The notes beneath the pieces are model-generated. The model searched no databases and had not been told where the DNA came from. It saw only the letters and a list, made by a program, of their open reading frames with translations. The position numbers and the translations under genes were made by a program. DNA of 64,000 nt from the NCBI GenBank assembly GCA_947630505.1, contig CANRHV010000006.1:2589-66588 (forward strand). The letters run 5' to 3'. Of this stretch, positions 1-64,000 are shown in pieces; the stretch's first letter is position 1; each line of letters starts with the position of its first letter. Source of the DNA: an uncultured Monoglobus sp. (GTDB lineage: Bacteria > Bacillota > Clostridia > Monoglobales > Monoglobaceae).

Positions 1-1432
1 TGAATACAAGCGCCGTATTATCGGGCGTTTTCTTTACCTGCGCGCGGAAAAGGTCCACAAATCCGACACTTAGATCTACATCGGTTATCAGCGCGTCGTT
101 TAAAGCGCGTATTTTATTTTCGCTGCGCTCGTCCGCGAGGCGCAGCTGTGAAAGCTCGGTTTTTTTGAGCATTTCAGAAATTATAAGAATAACCGTATCC
201 GCAAACGAGCGTATTGTTTCATACTCGTACAAATCGGTGCGGTATTCAAAATCCATTTCAAACGTGCCGCCGTACTTGAATACCATAACAGATAAGGGCG
301 ATTGCGCGCTGTAAGTGGGGACCCGCTCCATTTCGACGGTGCTTTCGCCGAGCGTGAATGTGTTGAACGAATCCGACTGGTACGCGAAAAATATACCCGT
401 ATTTATTCCGTATTCGCCCGCGAGCTTGACAAACGGATAGTTGCCGATCTTTATCGCGCCGCGCTGCGCGGAGCGGACACCCGAAAGATAATCGCCTACC
501 TCAGCGGTCTCGTCGATCTTTATGTAAATCGGCAGAGTGCGGATCATCATGCCGACGGTATTTCTCATGCGCGGGTCGTGTCTGCCGTGGTTGACGGTGC
601 ATATCAGAGCGTCTTCACGGCCGGTAAACTTCGCCGCCGCGTATGCGACAGCACCAAGGAAAAGCGTGTTTTCGGTTATTCCGTTTTTCTTAATAAATGC
701 GTCCACCTTTTCGACCGATATATCATCAGGCAGTATCCGCCTGAATTCACGGCAGGGTTTATCCGCGGCAGATTCGTCCTCGTTCATGTCAGCGACGAGC
801 ATTGAATTTGTTTCAAGCCCCGCGAATATGTTTTCATAATATTTATGTGCTTCTTCATACGCCGGGGTATGCGCGAATTTTTCCTCATATACCGATAGCC
901 CGAACTGACCTATTTCCTCCGGCTCGATCTCTCCGCCCGAATAAAGCGTTGATATCTCGCCGCACATAACGGAAAACGATGTGCCGTCAACCGCGATATG
1001 GTGGTAGTCCGTCAGGAAGCACATTTTTGTTTCCGTTTCGATGATCTCAAAGCGGAATAAATAATCGCGCTCCAAATCAAACGGCTTCACAAAGTCGTTT
1101 TTCAGCTTTTCAAGTTCGCTGTCCGAAGCGCTTATCACCGGAATGTCAACTGTAACCTCGCGCGGCTTCATAAGCGGCTCACCGCTCGAGGCGTCAATAT
1201 AATAGTGCAGTCCCTCATGGTTTTTAACCGCCATTTCAACAGCGGATTTTAGCATGTCAATATCAACGGCTCCCTTATCAAATGTATAGCATAGGGGCGA
1301 GTTATACATCAGACCACTCGGGTTTTTAATACAAGCCAAATATACGCCCATTTGGCTCGGCGTGAGCGGGTATTCCTTCATATCCCGCGCTTCCGCAGCC
1401 GATTCGGCTATTAAATCTTTTTCGGTTTTCAT
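1..1432 (-). CDS. Non-ribosomal peptide synthetase, 5' part (N-terminal condensation domain and start of an adenylation domain); continues beyond the left edge
   Basis: Absent from the ORF track because there is no stop in the window. Hand translation from ATG 1432 (RBS GAAGGTG): MKTEKDLIAESAAEARDMKEYPLTPSQMGVY...KPFDL...DYHHIAVDG (983-1003)...HGR...VGMMIRTLP...FVDLFRAQVKKTPDNTALVF. These are C-domain motifs followed by an A1-like motif. Confidence 0.93.
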   Translation of the reverse strand, partial: MKTEKDLIAESAAEARDMKEYPLTPSQMGVYLACIKNPSGLMYNSPLCYTFDKGAVDIDMLKSAVEMAVKNHEGLHYYIDASSGEPLMKPREVTVDIPVISASDSELEKLKNDFVKPFDLERDYLFRFEIIETETKMCFLTDYHHIAVDGTSFSVMCGEISTLYSGGEIEPEEIGQFGLSVYEEKFAHTPAYEEAHKYYENIFAGLETNSMLVADMNEDESAADKPCREFRRILPDDISVEKVDAFIKKNGITENTLFLGAVAYAAAKFTGREDALICTVNHGRHDPRMRNTVGMMIRTLPIYIKIDETAEVGDYLSGVRSAQRGAIKIGNYPFVKLAGEYGINTGIFFAYQSDSFNTFTLGESTVEMERVPTYSAQSPLSVMVFKYGGTFEMDFEYRTDLYEYETIRSFADTVILIISEMLKKTELSQLRLADERSENKIRALNDALITDVDLSVGFVDLFRAQVKKTPDNTALVF

Positions 1433-1444
1433 TCTTTCACCTTC

Positions 1445-3121
1445 TTATATTATTTCTTTAATTTGATTCAAACCTAACACAACGGTGTGCTCAAAGTTTT
1501 TATATTTGCCGCAGAAATTGCTTTCGTTAATTTCGGCCCCGTTGTTGCATAGCATTATAACATACGCGCCGTCCTCACGCCCGATCCGTATATCGTTTTC
1601 TGCGCTTTTGTCATTGCCGCTCACAAATGCAAGCACCTCCGACACGGCTTCGGCGGCTTTGTTTCCGTCCGTGAGCTTATCCGCGACAGCCGACTTTATC
1701 TCCGATACATCAGCGTCGGATCTCACAGAGAACGAGAGCAGCTCGTCCGCCTTGTCAAGCAGGAACATATCCTTGTATCTGCCGTTTGATTTTGCTATTG
1801 TTATGATGATCATAATCGCTATAACAATCCACGTTCCGTACTGAGCCGCGCAGGATGTTATCCATAATCCCGTTATGCCGAAAAGGCGGCCGAGTATATA
1901 TGCAAACGGTATGGTAAGCACGATCCCGTTGACGATCGAAACCGTGAGCGACATAGCATTGCGCTGCGTCGCGGTAAAATAGTACATGAATAAAAACGAC
2001 ATCGCCGTTCCTATAAATGACAGCGCGCTTATGCGGAGCGCCGGGATGATCACCGCCATTTCCGCCGGAGTTTTGTCTCCGAAAAGCCGCGCGACCTGCG
2101 CGGGTGCGATCTCTATAATAAGCGTGACCGCTGCAGCCGCGATAAGAAGTACCAAAATCGCGCGCTTCATGGCGTATTTTATCCCGACAGTGTCGCGCTC
2201 TCCGAAAAGCGCGCTAACAATCGGTACCAACGTCTGCGACGCTCCGGCTACGAACGCGGAAACAAATATCTGGCAGTTTGCTATTACCGACATGGAAACC
2301 ATACCCTCCTGTCCTCCCGCGCTTTGTATCGCGGTATTCATATAAAGCGTCGTAACTGTTATAAGCATCGCGCCAAGCGCGCCCGATATTCCTGTGGTAA
2401 AAAGCGAAACACATTCGCTTCGCAGCTTTTTCGGCGATAACGCCGTGCACAAATCAAAATGAAGCGTATTTTTCTTGTTTTTAAAGTGCGTAAGCATAAT
2501 GCAGAACGCGATAACGTTTCCGATGACCGTGGCGATCGCGGAGCCTGCTATTCCCATTTTGAACGGCCCCATAAGCACAATATCCATAACGAGATTTATC
2601 GCATTTGAAATAATTATGAGATTTGACGCGAATTTCGGTCTGCCGTCGCTCCGTATACAGTGTACCGCGCTCGGCAGTATAAGCGAGAACGGCGTCCCTA
2701 TAATAAACGGTATGTAATATTTCAAAAGCTCGCTTCTGAGCGTCTCGATAGGTGTTAGCAGATCAACGATATTGTTTACAAACACAAGCTGCAATATCAT
2801 AAACGCCGCGCTTAAAATCACGAGCAGGATCGCTGCCGCCGTAAATGCGGCATCGGCGGCTTTCTTGTCGTTTTTGCCTTTCGCGAACGAAATAAGCGTT
2901 GACGCGCCGACACCGAACAGTATCGTCGTGGAAAAATACAGCTGATTAATCGGCGATAGAACGCTGATCGCCGCCATTGACGCGCTTCCGAGCATGTTTC
3001 CGACAATTATCGAGTCCACCATAACGGCGATATTGCTCGCGAGCGCAACAAGCACAGTCGGCCAAAAGTATTCGAGGTATTTTTTGTTTATAATATTTCC
3101 GTTTCTTTTTAACTCTATCAT
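1445..3121 (-). CDS. MATE family efflux transporter with a ~100-aa soluble C-terminal extension
   Basis: About 12 hydrophobic segments and MATE motifs (VDSIIVGNMLG, RSDGRPK, MGIAGSAIAT); stop lies 12 nt upstream of the NRPS ATG. Confidence 0.92.
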   Translation of the reverse strand: MIELKRNGNIINKKYLEYFWPTVLVALASNIAVMVDSIIVGNMLGSASMAAISVLSPINQLYFSTTILFGVGASTLISFAKGKNDKKAADAAFTAAAILLVILSAAFMILQLVFVNNIVDLLTPIETLRSELLKYYIPFIIGTPFSLILPSAVHCIRSDGRPKFASNLIIISNAINLVMDIVLMGPFKMGIAGSAIATVIGNVIAFCIMLTHFKNKKNTLHFDLCTALSPKKLRSECVSLFTTGISGALGAMLITVTTLYMNTAIQSAGGQEGMVSMSVIANCQIFVSAFVAGASQTLVPIVSALFGERDTVGIKYAMKRAILVLLIAAAAVTLIIEIAPAQVARLFGDKTPAEMAVIIPALRISALSFIGTAMSFLFMYYFTATQRNAMSLTVSIVNGIVLTIPFAYILGRLFGITGLWITSCAAQYGTWIVIAIMIIITIAKSNGRYKDMFLLDKADELLSFSVRSDADVSEIKSAVADKLTDGNKAAEAVSEVLAFVSGNDKSAENDIRIGREDGAYVIMLCNNGAEINESNFCGKYKNFEHTVVLGLNQIKEII

Positions 3122-3145
3122 CGTTACGCTCCTTTAAACACAATA

Positions 3146-3174
3146 ATTTTAGCATTTTTTTATCCTAAATTCAA
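3146..3174 (-). promoter_or_regulatory. SigA-type promoter of the MATE-NRPS operon
   Basis: Minus strand TTGAAT-17 bp-TAAAAT with TG extension. Confidence 0.6.
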
Positions 3175-3273
3175 TGCTTTGACATAAAAATCATCTGTGG
3201 CGGCGTGAATGGCATTCCGCGCCGTGTTAAATAATATTTTCCGATGAATATGTATTCGTTCTGTTATATTTAA

Positions 3274-3302
3274 TTGACTTATACAAGCATTTGTGATATA
3301 GT
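3274..3302 (+). promoter_or_regulatory. SigA-type promoter of the integrase
   Basis: TTGACT-17 bp-TATAGT with TG extension. Confidence 0.65.
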
Positions 3303-3381
3303 AATTGAAGTTTAGTATAGTTTAAACCGGCTGTTTTGGAGTTTTGCGGTGTTCCGAATTTTTTGCGGAAGGAGTATTTTT

Positions 3382-4443
3382 ATGGGCAAACTGAAAAAGC
3401 GTAAAGACGGACGCTATAGTCGTCAAATCCGCATAAACGGTAAGATAGTTTTGATTCCGGGCAGAAACGAGCGCGAGATAAACAGAAAAATATTTGAATA
3501 CTATCAGACCGCGGAAAAGGGAAAGCGGTTTGAGGATATCGCGAATGAGTGGGCGAGCGAGCACTTCGAAACGGTCGAGTACAACACCGTCAAGCAATAC
3601 AGACCCGCGCTTAAGCAAATCACAGAGCATTTTTCCGGAAAAAGTATAAAGGATATCACATCTAAAGATATTGATAATTTTTTACATATTCTGGTAAACA
3701 AAGGTTACGCGATGAAGACCGTTAAGTCGCGTCTGCAGGTCTTGAATCAAGTGTTTAAATACGCGGTAATAAACAATTATGCCGAGAGTAATCCGTGCCA
3801 GTATATATCTGTGCCCAAAAATCTGCCTCAAACAAAAAGAGAGCTGCCGACCGCGGATGAGATCGAAATTGTAAAAAACAGTGTAGACAAAACATTCGGA
3901 TTGTTTGCCTATTTTATTCTGTACACCGGTCTTAGGCGGGGAGAGGCTCTGGCTTTGACCTACAACGACATTGATTTTGAAAACAAAATTATACATGTGA
4001 ACAAATCCGTGTATTACGTCGGCAACATCCCTAACATCAAACAGCCGAAAACAAAGGCGGGATATAGGGATGTTATACTGCTTGACTGCCTCGCGTCAAA
4101 GCTCAAACAAAATAATTCATCTGATTTGGTTTTTCCGAATCACAGCGGAGAATTGATTAGGAACGGAAACTTTAATCGTCTGTGGACAAAATATTTAAGC
4201 GAAACGAGCCTATCGATCACCCCGCATCAACTCAGACACGCGTACGCCACGATATTATTTGAAGCCGGCATTGACGTGAAAGATGCCCAAGAGCTTCTGG
4301 GACATTCAACATTTCAAGTAACTCGAGACATCTATACACACATAAGCAAAGCGAGAAAAACGCAAACCGCTGACAAACTGAATAAATTTGTTTCATTAAA
4401 TCAAGAAAAAGTAAATAATCGGGAGGGACCAGTTCGTGAATAA
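3382..4443 (+). CDS. Tyrosine recombinase / phage-type integrase
   Basis: Start moved to ATG 3382 (RBS GGAG). Catalytic set intact: YTGLRRGE (R), HQLRH (HxxR), LLGHS (H), IYTH (Y). Basic arm-binding-like N-terminus (KKRKDGRY). Confidence 0.93.
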   Translation: MGKLKKRKDGRYSRQIRINGKIVLIPGRNEREINRKIFEYYQTAEKGKRFEDIANEWASEHFETVEYNTVKQYRPALKQITEHFSGKSIKDITSKDIDNFLHILVNKGYAMKTVKSRLQVLNQVFKYAVINNYAESNPCQYISVPKNLPQTKRELPTADEIEIVKNSVDKTFGLFAYFILYTGLRRGEALALTYNDIDFENKIIHVNKSVYYVGNIPNIKQPKTKAGYRDVILLDCLASKLKQNNSSDLVFPNHSGELIRNGNFNRLWTKYLSETSLSITPHQLRHAYATILFEAGIDVKDAQELLGHSTFQVTRDIYTHISKARKTQTADKLNKFVSLNQEKVNNREGPVRE

Positions 4444-5944
4444 AATTTTAAGAAGAGTTTTGATTATTGCGCCGGCGGTTTTATTGGAGCTTTTTTGGCT
4501 GTTTGTTTTATTTGAGCTGCTCGCTCCCTGGACGGTGGCGATCGACACGGTTTTGACCGTATTGGCGTTTTTGCTCGTACTGTATTTGGTTATAAAACAG
4601 GACGAGAGCACATATAAAATTATCTGGCTGCTGGTTATACTGACATTTCCGCTCGGCGGCGCGCTTTTGTATTTGGTTTTCGGCAATAAACGAACCACAA
4701 GGCCTCTCAAAAGAAAAATGGACAAGACGCCGCCGCTACCGAAGGACGAGGCCGACACGGCCCGGGTATACGACGCGCTGAGCGCCGACAACAAGCGCCT
4801 TGCTCAGACATTTCGTTATCTGGAAAACAAGACCGGATTCGTTCCGCACTTAAACTGTGGAGCGAAGTATTATTCACTTGGAGACAAAATGTTTCCTGAT
4901 ATGCTTGAGGAAATTAAAAAAGCCGAGCGATTTGTTTTCGTTGAATATTTTATTATCGAGGACGGATTGATGTGGGATTCGATGGTCGAAGTCCTTGCGG
5001 AAAAGGCCGCCCGGGGAGTTGACGTGCGCGTTATGTATGATGACCTCGGAAGCATTTCAACATATACCAAAAAAGACGCGGAAAAACTTGTGAAAAAAGG
5101 TATACGATGCGTGTCGTTCAACCCGCTTGTGTTTATCAAAGGAACGCTGAACTGCCGCGACCATCGCAAAATGCTGATTATTGACGGCAAAACGGCTTTC
5201 AGCGGTGGCATAAATCTTGCCGACGAATATATAAATCATATCGAAAAATACGGTCATTGGAAGGATATCGGCTTTAAGCTGACAGGGGCCGCCGTTATGA
5301 ACTATGTGAGAATGTTCGCGCAGTTTTGGAACGCGTTCGCGGGCGACCGTGTTCCGGACGAGTATCTGGCGCCGTCGGGCCTTGATAACAGCGAGGAAGA
5401 CGGATTTGTTTTGAGCTATTACGACTCGCCTTTAAGCCGCGAGGCCGACTCAAATGAACTTTACATAGATCTGCTGTCTCAGGCGGAGGAAACCGCGTGG
5501 TTCTATACACCGTATTTGCTGCCGGGAAACGCTCTGCTGGACGCTTTCACGCGCGCTGCCCGCAGAGGCGTTGACGTGAGAATAATCATGCCCGGCATAC
5601 CCGATAAAAAGCTGATCTATCGCATGTCGCGAAGTTTTTATCCTGTGCTTTTGAGAGCGGGCGTTAAGATTTTTGAATACAAACCCGGATTCGTTCACGC
5701 CAAAGCCTGCCTTATCGACGGCGTTGTCGGCGCGGTCGGAACGGTGAATCTTGACTATCGCAGCCTGTTTTTGCATTTTGAAAACAACTCCATCTTCTAT
5801 CGCGCGTCGCTGCTAAATGATTTGAAAGCCGACTTTTTGGCGACGCAGGAAAAATGCGTGGAGAGAACGCCCGATATTCTGAAGCCCAACTTTTTTCATT
5901 GGCTTGTTAACGGAATTCTCAGGATCTTCGCGCCGCTTTGCTGA
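4436..5944 (+). CDS. cls: Cardiolipin synthase
   Basis: N-terminal TM segments and two HKD motifs (HRKMLIID, HAKACLID); GTG start overlaps the integrase stop. Confidence 0.92.
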   Translation: MNKILRRVLIIAPAVLLELFWLFVLFELLAPWTVAIDTVLTVLAFLLVLYLVIKQDESTYKIIWLLVILTFPLGGALLYLVFGNKRTTRPLKRKMDKTPPLPKDEADTARVYDALSADNKRLAQTFRYLENKTGFVPHLNCGAKYYSLGDKMFPDMLEEIKKAERFVFVEYFIIEDGLMWDSMVEVLAEKAARGVDVRVMYDDLGSISTYTKKDAEKLVKKGIRCVSFNPLVFIKGTLNCRDHRKMLIIDGKTAFSGGINLADEYINHIEKYGHWKDIGFKLTGAAVMNYVRMFAQFWNAFAGDRVPDEYLAPSGLDNSEEDGFVLSYYDSPLSREADSNELYIDLLSQAEETAWFYTPYLLPGNALLDAFTRAARRGVDVRIIMPGIPDKKLIYRMSRSFYPVLLRAGVKIFEYKPGFVHAKACLIDGVVGAVGTVNLDYRSLFLHFENNSIFYRASLLNDLKADFLATQEKCVERTPDILKPNFFHWLVNGILRIFAPLC

Positions 5945-6004
5945 GACAAGGTTTGCGTCGTTATATATTTGACGTGAAATAGCCGTTTTTTGATATTTTT
6001 TGTG

Positions 6005-6733
6005 TTACCGTTTATCAAGTTCCGCCAGAACCTTTATTACCTCGCCGGCTATTATCAGCCCGGCGACGGACGGAACGAATGACACGCTGCCGGGAACGGC
6101 TTTGCGAAAAGCCGTGCTTTCGCCGCCTTCGGCTAAAGTGATCGGCTTTATCGGTTTTTCCTTTGAGTAAACGACCTTAAGTTTTTTTATGCCTCTGCGC
6201 CGCAGTTCATATCGCATTACTTTGGCAAGAGGGCAGACCGAGGTCTCGTAAATGTCCGCGACTTCAAACGCTGTCGGGTCAAGCTTGTTGCCCGCGCCCA
6301 TTGAGCTGATGATCGGCGTGTTTGCTTTGTCGGCGTTAACGACAAGGGCGATCTTTGCGGTCACCGTGTCGACCGCGTCGATTATATAATCATAGTTTTT
6401 AAAGTCAAACTCCTCTTCCGTCTCGGGCAGATAAAATGTTCTGAACGCGCGGACTTTGATATTCGGGTTTATGTCCGCCACTCTTTCTGCCATCACATCG
6501 ACTTTGTATTTGCCGATCGTTTTGCGGGTCGCGATTATCTGGCGGTTTATATTTGAGATGCTGACCTTGTCGCTGTCGATCAAGTCGATGGCGCCAACGC
6601 CCGCGCGGGCGAGCGCCTCGACAGCGTATCCTCCCACTCCGCCGACGCCGAACACCGCCGCTCGCGAAGCGGCCAGCTTTTTTACTCCGTCTTTTCCGAG
6701 CAAAAGCTCGGTTCTTTCAAATTGATTCTCCAT
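6005..6733 (-). CDS. tcdA: tRNA threonylcarbamoyladenosine dehydratase (ThiF/E1-like)
   Basis: GVGGVGG nucleotide-binding motif, SNINRQ, DAVD, SSMGAGNKLDP, VYSKE. Confidence 0.85.
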   Translation of the reverse strand: MENQFERTELLLGKDGVKKLAASRAAVFGVGGVGGYAVEALARAGVGAIDLIDSDKVSISNINRQIIATRKTIGKYKVDVMAERVADINPNIKVRAFRTFYLPETEEEFDFKNYDYIIDAVDTVTAKIALVVNADKANTPIISSMGAGNKLDPTAFEVADIYETSVCPLAKVMRYELRRRGIKKLKVVYSKEKPIKPITLAEGGESTAFRKAVPGSVSFVPSVAGLIIAGEVIKVLAELDKR

Positions 6734-6828
6734 ATCAATGCTCCCGTGTAGGTTTTAAAACATTATATCATAGAATAATATTTTTAACAATAGATTTAAT
6801 ATATATTTAAATCTCAAATCCGTAAATA

Positions 6829-6857
6829 TTGACAAAATCGCTCGTATATGTTATTAT
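6829..6857 (+). promoter_or_regulatory. SigA-type promoter of cysE
   Basis: TTGACA-17 bp-TATTAT with TG extension. Confidence 0.7.
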
Positions 6858-6894
6858 CCAATCATACAAACCATGTTTCGGAAAGGTGATTTTA

Positions 6895-7797
6895 GTGAAA
6901 TTTGATACCGAAGATCTTGTGAATAAGATAATAAAAAGCTATGAGACCCATAAGGATATAAGCCGCATTGATGAAGAAAATATGATCAACAAAAAGATCA
7001 TAATAGAAATCATCGACAGGCTCAGAAAAATATTGTTTCCGGGATATTTTGATAACAGCAAAATACGCTCGGAGTACATACGCTATATAGTTGGTGAGCA
7101 TCTGGAGTTTATACAGTATAATCTCAAAAAACAGATCGCCCGCGCGCTCGGCAGCGGCGATATGTGCAGCGACTGCCCGAAATCGACCCTTGAGAACAAG
7201 GCCGAGGAAATAACCGACAGGTTCCTTGAGAAAATACCGATGATCCGCGAGTACCTTTACACGGATGTTCAGGCCGCTTTTGACGGGGATCCCGCCGCCA
7301 GCAGCGCCGATGAGGTAATTTTCTCATACCCCGGGCTGTATGCCATAACAGTCTATCGAATCGCCCACGAGCTGCAGTTGCTTAATGTCCCGATGATACC
7401 CAGGATCATGACCGAGCACGCACACAGCCAAACGGGGATCGACATTCATCCCGGAGCCATTATCGGCAAGCACTTCTGCATAGACCACGGAACGGGCATT
7501 GTCGTCGGTGAAACTACAACAATTGGCGACAACGTTAAAATCTATCAGGGCGTGACGCTGGGCGCGCTGTCCACCAGAAAGGGTCAGGAGCTGCGCGGCG
7601 TCAAGCGCCACCCGACAATAGGCAACAACGTCACGATCTATTCCGAGACCAGCATATTGGGCGGCGAGACCGTCATAGGCGACGGAGCGACAATCGGCGG
7701 AAACGCATTTATCGTCAGCTCTATCGAAGCCGGAACGAAGGTAAGCGTCAAAAAGCCCGAGCTACAGTATTTCGGTTCGGGGCAGGATGATTTTTAA
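6895..7797 (+). CDS. cysE: Serine O-acetyltransferase
   Basis: GTG 6895 after AAAGGTG; DPAA, YPG, GIDIHPGA, IDHGTG, KRHPTIG and hexapeptide repeats. Confidence 0.9.
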   Translation: MKFDTEDLVNKIIKSYETHKDISRIDEENMINKKIIIEIIDRLRKILFPGYFDNSKIRSEYIRYIVGEHLEFIQYNLKKQIARALGSGDMCSDCPKSTLENKAEEITDRFLEKIPMIREYLYTDVQAAFDGDPAASSADEVIFSYPGLYAITVYRIAHELQLLNVPMIPRIMTEHAHSQTGIDIHPGAIIGKHFCIDHGTGIVVGETTTIGDNVKIYQGVTLGALSTRKGQELRGVKRHPTIGNNVTIYSETSILGGETVIGDGATIGGNAFIVSSIEAGTKVSVKKPELQYFGSGQDDF

Positions 7798-7811
7798 CAC
7801 AAATATATAAA

Positions 7812-7841
7812 AATGATCCGATATTATGTCGGATTATTTTT
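7812..7841 (+). terminator. Intrinsic terminator after cysE
   Basis: AATGATCCGA-tattatg-TCGGATTATT followed by a T run. Confidence 0.6.
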
Positions 7842-7912
7842 ATGGCATAAAGCCGCGCGGCAGCATATAATATCAGATAATAATATTGCATAAATATGAT
7901 TGGAGGTATTAT

Positions 7913-9193
7913 ATGTTGATACATATTGTAAAAAGCGGAGAGACATACTCGCAGATAGCCGCGCAATATAATGTGCCGCTGCTGAATCTTCTCGCGGACA
8001 ACGGTCTGACTTTTGATTCAAGGGCGGTTGTGGGACAGGCGCTTGTAATATCAGAGACGGACTTAACACACGTTGTGGAGGCCGGTGAGACGCTTTCGTC
8101 AATAGCCGCGCGGTACGGCGTAAGCCTTAAAACCCTTTACAGGAATAATTATTTTCTTGGCGGCGCTCCTGACATTTCACCGGGACAGACGCTGAATATA
8201 AATTTAAGCGGCAACAAAATTCGCTCTGTTCAGACAAACGGGTACGCCTACCCGTTTATATCGCTTGAGCTGCTGCGTGAACAGCTGCCGTTTATGACAT
8301 ACCAAACGCCGTTTACCTACGGAATAAGCGCAAACGGTGATCTTGTTGATCTTGATGGCGACACGCCTATGATTGATCTGGCGGATGAACTTTCGGTCAA
8401 ATCGCTTATGCACCTGTCAACGCTCACAGAATACGGAACATTCAGCAGCGACCGCGCCACGCTGATATTTGACAGCGAGGCGCTGCGCACCGCATTGACA
8501 GATCAAATCATAGAGAATATTCAAAACAAAGGCTACGGCGGCCTTGACGTGGATTTTGAGTTTATAGACCCCGCGCAAAAAAATGAATACGTTGAATTTC
8601 TGGAGTATATGCGCGGACAAATCAATACTCTCGGATATCCGCTGTTCTCCGCTTTGGCTCCGAAAACAAGCGATGATCAGCGGGGCACCCTCTATGAGGG
8701 GCACGATTACGCCGCGATCGGAGCGGCTGTGGACAAGGTGCTGCTTATGACATACGAGTGGGGCTATACCTACAGCGAGCCCATGGCGGTAGCGCCGATC
8801 GGCTCTGTCGAGAGAGTTATACAATACGCTGTTACAAGAATTCCGCCAAGTAAAATTTTTATGGGTATACCGACCTACGGCTACGATTGGCCCCTCCCTT
8901 ACGTGAAGGGTATGACAAAAGCTGTGTCGCTGTCTCCGGTTCGCGCTGTGCAGATCGCCGAGCGCTACGGCGCTGTTATAAATTACGATGAGACCGCTCA
9001 AACGCCGTGGTTTGAATACCAAGACGAAGATGGGGTGCGGCATGAGGTTTGGTTCGAGGACGCCAGAAGCATAACGGCAAAATATGATCTGGCCGACCGA
9101 TATAATTTGTTCGGGTTCGGCTACTGGAGCCTTGACCGCAAATTTCCGCAGAATCTTGTTATTCTCAACTCAAAATATGAAATAGCGCAGTAA
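7913..9193 (+). CDS. LysM-LysM-GH18 protein (YaaH/SleL-like spore cortex hydrolase)
   Basis: ATG 7913 (GGAGG); two LysM repeats (HIVKSGET, HVVEAGETL), GH18 DxDxE motif (GLDVDFE), LMTYEWG, VWFED. Confidence 0.88.
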   Translation: MLIHIVKSGETYSQIAAQYNVPLLNLLADNGLTFDSRAVVGQALVISETDLTHVVEAGETLSSIAARYGVSLKTLYRNNYFLGGAPDISPGQTLNINLSGNKIRSVQTNGYAYPFISLELLREQLPFMTYQTPFTYGISANGDLVDLDGDTPMIDLADELSVKSLMHLSTLTEYGTFSSDRATLIFDSEALRTALTDQIIENIQNKGYGGLDVDFEFIDPAQKNEYVEFLEYMRGQINTLGYPLFSALAPKTSDDQRGTLYEGHDYAAIGAAVDKVLLMTYEWGYTYSEPMAVAPIGSVERVIQYAVTRIPPSKIFMGIPTYGYDWPLPYVKGMTKAVSLSPVRAVQIAERYGAVINYDETAQTPWFEYQDEDGVRHEVWFEDARSITAKYDLADRYNLFGFGYWSLDRKFPQNLVILNSKYEIAQ

Positions 9194-9226
9194 AGTCATA
9201 TATTGAACATAATTTGTAATAATAAT

Positions 9227-9259
9227 GTAAGATTTAAGTAAAGTTTAAGTAAGATTTAA
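9227..9259 (+). repeat. Three tandem 11-bp direct repeats upstream of the topoisomerase promoter
   Basis: GTAAGATTTAA-GTAAAGTTTAA-GTAAGATTTAA. Confidence 0.85.
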
Positions 9260-9264
9260 AATTC

Positions 9265-9293
9265 TTTACATGTAATTATATTTATGTTATAAT
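9265..9293 (+). promoter_or_regulatory. SigA-type promoter of the parE/parC-like operon
   Basis: TTTACA-17 bp-TATAAT with TG extension. Confidence 0.7.
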
Positions 9294-9332
9294 TATTTGA
9301 ATTGTTTAACAAAGCAACATAAGGAGAAATAT

Positions 9333-11312
9333 ATGTGCGCGAAAAAGTACGATAATCAAAGCATAATTGCCCTCAAAGGCCCCGACAAAGTGAGAAAGCG
9401 TCCCGCCGTAATATTCGGCTCGGACGGCATTGACGGCTGCGAGCACTCGATGTTCGAGATCCTTTCAAACTCGATAGACGAGGCCAGAGAGGGCTTTGGC
9501 AATATTATAACAATAACAAGATTTTTGGATAAATCGATCGAGGTCGAGGATTTCGGCCGCGGAATTCCCGTCGATTATAATGAGCGGGAAAAAAAGAACA
9601 ACTGGGAGCTGGTTTTCTGCGAGCTATACGCCGGCGGTAAATATAAAAATAACACCGGCGGAAACTATGAATTCAGTCTGGGTCTTAACGGACTCGGCCT
9701 GTGCGCCACGCAGTACAGCTCGGAATTTATGAGCGTTGTTATCCAGCGCGACGGATATAAATATGAGCTTGAGTTTAAAAAAGGCAAAAATATAGGCGGC
9801 CTTAAAAAAACGCCTTTCCGCCACAGGCACACGGGCTCGAAAATACTTTGGCGGCCCGATCTGAAGGTATTTACCGATATCGACATACCTCTTGATTACT
9901 ACCAAGACACGTTAAAGCGGCAGGCTGTCGTGAATCCCGGCATACGATTTGTTCTCAAAAACGAGGTTAGCCGCGGAAAATTTGAGGAATTTGAATTTTT
10001 ATACGAAAACGGAATTGTCGACTATGTAAAAGAACTTTCGGGCGGAAAGGCATTCACCGAGCCGTATTTTGCCGAGGCGGAGCGCAGCGGCAGGGACCGC
10101 GAGGATCTGCCCGAATACAAGCTCAAAATGAGCTTTGCATTCAGTTTCTCAAACGAGATCAGCGCGACCGAGTATTATCACAATTCGAGCTTCCTTGAGC
10201 ACGGGGGCTCGCCCGACAAGGCGGTCAGAAACGCATTTGTGTACGCTGTGGACAAATATTTGAAAGCAGAAAACAAGTATAACAAAAACGAGGCAAAAAT
10301 ACAGTACAGCGATATACAGGACAGTCTGATCCTGGTTTCGAACTCATACTCCACCATGACAAGCTATGAGAATCAGACCAAAAAGGCGATAAACAACAAG
10401 TTTATTCAGGACGCTATGACCGATTTTCTCCGCAAGACCCTTGATATCTATTTTATAGAAAACAAGATGGAAGCCGACAAAATTTGCGCCCAGATACTTG
10501 TGAACAAGCGCAGCCGTGAAACCGCAGAGAAAACCCGGATCAACGTCAAAAAAAAGCTCGGCGGAAACTTGGACGTTTCAAACAGAGTAAAGAAATTTGT
10601 GGACTGCCGCAGCAAAGACCCCGAAAAACGCGAGGTCTATATCGTTGAGGGAGACTCGGCGCTCGGCGCATGCAAGCTGGGCAGAGACAGCGAGTTTCAG
10701 GCCATTATACCGCTGAGAGGAAAAATTCTTAACTGCCTCAAGGCCGAGTACGACAAGATATTCAACAGCGACGTCATTGTGGATCTTTTGCGCGTTCTCG
10801 GCTGCGGCGTTGAGATCAAGTCAAAGCATAACAAGGATCTGAGCTCGTTTGATTTAGGCAATCTTCGATGGAGCAAGATCATAATCTGCACCGACGCGGA
10901 CGTTGACGGATTCCATATCCGCACACAGGTGCTCACGATGATCTACAGGCTTGTGCCTACCCTTATCGAAAAGGGATACGTGTATATAGCCGAGTCTCCG
11001 CTATACGAGATCAACACCAAAAGAAGCACATATTTCGCCTTTAACGAGCAGGAAAAGTCCGACATACTCAAAAAAATCGACGGTCAGAAATACACGATAC
11101 AGCGCAGCAAGGGTCTTGGCGAGAACCAGCCCGACATGATGTGGCGCACCACAATGAATCCCGAGACGCGCCGCCTTATCAAGATCATGCCCGACGACGT
11201 TAAAAAGACGCAGGAGATATTCGATCTGCTGCTCGGCGACAATCTGAGCGGGCGCAAGGAGCATATCGCCGAGAGCGGCCATAACTATATAGACCTGATC
11301 GACGTGTCATAA
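9333..11312 (+). CDS. parE: Type IIA topoisomerase B subunit (ParE/GyrB-like)
   Basis: VRKRP, NSIDE, DFGRGIP, SLGLNGLG, VEGDSA, PLRGKILN, DADVDG, QRSKGLGE; ATG 9333 after AAGGAG. Confidence 0.85.
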   Translation: MCAKKYDNQSIIALKGPDKVRKRPAVIFGSDGIDGCEHSMFEILSNSIDEAREGFGNIITITRFLDKSIEVEDFGRGIPVDYNEREKKNNWELVFCELYAGGKYKNNTGGNYEFSLGLNGLGLCATQYSSEFMSVVIQRDGYKYELEFKKGKNIGGLKKTPFRHRHTGSKILWRPDLKVFTDIDIPLDYYQDTLKRQAVVNPGIRFVLKNEVSRGKFEEFEFLYENGIVDYVKELSGGKAFTEPYFAEAERSGRDREDLPEYKLKMSFAFSFSNEISATEYYHNSSFLEHGGSPDKAVRNAFVYAVDKYLKAENKYNKNEAKIQYSDIQDSLILVSNSYSTMTSYENQTKKAINNKFIQDAMTDFLRKTLDIYFIENKMEADKICAQILVNKRSRETAEKTRINVKKKLGGNLDVSNRVKKFVDCRSKDPEKREVYIVEGDSALGACKLGRDSEFQAIIPLRGKILNCLKAEYDKIFNSDVIVDLLRVLGCGVEIKSKHNKDLSSFDLGNLRWSKIIICTDADVDGFHIRTQVLTMIYRLVPTLIEKGYVYIAESPLYEINTKRSTYFAFNEQEKSDILKKIDGQKYTIQRSKGLGENQPDMMWRTTMNPETRRLIKIMPDDVKKTQEIFDLLLGDNLSGRKEHIAESGHNYIDLIDVS

Positions 11313-11370
11313 AACATACGTTATAACTTATTTTTAAATTATAATACTATAAAGAATTGGAAAACATATT

Positions 11371-13569
11371 ATGAAAAAACCTATAATACAAGAACAACAG
11401 ATAACAGACACTCTGGAAAACAATTATATGCCGTACGCTATGAGCGTTATCATTTCCAGGGCAATACCCGAGATAGACGGGCTCAAGCCGTCGCACCGCA
11501 AGCTGCTTTATACCATGTATAAAATGGGCCTTATAAACGGCTCGCTCACAAAATCCGCAAATATTGTGGGACAGACGATGCGCCTCAACCCTCACGGCGA
11601 CGCCGCGATATACGAAACACTTGTCAGGCTGACCGACGGAAACGGAGCGCTTCTTCTTCCTCTTGTCAAGTCAAAGGGAAATTTCGGCCGCGTGTACTCT
11701 CGCGATATGGCATATGCCGCCGCGCGTTATACCGAGGTTAAGCTGTGTCCCGTATGCACCGAGCTGTTCGGCGAGATCGACAAGGACACGGTCGACTTTG
11801 TTGACAACTATGACGGTTCTATGAAAGAGCCCACGCTTCTTCCCACTACATTTCCGAATATTCTGGCGAATCCGAACCAGGGTATAGCGGTCGGAATGGC
11901 TTCCAACATTTGCTGCTTCAATCTGCGCGAGCTGTGCGACGCGACGATCGCGGTCATGAAAGACCCGGAGGCTGATTTGTCGGAGATCATGCCCGCGCCC
12001 GATTTTCCGACCGGCGGACGCTTGCTCTACAACAAAGCCGAAATAGACGAGATATACCGCACGGGCAGAGGCTCGATCAAAGTCCGCGCAAAATATAAAT
12101 ATGACAAAAAGCAAAATTGCATTGACATATATGAGATACCTTACAGTACGACCGTTGAGGTCATTATAGACAAAATAGTTGATCTGGTGAAATCGGGTAA
12201 GGCGAGAGAGATCTCGGACGTTCGCGATGAAACCGATCTCAAGGGTCTCAAGATCACAATTGATTTAAAACGCGGGACCGATCCCGACGCGCTTATGGCG
12301 AAGCTCTATAAAATGACCGCGCTTCAGGACAGTTTCGGCTGCAATTTTAATATTCTGGTTGAGGGCTCGCCTATGGTTCTGGGCGTTAATGATATTCTCT
12401 GCGAGTGGCTCAGGTTCCGCCGCAGCTGCGTCAAGCGTGCTCTGAGTTATGATATTGAAAAAAAGAGCGCCAAGCTGCATCTTCTTGAGGGACTGAGCCT
12501 GATACTGCTCGACATCGACAAGGCGATCAAAATAGTCCGCGAGACAGATGACGATTCAATGGTCGTTCCGAATCTCATGAAAGGTTTTAACATAACCCGA
12601 GCGCAGGCCGAGTTTGTGGCCGAGATAAAACTGCGCAATCTGAATAAGGACTATATTTTAAAACGCACAGCCGAAATAGAAAACCTTAAAAACGAGCTTG
12701 ACGATCTCCGCAAAACAGTTGAGAGCAAGCGCAGAATTAATAAGCTTATAGAAAAGCAGCTGAAGCAGGTAGCCAAAAAATTCGGTTCAGACCGCAAAAC
12801 AGAAATAATTTCGGCGGATGAGATAAAAGAGCCGACAATAGATGAAACTATTCCGGATTACGGTTTAAAGCTGTTCAGAACGCGAGACGGATATTTAAAA
12901 AAGATATCTCTCGTTTCTTTGCGCACCAGCGGAGAACAAAAGGTCAAGGAAGGCGACGAGCTTGTTCAGGAAGTCGAGGCTAAAAACAGCAGTGAAGTCA
13001 TCTTCTTTGCCGAGGGCGGAACGGCCTATAAAATGAAAGCCTACGATATTCCGGACAGCAAGGCCAGTCTGCTCGGTGATTTTATTCCGAACCTTTTGGG
13101 GCTTACCGACAAGGAGCGGATCGTGGGTATGGCTGTAACCGACGACTTTAAAGGCGAGCTTATATTCTGCTTTGAAAACGGAAAAGCCGCCAAGGTTCCG
13201 CTTGCCGCTTATCAAACCAAGACAAACAGGAAAAAGCTTACGGGCGCGTTCTCGGCAAAGTCGCCTATGGTTGAAATGTTTTTCCTGCCCGAGGGCGAGC
13301 AGACGGAAATTGTTTTGTTCTCGGACAGCGGCCGCGCCGTGGCCGTCAAATCGGACAAGATACCGCTTAAGACGACCCGTTCCACGCAGGGCGTTAATAT
13401 TATGTCATCAAGAAAAGGCAGCGTGGTCAGCCGCTGCGTGCTCGCGGCGGAATCGGGCATAATAAATATGTCAAGATTCAGGACGAGAACATATCCCGCG
13501 GTCGGCGCTCTTGTGAGAGAATCCGATTTGGGGATCGAGCAAATCAGCATTGACGACAACGGTCGGTAA
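11371..13569 (+). CDS. parC: Type IIA topoisomerase A subunit (ParC-like, no GyrA-box seen)
   Basis: DGLKPSHRK, PHGDAAIY, catalytic AAARYTE, PDFPTGG; no QxRGGxG GyrA-box in the C-terminal domain. Confidence 0.8.
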   Translation: MKKPIIQEQQITDTLENNYMPYAMSVIISRAIPEIDGLKPSHRKLLYTMYKMGLINGSLTKSANIVGQTMRLNPHGDAAIYETLVRLTDGNGALLLPLVKSKGNFGRVYSRDMAYAAARYTEVKLCPVCTELFGEIDKDTVDFVDNYDGSMKEPTLLPTTFPNILANPNQGIAVGMASNICCFNLRELCDATIAVMKDPEADLSEIMPAPDFPTGGRLLYNKAEIDEIYRTGRGSIKVRAKYKYDKKQNCIDIYEIPYSTTVEVIIDKIVDLVKSGKAREISDVRDETDLKGLKITIDLKRGTDPDALMAKLYKMTALQDSFGCNFNILVEGSPMVLGVNDILCEWLRFRRSCVKRALSYDIEKKSAKLHLLEGLSLILLDIDKAIKIVRETDDDSMVVPNLMKGFNITRAQAEFVAEIKLRNLNKDYILKRTAEIENLKNELDDLRKTVESKRRINKLIEKQLKQVAKKFGSDRKTEIISADEIKEPTIDETIPDYGLKLFRTRDGYLKKISLVSLRTSGEQKVKEGDELVQEVEAKNSSEVIFFAEGGTAYKMKAYDIPDSKASLLGDFIPNLLGLTDKERIVGMAVTDDFKGELIFCFENGKAAKVPLAAYQTKTNRKKLTGAFSAKSPMVEMFFLPEGEQTEIVLFSDSGRAVAVKSDKIPLKTTRSTQGVNIMSSRKGSVVSRCVLAAESGIINMSRFRTRTYPAVGALVRESDLGIEQISIDDNGR

Positions 13570-13576
13570 AATATAT

Positions 13577-13605
13577 TTGCAAAATATATTTGTTCGTGAT
13601 ATAAT
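13577..13605 (+). promoter_or_regulatory. SigA-type promoter overlapping a tandem AAAATATATTTG repeat
   Basis: TTGCAA-17 bp-TATAAT with TG extension. Confidence 0.65.
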
Positions 13606-13644
13606 ATATTAACAAAGTATTTGTTTTGTAACGGGGTGGGATAA

Positions 13645-14250
13645 ATGCTTCAGAAAAAAATTATCTGGAAATTAAATATAATAGACCTGCTGCTTATAGT
13701 TATTATACTGTTGAGCATATTGGCGCTTATATACAAGTCGGTGTCGGGCAGCGGCGATGAAAGCGAGTATCGCGAATATACGCTTACTTATGTGTGCGAG
13801 AGCGCGCCGATACGTCTTTTTGACACGATCAATCAAGGAGAACTCTGTATTGACGGCGCGACGGGCGAAGAAGTCGGCGACCTTGCCGATTTTGAGGTTA
13901 CGCCGATTTTTGAATATGTTCCCACGGCGCCCGAAACACCCGAGCCTACGCCTGACGAAGAAGATGAAGAAGAAATTTCCGAAAACTCGGATGAAGAAAA
14001 CACAGACAACGAAAACGCGGAAGATTCCGAAAACGGCGATGATGAGGATCGCCGGGTCAAAAAAAATACCCCCACGCCGGAACCCACGCCCGAGCCTGCC
14101 AGAGCCAAAGCGGTTTTCACTACTACGGTCGAGGCCGCGAAAGCCGAGCACGGTATCAGGATCAATAAAAACGTATATTTGATAGGACAAAGCATGCAGC
14201 TCGTTATCGGCAATACGGTGTTTGACGTGTATATAAGCGACATGCAGTAG
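13645..14250 (+). CDS. Membrane-anchored DUF4330-like protein with an acidic, Pro/Thr-rich insertion
   Basis: N-terminal KLNIIDLLLIV anchor as in DUF4330 proteins; insert PETPEPTPDEEDEEE...TPTPEPTPEP. Confidence 0.6.
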   Translation: MLQKKIIWKLNIIDLLLIVIILLSILALIYKSVSGSGDESEYREYTLTYVCESAPIRLFDTINQGELCIDGATGEEVGDLADFEVTPIFEYVPTAPETPEPTPDEEDEEEISENSDEENTDNENAEDSENGDDEDRRVKKNTPTPEPTPEPARAKAVFTTTVEAAKAEHGIRINKNVYLIGQSMQLVIGNTVFDVYISDMQ

Positions 14251-14279
14251 AGAATTGATAAGCAAACGCGGGAGAACAT

Positions 14280-15704
14280 ATGAAAGACACATTGATCGCC
14301 ACATACAAAAACAGTTTTTTGTACGAGATTATCCTTTGGATAACCGGCGTTATGGTACCGCGCCTTAAAAATGATTTTTTGTCAAGCTACACATATAAGT
14401 TTATAGGCTGGGTCGAAAAAAGCGTTTTAAACAATAAATATCTCGAAATTTTCTTCAACACAAAAAAGGTCGGCGAGGCCTGGTACGCCAGCGCGTTTTA
14501 CAGATACACCACATACGCGATAAGACATTTGGCTTTTTATATCCCAAAATCAAAAATAAGATTCCACGCTTATTACATCGGAATATTCATGTTATTTGTT
14601 CTGCTTTTTCCCGCGAGATTTTGGGATAATTTTTACATGGTCCCGGTTTTCGCCTGCATCGCTTTGATTTATATAAGTCACAACGCTGTTCACAGAACCG
14701 GCGTTATTTTCATACTTATAAATCTGGTTATCACTATGTTTATCGGGATGATGAGCATATCTATCCCGATCGCGGCCTGCAAAATACTTTCATATTTTCT
14801 GCTTGCCGTTGATCTGTTTTTCCTGATTTCGTTCGCGATAAGAACTCAGACCGATCTTGAAAATCATTTGCTGTTTTTATTTATTGCTCTGATAGCCCTT
14901 TGTTTTATTGGAGTTGTTCAGGCTAATACGCCCGGAGACTTCGGGGTGGCTATCACCGGCGTTTTTGACAATTCCGAAGTGTTCGCCGAGATACTTGTGC
15001 TGCTGTTTCCGTTCGCGTTCGTTTATCCGATCACTCTTAAATCCACGCTTAGGCGCATTATATATTCGGTCTTAACGATGGGCTTGTCATTCTGGGTAAT
15101 AACGGCTACCCAGTCAAAGGCGGCTTTCATAGCGTATTTTATTGAGCTTATAATAGTTATCGTGCTGATCGACAGACGATATATTCCTATGATATTGCTG
15201 CTCGCGCCCACGTTCAGCGACCGCGTGATAAACAATATTATACTTATGTGGCAGCGCGAGAGCGGACATGGCAATTTTTTTCAAAATATTGTCAACGCTT
15301 TTCGCGGTTTTTGGCGGAACGGATTTGGCGTCAATACCGATAATTTTGTGAATATGTATAATATTTCCGCGCTTCACTACGGAGACAGACATTCCCTTAT
15401 CAATTTGCCCAATGTTACCATAAGTCCGATTTATTTCAACATTCTTGTTAACGTCGGCGCGATATTTATGATATGCTTCATGTATTATATATTAAGAATA
15501 GCTCACTCGTCCATCACCTGTATGTTCAGGGCGACACCCAGACAGAAGCTGGTTTTCGCTGCGGGTCTGGCCGCGCTTTTGGGTATTTCAATTTCCTCAA
15601 TGCTTGAGTCCTCGCTCTTCGAGCCGCGCGTATTGATCATGTATTGGTCGATGCTGGGGCTTTTGCGCTCAGGCAGAATTATTAAGTTCGGAATACTGGA
15701 CTGA
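14280..15704 (+). CDS. O-antigen ligase-like polytopic membrane protein
   Basis: Many TM segments; ATQSKAAFIA resembles the TxSRG(A/G) Wzy_C motif; later GFG...N...LV region. Confidence 0.6.
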   Translation: MKDTLIATYKNSFLYEIILWITGVMVPRLKNDFLSSYTYKFIGWVEKSVLNNKYLEIFFNTKKVGEAWYASAFYRYTTYAIRHLAFYIPKSKIRFHAYYIGIFMLFVLLFPARFWDNFYMVPVFACIALIYISHNAVHRTGVIFILINLVITMFIGMMSISIPIAACKILSYFLLAVDLFFLISFAIRTQTDLENHLLFLFIALIALCFIGVVQANTPGDFGVAITGVFDNSEVFAEILVLLFPFAFVYPITLKSTLRRIIYSVLTMGLSFWVITATQSKAAFIAYFIELIIVIVLIDRRYIPMILLLAPTFSDRVINNIILMWQRESGHGNFFQNIVNAFRGFWRNGFGVNTDNFVNMYNISALHYGDRHSLINLPNVTISPIYFNILVNVGAIFMICFMYYILRIAHSSITCMFRATPRQKLVFAAGLAALLGISISSMLESSLFEPRVLIMYWSMLGLLRSGRIIKFGILD

Positions 15705-15738
15705 TTCGAGACAATATGAGTTAATTTTTAAATATGTA

Positions 15739-15767
15739 TTGACGAAACCCGATGTTTTTATTATAAT
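15739..15767 (+). promoter_or_regulatory. SigA-type promoter
   Basis: TTGACG-17 bp-TATAAT. Confidence 0.7.
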
Positions 15768-15797
15768 ATTATTAATAACTAATTTGGAGGCAATCAG

Positions 15798-16820
15798 ATG
15801 AAGTCCGAAAAAATATATATCAAAGTGCTGCAAAATATAGGATTCAGACTTTTTGCGGTGCTGTCACTTTTGTTTTTGTTTGTCGCTCAGCGTCTGCCCG
15901 CGCTTTCTGTTGAGGCCGAGGAGCTGCGCGACGTGACCGAGCGCTTCAGCATTTCATCATTCGCGTTCGGAAATTTCGCGAAGTTTTTTGACTATTTCGC
16001 GATACCTCTGAGCTATACCGCCCTTATTATGATCGTGCTCGCGGCTGTTATACTTATGCTTGGCGCGATCTCATTGGGGCTTTCGCTGTTTACATATCGC
16101 AAGGTCCAGGTGGTGAACTTTTTTGTATCCCTCGTCGGAACATTATGCAGCATAGCGTTTTCCGTGCTTTTGACCGTGGCGATATATGAATGGAGAAACG
16201 ACATAGACATTGACGGGGTTCTCACTTTTATGCCTAATCACTTTTTGATCTGGCTCCCAGTTGCCCTGTTTGCCCTTGCGACATTATTTATTTACACATA
16301 CGCGAAGCTGCCCGGGTATCGCATGGCCGACGGAAGATTTTTCAGGGCCATGGGCTGCGCGCTCAATCCCAAAAACTTTCCGCGCACATTCAAAAAAGAC
16401 GACAATACCGAGGCGATCTTCCGCTCAAACGTGCCTCTTAAAAAGAAAAAATATGCAACGATCAGTGAGCCCGATTCTTTGAAAAAAGCGCGCAGGTCGG
16501 CTTCAAAGTCACGCAGGAAGGCGGATAAAGCCAAAGCAGCCGACCTAGCGGAAGCATCGTCAAAAAAACTTTCCAATCTTGAACTTGCAATAAACAAGCG
16601 CGAGCACGCCGAAAGGGTCGCGAACAGATTGGTTGACAGCGAAAACAGTGCTCTTCTAAAAAAGAAAAACTCAAAAAAATCGTCGACTTCCAAAAAGTCA
16701 AATTCTCATGCGTCTGCCTCAAGATTAAGCGATGCCGAAAAAAGAGCCAGAGCCCTTGAGATCGCCAAGCTCAAGGCAAAACATGCCGAGGAAATCGCAT
16801 TAAGAAATAAAAAAATATAG
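15798..16820 (+). CDS. Hypothetical 4-TM membrane protein with a long Lys/Arg-rich C-terminal tail
   Basis: RBS GGAGG, own promoter and terminator; four hydrophobic segments followed by ~170 charged residues. Confidence 0.75.
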   Translation: MKSEKIYIKVLQNIGFRLFAVLSLLFLFVAQRLPALSVEAEELRDVTERFSISSFAFGNFAKFFDYFAIPLSYTALIMIVLAAVILMLGAISLGLSLFTYRKVQVVNFFVSLVGTLCSIAFSVLLTVAIYEWRNDIDIDGVLTFMPNHFLIWLPVALFALATLFIYTYAKLPGYRMADGRFFRAMGCALNPKNFPRTFKKDDNTEAIFRSNVPLKKKKYATISEPDSLKKARRSASKSRRKADKAKAADLAEASSKKLSNLELAINKREHAERVANRLVDSENSALLKKKNSKKSSTSKKSNSHASASRLSDAEKRARALEIAKLKAKHAEEIALRNKKI

Positions 16821-16823
16821 CAT

Positions 16824-16845
16824 AAGAGGGCTCGTCCCTCTTTTT
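16824..16845 (+). terminator. Intrinsic terminator
   Basis: AAGAGGG-ctcgt-CCCTCTT followed by TTT. Confidence 0.7.
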
Positions 16846-16900
16846 ATTTACACAGTTACCGTATTGAAATAATATTTTTAACAAATTGTTAACAAAAGTC

Positions 16901-16929
16901 TTGAAATTTTTTGGAAAATCTGTTATTAT
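16901..16929 (+). promoter_or_regulatory. SigA-type promoter of the amino-acid ABC operon, with a possible CodY-like site in the spacer
   Basis: TTGAAA-17 bp-TATTAT with TG extension; AATTTTTTGGAAAAT has 3 mismatches to the CodY consensus AATTTTCWGAAAATT. Confidence 0.5.
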
Positions 16930-16967
16930 ATTTTTGATAATATACTTTAAGGACGGTGATTTGATTC

Positions 16968-17660
16968 ATGCAATTCTTTCAGCCGATGCTTGACGGTTTG
17001 TACGCCACGTTTATTTATGACGACAGATGGGTGTTGTTTGTTCGAGGCTTGGGTTACACTCTGTTGATCTCGCTTTTTGCCGTGCTGTTCGGTCTTATTC
17101 TCGGAATTCTGGCCGCGCTTGGCAGGCTTTCAAAGGTCAAGATATTAAACTGGATAGCGGGACTATATATTGACGTTATCAGAGGCACGCCTACCATGGT
17201 TCAGGTTCTGATATTCTATTTTGTAATTCTCGCGGGCGCCAGAAGCATACCGGCGTGGTTTGTGGGCGTTATAGCATTCAGTATCAACAGCGGCGCGTAT
17301 ATAGCGGAAATTGTGCGCGGCGGTATTCTTTCGATAAATAAGGGACAGACCGAGGCGGGACGCTCGCTCGGATTGACCCAAGCTCAGACTATGAGGCTCA
17401 TTATCATGCCCCAGACGCTAAAAAATATTCTTCCCGCGCTTGTAAACGAGTTTATCGTGCTTATCAAAGAGACGGCCGTTATAGGTATGATCAACAACAT
17501 CGACCTTCTGGGAGCGGCGAAAAAAGTCCAGACGCTCACCTATGACTTCTTATGGCCGCTGCTGTCCTGCGCGATAATATACTATGTGGTTATCAAAATC
17601 TTCTCCATGCTTTTATCAAGACTGGAAAAGAGGTTGCGCGCCAGCGACGACAGACGTTAG
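16968..17660 (+). CDS. Polar amino-acid ABC transporter permease
   Basis: IRGTPTMVQ, AYIAEIVRGG, GQTEAGRSLG (EAA loop), LIKET. Confidence 0.92.
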   Translation: MQFFQPMLDGLYATFIYDDRWVLFVRGLGYTLLISLFAVLFGLILGILAALGRLSKVKILNWIAGLYIDVIRGTPTMVQVLIFYFVILAGARSIPAWFVGVIAFSINSGAYIAEIVRGGILSINKGQTEAGRSLGLTQAQTMRLIIMPQTLKNILPALVNEFIVLIKETAVIGMINNIDLLGAAKKVQTLTYDFLWPLLSCAIIYYVVIKIFSMLLSRLEKRLRASDDRR

Positions 17661-17672
17661 GAGGGTTAATTT

Positions 17673-18401
17673 ATGTCAATGATAGAAGTTAAAAACTTAA
17701 AAAAGAGCTTCGGTGATCACGTTGTGTTAAAAGACATTACCGAGAGTATTGAAAAAGGCGAAAAAATCGTTGTTATAGGGCCCTCCGGCAGCGGAAAGTC
17801 AACGTTTCTGCGCTGCATAAACCGACTTGAAGAGCCGACAGGAGGTCATATTTACATAGATGGCGAGGATATTTGCGATAAGAAATGCAATATAAATCAT
17901 GTGCGAGAAAAGATGGGAATGGTTTTTCAGCAGTTTAATCTTTTTCCTCACCTGACCGTGCTTGAAAATATAACTCTCGCGCCACTAAACGTAAAAAAAC
18001 AGAACAAGAACTCGGCGAAACGCAGAGCTATGGAGCTTCTTAAAACTGTCGGTCTTGAGGAAAAGGCTGACTCGTATCCCGGGCAGCTTTCGGGAGGCCA
18101 GCAGCAGAGAATAGCTATCGCGAGAGCTCTCGCGATGGATCCGGAAATTATGCTGTTTGACGAGCCGACATCGGCGCTCGATCCCGAGATGGTCGGAGAG
18201 GTTCTGGACGTTATGAAAAAACTCGCGGACGAGGGAATGACTATGGTCGTTGTCACTCACGAGATGGGTTTTGCCAGAGAAATTGCCTCCCGAGTATTCT
18301 TTATGGACGAGGGAATTGTATATGAGCAGGGAACTCCTTCCGAGATATTTGACACTCCGCAAAATCCCAGAACGCAGTCATTTTTAAGCAAAATATTATA
18401 A
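17673..18401 (+). CDS. Polar amino-acid ABC transporter ATP-binding protein (GlnQ-like)
   Basis: [28 protein letters not shown]. Confidence 0.95.
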
Positions 18402-18434
18402 AAATATAAAAAATTTTAAAAAGGAGAGATTTAC

Positions 18435-19370
18435 ATGAAAAATTGGAAAAAAGCATTGGCGCTGGTTCTCGCGCTGTCGCTGTGCGTATGCCTTTTGGCG
18501 GCGTGCGGAGGCACAACCTCAACCAACACAACGACAAATGACGCCGATAAGGCTGCAGACACCGAGGCGGGCGGAGAGCTTATTATGGCTACAAACGCGG
18601 CATTCCCTCCGTTCGAATTCACGACCTCAAACGGTCTTGTAGGCGAGTATGACGGTATCGACGTTGCCATAGCGCAAAAAATTGCCGAGAAGGCAGGCAA
18701 GACGCTCAAGGTGTCCGACATGGAATTTGACGGAATTATTGCCGCTGTTTCAACAGGCAAAGTTGATATGGGTATTGCCGGTATGACGATCACGGAAGAG
18801 AGAAAGAATAACGTTGATTTTTCGGATCCCTATTATGTTGCCGAGCAGGTTATCGTTGTTCCCGAAGACAGTGACATCGCTTCTGCCGAGGATCTGAAAA
18901 ACGACAAAAAAGTCGGCGTTGTTATCGGATACACTGCTGACACGATCGTGACAGAAGACCTCGCGCTTGACGAGGCGAATATCGTTCGCGCAAACAGGGG
19001 CATTGATGTTGTTCAGGACGTTAAAAACGGCAGACTGGACGCGGTTGTTATCGACTCGTACACAGGCATAAAGCTTGCCGAGAGCACTGGCCTCAAGGTC
19101 GTTGAGGACGAGGAGGCATTCGCCGCCGAGGAGTACGCTATCGCCGTTAAGAAGGGCAATTCCGAACTGCTCGAGACAATCAACGCCACCCTTGCCGAGA
19201 TGAAAGAGAACGGTGAGATCGAAGAGCTGGCCGCGAAGTATAACGACACAGCCGTTGAGGAAGAAGGCGCAGAAGCCGACGTCGAGGCGTCAGCCGAGAG
19301 CGAAACACAGGCCGAGGACGAAGCTTCCGAAGGCGAGGTTTCCGAAGGTGAGGCTCCCGCCGCCGAGTAA
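18435..19370 (+). CDS. Amino-acid ABC substrate-binding lipoprotein with an acidic C-terminal tail
   Basis: Lipobox LAAC; NAAFPPFE, GIDVAIA, VDFSDPYY (SBP family 3); tail EEEGAEADVEASAESE. Confidence 0.9.
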   Translation: MKNWKKALALVLALSLCVCLLAACGGTTSTNTTTNDADKAADTEAGGELIMATNAAFPPFEFTTSNGLVGEYDGIDVAIAQKIAEKAGKTLKVSDMEFDGIIAAVSTGKVDMGIAGMTITEERKNNVDFSDPYYVAEQVIVVPEDSDIASAEDLKNDKKVGVVIGYTADTIVTEDLALDEANIVRANRGIDVVQDVKNGRLDAVVIDSYTGIKLAESTGLKVVEDEEAFAAEEYAIAVKKGNSELLETINATLAEMKENGEIEELAAKYNDTAVEEEGAEADVEASAESETQAEDEASEGEVSEGEAPAAE

Positions 19371-19391
19371 TTCGTTTATTAACCGTATTAA

Positions 19392-19429
19392 AAAAGAACC
19401 AAGCCGATTTGATTTGGCTTGGTTCTTTT
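19392..19429. terminator. Bidirectional terminator between the convergent ABC operon and leuB
   Basis: 14-bp stem AAAAGAACCAAGCC / GGCTTGGTTCTTTT. Confidence 0.8.
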
Positions 19430-19442
19430 CTTGCTATCCAAA

Positions 19443-20522
19443 TTATCCGATATACTTTACTATTATATCGCCCATTTCTTTGGTTCCGAGAAGCTTTCCG
19501 CCCTCGTCCATGATATCGGCGGTTCTGTAACCGTCATTTAACACGTTTGTGACAGCATCCTCGATATTTTTGGCTTCCTCCATAAGCCCGAAGCTGTCGC
19601 GCAGCATCATGGCGCAGGACAGGATCGTAGCGATCGGGTTCGCTATATTTTTGCCCGCAATATCGGGAGCGCTGCCGTGGATGGGCTCATACATTCCGAG
19701 CGAGCTGTCGCCGAGAGACGATGAGGGCAACATTCCGATCGAGCCTGTTGTCATGCTTGCCTCGTCGGAAAGAATGTCGCCGAACATATTCTCGGTCACG
19801 ATAACGTCAAACTGACCGGGATTTCTCACAAGCTGCATCGCACAGTTGTCAACCAGCATATCCGAATACTCGACCTCGGGATATTCCTTGGCGAGCTCGT
19901 GCATAGTCTCGCGCCATAGGCGAGATGTTTCGATAACGTTGGCCTTGTCAACGCTTGTCACCTTTTTGCGGTTGCGCTTCATCGCAAGCTCAAACGCTAC
20001 CTTGCCTATTCTTTTGATCTCACTTACGGCGTATTTGAGCTCGTCATAGGCTTCTTCATCGCCCGTGCTCTCGTTTCTTCTTCCTCTGTCGCCGAAATAG
20101 AGGCCTCCCGTGAGTTCGCGCACGATAACCAAATCGAGACCGCCCTCGGAAATTTCGGGCTTGAGCGGGCACGCGCCCGCAAGCGCCTCATGAAGCTTTG
20201 CGGGTCTGATATTCGCGAAAAGACCGAGCTCCGACCTGAGACCGAGGAGAGCCTTTTCGGGTCTTAAATGTCCGGGAAGCGTGTCCCACTTGGGGCCGCC
20301 GACCGCGCCCAGAAGCACCGAATCGGACGCCTTGGCTATCTTGACCGACTCCTCGGGCAGAGGCGCGCCTGTCTCGTCTATAGCGCATCCGCCCGCCAAA
20401 ATATCGGTATACTCAAAGCTGTGGCCGTATTTTTCGCCTATCTTGTCAAGAACTTTCTCGGCCTCGGTAATGATCTCGGGGCCGATTCCGTCACCTTTTA
20501 CTACTGCTAATTTTATGTTCAT
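19443..20522 (-). CDS. leuB: 3-isopropylmalate dehydrogenase
   Basis: [50 protein letters not shown]; probable ATG 20522. Confidence 0.95.
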
Positions 20523-20590
20523 GGTAAGTTTCCTTTCTTTGTTATTATAAAGCCGATTACGCTTTTGTTCATACAAAAGAGACGTCGAGC

Positions 20591-21070
20591 CTATTTCAGC
20601 GAGTTCATCAGGCCGTTTTTGTTGATTATTTCCTTTATGAACTCCGGAAACGGCTCAGCCTTAAATTCCTTGCCGTTGGTTATGTCCTTAATAATTCCCG
20701 TGTCAAAATCAACTTCGACCTCGTCGCCGTCGTTTATATTCTCCGCGGCCTCGGGGCACTCCATGATGGGAAGTCCGATATTTATGGCGTTGCGGTAAAA
20801 AATTCTCGCGAAGGTAGCCGCGATAACGCAGCCTATACCCGAAGCCTTGATAGCTATCGGAGCATGTTCGCGCGAGGAGCCGCAGCCGAAATTGTTGCGG
20901 GCAACCATGATATCACCCTGTTTTACGTTATTCACAAAATCCTTGTCTATATCCTCCATGCAGTGCGCCGCGAGTTCCGAAGGCTCCGAAGAATTCAGAT
21001 AGCGCGCGGGGATAATAACATCGGTGTCAACATTGTCAAGATACTTATGTACTTTGCCTTTTGCGTTCAC
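20591..21070 (-). CDS. leuD: 3-isopropylmalate dehydratase small subunit (short type)
   Basis: [37 protein letters not shown]. Confidence 0.95.
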
Positions 21071-21086
21071 TTGTTATTCCTCCTTT

Positions 21087-22346
21087 CTATATCTCATCGG
21101 GACCGCAGATGTATCCCTTTATTGCAGAAGCTGCCGCCACAACCGGGCTCGCCAGATAAACCTCGGACTCGGGATGACCCATTCTGCCGACAAAATTTCT
21201 GTTGGATGTGGAGATAGCTCTCTCGCCCTTGGCGAGTATGCCCATATGGCCGCCGAGACAGGGGCCGCAGGTGGGCGTTGAAATAACGCAGCCCGCGTCC
21301 ATAAATATGTCAAACAGGCCCTCTTTCATTGCCTCGCGGTATATCTTCTGTGTAGCGGGAATAATGATGGCTCTGATATTCTTAGCCACATGTTTTCCCT
21401 TAAAGATCTCGGCTGCCTTTTCAAGGTCCTCAAGACGGCCGTTTGTACATGAGCCGATCACGCATTGGTCGAGCTTGACCTCGCCTACCTCATCGATCGT
21501 TTTTGTGTTCTCGGGAAGATGCGGGAACGCGACCGTAGGCTTGAGCGCCGACAGATCAATGTCATAAACCGCATCATACTCGGCGTCGCTGTCAGCCGTG
21601 TATATTTTATACTCGCGGTCAACTCTTTCGTCAAGATATGCCTTTGTCACGTCGTCTACTTCAAATATGCCGTTTTTGCCGCCCGCCTCGATCGCCATGT
21701 TCGCCATAGTCAAACGGTCGTCTATCGACAGATATTTGAGACCGTCGCCGCTAAACTCCATTGATTTATAGAGCGCGCCGTCAACGCCGATCATTCCGAT
21801 TATATGCAGTATAACGTCTTTGCCCGATATCCACTTTGCGGGCTTGCCCGTAAGGTTAAATTTGAGCGCCGACGGAACCTTGAACCATGCTTCGCCGGTC
21901 GCCATTCCCGCGGCCATATCGGTCGAGCCGACGCCTGTCGAAAACGCTCCTACCGCGCCGTATGTGCAGGTGTGGGAATCCGCGCCGATTATTACCTCGC
22001 CGGGAGCCACAAGACCTTTTTCGGGAAGCAGAGCGTGCTCAACACCCATCTCTCCAACGTCATAAAAATTGGTAACGTCTTTATCTCCGGCGAACTCACG
22101 GCACATTTTGCAGTGCTCAGCCGACTTTATATCCTTGTTGGGCGTGAAATGGTCAAGCACGATCGAAACCTTGTCTTTGTCAAAAACCTTGTCAAATCCC
22201 GCCGCCTTAAATTCCTTGATGGCAACGGGCGTGGTAACATCATTTCCAAGAACCATGTCAAGCTTTGCTTTGATAAGCTGTCCGGCTTTAACGCTTTCAA
22301 GTCCCGCGTGGTCAGCCAGGATTTTTTGTGTCATTGTCATGCCCAT
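21087..22346 (-). CDS. leuC: 3-isopropylmalate dehydratase large subunit (short type)
   Basis: [22 protein letters not shown] Fe-S cysteines, [10 protein letters not shown]. Confidence 0.95.
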
Positions 22347-22350
22347 ATTT

Positions 22351-23946
22351 TTATTCCTCCTTCATTAACTTATATTCAACCGATTCAACCAGCGCGATCC
22401 ACGAGGCCGCTATAACGTCTTCCGAAACGCCGACGGTCGTCCAGCTCCCGGTCTCGTCTCTGCTTTCTATCAGAACGCGTACCTTGGCGCCGGTCGCTTG
22501 CTGCGGCTCGAGAACTCTTACCTTGTAGTCGGTCAGATGCACGTCGCTTAGCTCCGGATAAAAACCCTCAAGCACACGCCGCAGCGCGTTGTCTAGAGCG
22601 TGCACAGGACCGTTTCCCTCCGCGGCGGTTATCTCGGTTTTATCGCCTACCGTGATCTTAATTATCGCGGAGGCGCTGAAATCGTTTTCCTCGGGCTCGA
22701 CTATCGTTTTAAAATAGTTGAGCGTGAAATAGTTTTTCTTTTGCTTTAAAACGTCTTTGACTAACAGTTCAAAGCTGGCCTCCGCCGCCTCGAACGAGTA
22801 GCCCTCATATTCAAGCTGCTTTACTCTCGCGCAGATCTCGGCGATCTCGGGGGAGTCCTTGGTAAGCTCGGGGGCTATTTTGCTGATTTTTTTCAGCACA
22901 GTTCCCCGACCCGCGACCTCGCTCATCAAAAATCTGCGCTCGTTGCCTATGCTCTCGGGTGCAATGTGTTCAAACGACGCCGATTCTTTAGCCACCGCGT
23001 CAATGTGCATTCCCGCTTTGTGCGAAAACGCCGAGCCGCCAACATAAGGCATACCCTTAAAGAGTGATAAATTCGCGATCTCGGATATCCATCTTGCTGT
23101 CCTTGTGAAACGCTCAAGGTTCTTTTCGGGCACGCAGCGGTAATCCTGCTTTATTTGCAGGTTGGGTATTACGGTGGATAAATTTGCGTTTCCGCATCTT
23201 TCTCCGTATCCCAGATATGTGCCCTGGACATGTCTTGCCCCCGCCTTTACCGCTGCCAGAGAATTGGCCGCCGCGCATCCGCTGTCGTTATGGCAATGTA
23301 TTCCAATAACGATATCGGGAAACTCCGCGCAGGTCGCCGCGGTTATCCGCTCGACCTCGTCGGGAAGGCAGCCACCGTTGGTTTCACATAAAACAATTCT
23401 GTCGGCGCCCGCGTCGATTGCGGCCTTTAGCGCTGATTTGGCATATTCGGGATTGCGTTTGAATCCGTCAAAATAATGCTCGGCGTCAAATATTACCTCT
23501 TTTTTGTGAGCTTTGAAAAATTTGACCGTGTCGTGGATCATTCGCAGATTCTCGGAAAGCGACGTTTTGATAATATCGGTCACATGAAGATCCCATGACT
23601 TTCCGAAAATCGCTATAACATCGGTATTCGCGGTAAGCAGCGATTTGCAGTTATCATCATTTTCGGGCATGATCTCTTTTCTGCATGTCGAGCCGAAAGC
23701 TACCAGACGCGCGTGCCGCATTTTGGCGCGGTCTATCGTTTCAAAAAATTCTAGGTCTTTCGGGTTTGAGCCGGGATTTCCGGCCTCTATGTAATCCGCT
23801 CCCACATAGTTGAGAGCTTTAACTATATTAAGCTTATCCTCGATCGAAAACGATATGCCCTCACCCTGGGCCCCGTCTCTTAATGTTGAGTCAAAGATCT
23901 CTATGTTTTTTTCTTCTCTGCCGCCGAGGCGGCTGTTGATATTCAA
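22351..23946 (-). CDS. cimA: Citramalate synthase (LeuA-related)
   Basis: [45 protein letters not shown] and a C-terminal regulatory domain. Confidence 0.8.
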
Positions 23947-23967
23947 ATAAACACACCTCGTTTAGAA

Positions 23968-23994
23968 AAGGCGGCGGTCGTTTGCCGCCGCCTT
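23968..23994 (-). terminator. Hairpin between ilvC and cimA (internal terminator or mRNA stabiliser)
   Basis: AAGGCGGCGG / CCGCCGCCTT 10-bp stem; on the minus strand the stem ends in a short T run followed by CT. Confidence 0.6.
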
Positions 23995-24006
23995 AAAGTC
24001 AAGAGT

Positions 24007-25002
24007 TTATTTCTCGTCGTTCCATGAATAGAGCTTTCTGATCTCTCTGCCAACATGCTCAAGCTGGTGATCAGCCTTAATTCTTCTTGTGGCGTTGAAG
24101 TGGGGACGATTAACCGCATTCTCGGTGATCCAGCTCTTGGCGAATGTTCCGTCCTGTATCTCGCTGAGAACTTTCTTCATCTCTTTCTTGGTGTCCTCGG
24201 TGATTATTCTCTTTCCTATCTCATAGTCGCCGTATTCGGCTGTGTCGGAGATCGAGTGTCTCATCTCGCCGAATCCGCCGTGATAGATAAGGTCAACGAT
24301 CAGCTTCATCTCGTGGATGCACTCGAAGTACGCGTTCTGAGGATCATAGCCCGCCTCAACCAGAGTCTCAAAGCCTGCCTCCATCAAAGCGGTAACACCG
24401 CCGCAAAGCACGCACTGCTCGCCGAACAGGTCGGTCTCGGTCTCCATCTTAAACGTTGTCTCAAGAACGCCCGCTCTCGCGCCGCCGATACCCGCGGCGT
24501 AAGCCAGACCGATATCCATAGCGTTGCCTGTGGCGTCCTGCTCAACGGCTACCAGGCAGGGAACGCCTTTGCCCGCTACATACTCGCTGCGTACCGTGTG
24601 GCCGGGTCCCTTGGGTGCGACCATTATAACGTCAACATCCTTCGGGGGAGTGATAAGCCGGAAATGGATATTGAAACCGTGGGCGAACGCCAGAACGTTT
24701 CCGGGCTCCAGGTTAGGCTTGATGTTCTCCTCATACAGCTTTGCCTGCTTCTCGTCGTTGATAAGTATCATGATTATGTCAGCCTTTTTGGCGGCTTCGT
24801 CCGAATTATAAACTTCGAATCCCGCCTCCTCTGCTACCTTCCAGGATTTGCTTCCCGGATACAGACCGATGATTACGTGAACGCCGCTCTCCTTGAGATT
24901 CAGAGCGTGGGCGTGCCCCTGGCTTCCGTAGCCGATAATCGCCACAGTCTTGTTGTTCAGCAGTCCTAAATTGCAGTCGCTTTCATGATATAATTTTGCC
25001 AT
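24007..25002 (-). CDS. ilvC: Ketol-acid reductoisomerase
   Basis: [33 protein letters not shown]. Confidence 0.97.
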
Positions 25003-25040
25003 TTATAAAACCTCCAATTATATAATAATTAATTATTTTT

Positions 25041-25598
25041 CTAATTATTTTCGCGCGCGGCCTCTTCCGCCTCCGTGGTGCTTCCGCGCTTCAAGCCGGT
25101 TAGACCGGTCCTGACTAAGCCTTCTATCTCAAACTGCTCCATAAGGTCAATAAACGCGTTTATTTTGCTGGGGCCGCCGGTGAGTTCCAGAGTCAGCAGC
25201 TTTTTGGAAACATCGACGACATTTGCTCTGAAGATCTGACAGATCTGCATTATCGCCGTTGTGTCCTTGTTATTGACTTTTATCAGCACATGCTCGCGCA
25301 GTACCGCCTGATCCTTGTGCAGCTCGCAGATATGCTTAACGTCCTCGAGCTTGGCGAGCTGGTTCTGTATCTGATGAAATGTGTTTTCATCGGCGTGGGT
25401 CACGATCGTCATGCGCGAGATCTTCGGGTCCTCGGTCTCACCGACCGAAAGGCTGTCAATATTATACATGCGGCGCGAGAAGAGACCCGCGATACGGCTC
25501 AGAACGCCTGCATGGTTCACAACATGAATAGATAAAACGTGCATTTTCTTTTTTGCCTGCTTCTTTTCGGGAACAGGATTTGTAATAATTCCGCTCAT
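25041..25598 (-). CDS. ilvN: Acetolactate synthase small subunit
   Basis: ACT domain: NHAGVLSRIAGLFSRRMYNIDSL. Confidence 0.92.
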   Translation of the reverse strand: MSGIITNPVPEKKQAKKKMHVLSIHVVNHAGVLSRIAGLFSRRMYNIDSLSVGETEDPKISRMTIVTHADENTFHQIQNQLAKLEDVKHICELHKDQAVLREHVLIKVNNKDTTAIMQICQIFRANVVDVSKKLLTLELTGGPSKINAFIDLMEQFEIEGLVRTGLTGLKRGSTTEAEEAARENN

Positions 25599-25599
25599 A

Positions 25600-27306
25600 T
25601 TATCTGACCTCCTTGCCGTCCGCTGTTATTTCAAGTATCGGCTCTTCTATAGACTCGCCGCCCGGAACCATTGGCAGAACCGCATGGTCGGGATTTATCA
25701 CGCAGTTTATGACCGTGGGCTTGGTTCTGTTTTTAAGCGCCGCGCTCAAAGCTTTTCCGAGTTCCTCGATATTTGTGACGGTATAAGCTTCCGCGCCAAG
25801 TCCCTTCGCAACCATGTCATAGTTCGTGGGCTTGTTGAGCGTGGTATGGGAGAAACGCTCTCCGTAGAACAATCTCTGCCATTGACGGACCATGCCGAGC
25901 ACGTTATTGTTCATAACAACGTCTATGATCGGCAGCTTTTGGGTCGCGGCGGTCGAAAGCTCCTGAAGATTCATGTGGAAGCAGCCGTCGCCCGAAATGT
26001 TGACAACAACGCTGTCGGGGTGAGCCGCCTGCGCTCCGATCGCCGCGCCTACGCCGTAGCCCATTGTGCCGAGACCGCCCGACGATAAAAAGTGTCTGGG
26101 CTTTTCAATCCCAAAAAACTGAGCCGCCCACATCTGATGCTGACCGACATCGGTAACAAGATATGTATTGTCTCCCGTTTGCCGCTTTATCTCTTTGATT
26201 ATTGTCTCGGGGTTAAACTCGCTGTCACTCTTGTATTTAACCGGATATTTTTCTTTCCAGCCCGCGATCTTGCTCATCCATTCGCTGTGCTTTTTCTTGT
26301 GCAAACGCTTGTTGAGCTCATCCAGCACCGCGCGCGCGTCTCCGATCAGGTACGCGTCGGTCAATATATTTTTATTTATCTCGGCTCTGTCAACGTCTAT
26401 ATGCACGATCTTGGCGCGCCTTGCGAATGTCGCGGGGTCGCATATAACTCTGTCAGAAAATCTCGAACCAATGTTTATCAAAAGGTCGCAGTGCTTGACC
26501 GCGAGTGATGTTGTCTTTGAGCCGTGCATGCCTATCATTCCGGTAAATGCGGGGTCACTCGCCGGGAAAGCGCCGAGACCCATGGTGGCAAGCGTCACGG
26601 GCGCGTCGATCGTTTTCTGGAACTTGTGCAGCTCCTTTGAGGCGCCCGAGGCGATAATACCGCCGCCCGCCATGATCAAGGGACGCTCGGCTTTTTCGAT
26701 CATCTCAATAACCTTGTCAAACGCGGCCGAGTCGCTTTCGATCTTATAGTTGTCAACTCTCTCGGGTATTTCTTTTTTGTAATCCGCTTCGCCGGCCGTC
26801 GCGTCCTTGGTGATATCAATAAGGACAGGGCCCGGTCTGCCCGAGGCGGCGATTTTAAACGCTCTTCTGAATGTGGGCGCGATCTCGTCTGCGCTCTTTA
26901 TCAAAAAGTTATGCTTTGTGACGGGCATTGTGATTCCCACAATGTCAACTTCCTGAAAGCTGTCCTTTCCGAGCAGATTATTCGCCACGTTGCATGTTAT
27001 CGCAACCATAGGGATCGAGTCCATATAAGCCGTGGCGATTCCGGTTACAAGGTTTGTGGCTCCGGGGCCCGATGTTGCCACGCAGACGCCGACTTTGCCG
27101 GTGCTTCTGGCATATCCGTCAGCCGCGTGGGCCGCGCCCTGCTCGTGAGAGGTCAGAATATGTCTGATTTTTCCAGAATATTTATAAAAAGAATCATAGA
27201 CGTTGAGTATGGCGCCTCCGGGATAGCCGAAGACGGTGTCAACGCCCTGTTCAAGCAAGCATTCCAAAACGATGTCGGCACCGTTTTTAATCATATTATA
27301 ACGCAT
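25600..27306 (-). CDS. ilvB: Acetolactate synthase large subunit
   Basis: FGYPGG, HEQGAAHAADGYAR, SGPGATN, DVGQHQMW, GDGCFHMN (TPP motif). Confidence 0.97.
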   Translation of the reverse strand: MRYNMIKNGADIVLECLLEQGVDTVFGYPGGAILNVYDSFYKYSGKIRHILTSHEQGAAHAADGYARSTGKVGVCVATSGPGATNLVTGIATAYMDSIPMVAITCNVANNLLGKDSFQEVDIVGITMPVTKHNFLIKSADEIAPTFRRAFKIAASGRPGPVLIDITKDATAGEADYKKEIPERVDNYKIESDSAAFDKVIEMIEKAERPLIMAGGGIIASGASKELHKFQKTIDAPVTLATMGLGAFPASDPAFTGMIGMHGSKTTSLAVKHCDLLINIGSRFSDRVICDPATFARRAKIVHIDVDRAEINKNILTDAYLIGDARAVLDELNKRLHKKKHSEWMSKIAGWKEKYPVKYKSDSEFNPETIIKEIKRQTGDNTYLVTDVGQHQMWAAQFFGIEKPRHFLSSGGLGTMGYGVGAAIGAQAAHPDSVVVNISGDGCFHMNLQELSTAATQKLPIIDVVMNNNVLGMVRQWQRLFYGERFSHTTLNKPTNYDMVAKGLGAEAYTVTNIEELGKALSAALKNRTKPTVINCVINPDHAVLPMVPGGESIEEPILEITADGKEVR

Positions 27307-27334
27307 CTCCTTTTCTCTTAAATACCATTTTACT

Positions 27335-27364
27335 ATTATACAACAATGATTCAGTTCTTGTCAA
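27335..27364 (-). promoter_or_regulatory. SigA-type promoter of the ilv-leu operon
   Basis: Minus strand TTGACA-18 bp-TATAAT, about 30 nt before the ilvB start. Confidence 0.65.
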
Positions 27365-27488
27365 TATATCTCACGTTAAAAATGTGACAAAATTAGTTTA
27401 TTGATAAATTATTTTTTGTGTATTTACAGATTATAAAAAATATGGTATTATTAGTGCAATCTGCGTTTTGGGCGGAAAGGGAGATTTT

Positions 27489-28028
27489 ATGAAAAAATTA
27501 CTTGAAATGTTTATAACCTTCGCGAAAGTCGGAGTGATGACTTTCGGCGGCGGGTACGCCATGCTGCCGATCCTTGAGCGCGAGGTCGTGTCAACCAAAA
27601 AATGGGCGACAAGCGAGGAGCTTTTAAACTATTTCGCCGTCGGACAATGTACGCCCGGAATAATCGCGGTCAACACCGCCACGTTTATCGGATATAAAAA
27701 CAGGGGAGTTCCCGGAGCGATATCCGCAACCGCCGGCGTTATTTTTCCGTCGCTGATCATAATAATGCTTATCGCGGCGTTTTTGCAGAATTTCGCCGAG
27801 ATCGAGTTTGTGCAGCATGCATTCGCGGGTGTCCGCGCGGTCGTGGCAGCGCTTATCATTCAGGCGGTTGTCAAGTTTTTTAAATCCGGAGTTAAGGATA
27901 TCACCGGTTTTATTATATTTATTCTCGCTTTTGTTCTGGCAGGAATTCTCGGCATATCCTCGGTATATGTCGTGATCGGGGCGCTTATAGTCGGTCTGAT
28001 CGCGGGCCGTCTCGGGAGGTGCAAATAA
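27489..28028 (+). CDS. chrA: Short-chain chromate transporter, subunit 1
   Basis: TFGGGYAML, GQCTPGIIAVN. Confidence 0.88.
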   Translation: MKKLLEMFITFAKVGVMTFGGGYAMLPILEREVVSTKKWATSEELLNYFAVGQCTPGIIAVNTATFIGYKNRGVPGAISATAGVIFPSLIIIMLIAAFLQNFAEIEFVQHAFAGVRAVVAALIIQAVVKFFKSGVKDITGFIIFILAFVLAGILGISSVYVVIGALIVGLIAGRLGRCK

Positions 28029-28600
28029 TGACATATTTGCTTTTGTTTTATGAATTCTTCAAAACCGGACTTTTCGCGGTCGGCGGCGGCCTCGCAACAC
28101 TGCCGTTTATCTATGACATGTCGGCCAGGTACCCCGAGTGGCTGTCGGTCAATGACATATCAAATATGATCGCGATTTCCGAATCGACTCCCGGCCCTAT
28201 GGGCGTAAACATGGCGACATACACGGGATACACGGTTGGCGGAGCGTTCGGCTCGGTTATAGCAACGTTTGGTCTTGTGCTGCCGTCGTTGGTTATTATC
28301 GTTATTATAGCGAAGTTTTTGCAAAAATTTCAGGAAAACAAGCTTGTGAAGCACGCGTTTTACGGCTTGCGCCCCGCTGTGGCGGGTCTTATTGCCGCCG
28401 CCGCTCTTCAGGTCATGAAGGTGGCGATACTGACGCTTGACAAATTTTCCGAAACACGCAATATACTGAACCTCGCCGATCCCAAAGGGCTTGTGATCTG
28501 CATAGTCACGCTGATATTGCTGTATCTGAAACCTTTGAAAAAGATCCACCCGATAGTGTACATCCTCTGCGGCGCGGTGATCGGAATATTTATATATTAA
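28028..28600 (+). CDS. chrA: Short-chain chromate transporter, subunit 2
   Basis: TAATG overlap with subunit 1; GLFAVGGG, SESTPGPMGVNMAT. Confidence 0.88.
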   Translation: MTYLLLFYEFFKTGLFAVGGGLATLPFIYDMSARYPEWLSVNDISNMIAISESTPGPMGVNMATYTGYTVGGAFGSVIATFGLVLPSLVIIVIIAKFLQKFQENKLVKHAFYGLRPAVAGLIAAAALQVMKVAILTLDKFSETRNILNLADPKGLVICIVTLILLYLKPLKKIHPIVYILCGAVIGIFIY

Positions 28601-28606
28601 AAAATC

Positions 28607-28628
28607 AGGGCTCCCGATCGGGAGCCCT
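28607..28628. terminator. Perfect 22-bp palindrome, probable bidirectional terminator
   Basis: AGGGCTCCCGATCGGGAGCCCT between the convergent chrA and tal genes. Confidence 0.7.
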
Positions 28629-28641
28629 AAAATTATGATTT

Positions 28642-29292
28642 TTAGTCCTTGGGAACAGTCGCCCAGTCCGCGTCGAATCTGGCAATGCCGATATCGGTAA
28701 GCGGGTGATTGAGCATCTGCATGATAACGCCGTAGGGAACGGTAGCGATGTCGCAGCCTACTCTCGCGGCGTCGATAACATGGATCGGGTTTCTGATAGA
28801 AGCGGCGATGATCTGAGTGTTGATCTCGGGATCGTTCGCAAACACGTCAACTATCTCCTCGATGAGGTTCATGCCGTCCGTGCCGATGTCGTCAAGTCTG
28901 CCTAAGAAAGGGCTAACGTATGTAGCGCCCGCCTTTGCCGCGAGAAGCGCCTGAGCCGCCGAGAAAATAAGCGTAACGTTCGTCTTGATTCCCTTGGCCG
29001 TCATCTTTTTGCACGCCATCAGGCCCTCTTTGTTAAAGGGTATCTTGATGATGATGTTCTTGTGGATCTTGGTGAGAGGGATCGCCTGCTCAACCATTTC
29101 GTCGGGGTCTTTTGCGGTAACCTCGGCGCTGATGGGGCCGTCTACGATCTGAGTGATCTCTTTTACAACGTCCTCAAATTTTCTGCCGGACTTGGCGATG
29201 AGCGAGGGGTTTGTGGTAACGCCGCTGATCACGCCCATATCGTTGACTTCTTTGATCTCGTCAACAATAGCTGTGTCGATAAATAATTTCAT
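28642..29292 (-). CDS. tal: Transaldolase / fructose-6-phosphate aldolase family
   Basis: [43 protein letters not shown]. Confidence 0.9.
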
Positions 29293-29308
29293 TTGAATCA
29301 ATCTCCTT

Positions 29309-30679
29309 TTATATTAATTTTTTATATTTTTCTATTAGCGCCTTGACCGTCTTTGGCGCGGGGGCGCCGATGAGCTCTCTTTGATTCACGCAAGTCTCAA
29401 GCGAGATCGCGTCGTATATATCATCATCGAAAAGCTCCGAAAAGCTCTTAAACTCCTCTAGTGAGAGCGCGTCTATAACGGTATTTTTTTCAATGCAGTA
29501 GGCCACCATTCTGCCCACAACGCCGTGCGCGTCGCGGAACGGCAAGCCTTTTTTAACAAGATAATCGGCCACGTCGGTGGCGTTGGTGAATCCTCCCTTG
29601 GCGCCGCTGAGCATCCTGTCTTTCCGAACCGTCATGGTTGCTATCATTCTCTCGAATACCGGCAGACACATTTTTACGGTGTCGATCGCGTCGAACAGCT
29701 GCTCCTTGTCCTCCTGCATATCCTTGTTGTAAGCAAGGGGAATTCCTTTCATAACGGTCAAAAGTCCAATCAGGTCGCCGTACACTCGACCTGTCTTGCC
29801 TCTGGCAAGCTCCGCGACGTCCGGATTCTTTTTCTGGGGCATTATGCTTGAGCCGGTGCTGTACGCGTCGTCCAGATCAATAAACCCGAACTCGTGCGAG
29901 CTCCAAAGAATTATTTCCTCGGAAAAACGGCTAAGATGCGTCATAATGACCGATAGATCAAACGCCAGTTCGAGCGCGAAATCCCTGTCGGAAACGCCGT
30001 CAAGGCTGTTCATGCTCACCGAGTCAAACCCGAGCTTGTCCGCCACAAATTCGCGGTCAAGGGGGTATGTGGTCCCCGCGAGCGCGCCGCTGCCGAGGGG
30101 CATTACGTTTAGCCTTTTTCGGCAGTTGTCAAGTCTTGAACTGTCGCGGTTAAACATCTCGTAATACGCCATCAGATGATGCGCCAGCGTCACGGGCTGC
30201 GCCTTTTGCAGATGGGTGTAGCCCGGCATGATCGTGTGCAGATGCTCCTCCGCCAGATCTAGCAAAGTCGCTTTGAGCGTCTCAACGTCTTTCTTTATCT
30301 CGTCAAGCTCGTCGCGGACGTACATGCGCGTGTCAAGCGCCACCTGATCGTTGCGGCTGCGGCCCGTGTGGAGCCTCTTGCCTACATCGCCGATACGCTC
30401 GATGAGTATTGTCTCAATATTCATATGTATGTCCTCGGCGTCGATCTTAAACTCGACTTTACCATCGTCAATATCTTTTTTGATCTCGCCGAGGGTCTTT
30501 ACTATAAGCTCGGAGTCCTCTTTGCTTATTATCCCCTGTCTGCCGAGCATCTCGGCATGGGCCCGGCTGCCACGTATGTCCTGAGCGTACATGCGCGAAT
30601 CGAACCTGATAGACGAGTTGAAATCGTCAACCAAAGCGTCGGTGGATTTTGAAAAGCGGCCTCCCCATAATTTTGCCAT
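29309..30679 (-). CDS. argH: Argininosuccinate lyase
   Basis: [35 protein letters not shown]. Confidence 0.97.
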
Positions 30680-31893
30680 TATTTGTCTCCCTTTTTCTTC
30701 ATTAAGGCTCTTACTTTAAGCGGCAGACCGAACAGGTTTATGAAGCCCTCGCTGTCCTTGTGGCTGTAGAGCTCGTGGCTGTCGCCGAAGCTTGCGATGT
30801 CCTCGTTGTAAAGCGAATAGGGCGATTTTGTGCCCGCGGGGGTAACGGAGCCTTTGTAGAGCTTAACGCGAACTTCGCCGGTCACTGTTTCCTCCATAGA
30901 GTCTACCATGGCGGAGAGCGCCTCGCGCAACGGTGTGTACCACTTGCCGTCATATACCAGCTCGGCGAATTTGATGGCCGCCTGGCGCTTGAAGGCCTGT
31001 GTATCGCGGTCGAGGCAGAGATATTCAAGCTCCTGGAGCGCGGCGTAAAGAATTGTGCCGCCCGGGGTCTCATACACGCCTCTTGACTTCATACCGACCA
31101 GTCTGTCCTCAACGATGTCGGCGATGCCTATGCCGTTCTTGCCGCCCAGTTCGTTGAGCTTTTCAACCAGCTCGCGCGCCTTCATCTTCTTGCCGTCCAG
31201 CGAAACGGGAACGCCCTTCTTAAATCCGATAGTAATGTATGTGGGCTCATCGGGAGCCTTTTCGGGCGATACGCCGAGTTTGAGCAGGTTGTCGAGCTGA
31301 GGCTCGTTGGCGGGATCCTCAAGGTCCATGCCCTCGTGGCTGATGTGCCAGATATTTCTGTCTCTTGAATACAAATCTTTTTTGGTTACGGGGATCTCAA
31401 TATTGTGAGCCTCGGCGTAGTCGACAGCGTCCTCTCTCGATTTGATGTCCCAAATTCTCCAGGGCGCGATTATCTTGAGCTCGGGAGCCAACGCCTTGAT
31501 TGTCAGCTCAAAGCGAACCTGATCGTTGCCCTTGCCCGTGGCGCCGTGGCAGATAGCGACCGCGCCTTCCTTTTTCGCGATCTCAACCAGCCTTCTCGCG
31601 ATGATCGGGCGTGCGTGGGATGTGCCCAACAGATACTTGCCCTCGTAAACCGCGCCGGCTTTGAGCGTGGGGAATATAAAGTCCTCAACGTACTCGTCTC
31701 TCAAATCCTCGATATAGAGCTTGAGAGCGCCCGATCTTTTGGCTCTCTCCTCAAGGCCCTCGGTCTCCTTGCCCTGACCCACGTTGCCGCATACCGCGAT
31801 AACGTCATAGTCGTAGTTCTCTTTGAGCCAAGGAATAATGATCGAGGTGTCGAGACCTCCCGAATACGCCAGTACAACTTTTTCTTTTGCCAT
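30679..31893 (-). CDS. argG: Argininosuccinate synthase
   Basis: [33 protein letters not shown]. Confidence 0.97.
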
Positions 31894-31944
31894 TTTTATA
31901 CCTCCAATTTATGTTATGCCGCGTGGGCAAAATTATCTTTATCT

Positions 31945-31973
31945 ATTATATAACAACAAATGATGTTTTGCAA
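31945..31973 (-). promoter_or_regulatory. SigA-type promoter of argG-argH-tal
   Basis: Minus strand TTGCAA-17 bp-TATAAT. Confidence 0.65.
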
Positions 31974-32088
31974 TAGTAAATTTCAAAAAACCGCTATTTT
32001 AAATAAAACACCGTTGACATTTTAGTTGTATTAAAATCGCAATATAGAATGTGGTTTCTAACTTTTGCACGGTAAATTAAATATTATA

Positions 32089-32117
32089 TTGACAAATACA
32101 CATTTGATGTGTATAAT
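32089..32117 (+). promoter_or_regulatory. hicAB promoter with a palindromic operator in the spacer
   Basis: TTGACA-17 bp-TATAAT; inverted repeat ATACACAT-ttg-ATGTGTAT at 32096-32114. Confidence 0.8.
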
Positions 32118-32140
32118 ATATATTGTTTGGAGGTTTCGGA

Positions 32141-32314
32141 ATGAAAACAAAAGATTTGATTAAATTACTTGAAAAGAATAACTGGTATTTAAAGCGAAGT
32201 GGTGGGAACCATGATATATACACAAACGGAATCGACAGCGAAACAATACCGAGGCACAAGGAGATCAAGGAAAACCTTGCAAAAGCAATAATAAAGCGTA
32301 GAGGGCTTAAATAA
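32141..32314 (+). CDS. hicA: HicA family toxin
   Basis: ATG 32141 after GGAGG; short basic protein with LIKLLEKNNW...GNHDIY (catalytic His) and IPRH. Confidence 0.9.
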   Translation: MKTKDLIKLLEKNNWYLKRSGGNHDIYTNGIDSETIPRHKEIKENLAKAIIKRRGLK

Positions 32315-32349
32315 GTCCCGTTTAATAAATAATTTATGGAGGTAATATT

Positions 32350-32751
32350 ATGAAAAATTCATATCCTATAATTTTAACGCCGGACAAAGTCGGATATGTG
32401 GTATATATCCCTGATTTTAATATTAATACCGAAGGGGACACGCTTACGGATGCTATCGAGATGGCGCGCGACGCCATAGGGATAATGGGCATTGATATGG
32501 AAGATGACAAAAATGAGCTGCCGATCCCAACATCGTTAGGCGATTTGAAAAAAACTTCGAGCAGCGATATAATTTCTTTGGTTGATGTCGATTTTACCGA
32601 GTACCGCAGACAAAACGAACAGCGAATGGTGCGGCGAAATGTTACTCTGCCGTCATGGCTTAATTATGAAGCTGAAAAAAGCGGTGTAAATGTTTCGGCA
32701 ATATTGCAAAGAGCATTAAAAAACGAGCTTCATCTCACCAATCGTTTATAA
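32350..32751 (+). CDS. hicB: HicB family antitoxin with C-terminal RHH domain
   Basis: YVVYIPDF, TEGDTLTDAIEMARDA, RRNVTLPSWL...NVSAILQRAL. Confidence 0.9.
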   Translation: MKNSYPIILTPDKVGYVVYIPDFNINTEGDTLTDAIEMARDAIGIMGIDMEDDKNELPIPTSLGDLKKTSSSDIISLVDVDFTEYRRQNEQRMVRRNVTLPSWLNYEAEKSGVNVSAILQRALKNELHLTNRL

Positions 32752-32795
32752 AATTATGCATATTTTAATCGCGAATATTGAGGGATGAAATTTAA

Positions 32796-33509
32796 ATGGC
32801 GCTGCGGATAGCTGTGTGTGACGATGAAAACAATTGGATAAATGAGCTTGAAAAATGCCTTTTGCGGTATAATGAAAACAATAATCGAATAGATTGGGAG
32901 GTTTTCTATTCCGGCGAGGAGCTTTTGAAATACTTTGCCGCGCACGGCAATGTTTTTGATATGCTTATCACCGATATTGAGATGAGCGGAATAAACGGAG
33001 TCGAAACCGCGAACAGAATCAGAGAGCTTGACAAAGACATAAGCATTATTTTTCTCACGAATTATGAAAAATACATGCGCGACTGCTTCAGCTGCATGCC
33101 TTCAGGATTTCTTGACAAGCCCGTGAGCTTTGACGATATAAAGAAAATACTGGATAAGAAACTTTCGGAAACGAAAAACGCCGCTCTATTTTCTTTTAAG
33201 TATAACCGCAGAGAGTATAATATCCCTTTCAGTGAAATTATATATGTTAATAACGATATGCGCAAGATTATTCTGCACACGACAAATGAAACTTATGAGT
33301 TTATAGGCAAGCTAAAGGATTACGAAAAGATTTTCGAGGAACACGGATTTGCCATGACCCACAATTCGTTCTGCGTGAATCTGTCCGCTATCGCTAATCG
33401 TTCCGCCGCTGAGGTTGTTTTAAAAAACGGCGAAATAGTGCCTGTCAGCGACTCGCGCAGAGAGAATTTTGAAGAACGCTATTTGGCGTATATTAAGAAC
33501 AAGAGGTAA
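32796..33509 (+). CDS. LytTR family response regulator (AgrA/VirR-like)
   Basis: IAVCDD, LITDIEM (phospho-Asp), FLDKP; LytTR domain (THNSFCVN, VPVSDSR). Confidence 0.92.
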   Translation: MALRIAVCDDENNWINELEKCLLRYNENNNRIDWEVFYSGEELLKYFAAHGNVFDMLITDIEMSGINGVETANRIRELDKDISIIFLTNYEKYMRDCFSCMPSGFLDKPVSFDDIKKILDKKLSETKNAALFSFKYNRREYNIPFSEIIYVNNDMRKIILHTTNETYEFIGKLKDYEKIFEEHGFAMTHNSFCVNLSAIANRSAAEVVLKNGEIVPVSDSRRENFEERYLAYIKNKR

Positions 33510-33515
33510 CACATC

Positions 33516-34805
33516 ATGTTTAGAATTTTAGATATCGCCGTGATCATATTTGAAACAATTATGGCGTTTATGTTTTTTGACAGCTTTTTGGTATGTGACA
33601 AAAGGGAATTTAAAATACTTTCAAGAGTTTTGTTCGCGGCTTTTTTGCTTACCGGCAATTTTATCGGCGACAATATTCTTATCACGACAATACTGTCAAT
33701 CGCGGCATCCTTGGCAGGAGTTATATTATATAAAAACAGTGTTAAGCAAAAAGTTTTTTACGCCTTGATTTTTATTTTGATCGGAATCGCATCGGAATAT
33801 TTGGTCGGAGCATTGTTTATCGCTTTAGAGCATGTTCGTCCTGTGGAGCTGATGGACGAAAACGTTTCAAGATTTGTCGGAATAATCGCGTCGAAAATTC
33901 TCGCGCTTATAATTATAAAAACAGTATGTATAATTTGGAATAAAAAGCGGTTCGGGATGTATCGTAGTTATTGGCTGGCGCTGATGACCGCTCCGATAGT
34001 TAATATCGCGATCTTGATTTGCATAGCATATTTTTTTGAAACTCTCACCGATATCAGCGGAATAGTTTTGTTATTGTTAATGATATGCATAATGTACAGC
34101 AGCGTGATCGGGTTTTATTTATTCGATAAGCTGATTGACACGGTTGAAATAAAAATGAAAAATATTCTCCTGGAAAATCAGGTCGACGCGCAGGAAAAAC
34201 AAGCAAAGAGGTCTGATGCCGAAAACGAGAGAATGAGATCAATAAAGCATGATTTCAAAAATCATCTGGAAATGATAGACGCTATGCTTGAAAACAACAA
34301 TATCGCCGAGGCAAAAAAGTACATATCGGAGCTTGGCATTGAAAAAGTAAAAAATGAGGACGCCGTTATGAACACCGGCAACCTTGCGCTTGATTCGATA
34401 ATAAATTCAAAAATTGAACAGGCGAGGAAAAGCGGCATTGAAACCGAGCTGAATATCAAGAAACTGCCTTGCGACTTAAAGCTCACGGGCGTGGAATGCT
34501 GTATGCTGCTCGGCAATCTTTTTGACAACGCCATAGAGGGCTGCGCGGGTCTTGAGGCGGGCAGACGGAAAATATTTTTTGATATTTTATTTGAGCAAAA
34601 TCAATTATTTATCGGTTTAAAAAACACTACGGACAAGCAGCCGAAATTTAAAAACGGGCTGCCGATAACCGACAAAGCGGACGCGGCAAATCACGGAATA
34701 GGACTTAAAAACATAACCGAGGTCGTTGAAAAATACAACGGAATTATGCGCGCTTCCTGCGAAAACGGAGTTTACGAAACAGATACAGTGCTTTTTGACG
34801 TATAA
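33516..34805 (+). CDS. GHKL sensor histidine kinase (AgrC/VirS-like)
   Basis: Multi-TM N-terminus, H-box RSIKHDFKNHL, N-box GNLFDNAIE, HGIGLKNI. Confidence 0.92.
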   Translation: MFRILDIAVIIFETIMAFMFFDSFLVCDKREFKILSRVLFAAFLLTGNFIGDNILITTILSIAASLAGVILYKNSVKQKVFYALIFILIGIASEYLVGALFIALEHVRPVELMDENVSRFVGIIASKILALIIIKTVCIIWNKKRFGMYRSYWLALMTAPIVNIAILICIAYFFETLTDISGIVLLLLMICIMYSSVIGFYLFDKLIDTVEIKMKNILLENQVDAQEKQAKRSDAENERMRSIKHDFKNHLEMIDAMLENNNIAEAKKYISELGIEKVKNEDAVMNTGNLALDSIINSKIEQARKSGIETELNIKKLPCDLKLTGVECCMLLGNLFDNAIEGCAGLEAGRRKIFFDILFEQNQLFIGLKNTTDKQPKFKNGLPITDKADAANHGIGLKNITEVVEKYNGIMRASCENGVYETDTVLFDV

Positions 34806-34837
34806 AACCAATGTCAATATAAAATTATAAAAAGATA

Positions 34838-34877
34838 AGGTTATTGCCGTGTTAAACATGATATACGGCAATAACCT
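34838..34877. terminator. Hairpin between the convergent kinase and uppP genes
   Basis: 13-bp perfect stem AGGTTATTGCCGT / ACGGCAATAACCT. Confidence 0.7.
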
Positions 34878-34901
34878 ATTTCTTTATTTGATAAATATTA
34901 T

Positions 34902-35711
34902 TTAAAATATCAAAAAGTAAGCGATAACGACCGCTCCGAGAACTATTCTGTACCAGCCGAAGGGCTTAAAGTCGTGGCTCTTTACGAAATTCACAAGGAA
35001 CTTTATAGCCAGCATTGAGACTATGTACGCCACCGCCATGCCGATAAGCAGCACGGCCGCGTCGCCGCCGCTCATAACAAGGCCGTATTTTAAAATCTTC
35101 AAAAGACTCACACCGAACATGACGGGTATCGCCAGAAAGAACGAGAACTCGGCGGCTATTTCTCTCGAGCAGCCGACGATCATAGCGCCCAATATGGTCG
35201 ATCCCGATCGCGAGGTTCCGGGAATTATCGAAAGCACCTGGAACATGCCGATCAGCAGCGCTGTTTTGTAAGTCATGCCGTTCATGTCGCGCACGAGAGT
35301 TTTCCGCGGACGGTTTTCAAGAATAATAAACGCGATACCGTAGATTATAAGGGTCGCCGAAACGACTTCCCAATTCTCAAGCTTCTCCATGATCGGGTCT
35401 AGCAGCAGACCGATAACCGCCGCGGGCAGACATGCGATTATCACTTTAAGCCACATCTGCCACGTGTCCGACTTCTCGCTCTTTGTCTTGCTCGGCGAAA
35501 ACGGGTTAAGCTTGCGGAAATACAGGGTAACGACCGCGAGTATCGCTCCGAGCTGTATAACATACAAATACAAGTCGGAGGCGGTGAAGCCCGTGTTGCG
35601 GATAAGCTCGTTCACAAGTATCATATGCCCCGTGGAGCTGATCGGCAGCCACTCGGTTATGCCCTCGACAATACCGAGAACAATTGATTTTATAACTTCA
35701 ATAAAGTTCAA
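34902..35711 (-). CDS. uppP: Undecaprenyl-diphosphate phosphatase
   Basis: GIVEGITEWLPISSTGH, PGTSRSG, AEFSFFLAIP. Confidence 0.96.
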   Translation of the reverse strand: MNFIEVIKSIVLGIVEGITEWLPISSTGHMILVNELIRNTGFTASDLYLYVIQLGAILAVVTLYFRKLNPFSPSKTKSEKSDTWQMWLKVIIACLPAAVIGLLLDPIMEKLENWEVVSATLIIYGIAFIILENRPRKTLVRDMNGMTYKTALLIGMFQVLSIIPGTSRSGSTILGAMIVGCSREIAAEFSFFLAIPVMFGVSLLKILKYGLVMSGGDAAVLLIGMAVAYIVSMLAIKFLVNFVKSHDFKPFGWYRIVLGAVVIAYFLIF

Positions 35712-35744
35712 TTCAGGATACCTCCAAAAATTTATGTATTTATT

Positions 35745-35782
35745 ATTATATACGCAAACAGGCCTTGTGTCAAGACCTGTTT
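35745..35782 (-). promoter_or_regulatory. uppP promoter with its -35 inside the upstream gene's terminator hairpin
   Basis: Minus strand TTGACA-17 bp-TATAAT (35745-35773); hairpin AAACAGG..CTTG/CAAG..CCTGTTT at 35756-35782. Confidence 0.6.
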
Positions 35783-35804
35783 ATTAAAATTATATTACAA
35801 TTTG

Positions 35805-36215
35805 TTAATATGTATAGTAATAAAAGTTTTGAAACTCGTTCCTGAATTCCGGGTTATTGACCGCTTGTACCATAAGGGCTATCAATCCGACCATGACCAG
35901 CGCGCCGATAATTATTTTTATCACCGTGACGATAATCGTGGCGATCGCCCAATTCTTAGATGTTATTTCAAACTTGTCGCTGCACGCCCAGACGATAAGC
36001 ATTATCAGATATACTATACCGCCGACAACAGGTATCCAGGAAATAAACTGTCTGCCGACCCACGCCGGTATTGAAACCGGGCGGTTGTAAGGTTTTTCGG
36101 GAAGCGGCATCTGCGGCTGCTGCATATATCCGTTCGTCTCGGTCAATTGAGAGCCGTTTCCGCATATAACGCACTTGCCGTCGATAATTTCTCCTCCGCA
36201 GTTCGCGCATCTCAT
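35805..36215 (-). CDS. Small membrane protein with an N-terminal zinc ribbon
   Basis: CANCG...CVICG followed by two to three TM segments. Confidence 0.7.
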   Translation of the reverse strand: MRCANCGGEIIDGKCVICGNGSQLTETNGYMQQPQMPLPEKPYNRPVSIPAWVGRQFISWIPVVGGIVYLIMLIVWACSDKFEITSKNWAIATIIVTVIKIIIGALVMVGLIALMVQAVNNPEFRNEFQNFYYYTY

Positions 36216-36227
36216 ATGTCAGACCCC

Positions 36228-36869
36228 CTATTTGATAAGCTCGGCTATATCGGTGTTCTCGCCGGTTATGGCAACGACCGCGCCCTGCTTCGCCTCGGGC
36301 GCGTCGGGGTGGGCGATCAGCCATTTGTTGCTTGCGAACAGCCGCTTGTCCTCATCGTTTGTTATTTTTATATCGGGCTTATCGTAGTTTGTTCCCTTAG
36401 GAAGCACAATAACAACTCTGAATCCCTCGCCGAGCTTGGCGCTGCACGGCGCGTAGTGCATTGTCGTCGCGTAAAGCTCGACCGCGGTGCCCTTAGAGCA
36501 GAGAAAAGCCTCGACCTTGGACGTGTCGTAGGTTCCCGCCGCGTCCTGCTGGCTTCCAACGAGCAAAACAACATCGTCGGCCGCTATGTCGATCTCGCTG
36601 TCCTTGTGGTACTCAAGGCAGTTGAGTTTGGTGTTTGTGCCGTTGCAATAGCCGATCTGGATAGGCATTCCGCCATAGACGTTATCGCTTAAATACTTCT
36701 TCGCGTCGATCGCCTCAAGCTCTGAACACGAGGGGACATATACCACGTCGTCGGGCTTCGGGGAGCATTTCTCAAGTGTAGAGAGAAGTTCGCCGAAGTC
36801 GTATCCTTCGACCACTCTGCCGTATTTCACAAAATCCTTGTCCGTAACAGACTTAATAACTAAACTCAT
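36228..36869 (-). CDS. DUF4867 family protein
   Basis: YGGMPIQIGYCNG, LNCLEYHKDSE, ELYATTMHYAPC, SNKWLIAH. Confidence 0.75.
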   Translation of the reverse strand: MSLVIKSVTDKDFVKYGRVVEGYDFGELLSTLEKCSPKPDDVVYVPSCSELEAIDAKKYLSDNVYGGMPIQIGYCNGTNTKLNCLEYHKDSEIDIAADDVVLLVGSQQDAAGTYDTSKVEAFLCSKGTAVELYATTMHYAPCSAKLGEGFRVVIVLPKGTNYDKPDIKITNDEDKRLFASNKWLIAHPDAPEAKQGAVVAITGENTDIAELIK

Positions 36870-36896
36870 TTTCATTCCTCCGTTTATTTAAAAATT

Positions 36897-38015
36897 TTAA
36901 ATCTCACTCAATTTTTCTCTCAGACCCTCGAATATCTGCTCGGCTATCCGGTCGTAATCCTTATCCGAATCATCGTCCATTTTATTTTTGATGTTGGGAC
37001 CGATCTGCACAAGGGCTTCCAAAAGGTCGGGATTAAACGCTCCGCATTCGCCGCCTGTTATCATGTCGAGCGCCTTTTCATGGCTGTAAGCGGGTTTATA
37101 CACTCTCTCGCTTGTGAGCGCGTCATAAACGTCCGCGATGGCGACAACTTGCGCGGGTATCGGGATCTCGCCGCCCTTCAAACCGTCGGGGTAGCCTCTG
37201 CCGTCCCACCGCTCGTGGTGCCAGCGGCAGATCTGCTTTGCCGCCTCAATAAGAGGCGCGTTGTGCCAATTGAGATGTTCCAATATCTCATAGCCGTATA
37301 CCGAGTGTTTTTTCATTATTTCATATTCCTCGTCGGTCAGGCGTCCCGGCTTGTTAAGGATCTTGTCGTCGATCGCGATCTTTCCGATATCGTGCATAGC
37401 CGAGGCTGTCGCCCACATGGCAACGTCCTGCGGCGGCATATAATATTTGGAGTCAAGCCGCTGCAGCTCATTCAAAAGCAGCTCGGTCAGGCGGCGTATG
37501 TGCAAAACATGCGGGCCCGACTCGCCGTTTCTGAACTCAACGACCGAGCTGAGCACGTCGATAAGCATAGTGTTGTTTTCCTCGCGCTTTGAGATCTGTT
37601 CTTTTATCAAAGCGGTCAGCAGATTTTGCTTGGCGTAGAGAATAATAACGTTTGAAAGACGTCTTAAAACTATATTCGGGTCAAAAGGCCTGCTTATGTA
37701 GTCGACAACGCCGAGGTCATAGCCGCGAGCGATGTACTCGGGAGAATTCTCGGCGGATATCATAATAACCGGCATATTTTCCAAAAGACCCTTGCGGGAT
37801 AATATTTTAAGCACCTCAAAACCGTCCGGCTCGGGCATCATGGCGTCGAGCAGAACGGCGGAAATATTTTCGTAATTGTTTTCTATTATCTCAATAGCGG
37901 CGGTTCCGTTGTCCGCCTCGATAGTGTTAAAATCAGATTCCAGAATATCATTCAGCATAACTCTGTTCATTTCCATGTCGTCAACGATCAGAACAGTCGG
38001 CTTAGTTTTTGTCAT
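36897..38015 (-). CDS. Response regulator with HD-GYP phosphodiesterase domain (RpfG-like)
   Basis: REC domain (LIVDD, LLDAMMP); MHDIGK and HHERWDGRGYPDGL. Confidence 0.92.
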   Translation of the reverse strand: MTKTKPTVLIVDDMEMNRVMLNDILESDFNTIEADNGTAAIEIIENNYENISAVLLDAMMPEPDGFEVLKILSRKGLLENMPVIMISAENSPEYIARGYDLGVVDYISRPFDPNIVLRRLSNVIILYAKQNLLTALIKEQISKREENNTMLIDVLSSVVEFRNGESGPHVLHIRRLTELLLNELQRLDSKYYMPPQDVAMWATASAMHDIGKIAIDDKILNKPGRLTDEEYEIMKKHSVYGYEILEHLNWHNAPLIEAAKQICRWHHERWDGRGYPDGLKGGEIPIPAQVVAIADVYDALTSERVYKPAYSHEKALDMITGGECGAFNPDLLEALVQIGPNIKNKMDDDSDKDYDRIAEQIFEGLREKLSEI

Positions 38016-38045
38016 AAATTTCCTCCGTCAATAAAAATTCTAAAA

Positions 38046-38402
38046 TCAGTCAAGACATTTATTAAGAGCGTCGATAACTTTTTCGTACTCCGACTCTATC
38101 GGCCGATACAGCGCGTCAAGATCGTATTCGCCTCCGCGTATCGCGTCGACCATATCGGAGCAAGCTGTGCCGAGGCCAAGCAGACCCAAATTAAAGCACA
38201 TTCCCTTGAGCGAGTGTGCGACCTTGAGCGACTCCTCCGCGTCGCCTTTTTCATACGCGGCGGAGAGCTGATCATATGTTCTGTCGTTTTTAAACATGGT
38301 AAGATATTTTATTACCAGATTTTCTTTTCCGAGCAGACGGGTGAGGACCTCGTCATAATTTTCATTAAGGCTTGCGTACGCCTCGGCAACAGTAATCTTC
38401 AT
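38046..38402 (-). CDS. Stand-alone Hpt (histidine phosphotransfer) protein
   Basis: AHSLKGMCFNLG motif; ATG 38402 fits the GGAG spacing. Confidence 0.85.
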   Translation of the reverse strand: MKITVAEAYASLNENYDEVLTRLLGKENLVIKYLTMFKNDRTYDQLSAAYEKGDAEESLKVAHSLKGMCFNLGLLGLGTACSDMVDAIRGGEYDLDALYRPIESEYEKVIDALNKCLD

Positions 38403-38435
38403 AAACTTCACTCCAATTAATATTATGTCAAATCC

Positions 38436-38464
38436 AGTATAACATTAGGTATTTTCTTTGTCAA
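38436..38464 (-). promoter_or_regulatory. SigA-type promoter of the hpt-HD-GYP operon
   Basis: Minus strand TTGACA-17 bp-TATACT with TG extension. Confidence 0.7.
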
Positions 38465-38501
38465 GGCGAAAATACAGGTAATTACAAAATATTGTTAAAA
38501 T

Positions 38502-39902
38502 CTAATCAATCGGTCCCCAAACCCTTTCTATGCGCTTTACCGCGTCTTTGATCTCGCGTATATTCAAGCCGCCGTAGCCGAAAACAAAGGCTCGGTGCTC
38601 GATTTGAGGATTTGGGTTATTCAAAAACTTGCTCATTTCGAATATTTTTACACCCGCGTCAAACGCGGCGCGCGTATGCTCGATGCCGCTTCCTCCGCCT
38701 TCTATTATTCCCAGAAAATTCATTCCCGTGTCGGTGTTGACGGCGGCGAACCGGTCGCCTATTTCCGACGCTTTAAGCTCCGAAATGAGATGATCGCGCT
38801 TTTTTTTCATATTCTTATTATTTTTAAGTATCAGCTTTTTCAAAAATCCGCCGCTGAGCAAATTGTGATATATTTCCTGCTCGTAAGCCGTCACAAGCGG
38901 CGAGAAGATCTCAAGCTTTTTTATCACCGTGTCAATTATGCCGGGCGGAAGCACCATGTACGACGCGTGAATATTCGGTGATATAATATATTCAAAACTT
39001 TCAAGATAAATCACATTTGATTCGGCGAGCGTGTATATTGTGCTTATTATATTGTCCGAGTAATTAAGATAACCGTCGGTCGCGGTTTCGATAATATACT
39101 TATCATTTGAACCCGAACACCAGCGGGCAAGATCCTGTCTTTCCTCAAGCCCCATCCTGCGCCCTGTCGGGAGCTGGTTCTCGGGCATCAATATCATAAC
39201 GTCGATCCCGAGTTTGTCAAGCTCGTCCGGAAGAATTCTGTTGTGCGCCGTGATGTTCAAGAATTTAATATTAACGCCAAGATTTTTAAGCCAAATATAC
39301 ATTTTGTAATCGGTGGGATTCTCAAAGCCGTAAACCTTGTCGGCCCCCAGGATCATTACGATAGCCGTCAAAAGATACTGGATACCGGCGCCGAATATAA
39401 TGTCATTTATAGAGCAGCTGATCCCCCTGAATTGGCTTAAAAATTTCGAAAGCTCGACACGAAGTCCCGGCTCGCCTCTCTTATTGCCGTGAGTCGACAA
39501 AATTTGAGCGGTGTTTTCTATCGCTTTGTTATATTTTTCGGAAGGAAAAATAAAGTATTCTTCCAAAAACGAAGTGTCGCAGTTGTTGTAACTGAAATTA
39601 TAGGAATATTCGGTGCTCGTCTCCCACACAATATCGTTATATTCATCATTTGTTGATTCAAAGGTCCTGGCGTAAAAACCGCTGCGGTCGATCGTGACGG
39701 CATAGCCCTCGTCGACAAGCGCCTGATACGCGTTGTTTATGGTTGTTGTGCTGAGATTCAGCGTTCTCGCCAATTTTCTTCTGGACGGAAGCTTTTGCAT
39801 GTTTTCGTATTTTCCCGCTTTGATTTCATCTATGAAAGCCCTCTTTAGCTGAAGGTAAAGCGGTATTCCGTTATTTTTGCCGACAAAGTTCTGTATTGCC
39901 AT
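38502..39902 (-). CDS. MocR/GabR-family GntR regulator with a degenerate aminotransferase-like domain
   Basis: wHTH (PLYLQL, KLPSRRKLA, AYQALVDEGY) fused to a type-I aminotransferase-like fold; PLP-binding residues are substituted. Confidence 0.85.
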   Translation of the reverse strand: MAIQNFVGKNNGIPLYLQLKRAFIDEIKAGKYENMQKLPSRRKLARTLNLSTTTINNAYQALVDEGYAVTIDRSGFYARTFESTNDEYNDIVWETSTEYSYNFSYNNCDTSFLEEYFIFPSEKYNKAIENTAQILSTHGNKRGEPGLRVELSKFLSQFRGISCSINDIIFGAGIQYLLTAIVMILGADKVYGFENPTDYKMYIWLKNLGVNIKFLNITAHNRILPDELDKLGIDVMILMPENQLPTGRRMGLEERQDLARWCSGSNDKYIIETATDGYLNYSDNIISTIYTLAESNVIYLESFEYIISPNIHASYMVLPPGIIDTVIKKLEIFSPLVTAYEQEIYHNLLSGGFLKKLILKNNKNMKKKRDHLISELKASEIGDRFAAVNTDTGMNFLGIIEGGGSGIEHTRAAFDAGVKIFEMSKFLNNPNPQIEHRAFVFGYGGLNIREIKDAVKRIERVWGPID

Positions 39903-40024
39903 ATATGACTCCCCAATTAATTGATATTTCATAAGAATTATACCACAAATCAATTATAAATACAAGAATACAAGTAATTTTTTTACAAAATTTGATTAAG
40001 GTAAAAACTTTATAAATAAATTTA

Positions 40025-40053
40025 TTGCTAAAACGATTTTGTTGTGATATAAT
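40025..40053 (+). promoter_or_regulatory. SigA-type promoter of clp-smc-ftsY
   Basis: TTGCTA-17 bp-TATAAT with TG extension. Confidence 0.65.
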
Positions 40054-40085
40054 GTGTTAATATATTGGCAAATAGGAGGGGTATA

Positions 40086-42476
40086 ATGCTTTGCTGCAGA
40101 TGCCATAAAAATCTTGCCGTTGTGTTTATATCGAGGCTGAGTCCCGACGGCTCGCAGAAAAACGAAGGCTATTGTCTGTCGTGCGCGAAAGAGCTCAATC
40201 TGGGACCGATCGACAACATCCTGAAAAAAATGGGCATTGACGCCGAGGAAATGGACAGACTTAACGGTGAAATGAAGTCGGTCATTGACGAGATGGGCGA
40301 TGATTTTGATATAGGAGAAAGCATAAACATGCTGCGTCAGGAGCTGGGCGGCGACGCGGATCTGATATCCGTCGAAACCGAGGACGATGAGATAAGCGGT
40401 GATGAGCCGATGGGCAAAAGCCGACAGCGCAACCCGTTTAATATGTCGGGAATCTTTAACAATTTTATGAATCCCGGCAGACAGCAAAATAACGGAAACG
40501 ACAAAAATAAAAACGGAGCGCCCCGCGCCACTCGGGAACGCGAGCGCAAAAAGAACCGCATGCTTGACACTTACGGCGTCAACCTTACGGCGCGCGCCGC
40601 AAAAGGTGAGATCGACGCGGTGATCGGCAGAAATTCCGAGATCGAGCGCACCGTACAGATACTTAACAGACGAACAAAAAATAACCCGTGCCTTATCGGC
40701 GAACCAGGCGTCGGCAAAACAGCGATCGCTGAGGGACTTGCCCTCAAGATCATAAACGGCGAGGTCCCGCACAAGCTGATGAATACAGAGATATATCTGC
40801 TCGATATGACTTCGGTTATCGCGGGCACTCAATTCCGCGGTCAGTTTGAGTCAAGGCTCAGGAACATAATCAATGAAGTAAAAAAAGCGGGAAATATTAT
40901 TCTGGTAATTGACGAGATACACACTATCGCTTCGGCGGGCGACGCTGAGGGCGGAATGAACGCGGGAAATATATTAAAGCCCGCTCTCGCCAAGGGAGAG
41001 ATACAAGTTATCGGAGCGACGACAATCGACGAGTACAGAAAGCATATCGAAAAGGACTCGGCGCTCGAGCGCAGGTTCCAGACCGTTATGGTAGACGAGC
41101 CCACTATCGAGGAGACGATCGAGATACTCAAAGGCATAAAAGGCTATTACGAGAACTATCACCGCGTGAAGATAACCGATGAAATAATCAGAACCGCCGC
41201 GGTTCTTTCGGAAAGATATATTCAGGACAGATTTTTGCCCGACAAGGCGATCGACGTTATCGACGAGGCCGCCTCGAAGGTTAACCTAAACAACCGAGAG
41301 CTTATCGAGCTTGAGCGTCTGAACGCCGAGCTTGCCGAAACGGTGCAAAAAAAGGATGCGGCAGCCGAGGCCGACAATTATCAGGAGGCGGCCGATCTTA
41401 AAGTTCACGAGCTGCAGCTCAAGTCAAAGATCGACACCGTGAGCAGGTCCGCGGTCAAATATATTGAGCCGGAGGACGTTGCCGCTGTAATTGAAAATTG
41501 GACAAAGATTCCCGTGAAGCATATATCGGAATACGAGTCCGAGCGGCTAACCGACCTTGAAAACAGACTTCACGCGGGCGTTATCGGTCAGGACGAGGCC
41601 GTTACAGGCGCGGCCAACGCTATACGCAGAAAAAGGGCGGGAATAAATCTCAAGCGCCGCCCGGTTTCGTTTATCTTTGTCGGCCCCACCGGAGTGGGCA
41701 AAACCGAGCTTGCCAAGCAGATAGCGCGGGAGGTTTTCGACGGTGAGGAATCGCTTATTCGGCTTGACATGTCGGAATACATGGAAAAGCACTCGGTGTC
41801 AAAAATAATCGGCTCGCCGCCCGGATATGTGGGATACGACGAGGCCGGTCAGTTGACAGAAAAAATCCGCCGCAGACCGTACAGCGTTATTCTGCTCGAT
41901 GAGATAGAGAAAGCGCACGAGGATGTTTTCAACATTCTTTTGCAGATACTTGACGACGGCAGGATCACCGATAGTCACAGCAAAGTCGTGAATTTTGAGA
42001 ACACAATAATAATCATGACCTCAAACGCGGGAAGCGACAGCAAATCCAACGTTGTCGGCTTTAACGAAGCCGAGGAAGCAACGCGCATAAAGATAGACCG
42101 CGCGCTCAAGCAACTTTTCAGACCCGAATTTTTGAACCGAGTTGACGACGTGATTATTTTCAGCGAGCTTAAAAAAGACGACCTTGTCGGGATCGTTGAC
42201 CTTATGCTCAATGATTTGAGAGACGGTCTCAAGGAAAAGGATATTTGTCTTGAGGTTTCGGACGAGGCCAAGGAGCTGGTCGTTGAAAAATCGTACGACA
42301 AGCGTTACGGCGCGCGTCCGATGCGGAGATACATTGAAAAGAATATCGAGGATAAGCTGGCGCGGCTTTTGATCGAAGGAACCATGACCCACGGAAAGAC
42401 GGCGTTCGTTGACGCCGCCGACGATGAGATTGCGGTCACGATACTTCCGAGTGTGGCCGCGGCCGAAACAAAATAA
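40086..42476 (+). CDS. clpC: Clp/Hsp100 ATPase with an N-terminal Cys zinc-finger (ClpE/ClpC-like)
   Basis: CCRCHK...YCLSCAKE; two AAA+ modules ([16 protein letters not shown]), UVR coiled coil (YQEAADLK), YGARPMRR. Confidence 0.85.
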
Positions 42477-42494
42477 AATCGGAGCTGTACAATT

Positions 42495-45400
42495 ATGATA
42501 CTAAAAAGCATTGAGATGCAGGGATTTAAGTCCTTTGCGGATAAAATCTATCTTGATTTTAATTCCGGAATAACCGCCATAGTCGGTCCCAACGGCTCGG
42601 GAAAGAGCAATATTTCGGACGCGATACGCTGGGTAATGGGCGAGCAGAGCATAAAGTCTCTGCGCGGAAGCCGCATGGAAGACGTTATATTCGCGGGCAC
42701 GGAAAGCAGAAAGCCTCTGGGCTTTGCGGAGGTTACCCTGAATCTTGATAATGAGAGCGGTATTTTCGGCATAGACTTTCCCGAAATACGCGTTTCACGC
42801 CGTCTTTACAGAAGCGGCGAGAGCGAATACTACATAAATAAAACCTTATGCCGACTAAAAGACGTGCATGAGCTGTTTATGGACACAGGGCTCGGACGCG
42901 ACGGATATTCTATAATCGGTCAAGGACAGATCGACAATATCCTCAGCACAAAGTCCGAGGACAGAAGGCACATATTCGAGGAAGCTTCGGGAATATCAAA
43001 ATATAAATACAGAAAAATCGAGGCAGAAAGAAAGCTTGACCGCACCTCGGACAATATAACAAGAGTTGAGGATATACTGGGCGAGCTTAATACACAGCTT
43101 GAGCCTCTGCGCGTTCAATCAGAGAAGGCTAAAAAGTATCTGATTCTGCGCGATGAAATGAAAGATCTTGAGATCAATCTCTCTGTTATCAATATAGAAA
43201 AAAAGCGCGAGGAGCTGAAAAAGCTCAAAGAGAACATTGATATATACGAAATCCAGATCAATTCGATAAAAGGCGAGATCTCCGACAGCGACAGCAAGGT
43301 CGAGGCTCTGTATGAAAAAATGGCCGAACTTGATTCAGAATCAGAAAACAGCCGCCAAAAAGAGACCGAACTGCGCGATCTCGCTCACGAGATAAAAAAT
43401 AAAATCAGCCTTGCCGAAAACGAGATATCCCATTCCGAGAGCTCGATAGCTCGCCTCGGCGATGAAAACTCCGAGGCGGACAAGCGCGCCGTAAAGCTTG
43501 ACGAGCAGATACGCGAGCTAAACTCGACGCTTGAATCTCTTAACTCTCAGAGTGAGGCGGTAAAATCCGCCGCCGATGAGCTCACCGAAAAATCACGCAA
43601 ATCGGGACTTGACGTCACCGAGCAAAGCAAAGCGCTCGAGCGGCTGCGTGCCGAAGTTGTTGAAAAAACAGCCGATCTCGGCTCAATGAAAAGCCATATT
43701 TCCGGCCGCGAAATATTGATGGACAGCTTTAAGTCGCGAGCCGAGATCATACGAGCCGAGCTTGAAGGTAAAACGACCTCCATTGACGAGATGAATAAAA
43801 AATTATCCGAGCTTGAAGCCGAAATTGACGGCTCGAAAAAATATATTGATGAGCTTAAAGCCGAGACAAACAGGACCGATGAGATATACGGAGCGAAAAA
43901 CTCCGAAATGCAGAACCAGATAAACAAAAAGAATCAAAACAGCATCAGGCTCAGCGAGCTTAACTCCAACATAAAAATGCTGGAAAACATGGAGCGCGAT
44001 CTTGAGGGTTACAGCCGAGGCGTCAGAGGAGTTATGAACGCGTTTAAAAAAGGCCGTCTGCGTGCAAATATCCACGGACCGCTGTCGCAGCTCATCAAAA
44101 CCGACAAAAAATACATAACAGCGATTGAAACTGCTTTAGGCAGCGCCGCGCAAAATATTGTGACCGACGATCCTGACGACGCGAAACGCGCGATCAAGTA
44201 CTTAAAGGACAACAGAGCCGGCAGAGCGACTTTTCTTCCGATATCCGATATCCGCTCACGCGTCCTTGACACTTCTAAAGCCGAAAAGCTTGACGGATTT
44301 ATCGGAACAGCCTCCTCTCTTGTCGAATTCGACGATAAGTATTCAGAGATCGTTGAGAACATCCTGGGTCCGGTAGTCATAACCGATAACATAGACAACG
44401 CCGTTTCTATGGGTAGAAAGTGTTCACACAGGTTTAAAATCGTAACCCTGGGCGGCGACGTTGTTCAGCCGGGCGGCGCGATGACAGGCGGCAGCGCTCT
44501 GAAAACGATCGGCTCGCTGTCACGCGCAAATGAGATTAAGGAACTTAAAGAAAAAGTTAAGGAAACGGAAAAGACGATCGTTTCTTTGACAAAACTTATC
44601 AACCGCCTCTCGATCGAGGCGGCCGATATGCTTGAGGAAATTAAAAACAATAACGACCGTATTTCCGAAAAGAACGAGGAGCTTATAAAACTTGAATCTG
44701 AGCGCAGCCACCTTAGCGAGATAATAAATTCGACCGGCGCCGACAGAGAAAAAATGAGCGCGGAGCTTGAGGAGTTGACATCGCAAATCGACGAAATAAC
44801 CGACGAGATCGAGAAAACCACCCGCGAGGCCGACAGGCTTGAGACCGAAATATCCGAACTGAGCCGAGCGGTAGAAACGCGAGGTAAGGAATTTGACCGT
44901 TTGAGCGGCGAAAACGAAAAGCTCGGACGTGAACTTCTCGAGCTCACCATAAGGCGCAATTCGGTTATAAAGGACATAGAGCAGACCAACGACAAAATAC
45001 GCGCCGTCAACGATGAAAAATCACAGCTTATTTCTTCGACTTTGTCCCGACTTGACGAGATAAAAGCATTGGAAAAGCATATCAAAGACTCGGAAAACGA
45101 GATAAAACAGCTTGAGCTTAAAGCCGCCGAAAACGAGAACGCAGTAAAAACGCTTAAAGAATATCTGAATGAGCTTACCGAAAAACGGCGTGAAACCGAA
45201 GCCGAGGTTAAAACTCAGCAGGAATCAATGAGCGATGTGCGCGACAGTCTCTTGAAGCTTTCAAACCTTCACACAAAGGCTCAAACGGGCTATGAAAATA
45301 TGGACGCGGAGCTTGAGGGAATAATAGATCATCTTTGGGACGAGTATGAGCTGACATACAGCGACGCCAAAGAGGGACGCGACCTCAGCGATTTCGATCA

Positions 45401-46055
45401 CGCTGCGGCGTCGAAACGCATAGGCGAACTGCGCCGCAAGATCAGGAACTTGGGCAACATAAATATTGACGCCATTGAGGAATACAAAAACGTCAAGGAA
45501 AGATACGACTTTTTGACCGAGCAGATCGACGATCTGAATAAGTCAAAAAAAGAGCTCAACCGCGTTATCACTGAGATGACGGCGATAATGAAAACGCAGT
45601 TCGCCGAGCAGTTTGTTAAAATAAACGAGAGCTTCAACACGGTATTTTCTCAATTGTTCGGCGGCGGCCGCGCAAAGCTCAGTCTTTCGGACCCCGACAA
45701 CGTGCTTGAAAGCGGTATTGACATAGAGGCTCAGCCCCCGGGCAAAAAACTTCAGAGCCTCACGCTGCTTTCCGGCGGCGAAAAAGCGCTTTCGGCAATA
45801 GCGCTGCTGTTCGCGATACTCAATGTCAGGCCGACCCCGTTTTGTATTCTCGACGAGGTCGAGGCCGCGCTTGACGACGTTAACGTTTACCGCTTTGCCG
45901 GGTACTTGAAACGCTACAGCGAGAGCACGCAGTTTATCGTTGTGACCCACAAACGCGGTACCATGGAAGCCGCGAACGTGTTGTACGGCGTTACAATGCA
46001 GGAAAAAGGCGTATCTAAATTATTATCATTAAATATAGACGAGGTGAGTGAATAA
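42495..46055 (+). CDS. smc: Chromosome segregation protein SMC
   Basis: GPNGSGKSN, long coiled coils with hinge, LSGGE, LDEVEAALD. Confidence 0.97.
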   Translation: MILKSIEMQGFKSFADKIYLDFNSGITAIVGPNGSGKSNISDAIRWVMGEQSIKSLRGSRMEDVIFAGTESRKPLGFAEVTLNLDNESGIFGIDFPEIRVSRRLYRSGESEYYINKTLCRLKDVHELFMDTGLGRDGYSIIGQGQIDNILSTKSEDRRHIFEEASGISKYKYRKIEAERKLDRTSDNITRVEDILGELNTQLEPLRVQSEKAKKYLILRDEMKDLEINLSVINIEKKREELKKLKENIDIYEIQINSIKGEISDSDSKVEALYEKMAELDSESENSRQKETELRDLAHEIKNKISLAENEISHSESSIARLGDENSEADKRAVKLDEQIRELNSTLESLNSQSEAVKSAADELTEKSRKSGLDVTEQSKALERLRAEVVEKTADLGSMKSHISGREILMDSFKSRAEIIRAELEGKTTSIDEMNKKLSELEAEIDGSKKYIDELKAETNRTDEIYGAKNSEMQNQINKKNQNSIRLSELNSNIKMLENMERDLEGYSRGVRGVMNAFKKGRLRANIHGPLSQLIKTDKKYITAIETALGSAAQNIVTDDPDDAKRAIKYLKDNRAGRATFLPISDIRSRVLDTSKAEKLDGFIGTASSLVEFDDKYSEIVENILGPVVITDNIDNAVSMGRKCSHRFKIVTLGGDVVQPGGAMTGGSALKTIGSLSRANEIKELKEKVKETEKTIVSLTKLINRLSIEAADMLEEIKNNNDRISEKNEELIKLESERSHLSEIINSTGADREKMSAELEELTSQIDEITDEIEKTTREADRLETEISELSRAVETRGKEFDRLSGENEKLGRELLELTIRRNSVIKDIEQTNDKIRAVNDEKSQLISSTLSRLDEIKALEKHIKDSENEIKQLELKAAENENAVKTLKEYLNELTEKRRETEAEVKTQQESMSDVRDSLLKLSNLHTKAQTGYENMDAELEGIIDHLWDEYELTYSDAKEGRDLSDFDHAAASKRIGELRRKIRNLGNINIDAIEEYKNVKERYDFLTEQIDDLNKSKKELNRVITEMTAIMKTQFAEQFVKINESFNTVFSQLFGGGRAKLSLSDPDNVLESGIDIEAQPPGKKLQSLTLLSGGEKALSAIALLFAILNVRPTPFCILDEVEAALDDVNVYRFAGYLKRYSESTQFIVVTHKRGTMEAANVLYGVTMQEKGVSKLLSLNIDEVSE

Positions 46056-46981
46056 TGGGTTTATTCAGCAAATTAAAAAACAGTTTAAGCAAAACAAAAG
46101 AGTCGATCAACGAGAAATTCAACACGGTTATAAAAACGTTTAAAAAGATCGACGACGACCTGTTCGACGAGCTCGAGGAAGCGCTTATTACCGCCGATCT
46201 CGGCGTAAACACTTCAATGGACATAATAGAGAAGCTCCGCGAGGCCGCCGACGAGAAAAAACTCCGCGACAGCTATGAGCTTAAATCCGAGCTTAACCGC
46301 ATAATGACCGAGATACTTGAGGACGGCGATAATTCCGTTGAGCTTTACGGAACGCCCGCCGTTATTATGGTTATCGGCGTGAACGGAGTCGGCAAAACCA
46401 CGTCGATCGGAAAGCTCGCAAATCTCTATAAAAATCAGGGAAAATCGGTTCTGATAGCCGCGGCCGACACGTTCCGCGCCGCGGCTATCGAGCAGCTTGA
46501 AGTCTGGGCTGACAGAGCGGATGTTCAAATAATTAAGCAGCAAGAGGGCTCTGACCCGGCCGCAGTTATTTTTGACGCGGTGAACGCGGCGAAAGCGCGC
46601 GGCATTGACGTGCTGCTCTGCGACACCGCGGGCAGACTTCACAATAAAAAGAATCTTATGGCGGAGCTCAAAAAAATCTACAGAATACTTGATCGTGAGC
46701 TTCCCGACTCAAGCAAAGAAGTCCTGCTGGTGCTCGACGCGACAACCGGGCAGAACGCGGTCCAACAGGCGGAGCAATTCAAAGAGGCCGCCGATATTAC
46801 CGGCATTATCTTGACAAAGCTTGACGGAACAGCTAAAGGCGGCATCGTTCTCGCGATCAAAAACGACTATAATATTCCCGTAAAATATATCGGCGTCGGA
46901 GAAAAGATCGACGATCTTGAACCCTTTGACCCGAAGGAATTTGTCGACGCGATCATCAGCCCGGATGACGACGAGGTGTAA
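46055..46981 (+). CDS. ftsY: Signal recognition particle receptor FtsY
   Basis: GVNGVGKTT, DTFRAAA, DTAGR, TKLDGTAKGG. Confidence 0.97.
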   Translation: MGLFSKLKNSLSKTKESINEKFNTVIKTFKKIDDDLFDELEEALITADLGVNTSMDIIEKLREAADEKKLRDSYELKSELNRIMTEILEDGDNSVELYGTPAVIMVIGVNGVGKTTSIGKLANLYKNQGKSVLIAAADTFRAAAIEQLEVWADRADVQIIKQQEGSDPAAVIFDAVNAAKARGIDVLLCDTAGRLHNKKNLMAELKKIYRILDRELPDSSKEVLLVLDATTGQNAVQQAEQFKEAADITGIILTKLDGTAKGGIVLAIKNDYNIPVKYIGVGEKIDDLEPFDPKEFVDAIISPDDDEV

Positions 46982-47077
46982 CACCGCAAATTTAAACAAT
47001 TTGCACCTAAGTCAGCTTGATATTTTTGGTAAATTTAATCGAAATTTTTGTATTTTTAAAAATTAACCTTAAATAAC

Positions 47078-47106
47078 TTGCGATTTTGAAAAAAATATGT
47101 TATTAT
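47078..47106 (+). promoter_or_regulatory. SigA-type promoter of rplS
   Basis: TTGCGA-17 bp-TATTAT with TG extension. Confidence 0.6.
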
Positions 47107-47115
47107 TATGTAGTT

Positions 47116-47156
47116 AATATCGGGTAGTCCGCTGTCGTATTTGACATGAATATCTA
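47116..47156 (+). ncRNA. Putative rplS (L19) leader RNA
   Basis: In the ~75-nt 5' UTR: GTCCGCTG, hairpin TGTCG-tatt-TGACA, then TGAA; resembles Firmicute L19 leaders from recall. Confidence 0.35.
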
Positions 47157-47186
47157 AGAATGGTATAAACAGAAAGGATTTTTAAA

Positions 47187-47528
47187 ATGAACATTTTACA
47201 GCAAATCACACAGGAACAGATCAGAACAGACCTTCCCGAGCTTTTGATAGGCGACACGGCGCGCGTATATGTAAAAGTTAAAGAGGGAAACAGAGAAAGA
47301 GTACAGATGTTTGAAGGCACCGTGATCAAGAAGAATCACGGCGGCATTCAGGAGACATTTACTGTCAGACGTATCTCTTACGGCGTTGGCGTTGAGAGAA
47401 CATTCGCGGTTAACTCGCCCAAAATCGACCGTATCGAGGTTGTAAGACACGGACGAGTAAGACGCGCAAAGCTTTATTATCTGCGTGACAGAGCGGGTAA
47501 GGCTGCCAAGGTAAGAGAAAAGTTATAA
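47187..47528 (+). CDS. rplS: 50S ribosomal protein L19
   Basis: [33 protein letters not shown]. Confidence 0.98.
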
Positions 47529-47535
47529 TATTTGC

Positions 47536-47580
47536 AAAATGCGGTGGTGGTTATTTTTAATCACCACTCTTTGGCATTTT
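47536..47580 (+). terminator. Hairpin after rplS
   Basis: GTGGTGGTTA / TAATCACCAC stem with outer AAAATGC / GCATTTT. Confidence 0.55.
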
Positions 47581-47603
47581 TCAAGGTATCAGGGGGAAAT
47601 ATT

Positions 47604-48998
47604 ATGGATTCAAATAACAGAAATTCCACCGGAGAAAACGGCTCGGAACTCAACAGAATTTTAGAAGATGCCGCGAACAAGGCGGCACGCTCTTCCTCAT
47701 CGAATGATCCGACACTGGAAAAAGCCAGGTCCGAAATAAACGCTCAGGCCGATTTGATGCTTCGTGAAATTGAGGAGCGCAGAGCGCGCCGTATGGCGCG
47801 GCAGCGCGAAATGGAGCAGCAGATCTTAGCTGAGGAAAACGCGAAGGCCAGAAGAATGGCGAGAGCCAAGGCGAGTGAATCGTCCGTGCTTTCAAGCGGC
47901 ACGCGTCCATCGGCAAAAACCGAGAGTTCAAAGCCCGCGCCGAGCGTTTCTTCGGCTGACAGTGTTTTCAGCAATAGCTCGCGGCCTGACGCGCGTCCTG
48001 CGCCTATGCCGACATCGCCCGAAAATCAAAGGAACGGAACTGCTCGCGAGTCATCTCGCGGCGGAAACACGCCTAAAAATTCCGCGCGGCCTGTTCATCC
48101 ATCCTCGTCAAGCGGTAAAACCTCCGGTACGCCGCAAGGCAGACCGGCAAAAAGGCAGACCGTCACCCCGGGTCAGACTCAGAAAATGCCTAAAATAACC
48201 GAGTCGGTTGCTCAGAATCCGTCATCGCGCGCAAGAACCGAAAGCCGCGCGGCGGACGGCTCTCAGTCAAATCGAGCCTCCGCTTCGCGTGTTGTCAAAA
48301 ATGACGCATCGCCGACACGCTCTCAAATGCCGCCGAATCATCAAAGCGGCAAAAAAACAAAAGCTAAAAAGAAGAATGGAGAAATTAACATGCTGAAAGA
48401 AATCAGAGATTGGGTTTTATGTCTTGTTATCGCGGTTGCTTTGGCTCTGGTTATCAGGAATTTTGTTTTTACGCTTGTAAAAGTTCAAGGCGCGTCAATG
48501 CAGCCCACGCTTCAAGAAAATGACAGACTTTATGTGAACCGCTTTTTTTACAAACCGGAAAAAGGCGACGTTATAATCTTTAAACCGGAAAGCGACCCCG
48601 ACAGACCGTATGTTAAGAGAGTTATCGCAACCGAGGGCGACACAGTTTATATTGACTTCGAAAACGGCGACGTATACGTTAACGGTCAGGTTATTGACGA
48701 GCCTTATATTAAAGATAAAACCACACGCACGGGCGCGTATATTATGGAATGTATAGCCAACGGCCAATACAGCAAAGACAATCCCATTGTTGTTGAAAAG
48801 GATAAAGTTTTCGTTATGGGAGACAACCGCAACAACAGCAGAGACAGCCGAGAGATCGGCCAGGTTCCCGAAAATGAGATCGTCGGCGGCGCCGTGTTCA
48901 GATTCTGGCCGGTCAGCAATTTCGGTTCGGTGGCTTATCCTATCGAAACCTCTTATCTGATCGAGGACGAAAAACATAACTTTACATTTGTATCTTAA
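47604..48998 (+). CDS. lepB: Signal peptidase I with a ~260-aa N-terminal extension (alternative start 48390)
   Basis: Catalytic Ser (GASMQPTL) and Lys (YVKRVIA), GDNRNNSRDSR; single TM segment after residue ~270. Confidence 0.9.
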   Translation: MDSNNRNSTGENGSELNRILEDAANKAARSSSSNDPTLEKARSEINAQADLMLREIEERRARRMARQREMEQQILAEENAKARRMARAKASESSVLSSGTRPSAKTESSKPAPSVSSADSVFSNSSRPDARPAPMPTSPENQRNGTARESSRGGNTPKNSARPVHPSSSSGKTSGTPQGRPAKRQTVTPGQTQKMPKITESVAQNPSSRARTESRAADGSQSNRASASRVVKNDASPTRSQMPPNHQSGKKTKAKKKNGEINMLKEIRDWVLCLVIAVALALVIRNFVFTLVKVQGASMQPTLQENDRLYVNRFFYKPEKGDVIIFKPESDPDRPYVKRVIATEGDTVYIDFENGDVYVNGQVIDEPYIKDKTTRTGAYIMECIANGQYSKDNPIVVEKDKVFVMGDNRNNSRDSREIGQVPENEIVGGAVFRFWPVSNFGSVAYPIETSYLIEDEKHNFTFVS

Positions 48999-49061
48999 AA
49001 AACAAGGGCTGTATCACCGACGAACAGTGTGATACAGCCTTATTATATAAAGGAGACATTT

Positions 49062-49949
49062 ATGGAAAATCAATATCAGCTTCAATGGTTCCCGGGACAT
49101 ATGTCAAAGACAAGACGCATGATCAAAGACAATTTGAAGCTTGTGGATGTGGTAATAGAACTGGTTGATGCCCGTCTTCCTCTATCATCGCGTAATCCCG
49201 AGACAGATAAGATCGTCGCGTCAAAGCCGCGCGTTATAGTTTTGAACAAAGCCGACATAGCTGACAGAGCTGCGACGGACAAGTGGCTGAATTATTTTAA
49301 CAATAACGGAAACGCGGCTATAGCCGCAGACAGCCGCTCGGGCAAAGGTCTCAGGAAAAATCTTGACGCCGCAATCGAGAACGTACTTAGCGAGAAATTC
49401 ATGCGCGACGAGCAGAGAGGAATCAAACGTCATGCGGTGAAGATGATGGTTATAGGTATCCCGAACGTGGGCAAATCCTCTTTTATTAACCGCTTATCCG
49501 GTAGGGCAGCCGCCAAAACGGGAGACCGTCCGGGAATAACTCAGACCAAGCAGTGGATAAAAATAGCCGGAAAATACGAGCTGCTGGACACGCCGGGTAT
49601 TTTATGGCCCAAGTTTGAAAGCGACGATGTGGCGAAAAAAATTGCCTTTACCGGCGGCATAAAAGACGAGATACTCGACATCGAGGATCTCGCGTACGAG
49701 CTTTTGGGTTATCTTAAAGAAAATTATTTACCTGCTCTTAAAAGAGTGTACAAGCTTGACGATGATTCCGGTTCGGTAAGCAAATATGAACTGCTGGAGC
49801 TAATCGGGCGAAAGCGCGGCTGCGTTATATCGGGCGGCGAGATCGACACATTCAGAGCAGCGAATATAGTTTTGAGCGACTTTCGCTCGGCGGCGCTCGG
49901 AAATATAACTCTCGAGCTCCCGCCGCGGATATACGAAAACAAGGAGTAG
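49062..49949 (+). CDS. rbgA: Ribosome biogenesis GTPase
   Basis: QWFPGHM, DARLPLSS, NKAD, GIPNVGKSS, DTPGILWP. Confidence 0.96.
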   Translation: MENQYQLQWFPGHMSKTRRMIKDNLKLVDVVIELVDARLPLSSRNPETDKIVASKPRVIVLNKADIADRAATDKWLNYFNNNGNAAIAADSRSGKGLRKNLDAAIENVLSEKFMRDEQRGIKRHAVKMMVIGIPNVGKSSFINRLSGRAAAKTGDRPGITQTKQWIKIAGKYELLDTPGILWPKFESDDVAKKIAFTGGIKDEILDIEDLAYELLGYLKENYLPALKRVYKLDDDSGSVSKYELLELIGRKRGCVISGGEIDTFRAANIVLSDFRSAALGNITLELPPRIYENKE

Positions 49950-49952
49950 ATC

Positions 49953-50570
49953 ATGGACACAATGCTTGAATACGAAACCGAACTGTATTATTCCGGTAAA
50001 AAACTCATATGCGGGATCGACGAGGCCGGCCGCGGTCCTCTTGCGGGACCAGTCTGCGCCGCGGCCGTTATTCTGCCAAAAGGTCTTATTATCAAGGGCA
50101 TCAATGATTCGAAAAAACTGTCTGAGAAAAAAAGAGCTCTTCTGTATGAAGAAATAACAGAAAAGGCGCTCGCTTGGTCGGCGGAGTTTGTCTTTCAGGA
50201 TGTGATAGATAAGATCAATATAAGGCAGGCGACCCACCTCGCAATGCAGAACGCGGTGAACTCGCTCGGACTTGCGCCCGATATACTGATAGTTGACGGA
50301 AACGACAGGATCGAATTTGACCAAATCGAAAGTCTTTACATAGTCAAAGGCGACGCCAAGTCTCAGACTATCGCGGCAGCGTCGATTATCGCCAAAGTGA
50401 CAAGAGACAGATATATGACCGCGCTTTCAGAAAAATATCCGCAATACGGATTTGAAAAACACAAGGGCTACGGCACAAAAGCGCACTGCGAGGCAATACG
50501 CGAGTTCGGCGTTTCGGATGTTCACAGAAAAACCTTTATGACGCCCAAAGTTTTAGGTATCGAAAAATGA
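49953..50570 (+). CDS. rnhB: Ribonuclease HII
   Basis: GIDEAGRGPLAGPV, DSKKLSEKKR, VKGDAKS, HKGYGT. Confidence 0.97.
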   Translation: MDTMLEYETELYYSGKKLICGIDEAGRGPLAGPVCAAAVILPKGLIIKGINDSKKLSEKKRALLYEEITEKALAWSAEFVFQDVIDKINIRQATHLAMQNAVNSLGLAPDILIVDGNDRIEFDQIESLYIVKGDAKSQTIAAASIIAKVTRDRYMTALSEKYPQYGFEKHKGYGTKAHCEAIREFGVSDVHRKTFMTPKVLGIEK

Positions 50571-50950
50571 GCAGATATAAAAAAAACATCGGCGATTTCG
50601 GCGAAAGTATCGCCGAGGGTATGCTGACATCAAAAGGATATCATATTCTGGAGCGAAAATACTGCACGAGACTCGGAGAAATTGATATAATAGCATTGAC
50701 ACCGAAAAAAGACGTTGTCGCGTTTATTGAGGTCAAAACCAGAAAAGACTCAAGCCACGGCACGGCGGCCGAAAGCGTGAATAAAACAAAATTGTCGCGT
50801 ATTGTCAGGGCCGCGCAGCAATACCTTTTGGACAATCCTTTGGACACCGACATACGATTTGACGTGATCGAGGTGTACACCGCAGGCGATATCCGCGTAA
50901 ATCATATAGAAAACGCGTTTCCCGATGTGAGCGAGTTTATTCATTTTTAA
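50567..50950 (+). CDS. yraN: YraN family (UPF0102) putative endonuclease
   Basis: GDFGE...GEIDII...FIEVKTR...RFDVI. Confidence 0.92.
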   Translation: MSRYKKNIGDFGESIAEGMLTSKGYHILERKYCTRLGEIDIIALTPKKDVVAFIEVKTRKDSSHGTAAESVNKTKLSRIVRAAQQYLLDNPLDTDIRFDVIEVYTAGDIRVNHIENAFPDVSEFIHF

Positions 50951-51000
50951 GGATCATGTAAAATCTCGGCTCATATTATAAAATTTTGTAGAATATAACC

Positions 51001-51029
51001 TTGCATTTTGCGGGGTATTGTATTAAAAT
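51001..51029 (+). promoter_or_regulatory. SigA-type promoter
   Basis: TTGCAT-17 bp-TAAAAT. Confidence 0.55.
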
Positions 51030-51060
51030 ATAAACTAAGTAATTTTTATGGAGGTTGAAT

Positions 51061-52257
51061 ATGTCATTATTTATTTCAGAAAAAGCCAAAAGCATCTCCC
51101 CTTCCCCCACTCTCGCGATTGACGCAAGATATAAGGAAATGATAAAAGAGGGTATTCCCGTTGTAGGCTTCGGCGCGGGAGAGCCTGATTTCAACACGCC
51201 CGAAAACGTTAAGCGCGCGGGTATCAGCGCCATAAACGCCAATTTCACAAGATATACTCCCGCCTCCGGCACCCTTGATTTAAAGCATGCGGTTTGCCGC
51301 AAGATAAAGCGCGACACCGGGCTTGAGTACGGCGTTGAAAATATCGTGATAAGCAACGGCGGAAAGCACTCGCTTTCAAACGTGTTTATATGTATTTGCA
51401 ATCCCGGCGACGAGGTCATACTTCCGGCGCCTTATTGGGTAAGCTATCCCGAAATGATAAAAATCGCCGACGCGACCACGGTCGTTATAAACACTACCGA
51501 GGAAAACGATTTTAAATTTACTCCCGATCAGCTCCGCGCTGCGATCACTCCGAGGACGCGCGCGCTGGTGCTCAACACTCCAAGCAATCCCACCGGCATG
51601 ATATACACAAAAGCGGAGCTTGAGGAAATTGCTAAGATCTGCGTCGAGAATAATATATACGTTGTTTTTGACGAGATATACGAAAAGCTTATTTACGAGG
51701 GCAAGCATGTAAATATCGCCACATTGGGTGAGGATATCAAAAAGCTTACGATTATTGTGAACGGTATGGCAAAGGCCTATTGCATGACGGGCTGGAGGAT
51801 CGGCTATATGGCAGCCGAGCCCGAGATCGCCAAGGCTGTCTCGAACATCCAAAGCCACATGACCTCAAACCCCTGCTCGATTGCGCAGGCAGCCTCTGTT
51901 GAAGCCTTGGACGGCGACCAGAGCGTAATTGATGATATGAAGCACGAATACATAACACGCCGCGACTATATGGTTAAGCGGATCAAATCGATCGACGGCG
52001 TAAGCTGCCTTAATCCCCACGGCGCGTTTTATATATTTATGAACGTGAGAGAATCGCTCGGCAAGGAACACTATGGAAAAATGATAAACACCGCCAATGA
52101 GTTCTGCGCCGATGTTCTCGACAAAGCACTGGTCGCGATGGTACCCAGCGAGGGCTTCGGAATTGACGGATATGTTCGTCTGTCATACGCTACCTCGATG
52201 GAAAACATAAAGACAGGCCTTGACAGACTCGAAAAATATTTGATGGGAGAATGTTAG
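51061..52257 (+). CDS. aspB: Class I PLP-dependent (aspartate) aminotransferase
   Basis: GAGEPDF, NTPSNPTG, DEIYE, NGMAKAYCMTGWRIG (PLP Lys present). Confidence 0.88.
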   Translation: MSLFISEKAKSISPSPTLAIDARYKEMIKEGIPVVGFGAGEPDFNTPENVKRAGISAINANFTRYTPASGTLDLKHAVCRKIKRDTGLEYGVENIVISNGGKHSLSNVFICICNPGDEVILPAPYWVSYPEMIKIADATTVVINTTEENDFKFTPDQLRAAITPRTRALVLNTPSNPTGMIYTKAELEEIAKICVENNIYVVFDEIYEKLIYEGKHVNIATLGEDIKKLTIIVNGMAKAYCMTGWRIGYMAAEPEIAKAVSNIQSHMTSNPCSIAQAASVEALDGDQSVIDDMKHEYITRRDYMVKRIKSIDGVSCLNPHGAFYIFMNVRESLGKEHYGKMINTANEFCADVLDKALVAMVPSEGFGIDGYVRLSYATSMENIKTGLDRLEKYLMGEC

Positions 52258-52291
52258 ATACTGAAACTCGGAAAGGAAAATAAAGAAAATT

Positions 52292-53719
52292 ATGAGCAAA
52301 AATATTTATGAAAGTCCCCTGAGCTCTCGCTACGCAAGCTCGGAAATGAAATACCTGTTCTCGCCCGACAAAAAGTTCAAGACCTGGCGCAAGCTGTGGG
52401 TCGCTTTGGCGGAATCCGAAATGGAACTGGGCCTTAACGTCACACCCGAGCAGGTCGCGGAGCTTAAAGCCAACATGGATAATATCAACTACGCCGAGGC
52501 GGAGGCAAGAGAAAAGGAAGTTCGTCACGACGTTATGTCGCACGTATATGCCTACGGCCTCCAGTGCCCGAAGGCAAAGGGTATAATCCACTTGGGCGCA
52601 ACCTCATGCTATGTGGGCGACAACACCGACTTAATCATCATGAACGAGGCGCTTGAGCTTATCCGCGGCAAGGTCGTTAAAGTTATCTCTCTGCTGCGCG
52701 ATTTCGCTTTGAAGTATAAAGATATGCCCACTCTTGGCTTCACTCATTTTCAGGCGGCGCAGCTGACAACGGTCGGCAAACGCGCGACCCTCTGGATATG
52801 GGAGCTTTTGATGGACCTTGAAAATATCGACTTTCAGCTTTCCAGAAAAGCCCTGCTGGGCTGCAAAGGTACGACCGGAACTCAGGCAAGTTTTATGGAG
52901 CTGTTCGACGGAGATATTGAAAAAGTTAAGCAGCTCGATAAAAAAATATGCGAAAAAATGGGATATGACAAATTCTATCCCGTGTCGGGCCAAACGTATT
53001 CAAGAAAAGTTGACTATCACATGCTGTCGGTCCTGAGCGATATCGCCCAGAGCGCATATAAATTCGCCAACGATATACGACTGCTCCAGCATCTTAAAGA
53101 GATCGAGGAACCGTTTGAAAAGTCTCAGATAGGCTCATCGGCGATGGCGTATAAGCGCAATCCGATGCGCAGTGAGCGCATATGCTCGCTTGCGCGTTAC
53201 GTGCTGGTCGACGCGGTAAATCCCGCGATCACTTCCTCCACTCAGTGGTTCGAGCGCACGCTTGACGATTCGGCTAACAAGCGTCTCAGCGTTGCCGAAG
53301 GTTTTTTGGCGGTTGACGCAATACTTAACATTTACATGAACGTGGCTTCGGGATTGGTGGTTTACCCCAAGGTCATCCGCAACAGAATAATGTCCGAGCT
53401 GCCCTTTATGGCGACCGAGAATATTTTGATGGACGCAGTAAAGGCGGGCGGAGACCGCCAGGAGCTTCACGAGCTTATTCGCGAACACTCCATGGAAGCC
53501 GGAAAAGTGGTTAAAGAGCAGGGCGGAGAAAACGATTTGATTGAAAGAATAATTGCTGATCCCGCCTTTAATCTGAGCCGCGAGGATATCGAGGGAATAC
53601 TGAAACCCGAAAACTATATCGGCAGATGCGAAAGCCAGGTGACCGAGTTTATCGCGGAATATGTAGACCCCGCGCTCTCGGGAAGCGACGCGGCAGACGA
53701 GGTCGAGCTGACTGTTTAA
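52292..53719 (+). CDS. purB: Adenylosuccinate lyase
   Basis: RHDVMSH, IHLGATSC, GFTHFQAAQ, GSSAMAYKRNP. Confidence 0.96.
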   Translation: MSKNIYESPLSSRYASSEMKYLFSPDKKFKTWRKLWVALAESEMELGLNVTPEQVAELKANMDNINYAEAEAREKEVRHDVMSHVYAYGLQCPKAKGIIHLGATSCYVGDNTDLIIMNEALELIRGKVVKVISLLRDFALKYKDMPTLGFTHFQAAQLTTVGKRATLWIWELLMDLENIDFQLSRKALLGCKGTTGTQASFMELFDGDIEKVKQLDKKICEKMGYDKFYPVSGQTYSRKVDYHMLSVLSDIAQSAYKFANDIRLLQHLKEIEEPFEKSQIGSSAMAYKRNPMRSERICSLARYVLVDAVNPAITSSTQWFERTLDDSANKRLSVAEGFLAVDAILNIYMNVASGLVVYPKVIRNRIMSELPFMATENILMDAVKAGGDRQELHELIREHSMEAGKVVKEQGGENDLIERIIADPAFNLSREDIEGILKPENYIGRCESQVTEFIAEYVDPALSGSDAADEVELTV

Positions 53720-53744
53720 ATTTTAAAAGATTGGAGCAATTTTT

Positions 53745-54533
53745 ATGAAAATCGGATTTATAGGCGGCGGAAACATGGCGTCCGCGCTGATAAACGGATT
53801 TATCTCATCCGGCAAAACTGCCGCCGAAAATATAATCGTGTTCGACACCGACGCCGAAAAACTTAGCAATATGGCAGAGACTTTGGGAATTTCTCCCGCC
53901 TCCTCCGCCTCCGATGTTGAATCCTCGGCGGATATTGTTGTTCTTGCGGTCAAACCCAACGTTATGCCGATAATACTTGACGAGCTCAGCGGCGTTGACG
54001 GAAAGATATATATCTCGATCGCCGCGGGAATCAGCCTGGAAAAGCTGGAATCCGGCATCGGAGCAGATAAAAAAATAATACGCACCATGCCGAACACTCC
54101 GGCGCTTGTGGGCTGCGGCATGACGGTAATTACGCCGAATAAAAATATTTCGCAGAACGAGCTTAAGCAAATCGAGGACCTGCTCAAAGGAATAGGCGAA
54201 ACGGTTATCCTTGAGGAAAAATATATGAATCCCGCAATCGCGCTTCACAGCAGCAGCCCGGCGTATATCTATATGCTGATAGACGCTATGGCTGACGCGG
54301 GCGTTAAATACGGAATACCGAAGGCGCTTGCGCTGAAGCTTGCGGCCAAGGCGGTCGAGGGCAGCGCGAAGATGGTTCTCGAAACGGGCATCCATCCCGA
54401 GCAGCTCAAGGACAACGTGTGCAGTCCGGGCGGTACAACGATCGCCGCGGTCTGCGAGCTCGAGCGCTCGGGCTTCAGAACATCCGTTCAGGGCGCCATC
54501 GACGCGTGCGTTGATAAAGCGAATAATATATGA
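53745..54533 (+). CDS. proC: Pyrroline-5-carboxylate reductase
   Basis: GFIGGGNM, LAVKP, RTMPNTP, VCSPGGTTI. Confidence 0.96.
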   Translation: MKIGFIGGGNMASALINGFISSGKTAAENIIVFDTDAEKLSNMAETLGISPASSASDVESSADIVVLAVKPNVMPIILDELSGVDGKIYISIAAGISLEKLESGIGADKKIIRTMPNTPALVGCGMTVITPNKNISQNELKQIEDLLKGIGETVILEEKYMNPAIALHSSSPAYIYMLIDAMADAGVKYGIPKALALKLAAKAVEGSAKMVLETGIHPEQLKDNVCSPGGTTIAAVCELERSGFRTSVQGAIDACVDKANNI

Positions 54534-54556
54534 TCGGTTCATATTAACCTTAATTT

Positions 54557-54580
54557 GGGCGGTGTTAAGCCGCCCGTTTT
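54557..54580 (+). terminator. Intrinsic terminator after proC
   Basis: GGGCGG / CCGCCC stem followed by GTTTT. Confidence 0.6.
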
Positions 54581-54597
54581 AATTCGGAGGAATTTTT

Positions 54598-55728
54598 ATG
54601 AAAGTCTGCGGCATAATCTGCGAGTACAATCCGTTTCACAACGGACACAAATACCAAATCGATATTTTAAAGCAAAATTACGGCTTTGACGCTGTCGTAT
54701 GCCTTATGAGCGGAAATTATACCCAGCGCGGCGATATAGCAATTTTTGATAAAAATATCAGAACAAGAGCCGCGCTGAAATGCGGAGCCGATCTTGTGCT
54801 TGAGCTGCCTGCGATTCACGCGATGCAAACTGCCGAGGTTTTCGCGCGGAACGCGGTATATATATTATCCGAGTCTGGAATAATCGACTATCTCGCGTTC
54901 GGCGCCGAGTGCGCCGACACATCCATACTCAAAAAAATCGCGGAACTTTTAGCGTTTGAGCCCGCACGATTTAAGGACGCACTAAAATCCGAGCTGGATT
55001 TCGGAAAACCGTTTTTCACAGCGCGTGCCGTGGCTGTTGAGCGTATGCTCGGCAAGTCCGCCGCCGAGATTATAGCAGGACCAAATAATATTTTGGCTGT
55101 TGAGTACATAAAATCGCTGCTCAGATTCGAAAGCGGGATTGAGCCCGTCGCGGTCAAGCGCGTTTACTCCGAGCATAATGACAATAACATAAGCGGTGAA
55201 ATATCATCGGCTACCGCCGTGCGCGAGGCGCTCTATAGCGGCGATGATCGGGCATATGACGCTCTGCCGCAAAATTTAATCAGACTTTATAAAAACGCGG
55301 ACATCCACAATATAGAAAATCTGAACGCCGCCATTATATCCAAAATCATGCTTTCGGACCCGAAAAACTTAAAAGATATTTCCGATATCGGCGAAGGTCT
55401 CGAAAACAAGCTAATATCCGCCGCGTGCGCTTCTCACAGCTTTTTTGAGCTTTGCGAAAATATCAAATCCAAACGCTACGCCCACAGCAGGATCAGGCGT
55501 ATCGTGCTGTCCGCCTTTTTGGACATAACAAAAAAAGACGCCGCGACGCCTCCGCAGTATATAAAAATACTCGACTTTAACGACACGGGACGCGAACTGC
55601 TTCACCGCGCAAAAAAAGCTTCCGCGCTGCCTCTCGCGAAAAACAGAAACAGCATAAAAAACCTGCCCTCCGCCCTTAAAATCTGGGACAGAGAGCTGAT
55701 ATTTGACGATATTTATAATTTATCTTGA
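54598..55728 (+). CDS. tmcAL: tRNA(Met) cytidine acetate ligase (HIGH nucleotidyltransferase, YlbM family)
   Basis: GIICEYNPFHNGH, MSGNYTQRG, PNNILAVEY, SSATAVR, KSKRYAHSRIRR. Confidence 0.88.
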   Translation: MKVCGIICEYNPFHNGHKYQIDILKQNYGFDAVVCLMSGNYTQRGDIAIFDKNIRTRAALKCGADLVLELPAIHAMQTAEVFARNAVYILSESGIIDYLAFGAECADTSILKKIAELLAFEPARFKDALKSELDFGKPFFTARAVAVERMLGKSAAEIIAGPNNILAVEYIKSLLRFESGIEPVAVKRVYSEHNDNNISGEISSATAVREALYSGDDRAYDALPQNLIRLYKNADIHNIENLNAAIISKIMLSDPKNLKDISDIGEGLENKLISAACASHSFFELCENIKSKRYAHSRIRRIVLSAFLDITKKDAATPPQYIKILDFNDTGRELLHRAKKASALPLAKNRNSIKNLPSALKIWDRELIFDDIYNLS

Positions 55729-55729
55729 T

Positions 55730-57595
55730 TTAATATATTGATATAACACCGTTAGTTTTTTCAATCGTGTACGCAAGATGATCGGTCGTTTTTTCGCCGA
55801 CAGCCTCCATGTAGAGGAAATGCGTTCCGTCGGAAAGCTGCGTCGTATCAATTACTGCTTTGTACGGGATCTCGGTTTTTGTGTCAATAAGTGAGCCGTC
55901 TATATAATAATTCACGCGCTCGGTATACTGTTCGGGCTGATATACATAACCGTAGATCGGTATGCTTACGCCGCTGAACTTCCTGCCGCGAACGGGCTTA
56001 AACACAAATCTCGGAGACGCGTCCTTGCTCATCAGATACTGTCCGTTTGAAAACGCCTCATCCATTATCTTGACATAATTCGGTTTAAAGCTCAGATCAA
56101 AACCGATAACCTCGGATGCCATGTCATGATTGAAATAAACGACGCTCTTGAGCTGCGGATATCTCATCGCGGCGTACCAATACATATTGCGCATTCTCGT
56201 CTCTCCCCAGCGGTCGATATTCTCATCGGTATAGGAAAGTCTGCTCACAACTCCGCCCTCGCTTATCGCGAGCGGCTTTTTTATATTGTATTCCGCCATA
56301 AAATCCGTGATATACTTGAGCGAGTTTGTTGTGAACCCGAAATCACCGAGGGTAAAATAGATCTGTGATTCGCGTGATGTGACGACCTCTGAACCGTCCA
56401 CTATATCAAGGCTGCTGAAAAAATCTTTTTTTGAAAAAGAGGAAACGCCGACCCAATCAACATATTCATCGCCCGGATAGTAATACCAAAACGGCCTGTC
56501 GAGGGAGCCGCTGTCGTTCGGCGACCACATAACAGCGAAATTCGGGTATGTGTGGACCATATCGGCAATTTTCCTGAACGCCTTGACATACGCCGACGGC
56601 GAGTCGCCCAAATACCCGATATTCATCTCACCGCCAAATCTGATAATTGTCGGCTTGCCGAGCTTGTTCAGGTTGTCGAGAGTCTCTTTGATATATACGT
56701 CATTTTCGGGATCAAGCGCGAGATTTATGTCCTTTATGTTCCACGGCACCTGGCTGACCGCGTCTTTTTCGGGTATAATATAGCTGCTCGGCTTGTTCAA
56801 AGTTTTTTGGAAATCGTCAAACTCGATATACGACGAGTATATTCCGAAGTCGTGGTCAAATACCGGCGGCTTTCCGATTTCCGGATCGCCGTTTCCGTCA
56901 CTGACGATTCCGGCGTATATTCCCGCTCTCGGTTCAAGCCTCGCTCCGAAATACTCCGCCTCATCGGGAGGAGCCTCGGTATATATCTCAAGTTCGGTTT
57001 TATCGACCCTTGATTCCATATCTTGAAGCAGCGCCGCCCAATCCCAAACCTTGGGGCGGAATACGTTTATATTAAAGCAATTGTTTTCAGCGTCATATCC
57101 GCCGTTCATATTGTAGTCCGACCAGCCCCACCAAAGGTTGTAATCATCGGTTAGAGCGACCAGATCGTCAACGCTGACGCAAGCGTAATTATCCAAAGCG
57201 TAAGCGTTTATTTTTACATCGTTAATGCGCGTGTCCAAAGAGCATATCTGAGCGGCATGATTCGAAACATTGATCGGGCGCGGCTCGGGTTCGCCGACTA
57301 TATCCGATGTTGTTCTGAGATTTATTATATTATTCCCCGGGTCATAATTCATCTCAAAGCCGTAACGGGTGAGATCGTCAAGCGAGATCAAGATTTTGCC
57401 ATTGCAATAATAAGCCTGAATTCTGTATCCGTCAAGATAAACCGGAAAATCTGTCGGGCTGTATGCACACGAGAATGGATCGCCTAACTTTTCGCCTCGG
57501 CATATATCTCCGCATATAAGAACAGCTGTTATGGAAAGCGCGACCATCAGCGCCAAAAACAGCAAAAAATTAAAACGGGAACATTTTGTTTTCAT
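55730..57595 (-). CDS. Secreted GH26-like glycoside hydrolase with an accessory N-terminal domain and C-terminal Ig-like domain
   Basis: Signal peptide; IIRFGGEMN (acid/base), YYPGDEYVDWVGVS, PLAISEGG (nucleophile); C-terminal VNYYIDG..PY Ig-like segment. Confidence 0.72.
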   Translation of the reverse strand: MKTKCSRFNFLLFLALMVALSITAVLICGDICRGEKLGDPFSCAYSPTDFPVYLDGYRIQAYYCNGKILISLDDLTRYGFEMNYDPGNNIINLRTTSDIVGEPEPRPINVSNHAAQICSLDTRINDVKINAYALDNYACVSVDDLVALTDDYNLWWGWSDYNMNGGYDAENNCFNINVFRPKVWDWAALLQDMESRVDKTELEIYTEAPPDEAEYFGARLEPRAGIYAGIVSDGNGDPEIGKPPVFDHDFGIYSSYIEFDDFQKTLNKPSSYIIPEKDAVSQVPWNIKDINLALDPENDVYIKETLDNLNKLGKPTIIRFGGEMNIGYLGDSPSAYVKAFRKIADMVHTYPNFAVMWSPNDSGSLDRPFWYYYPGDEYVDWVGVSSFSKKDFFSSLDIVDGSEVVTSRESQIYFTLGDFGFTTNSLKYITDFMAEYNIKKPLAISEGGVVSRLSYTDENIDRWGETRMRNMYWYAAMRYPQLKSVVYFNHDMASEVIGFDLSFKPNYVKIMDEAFSNGQYLMSKDASPRFVFKPVRGRKFSGVSIPIYGYVYQPEQYTERVNYYIDGSLIDTKTEIPYKAVIDTTQLSDGTHFLYMEAVGEKTTDHLAYTIEKTNGVISIY

Positions 57596-57674
57596 ATAAT
57601 CACCGCCTGTAATCCGTATATTATGTTAGACGATAAAATTCAAAAAAAGTTCCCGTTTTATGAAAATTTTTAAA

Positions 57675-58448
57675 TTATTTGCGTTTAAACAGCGTTCCGA
57701 TGCTTTCGCCCTTAATTATCTTATAGATATTCTCGGGCGAGTTTCCGTTGGTAAGCACCATGTCAATACCGTGCCTTGTGGCGTAATCCGCGGCTTTGAG
57801 CTTGGTTTTCATTCCGCCTGTTCCGCGCGAGCTGCCCTCGGCTCCGGCAAACGACTTGATCTCATCGCTGATTTTTTTGACGATCGGAATAATTCGGGCA
57901 GCTTTGTTTTGTCGCGGGTCTGCGTCGTAAAATCCGTCGATATCAGAAAGGACTATTAAAAGGTCGGCGCGAACCAACTCCGCCACATATGCCGACAAAG
58001 TGTCGTTGTCTCCGAACTCGATCTCATATGTCGAAATAACGTCGTTCTCGTTTACTATCGGAACGACTCCGTATTTAATCATCGAGTCGAACGCTCGGCG
58101 CGCGCTGTTGTATCTGGTTTCTTCGTCCAGAATAAACTTCGTCAGCAGCACCTGACCGGTGTTATAGCCGTATTCCTTAAAAAACTTATCGTATATTGCA
58201 AGCAGCCCGACCTGACCGATTGCCGCGAGCGCCTGCTTTTCTTTGGTGGACGCGGGCCTCTCCTCAAGGCCGACAACGCCCATCCCCGCGCCTATAGCTC
58301 CGCTCGATACCAAAACGACCTCGTGCCCCGCGTTCTTGACGTTGGCGATGACGCGAACCAGCTTCTCTATTCTTTCAAGATCAAGCTTGCCGTTTTTGTG
58401 CGTCAAGCTCGAAGTTCCGACTTTTATAACAAACCGTTTTTTCTTCAT
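57675..58448 (-). CDS. proB: Glutamate 5-kinase (no PUA domain)
   Basis: [36 protein letters not shown]. Confidence 0.96.
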   Translation of the reverse strand: MKKKRFVIKVGTSSLTHKNGKLDLERIEKLVRVIANVKNAGHEVVLVSSGAIGAGMGVVGLEERPASTKEKQALAAIGQVGLLAIYDKFFKEYGYNTGQVLLTKFILDEETRYNSARRAFDSMIKYGVVPIVNENDVISTYEIEFGDNDTLSAYVAELVRADLLIVLSDIDGFYDADPRQNKAARIIPIVKKISDEIKSFAGAEGSSRGTGGMKTKLKAADYATRHGIDMVLTNGNSPENIYKIIKGESIGTLFKRK

Positions 58449-58493
58449 TATGTATAAAATCCTCCGTTTAATAACATTTGATTGAACCAAAAC

Positions 58494-58522
58494 ATTATAG
58501 CAGGATTTTAATAAATTGTCAA
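58494..58522 (-). promoter_or_regulatory. SigA-type promoter of proB
   Basis: Minus strand TTGACA-17 bp-TATAAT with TG extension. Confidence 0.75.
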
Positions 58523-58591
58523 TAATCGTAATTATTCCAATATAATCACTATCTCTGCGCAGTTATTCCAAAATGTTTGCTATAACTTAAA

Positions 58592-59152
58592 CTATACAGC
58601 AGAATCTCTTCCAAAATCCAATGTGTCTATGCCCTTTTGGTCTATCAAATTTTCAAATTCAATAATACCGTTTTTAATAATATACTCGACCTCATTATCC
58701 GTTACGGGAAGCAGATAAAGCCAGGCAACAACGCAGTCACCGCAATCCAATGATTTATAATCATCCCAATATGGAGGAGTCAACAAAACCGCATGTTTTG
58801 TCGTAGCGTCTTCAATATAATTTTTGTAAACATTTTCAATTATAAATCCAGGATAGGCTGATTTTTCATCCATTATGTAAAATGCCGCTTCCGCTACAAT
58901 ATTTTCAAGATTCTCAAAATCGCTGTCAGCTATTGATATGAGTTCCACCCTCAATGGCTTATCATCAATATTCAGGCTTATCTCTGTGTCACACAATCCT
59001 ATTGTAGACACAACAATACTGTCCGAGTAACGGCTGTTTACAGATGTCATTATGTCAATTGATTTTGATTTGTCCCCGTTATGATACTCAAAAACCTTAG
59101 GCTTGCCGCCTATAAAATTCAACGCATACTTCGCAATACTTTTCTTATTCAT
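58592..59152 (-). CDS. SuFu-family immunity/antitoxin protein (B. subtilis YqcF-like)
   Basis: GGKPKV..Y, SIDI, STIGL, PLRVEL, AF.I, PG.I..NV, KH, PP.W, V.WL..LP..E, GID..R.S.V match the YqcF/SUFU pattern as recalled; RBS GAGGTG. Confidence 0.82.
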   Translation of the reverse strand: MNKKSIAKYALNFIGGKPKVFEYHNGDKSKSIDIMTSVNSRYSDSIVVSTIGLCDTEISLNIDDKPLRVELISIADSDFENLENIVAEAAFYIMDEKSAYPGFIIENVYKNYIEDATTKHAVLLTPPYWDDYKSLDCGDCVVAWLYLLPVTDNEVEYIIKNGIIEFENLIDQKGIDTLDFGRDSAV

Positions 59153-59167
59153 GTTAAAACACCTCTT

Positions 59168-59611
59168 TTAATCTCCAAAATATGAATTTGTTTTGTCTTC
59201 ACCTTTATGGCTTCTGTTCGAACTTGGCAATTCGGGTCTATATTTATTGGGATCATTATACTCGTTTAAAAACTCAGATCTGCTTATTCCTCTGCGCGCG
59301 GCGCTCTCCTGATGTTTTTTAAACTCATGTCCCGGCTTATGTCCCATATCCCACGGTTTATTTTTTGACATATATCTTCCGCTAACAGGGTCTCTGACTC
59401 TGCCGTGCTCATCTTTTGCGTTATCCCAAGCCGTATCGCGAACACCTTTTCTGAAATTCGTCGGACGTTTATATGTTTCGGGGATTCTATTGTTTAAAGA
59501 CTTTTCAGCTTCCCTGTGAGTTGTTTTCGTTTCGGGAAGTGTCTTGTTTATTTTTTCTATTCTATTATTATGAGTTCTTTTAACCTCATTCACTTCATGT
59601 AGTTTTTCCAA
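59168..59611 (-). CDS. Stand-alone GH-E (HNH/EndoVII) nuclease toxin, resembling the YqcG C-terminal domain
   Basis: FRKGVRD, VRDP, PWDMGHKPGHEF, EFLNEYNDP, PELPSSNRSHKGE...YFGD; only ~45 aa precede the domain. Confidence 0.87.
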   Translation of the reverse strand: MEKLHEVNEVKRTHNNRIEKINKTLPETKTTHREAEKSLNNRIPETYKRPTNFRKGVRDTAWDNAKDEHGRVRDPVSGRYMSKNKPWDMGHKPGHEFKKHQESAARRGISRSEFLNEYNDPNKYRPELPSSNRSHKGEDKTNSYFGD

Positions 59612-59613
59612 GT

Positions 59614-62600
59614 TTATTTCACAACTCCTTTTGTATCCTCAATCGGTGCTTCACGGCACAAATCAGATATATAAATGAATATCTTATCGTATTCGCTGTC
59701 ACGCAGCGGATAAAGCAAAAGGCCGATAAGCTTATTTTTTTGAAGCTCTGTGTAGCCGCTTACATCATATGCCAGATTAGATAAAACCGATTTTCGCCAT
59801 GAATCTATATCTTCGCATGAATCCTCCGCTATGTCTATTGCGTGACGCGCGGCAAAAAACACGCTGAGAAGATTTAGAAGGTATCTTCTCCTGTTCTTTC
59901 GGTGATTTTTTAAATATGCGGAAAAATTATATTTTACAACTCCCGGTATATTTGAGTTCATTACGCTCTCTCTGATTTTTCTTAATTCCGCAAGATCACC
60001 GTCAAATATTTCGTTCGTCATTATCAGGTCAAGCAGCTCGGCTTCAACATCTTTGTCGTCTTTATAAAGTTCTTCTTCGCCGCTCTTTACAAATGGTTTG
60101 TTTTCCTCGCATTTATCTACTTGACATAAAACAGCCTCAATCCAATCATTCTGGTATACGGCCGCAACGCCTTTCGGAAGTTTGGACAGTTCAACGATCT
60201 GCTGCTCATTAAGGCCTATTGCTTTACCGACAAGGGCTCTGTCTCCATAATCGGGTAATCTAAGAATAATTTTTGTGTTTGTGTTTCGTATAACAGACAT
60301 ATCCATAAGGCCGGGCGACTGATCCGCTATGATAAATCCCTCACCATATGTACGCATTTCGGCTATCGCATTGGCAATCATTTCAACAGATTTTCCAAGA
60401 ATATTGGAGCCTTCGTTGGACTGTTCCGTAGAAGTTCTTTTAAGCAAATTATGAGCTTCCTCCAATACCGTTATGTGCTTTAATTCACTATTGCTTTCAG
60501 TTCCACACGACATATGATATTCCTGAAGCTTCATAACCATAAGACCCATAATAAAAGACTTTGTCTCCTGCGAGCCAATACGACTTAAATCAATTATAAC
60601 GTTTTTGTTAAACAATTCCACATCTGAAACAGTGTTGTTTGTAAAAATCATCTTATAAAATCCGTTTGTCAGAGATTCAACTCTTGTTGCCAATGAGCCG
60701 ATATAATCACTTTTGCTGTCAGCGGAATATGAAGATTCGTTTACAACATTGTATATCTCATTCAAAACATCTTTAAAAGTCGGATATAATGTGTTGTCTA
60801 TTTTGTTTTCGGAAGTCATCAAGTCCCATCCGCAGACTTCATAGGCCCGCTCAACCGCTTTTTTCAAAACGGCCGGCATTGCGGCGTACATAGGCCAACA
60901 GACGCTAAAAATCTCAATTAGCCTGTCAAGATGCTCCAAAATATGTATACCCTTCGCAAAGGAAAACGGATTAATTCGCAAAAGTCGTGAAATATTGGGA
61001 TTCGTCCCGTAGACGTAAACATCCTCTCTTCCTCCGAAAACATCCTTATATTCGCCTTTGGCGGGCTCAACAACAAGAAACTTTACACCGTTGCGTTCTA
61101 CTGCTTCATTCAGGATTTTATATACTGTATTGGACTTGCCCGATCCGGTAGAGCCGGTAACAAACGTATGAGAGGCAAGACTGTCCAAATCAAGTTTCAC
61201 CCTATCGCCCGATGCTTTACCCATGTGATAAATTCTTCCCATATTTGCGGAACGCTTATGAGCGGCGTCGGAAAGTCTGTATATGTTTCTGCCAAACGGA
61301 GCGGTTTCAACTACCGAGATCCCGTTTACTGATTTTTTTGGAAGCGCTGTCTGTACCGCAAGCTCCTGTCCGGTGACAACCGAACATGCGCTTAGATATA
61401 AGTCAGTATTGTTCGGCTTCAGAAAAATCGGATGAGTAAATCTTGAGAGATATTTTTTAAGCTCTTTAACCTCAGCCGGCTTACCTCTCTCATCCCAAGT
61501 ATTTACATATGAAGCCTGCATGGACGATGACTCGCCATGAATCAAAGCCTTATAATTTGCCGAAACAATGCCGTTTGTTTGGGTATCATCAGAAATTACA
61601 TATGTCGAGGAATTAAAAGCACCATAAACGCGGCAAGACTTGATACGCGCCAAATGCTCGTCAATTTTGCCGAGCAGATCCTGCACGGTTTTATTTATCG
61701 AAGTAATCGTAAGTGAACGACCGCTCTGATCCGAATTCATATTTGTGTCTGTTGCGGATTTTGAACTTCCCACGCTTGTTCCTTTTGTATCCGCTGTTCC
61801 ATGCTGTTCGCTTGTTCCGCCGGATTTACTCTCGGAAGTGGTGTGGCTTTTTGAAAAACCCATTAATCCGGCCATTGATATCATACCTCCAACTATATTT
61901 GTTATCGGATTCGGAATCATTCCTATGGCGGCTCCCAAAACTTTTAAAACGTCAGCGGATGTGGATTTTGTGTCACTTTTCGACGTACTCCAACCGCTGT
62001 TGACACTTGTACTGTTACTGTAGCTCACACTCTGATTGATGCTTTTGGTTATTGATGTTGTGTCACTATGCGAAGTTCCTATTGTCTTTGATTCGTTATA
62101 GGAATAAGCGCTTTTCGCATACGGTGAAAGCTGTGTGTAAAGCATCTCATAGCCGAGTTCCATTCTGTCAAGTTCAGCGGGCTGAATCGGATCAGCGATC
62201 ATAATCGCTGTATATTTTTTCCCCGAAAGAGCGTCAATCATATTTTCAACACCCTGGGTATATGCTTTAATTTCGTCCCTGTTCTTTTTTCGGAGCGACG
62301 GTATCGCGGAGACGGAGGAAACTACTTTTCCCGATGTATCTCCCGTTATGCTGTTTTTTATTATTTTTTCAATATTTTCCGCGTCAATATTGTTTAAATA
62401 CGAGCCCGGAAAATTGCCGTTAAATGCACCCTCAAGCGTTTCACCGGCCACACTTCCGTCCTCTTCGCTTCTGTTTACAGCCCCGATGTAAAAGTCCGTT
62501 TTTTCGCCGTTGCTGTCTATGATGGTAATAACAGTCATACCGTTGGTAAATGCAACATTAAGCGCCGTGCCGAGTTTATCTATCACGCTTTCATCTTTCT

Positions 62601-62802
62601 GATAAACAAATTTATCAAGCTTATACAGCCGCATACTCTTGATAATGTCTTTCTGCAATATTTCATCATCAATTTGCAGTACATCATAATCCGAAAGTTC
62701 AGCAAGATAGTTTTTCGTTATTACCATATTCATTTTTTCGGTTGCGGATTCAAGAGCCGCGCTGTCTCTTATATCAAGAGAATTATTGTTGGTCAAAACC
62801 AC
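59614..62802 (-). CDS. HerA/FtsK-superfamily ATPase (DUF87/DUF853-like), 1062 aa, with a large N-terminal region
   Basis: Walker A VTGSTGSGKSNT, LVVEPAKGEY, Walker B VLEEAHNLL, EMRTYGEGFIIADQSP, NTNTKIILRL; RBS GGAGG. Confidence 0.9.
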   Translation of the reverse strand: MVLTNNNSLDIRDSAALESATEKMNMVITKNYLAELSDYDVLQIDDEILQKDIIKSMRLYKLDKFVYQKDESVIDKLGTALNVAFTNGMTVITIIDSNGEKTDFYIGAVNRSEEDGSVAGETLEGAFNGNFPGSYLNNIDAENIEKIIKNSITGDTSGKVVSSVSAIPSLRKKNRDEIKAYTQGVENMIDALSGKKYTAIMIADPIQPAELDRMELGYEMLYTQLSPYAKSAYSYNESKTIGTSHSDTTSITKSINQSVSYSNSTSVNSGWSTSKSDTKSTSADVLKVLGAAIGMIPNPITNIVGGMISMAGLMGFSKSHTTSESKSGGTSEQHGTADTKGTSVGSSKSATDTNMNSDQSGRSLTITSINKTVQDLLGKIDEHLARIKSCRVYGAFNSSTYVISDDTQTNGIVSANYKALIHGESSSMQASYVNTWDERGKPAEVKELKKYLSRFTHPIFLKPNNTDLYLSACSVVTGQELAVQTALPKKSVNGISVVETAPFGRNIYRLSDAAHKRSANMGRIYHMGKASGDRVKLDLDSLASHTFVTGSTGSGKSNTVYKILNEAVERNGVKFLVVEPAKGEYKDVFGGREDVYVYGTNPNISRLLRINPFSFAKGIHILEHLDRLIEIFSVCWPMYAAMPAVLKKAVERAYEVCGWDLMTSENKIDNTLYPTFKDVLNEIYNVVNESSYSADSKSDYIGSLATRVESLTNGFYKMIFTNNTVSDVELFNKNVIIDLSRIGSQETKSFIMGLMVMKLQEYHMSCGTESNSELKHITVLEEAHNLLKRTSTEQSNEGSNILGKSVEMIANAIAEMRTYGEGFIIADQSPGLMDMSVIRNTNTKIILRLPDYGDRALVGKAIGLNEQQIVELSKLPKGVAAVYQNDWIEAVLCQVDKCEENKPFVKSGEEELYKDDKDVEAELLDLIMTNEIFDGDLAELRKIRESVMNSNIPGVVKYNFSAYLKNHRKNRRRYLLNLLSVFFAARHAIDIAEDSCEDIDSWRKSVLSNLAYDVSGYTELQKNKLIGLLLYPLRDSEYDKIFIYISDLCREAPIEDTKGVVK

Positions 62803-62829
62803 CCCTCCTTCAGTTTTCGTATCACTGAT

Positions 62830-63567
62830 TTATTTAAAAATGCTTTTTAATAACCAAATAACAGCCCCGATTGCCGCAGCCGCACCCGCCGCTAACGGAA
62901 TAAAAGACGATGGCTGAACGTTCTTTTTATATTCGGGACGAGTATAATTATTTTGATTTGAATTAGTTCTGTTCGTGTTTTCACCAGCTGCCTTTTTTGC
63001 GTTTGCGGTGTCACTCGCGTTTCCTCCGGATGACGTTTTCACCTTCGCGGCATCACTCGCGTTTCCTACGGATGCCGTTTTCACCTTCGCGGCGTCACTC
63101 GCGTTTCCTACGGATGCCGTTTTCACCTTCGCAGTGTCTTTCACATTTCCTCCGGACGCACTGTTCGCTCTGTAGTTTGCGGTGTTTGTCACGGACATTG
63201 GTTTTGAGATATGCTCTGTTTGAGTTTTTTGATTCGCTGTATTACCATAGACCGCTTCACCTATACGAACCGCGTCATTAAAGCGTTCTTTGCAAAAGTT
63301 TATTTTAAGGTTGGTGACCGCATTTATAAAATCATTTGCCGTAAATTGAGTTTTTGACTGAGCAATAAGCTCGGGAGAACCGCTGTATTTCTCAAACATA
63401 TTGGGATAATTCGCGCTAAGCTTCTCTATAACCATCCCGTACTTGCTTATGTCTTCCTTGCTGAAGCTTTTACTCATTAATATATTTGCGGTTCTGGTCC
63501 TCGCCGCAGTTATGTTATTGTTTTTCATATCACCGGATATGCGATCTATAATTTCCTGTGCTGTCAT
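62830..63567 (-). CDS. Hypothetical tail-anchored protein with a 14-aa tandem-repeat linker
   Basis: Helical N-terminus, Ala/Ser/Lys/Asn-rich repeats, C-terminal TM segment FIPLAAGAAAAIGAVIWLLKSIFK; no signal peptide. Confidence 0.75.
   Translation of the reverse strand: MTAQEIIDRISGDMKNNNITAARTRTANILMSKSFSKEDISKYGMVIEKLSANYPNMFEKYSGSPELIAQSKTQFTANDFINAVTNLKINFCKERFNDAVRIGEAVYGNTANQKTQTEHISKPMSVTNTANYRANSASGGNVKDTAKVKTASVGNASDAAKVKTASVGNASDAAKVKTSSGGNASDTANAKKAAGENTNRTNSNQNNYTRPEYKKNVQPSSFIPLAAGAAAAIGAVIWLLKSIFK
63003..63165 (-). repeat. About four copies of a 42-bp in-frame tandem repeat
   Basis: TCACTCGCGTTTCCT recurs at 63011, 63053 and 63095, with a degenerate copy at 63137; encodes (T/S)ASVGNASDAAKVK-type units. 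Confidence 0.9.
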
Positions 63568-63579
63568 TTTTATCACTCC

Positions 63580-64000
63580 TTAAAATTCCATAATATGATT
63601 TATTTTATCCGCAAGCTCTTCTATTTGAGCAAGCTTTTTCTCGTTATTTTTTATTTCCGACTTAAGCTCCTCAACGTTTTTGAGCTTGTCCTCCTGATCC
63701 TGTATGATTTGTTTTATCTTCTCACTGAGTTTGTTAAGGTTGCGCTTAAATATATTCTTGTATTTTTGAACTTCATCTTTAGCATTTTCAAATGTTGTGT
63801 CGATTTCGTTCATCAGCATATTTTCCACATCAGTTATCTCACCGATAATAATGTTATCGGTATCTACAATTTCTCTTTGTCCGATTACGCGCGAGGTTGT
63901 AATATATTTAGGTTTCCATATTTTAAATTTGCCCAAAATTCCTGATCTTTCAGGATTTCTGATTTCATATTCTTCCTCAATATCCTCATAACGGATATTC
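63580..64000 (-). CDS. 3' end of a coiled-coil protein that starts beyond the right edge (possibly a bacterial dynamin-like protein)
   Basis: The frame stays open upstream of the tracked TTG 63936 to the window edge (NIRYEDIEEEYEIRNPERSGILGKFKIWKPK...); long heptad-rich helices. The dynamin identity is a guess, as no GTPase domain is visible. Confidence 0.6.
   Translation of the reverse strand, partial: NIRYEDIEEEYEIRNPERSGILGKFKIWKPKYITTSRVIGQREIVDTDNIIIGEITDVENMLMNEIDTTFENAKDEVQKYKNIFKRNLNKLSEKIKQIIQDQEDKLKNVEELKSEIKNNEKKLAQIEELADKINHIMEF

What the first reader, a model, noticed from the sequence alone, without database searches (positions are those of the whole stretch)
61699..62112. Symmetric 52-aa Ser/Thr-rich arms flanking a hydrophobic hairpin inside the HerA ATPase
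Seen: SAYSYNES...SDTKSTS (52 aa, 62112-61957), a 34-aa hydrophobic Gly-rich segment ADVLKVLGAAIGMIPNPITNIVGGMISMAGLMGF with a central PNP turn (61956-61855), then SKSHTTSES...RSLTITS (52 aa, 61854-61699). The arms show alternating S/T patterns. Established: long S/T-alternating hairpins form the stems of beta-pore-forming proteins such as aerolysin and anthrax PA. Inference: in a hexameric ring, six hairpins could form a long beta-barrel conduit (roughly 17 nm if fully extended) capped by a membrane-inserting helical hairpin, i.e. an ATPase with a built-in channel or membrane tether.
Basis: inference. Interest (0 to 1): 0.75.

Follow-up and report, generated by a model that had tools for sequence, protein, structure and literature searches.

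The report
Length-matched beta arms in ring ATPase
A large motor ATPase in a gut Monoglobus carries a long two-stranded Ser/Thr "stalk" with a greasy tip, conserved and precisely length-matched in hundreds of species; it is the central part of a widespread gene cassette that I could not find described and that handles swappable DNA-cutting toxins.

Summary
It is not chance. In 253 homologues the hydrophobic tip lies at 0.51 +/- 0.06 of an insert of 89-220 aa, and the arms differ by a median of 3 residues. Arm lengths co-vary after phylogenetic correction. Both arms show a period-2 Ser/Thr pattern (about 62% against 20%) and almost no proline. AlphaFold pairs the arm bases antiparallel. A sister family has arms of 153-398 residues matched as tightly (r=0.99).

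The arms are therefore best read as a paired beta-hairpin, not as independent disordered linkers. A six-fold beta-barrel conduit is compatible with this but untested. Membrane insertion is not universal: the tip is under 15 aa in 20% of members, and the query's tip is below the classical TM threshold.

The insert sits in a VirB4-NTD-like module, upstream of the HerA/DUF87 domain. The ATPase is the motor of a conserved cassette (at least 580 species): two dynamin-like GTPases, a tail-anchored protein, the ATPase, a DNase with a short N-terminal leader, and an immunity protein. No description was found in the searched literature.

The parts
59614..62802 (-). Whole gene: 1062-aa VirB4-like/HerA-type ring ATPase carrying the insert
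   Evidence: ORF. Pfam DUF87 66 bits. At least 118 full-length homologues. AF2 pLDDT 79, pTM 0.71. Foldseek top hits HerA and VirB4.
62113..62802 (-). N-terminal module, part 1 (aa 1-230), alpha/beta, ends in helix 208-229 that leads into arm 1
   Evidence: AF2 pLDDT about 90. The only Foldseek PDB matches with probability above 0.9 are the VirB4/TrwK N-terminal domain.
61957..62112 (-). Arm 1 (aa 231-282): Ser/Thr-rich strand, Ser/Thr on alternate positions
   Evidence: 27/52 S+T, 0 Pro, parity 20:7. Family profile 64% vs 17%. AF2 strand 230-243.
61855..61956 (-). Tip (aa 283-316): Gly-rich hydrophobic segment with central PNP turn
   Evidence: Kyte-Doolittle 19-residue maximum 1.26. Family tips are 23% Gly and 22% Ala. 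Tip length is 3-84 aa across the family.
61699..61854 (-). Arm 2 (aa 317-368): Ser/Thr-rich return strand, same length as arm 1
   Evidence: 24/52 S+T, 0 Pro, parity 17:7. Family profile 60% vs 22%. AF2 strand 356-369 paired with 230-243.
61243..61698 (-). N-terminal module, part 2 (aa 369-520), starts with helix 371-393
   Evidence: AF2 pLDDT about 90. Invariant G394, Y401, G423, W436, P458, P488.
60088..61242 (-). HerA/FtsK-type P-loop ATPase domain (aa 521-905), Walker A GSTGSGKS 550-557, Walker B VLEEAH 779-784
   Evidence: Pfam DUF87, TrwB_AAD_bind, FtsK_SpoIIIE. Invariant G555, K556, E781, E782, R817 in 115 representatives. HerA 4d2i E=1.6e-14.
59617..60087 (-). C-terminal helical domain (aa 906-1062), poorly conserved in the family
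   Evidence: AF2 helices 916-1051. The consensus is mostly 'x' in A1 and A4.
59168..59611 (-). DNase toxin (147 aa), GH-E HNH/EndoVII domain at 70-138, N-terminal leader MEKLHEVNEVK...; start 2 nt after the ATPase stop
   Evidence: Pfam GH-E 82 bits. In 81 loci this position holds WHH (39), Endonuclea_NS_2 (16), LHH (12) and a few others. Leader motif.
58592..59152 (-). Immunity protein (186 aa), SUFU family
   Evidence: Pfam SUFU 58 bits. Elsewhere this position holds SUKH (27), DUF6985 (16), PoNi, YezG.
62830..63576 (-). Tail-anchored small protein (248 aa): N-terminal helical domain, AKVKTASVGNASDA repeats, C-terminal TM segment
   Evidence: ORF. Homologues sit at the same position in most loci. 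No Pfam or PADLOC hit.
63580..64000 (-). 3' part of dynamin-like GTPase 2 (791 aa; the gene runs past the window end to window-equivalent 65955); dynamin-like GTPase 1 (394 aa) follows upstream
   Evidence: L002 ORFs. Pfam Dynamin_N 58 and 59 bits. Conserved in most loci.

Best explanation
**What it is.** The segment is a genuine, family-wide insertion in the N-terminal (VirB4-NTD-like) module of a HerA/VirB4-type ring ATPase. I read it as a two-stranded antiparallel beta-hairpin stalk. It has two strands of about 52-60 residues with one all-Ser/Thr face, kept in register, so both arms must change length together. It carries a hydrophobic, Gly/Ala-rich tip at its exact midpoint.

**How it most likely works.**
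- In the assembled ring (inferred to be a hexamer, as for HerA and VirB4), the stalks project from the N-terminal face.
- The tip engages the cytoplasmic membrane or a membrane-bound partner. Candidates are the tail-anchored protein and the two dynamin-like GTPases encoded upstream.
- This places the motor at the membrane.
- The motor's client is the small DNase encoded immediately downstream. The DNase has a subtype-specific N-terminal leader, a swappable nuclease domain and a cognate immunity protein.

**Shown versus inferred.**
- Shown: the anatomy, the length matching, the beta-strand periodicity, the base pairing in models, the conserved cassette and the DNase/immunity polymorphism.
- Inferred: oligomeric state, membrane contact and what the motor does to the DNase. 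My odds are about 45% that it releases or activates the DNase inside the cell as a defence or abortive response. They are about 35% that it exports the DNase as an interbacterial toxin.
For: Anatomy and chance:
- Coordinates and composition are exact.
- The tip lies at 0.51 +/- 0.06 of an 89-220-aa insert in 253 non-identical homologues; median |arm1-arm2| is 3.
- Independent contrasts on an ATPase-domain tree give r=0.34, p=4e-8, with sign test 135/196. Arm length is uncorrelated with tip length.
- A related trio has arms of 65/65, 69/66 and 81/82.

Beta character:
- Ser/Thr frequency is 64/17% and 60/22% at alternating positions over 44 positions.
- Pro is 0.2% of arm residues.
- The arm1-arm2 cross-correlation alternates in sign over 17 offsets, with its maximum at offset 0.
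- AF2 pairs 230-243 with 356-369 (i+j=599) in two runs. This register puts the Ser/Thr positions of both arms on one face.
- Arms evolve only moderately faster than the globular parts: 0.69 and 0.60 identity against 0.77 at 85% ATPase identity.

Generality:
- In a sister family, arms are 153-398 residues. 56 of 67 tips lie within 0.47-0.53 of the insert, r=0.99, and no Pro appears in the arm composition.

Host protein:
- DUF87 domain and invariant Walker motifs.
- HerA and VirB4 are the top folds.
- For the N-module, every Foldseek PDB match with probability above 0.9 is VirB4.

Cassette:
- It is conserved from Clostridia to Pasteurellaceae, Campylobacter and Brachyspira, in at least 580 species-representative loci.
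- About 70 of 81 downstream genes are HNH/EndoVII-type DNases. The next gene is an immunity family.
- Leader motifs are shared across different nuclease types: FADSPLG in 14/81 against 0.01 expected.
Against: - AF2 gives pLDDT below 50 for residues 242-359 in both runs. No multimer could be modelled.
- The periodicity in the query's arm 2 alone is marginal.
- The contrast correlation disappears (r=-0.015) if the few sequences whose tip cannot be located are kept.
- Two isolated beta strands 14-17 nm long are not stable alone, so some higher-order packing must exist and is unknown.
- Membrane contact is not shown. The query's tip is below the TM hydropathy threshold. 20-30% of members, including the E. 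coli plasmid copy, have short or polar tips.
- The function of the cassette is untested. It is absent from PADLOC as a system and from the literature searched.
Confidence: 0.6

Rival explanations
1. Built-in conduit. The six hairpins close into one 12-stranded beta-barrel lined with Ser/Thr and coaxial with the ATPase pore. It would be about 14 nm long here. The Gly/Ala tips form the membrane-spanning end. The motor strips the immunity protein and threads the unfolded, leader-tagged DNase through the tube and across the cytoplasmic membrane.
For: - All the beta-hairpin evidence applies.
- One face is uniformly Ser/Thr, as in the lumens of beta-barrel pores (from my own knowledge of anthrax PA and alpha-haemolysin).
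- The relatives are ring ATPases of the secretion type (VirB4, TrwB, FtsK).
- The toxins have subtype-specific leaders and are translationally coupled to the ATPase.
- The toxin and immunity families are those of exported polymorphic toxins.
Against: - No oligomer model or structure exists.
- It is unknown whether the insert emerges near the ring axis.
- Arm 1's non-Ser/Thr face has a hydrophobic residue every fourth position (57-87%), which is odd for a solvent-exposed barrel exterior.
- The tip is absent or polar in 20-30% of members.
- Only DNases are seen among 81 cargo genes.
- No wall- or outer-membrane-crossing component is present, and the cassette and arm lengths are identical in monoderms and diderms.
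Confidence: 0.2
2. Simple tether. The arms are low-complexity, flexible Ser/Thr linkers, and the middle segment is just a membrane anchor. Equal arm lengths are a by-product of both linkers joining the same two points.
For: - pLDDT is below 50 over residues 242-359.
- The arms evolve faster than the domains.
- Ser/Thr-rich composition is common in linkers.
Against: - A slack linker pair has no need for matching within about 3 residues across a 28-95 range, or within about 4 across 153-398.
- The period-2 pattern is held in phase over more than 40 positions in both arms.
- Pro is 0.2%, where disordered linkers are usually Pro-rich.
- The arm bases are modelled as a paired hairpin.
- 20% of members have no anchor-length tip yet keep symmetric arms.
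Confidence: 0.12
3. Latent pore-former. The hairpins are stowed in the resting ring. On a trigger (phage or membrane damage, sensed through the dynamin-like or TPR partners) they are released and insert tip-first into the cell's own membrane. This depolarises the cell as an abortive-infection effector, alongside the DNase.
For: - The Gly/Ala-rich tips resemble glycine-zipper or fusion-peptide-like segments that insert post-translationally (composition; the analogy is from my own knowledge).
- There is defence-like context: WYL regulators, an McrBC neighbour, and a lactococcal plasmid with an Abi gene.
- Upstream sensor-like modules are interchangeable: dynamins or Sel1/TPR-S.
Against: - The arms are hydrophilic on both faces, so only the tip could enter a bilayer.
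- Many tips are too short or too polar.
- A second effector (the DNase) is always present, which makes a pore redundant.
Confidence: 0.08

Closest known systems
VirB4 / TrwK, the inner-membrane ATPase of type IV secretion systems
   Same: Both have a two-module build: an N-terminal alpha/beta domain plus a HerA/FtsK-type P-loop domain. For the N-module, every Foldseek PDB match with probability above 0.9 is VirB4 (prob 0.96-0.99, about 500 aligned columns). The whole model also aligns over about 1050 columns.
   Different: TM-scores are low (0.31-0.34). No VirB3/6/8/10, relaxase or coupling-protein genes are in the cassette. The sequence matches DUF87, not a VirB4 model. I know of no VirB4 with a Ser/Thr hairpin insert (from my own knowledge).
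HerA-effector complexes (archaeal HerA-NurA; anti-phage Sir2-HerA/Nezha, DUF4297-HerA)
   Same: The ATPase domain is HerA-type (4d2i, 8wod, 8ziq; PDB sequence hits). The motor is encoded next to a nuclease.
   Different: The partner here is a small polymorphic HNH/EndoVII DNase with an immunity protein, not Sir2, DUF4297 or NurA. The N-terminal module is VirB4-like, not a HAS barrel. PADLOC HerA models match only in parts.
T7SSb: EssC ATPase with LXG/EsaD-type polymorphic toxins
   Same: A membrane-associated FtsK/HerA-superfamily ATPase is encoded with nuclease toxins and immunity proteins (SUKH, YezG). The toxins have a conserved N-terminus and a variable C-terminus.
   Different: There is one ATPase domain, not three or four. 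No FHA domains, WXG100 or LXG were found by Pfam in the operon. The FtsK_SpoIIIE hit is only 26 bits over 60 residues. Dynamin-like partners replace EssA/B and EsaA.
Stems of beta-barrel pore formers (anthrax PA, aerolysin, alpha-haemolysin)
   Same: Both have a long hairpin with Ser/Thr on alternate positions that would line one face, and a hydrophobic element at the tip. The ring oligomer could close the hairpins into a barrel.
   Different: The protein is cytoplasmic and has no signal peptide. The arms lack a lipid-facing hydrophobic face. Hydrophobicity is confined to the tip, which is Gly/Ala-rich and may be helical. No sequence or fold match was found.
NCBIfam NF033849 'ser_rich_anae_1' (serine-rich protein)
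   Same: This is the only curated model that recognises the build. It matches residues 371-870 of the query. P0120, the distant homologue from which I recovered the giant-arm sister family, shows the same Ser-rich architecture, but its membership of NF033849 was not scanned.
   Different: The score is 89 bits against a cut-off of 650, so the query is not a member. The model carries no functional description beyond 'serine-rich protein'.
Bacterial dynamin-like systems (DynA of B. subtilis; LeoABC/Eleos)
   Same: A pair of dynamin-like GTPases, or one fused two-headed protein, is encoded in the operon. DynA acts at damaged membranes and delays phage lysis (PMC8844932).
   Different: Only a weak partial LeoA match for one GTPase (24 bits). 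The known systems have no ATPase, DNase or immunity genes.

Membership tests
HerA/FtsK superfamily (Pfam DUF87, PF01935) | Match to the family model above its gathering score | tested here: met
   66.3 bits against 23.2, residues 529-753.
HerA/FtsK superfamily (Pfam DUF87, PF01935) | Intact Walker A and B motifs and a HerA-like fold | tested here: met
   G555, K556, E781, E782 and R817 are invariant in 115 representatives. Foldseek 4d2i E=1.6e-14.
VirB4 (type IV secretion ATPase) | VirB4-type N-terminal domain | tested here: inconclusive
   VirB4 gives the top Foldseek PDB matches for the N-module (prob 0.82-0.99 over the top twelve), but E is only 4e-3 to 4e-2 and TM 0.22-0.34.
VirB4 (type IV secretion ATPase) | Encoded with other T4SS parts (VirB3/6/8, coupling protein, relaxase) | tested here: not met
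   None were found in the window, in L002 or in six read loci. In 80 loci the BLAST-recognised upstream genes are dynamin-like, tail-anchored or WYL proteins. Sel1/TPR partners were seen by Pfam in three sampled loci.
NCBIfam NF033849 ser_rich_anae_1 | Score above the curated cut-off (650 bits) | tested here: not met
   89 bits.
Anti-phage HerA systems (Sir2-HerA, DUF4297-HerA) | HerA encoded with a Sir2 or DUF4297 effector | tested here: not met
   The neighbour is a GH-E DNase plus a SUFU protein. PADLOC gives only partial HerA/mad8 hits and nothing for the partners.
T7SSb (EssC/LXG) | Multi-domain FtsK/SpoIIIE ATPase with FHA domains; WXG100 and LXG substrates | tested here: not met
   There is a single P-loop domain. 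No FHA, WXG100 or LXG was found in Pfam scans of the operon or of 81 toxins.
Beta-barrel pore-forming toxins (aerolysin/PA type stem) | Amphipathic stem: alternating polar and lipid-facing hydrophobic residues over the membrane-spanning part | tested here: not met
   The non-Ser/Thr positions of the arms are mostly polar, with 15-25% hydrophobic in arm 2. Hydrophobicity is confined to the tip.
Beta-barrel pore-forming toxins (aerolysin/PA type stem) | Oligomer closes the hairpins into one barrel | not testable with these tools
   Only single-chain AF2 was available. Residues 242-359 have pLDDT below 50.
Polymorphic toxin system | Variable C-terminal toxin domain with a cognate immunity gene immediately downstream | tested here: met
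   WHH 38-39, Endonuclea_NS_2 16, LHH 12 and GH-E 1 of 81. SUKH 27, DUF6985 16, PoNi 2, YezG 2 and SUFU 1 of 69.
Polymorphic toxin system | Conserved N-terminal trafficking region shared by toxins with different C-termini | tested here: inconclusive
   Only short, subtype-specific leaders exist. FADSPLG occurs in 14/81 (0.01 expected). A hydrophobic-x-E/D motif occurs in 24/81 (5.2 expected). No known trafficking domain was found.
Eleos / LeoABC dynamin defence system | LeoA and LeoBC homologues | tested here: inconclusive
   GTPase 1 gives a LeoA hit of 24 bits over 80 residues. GTPase 2 gives no Leo hit.

The most novel reading that the evidence does not exclude
Ring ATPases of this superfamily may carry their own channel. 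The six length-matched Ser/Thr hairpins would close into a continuous 12-stranded beta-tube coaxial with the motor pore. The tube would be about 14 nm here and up to about 100 nm in the sister family with 400-residue arms, capped by a membrane-seeking tip. The motor would push a leader-tagged DNase through the tube to or across a membrane. In the sister family, which sits next to Tad-like pilus genes (L093) or putative mobile-element genes (L094), the cargo might be DNA or protein. That would be a new class of secretion or injection apparatus built from one polypeptide plus dynamin-like membrane remodellers.
Probability: 0.2. Interest if true: 0.95.

Novelty: new variant of a known kind. Interest (0 to 1): 0.75.

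Why it matters
To my knowledge, and in the literature I could search, no P-loop ring motor has been described with a beta-hairpin insert whose two arms are kept equal to within a few residues. Here that matching holds over a 17-400-residue range across two large families. It is a strong, simple evolutionary signal of an unusual structure.

The motor sits at the centre of a cassette found in at least 580 bacterial species across several phyla. These include gut Clostridia, Paenibacillus, Campylobacter, Brachyspira and Pasteurellaceae, plus a dairy Lactococcus plasmid and an E. coli plasmid. No function is published for the cassette in the literature I searched.

Whichever way it works (toxin export, phage or plasmid defence, or membrane attack), it links three things not known to work together: dynamin-like membrane remodellers, a secretion-type ATPase and polymorphic DNase toxins. 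Culturable, genetically tractable hosts carry it, so it can be tested directly.

Tried and rejected
- **Literature.** Eight full-text searches combined HerA, DUF87, dynamin, polymorphic toxin, WYL, FtsK, Eleos and Lactococcus terms. I also read two lactococcal anti-phage papers. None describes the cassette or the arms.
- **PADLOC.** It gives only generic HerA/mad8 partial hits, and nothing for the tail-anchored protein, toxin or immunity protein.
- **Toxin N-termini.** A global alignment of four toxins showed no shared N-terminus. Only later, with 81 toxins, did subtype-specific leaders appear.
- **Single-sequence periodicity.** Ser/Thr autocorrelation was weak, so the periodicity claim rests on the family profile.
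- **Independent contrasts on all data.** These gave r=-0.015. The cause is a handful of sequences whose tip is too weak to locate (arms called 3/106, 123/19). I report both results.
- **NF033849 search.** A search in 200 Clostridia genomes found no members. The sister family was reached by protein search instead.
- **Coiled coil.** Rejected for the arms: Ser/Thr-rich, period 2, no heptads.
- **Envelope spanning.** Rejected: arm lengths are the same in monoderm and diderm hosts, and the protein has no signal peptide.
- **A true aerolysin/PA-type stem.** Rejected: the arms have no hydrophobic face.
- **Not attempted.** Residue-level covariation between the arms, because low complexity makes arm alignments unreliable.
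Full report
**1. The observation**

Window 59614-62802 (minus strand) is one ORF of 1062 aa.

- Arm 1 (aa 231-282) has 27/52 Ser+Thr and arm 2 (aa 317-368) has 24/52. Neither has a proline.
- The middle segment (aa 283-316) has 20/34 hydrophobic residues, 6 Gly and a central PNP.
- In this one sequence the alternation is modest. Ser/Thr sit on even residue numbers 20:7 in arm 1 (p=0.019) and on odd numbers 17:7 in arm 2 (p=0.064). Autocorrelation z-scores are about 1.8 and about 0.
- The middle segment reaches a 19-residue Kyte-Doolittle mean of only 1.26. Its two halves are 12 and 17 residues, so it is not a canonical pair of TM helices.
- The insert is not in the ATPase domain proper (DUF87 = 529-753). 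It is in the N-terminal module.

**2. It is a family feature and not chance**

The protein has more than 118 full-length homologues at 38-50% identity. Its first 520 residues alone find 1052 cluster representatives, 320 of them below 1e-30. I used two conserved anchors (P227 and N370 of the query) and located the hydrophobic maximum between them in 253 non-identical members.

- The insert ranges from 89 to 220 aa, yet the hydrophobic centre lies at 0.51 +/- 0.06 of it. 87% fall within 0.45-0.55, and the median |arm1-arm2| is 3 residues.
- Examples of arm pairs are 55/54, 51/52, 70/69, 75/73, 81/82, 91/89 and 38/39.
- On a FastTree of the ATPase domain, independent contrasts of the two arm lengths correlate (r=0.34, p=4e-8; same sign in 135/196). 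Neither arm correlates with tip length.
- With the few sequences whose tip cannot be located left in, the correlation is lost (r=-0.015), although the sign test stays significant (127/204).

**3. The arms look like beta strands, not linkers**

I indexed both arms from their bases in 224 members.

- Ser/Thr frequency alternates between 64% and 17% (arm 1) and between 60% and 22% (arm 2) for at least 44 positions.
- Arm 1's other face carries a hydrophobic residue every fourth position (57-87%).
- Proline is 0.2% of arm residues.
- The arm1-arm2 cross-correlation of Ser/Thr alternates in sign over all 17 offsets tested and peaks at offset 0.
- Two AF2 runs were made, one on the full protein (pLDDT 79, pTM 0.71) and one on residues 1-520 with 96 sequences. 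Both pair 230-243 with 356-369 antiparallel (i+j=599) and give pLDDT below 50 for 242-359. In that register the Ser/Thr positions of both arms fall on the same face.
- The arms evolve somewhat faster than the globular parts but are not free. At about 85% ATPase identity they are 69% and 60% identical, against 77% for the N-domain.

**4. The tip varies**

- The tip is at least 30 aa in 59% of members (23% Gly, 22% Ala). It is under 15 aa in 20%, for example FGFLGMG, ILGLG and FGIF.
- Hydropathy reaches 1.6 in 40% of members and stays below 1.0 in 31%.
- The E. coli plasmid copy has a largely polar, charged tip.
- Arm and tip lengths do not differ between monoderm and diderm hosts.
- Membrane insertion is therefore plausible for many members, uncertain for the query, and not a constant of the family.

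**5. A sister family makes the point more strongly**

P0120 is a distant homologue of 1683 aa. The query itself weakly matches NCBIfam 'ser_rich_anae_1' (89 bits against a cut-off of 650).

- P0120's relatives carry Ser-rich inserts of 305-820 aa with 0-2 prolines in the whole insert.
- In 56 of 67 the small Gly/hydrophobic tip lies within 0.47-0.53 of the insert (median 0.499).
- Arms are 153-398 residues, for example 321/321, 291/291, 300/300 and 398/404. The correlation is r=0.99 and no proline appears in the arm composition.
- These genes sit in different contexts. One is next to a Tad-like pilus cluster. Another is next to excisionase-like, cell-wall hydrolase and methyltransferase genes.

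**6. The host protein**

- Pfam gives DUF87, with weak TrwB and FtsK matches. The Walker motifs are invariant.
- The whole model matches HerA hexamers, the HerA chains of defence complexes and VirB4/TrwK.
- For the N-module alone (residues 1-520), every PDB match with probability above 0.9 is the VirB4 N-terminal domain (top matches prob 0.96-0.99, about 500 columns, TM 0.31-0.34).
- The N-module also matches proteins of Bacillus phages JL, Slash and G in BFVD.
- The protein is thus built like VirB4 with a HerA-like sequence, and the hairpin is inserted between helix 208-229 and helix 371-393 of the N-module.

**7. The cassette**

Beyond the window end, the contig continues with the rest of a 791-aa dynamin-like GTPase and then a 394-aa one. 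The window's operon reads, 5' to 3' on the minus strand:

1. dynamin-like GTPase 1
2. dynamin-like GTPase 2
3. a 248-aa tail-anchored protein
4. the ATPase
5. a GH-E DNase (147 aa; its start is 2 nt after the ATPase stop)
6. a SUFU immunity protein

No WYL gene is present here, although most relatives have one.

- The same order recurs in Alkaliphilus, Oscillospiraceae, Lachnospiraceae and Actinobacillus.
- It also recurs in most of 80 loci taken from at least 580 species-representative hits. These include Paenibacillus, Brachyspira, Campylobacter/Wolinella, Veillonella, Leptotrichia, Synergistaceae and Pasteurellaceae.
- The window's own genome is a Monoglobus (97% identical locus).
- Upstream modules vary. 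There may be two dynamins plus a tail-anchored protein, two dynamins plus two unknown proteins, a Sel1/TPR (TPR-S) protein, or an unknown 540-aa protein in the short-arm clade.
- The gene right after the ATPase is nearly always a DNase: WHH/colicin-DNase 39, Endonuclea_NS_2 16, LHH 12, GH-E 1 and HNH 2 of 81.
- The next gene is an immunity family: SUKH 27, DUF6985 16, PoNi 2, YezG 2 and SUFU 1 of 69.
- Toxins with different nuclease domains share short subtype-specific leaders. FADSPLG occurs in 14/81 against 0.01 expected. A hydrophobic-x-E/D-hydrophobic-x-E/D motif occurs in 24/81 against 5.2 expected, and the window's MEKLHEVNEVK fits it.
- The cassette is also on Lactococcus cremoris plasmid pF27B, near an Abi gene, and on one E. 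coli IncI plasmid (1 of 5426 complete E. coli genomes).

**8. What it most likely does**

Structure: a paired beta-hairpin stalk with a membrane-seeking tip (confidence about 0.6). Whether six stalks close into a barrel cannot be tested here (about 0.2).

System, in favour of an intracellular or defence role:
- Only DNases occur as partners.
- There are precedents for HerA working with nucleases.
- WYL regulators are present, and the upstream sensor-like modules are interchangeable.
- The cassette sits in plasmid and defence-island contexts.
- The build is the same whatever the envelope type.

System, in favour of toxin export:
- The toxin and immunity families are those of exported polymorphic toxins.
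- The nuclease cassettes are swapped behind conserved leaders.
- The motor resembles secretion ATPases.

I put these at roughly 45% and 35%, with the rest open.

**9. Novelty**

The eight full-text searches and the two papers I read contain no description of the cassette or of the arms. Earlier notes of this scan on other genomes describe the same cassette and likewise found it unnamed. These are AI notes, not independent evidence.
- arm-length matching
- phylogenetic co-variation
- in-phase periodicity
- proline depletion
- the giant-arm sister family

Noticed in passing
P0120 and relatives (alignment A8); loci L093 8001-11726 and L094 8001-12983: A sister family of HerA-type ATPases (1081-1765 aa) has Ser-rich arms of 153-398 residues, matched to within about 4 residues, around a 9-20-aa Gly/hydrophobic tip. 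One gene sits next to a Tad-like pilus cluster (CpaB-like, TadZ-like, T2SSE, 2x T2SSF, prepilin peptidase). Another sits next to excisionase-like, cell-wall hydrolase and methyltransferase genes.
   Followed up: partly
window 59168-59611 (-) and 81 toxin genes in L003-L090 (alignment A5): DNases with different catalytic domains share short subtype-specific N-terminal leaders. Examples are FADSPLG; PEIS.EA..KF..L..DD in the two-dynamin/two-unknown subtype; and Y.EI.PE....FWDN in the Sel1/TPR subtype. These are possible docking or export signals.
   Followed up: partly
P0119 (844 aa): In one homologue, the N-module with arms and tip is followed not by the ATPase but by an Endonuclea_NS_2 toxin domain and a Gly-rich hydrophobic C-terminus. 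It may be a natural fusion or an assembly artefact.
   Followed up: no
L007 9280-9885 and 10001-12487 (Actinobacillus lignieresii): The ATPase gene is split within arm 1 into a 201-aa and an 828-aa ORF. The tail-anchored protein gene is in three pieces. The copy may be decaying, or these may be sequencing errors.
   Followed up: no
L091 (Lactococcus cremoris pF27B) and L092 (E. coli TW10590 plasmid pTW10590_133): Complete cassettes lie on conjugative plasmids of culturable hosts. The E. coli copy is in 1 of 5426 complete E. coli genomes, and its hairpin tip is largely polar and charged rather than hydrophobic.
   Followed up: partly
BFVD hits S5MSQ0, U5Q0H6, G3MBM2, G3MBM1: Proteins of Bacillus phages JL, Slash and G share the fold of the N-terminal module over about 480 columns (E 1e-6 to 1e-4). 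Phages may carry relatives of this motor.
   Followed up: no
window 62975-63175 (within 62830-63576, -): The tail-anchored protein has three tandem copies of about 14 aa (AKVKTASVGNASDA) between its helical domain and its C-terminal TM segment. Homologues have linkers of very different length at this place.
   Followed up: no
L020, L031, L042 (upstream of the ATPase); L024 1765-7914: There are alternative partner modules. Sel1/TPR proteins with TPR-S hits replace the dynamins in one subtype. Another subtype has two dynamin-like GTPases with two unknown proteins (419 and 349 aa) between them.
   Followed up: partly
L002 9730-10141 (beyond the window end): The window's cassette lacks the WYL regulator gene that precedes the dynamins in most relatives. 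Upstream of dynamin 1 there is only a 410-nt gap and then an adenine deaminase gene on the same strand.
   Followed up: no
L002 14286-15239 (contig end, outside the window): An open-ended ORF at the end of the contig looked to me, by eye, like a family-A DNA polymerase of phage or mobile-element type. No family scan was run on it, and it was not examined further.
   Followed up: no
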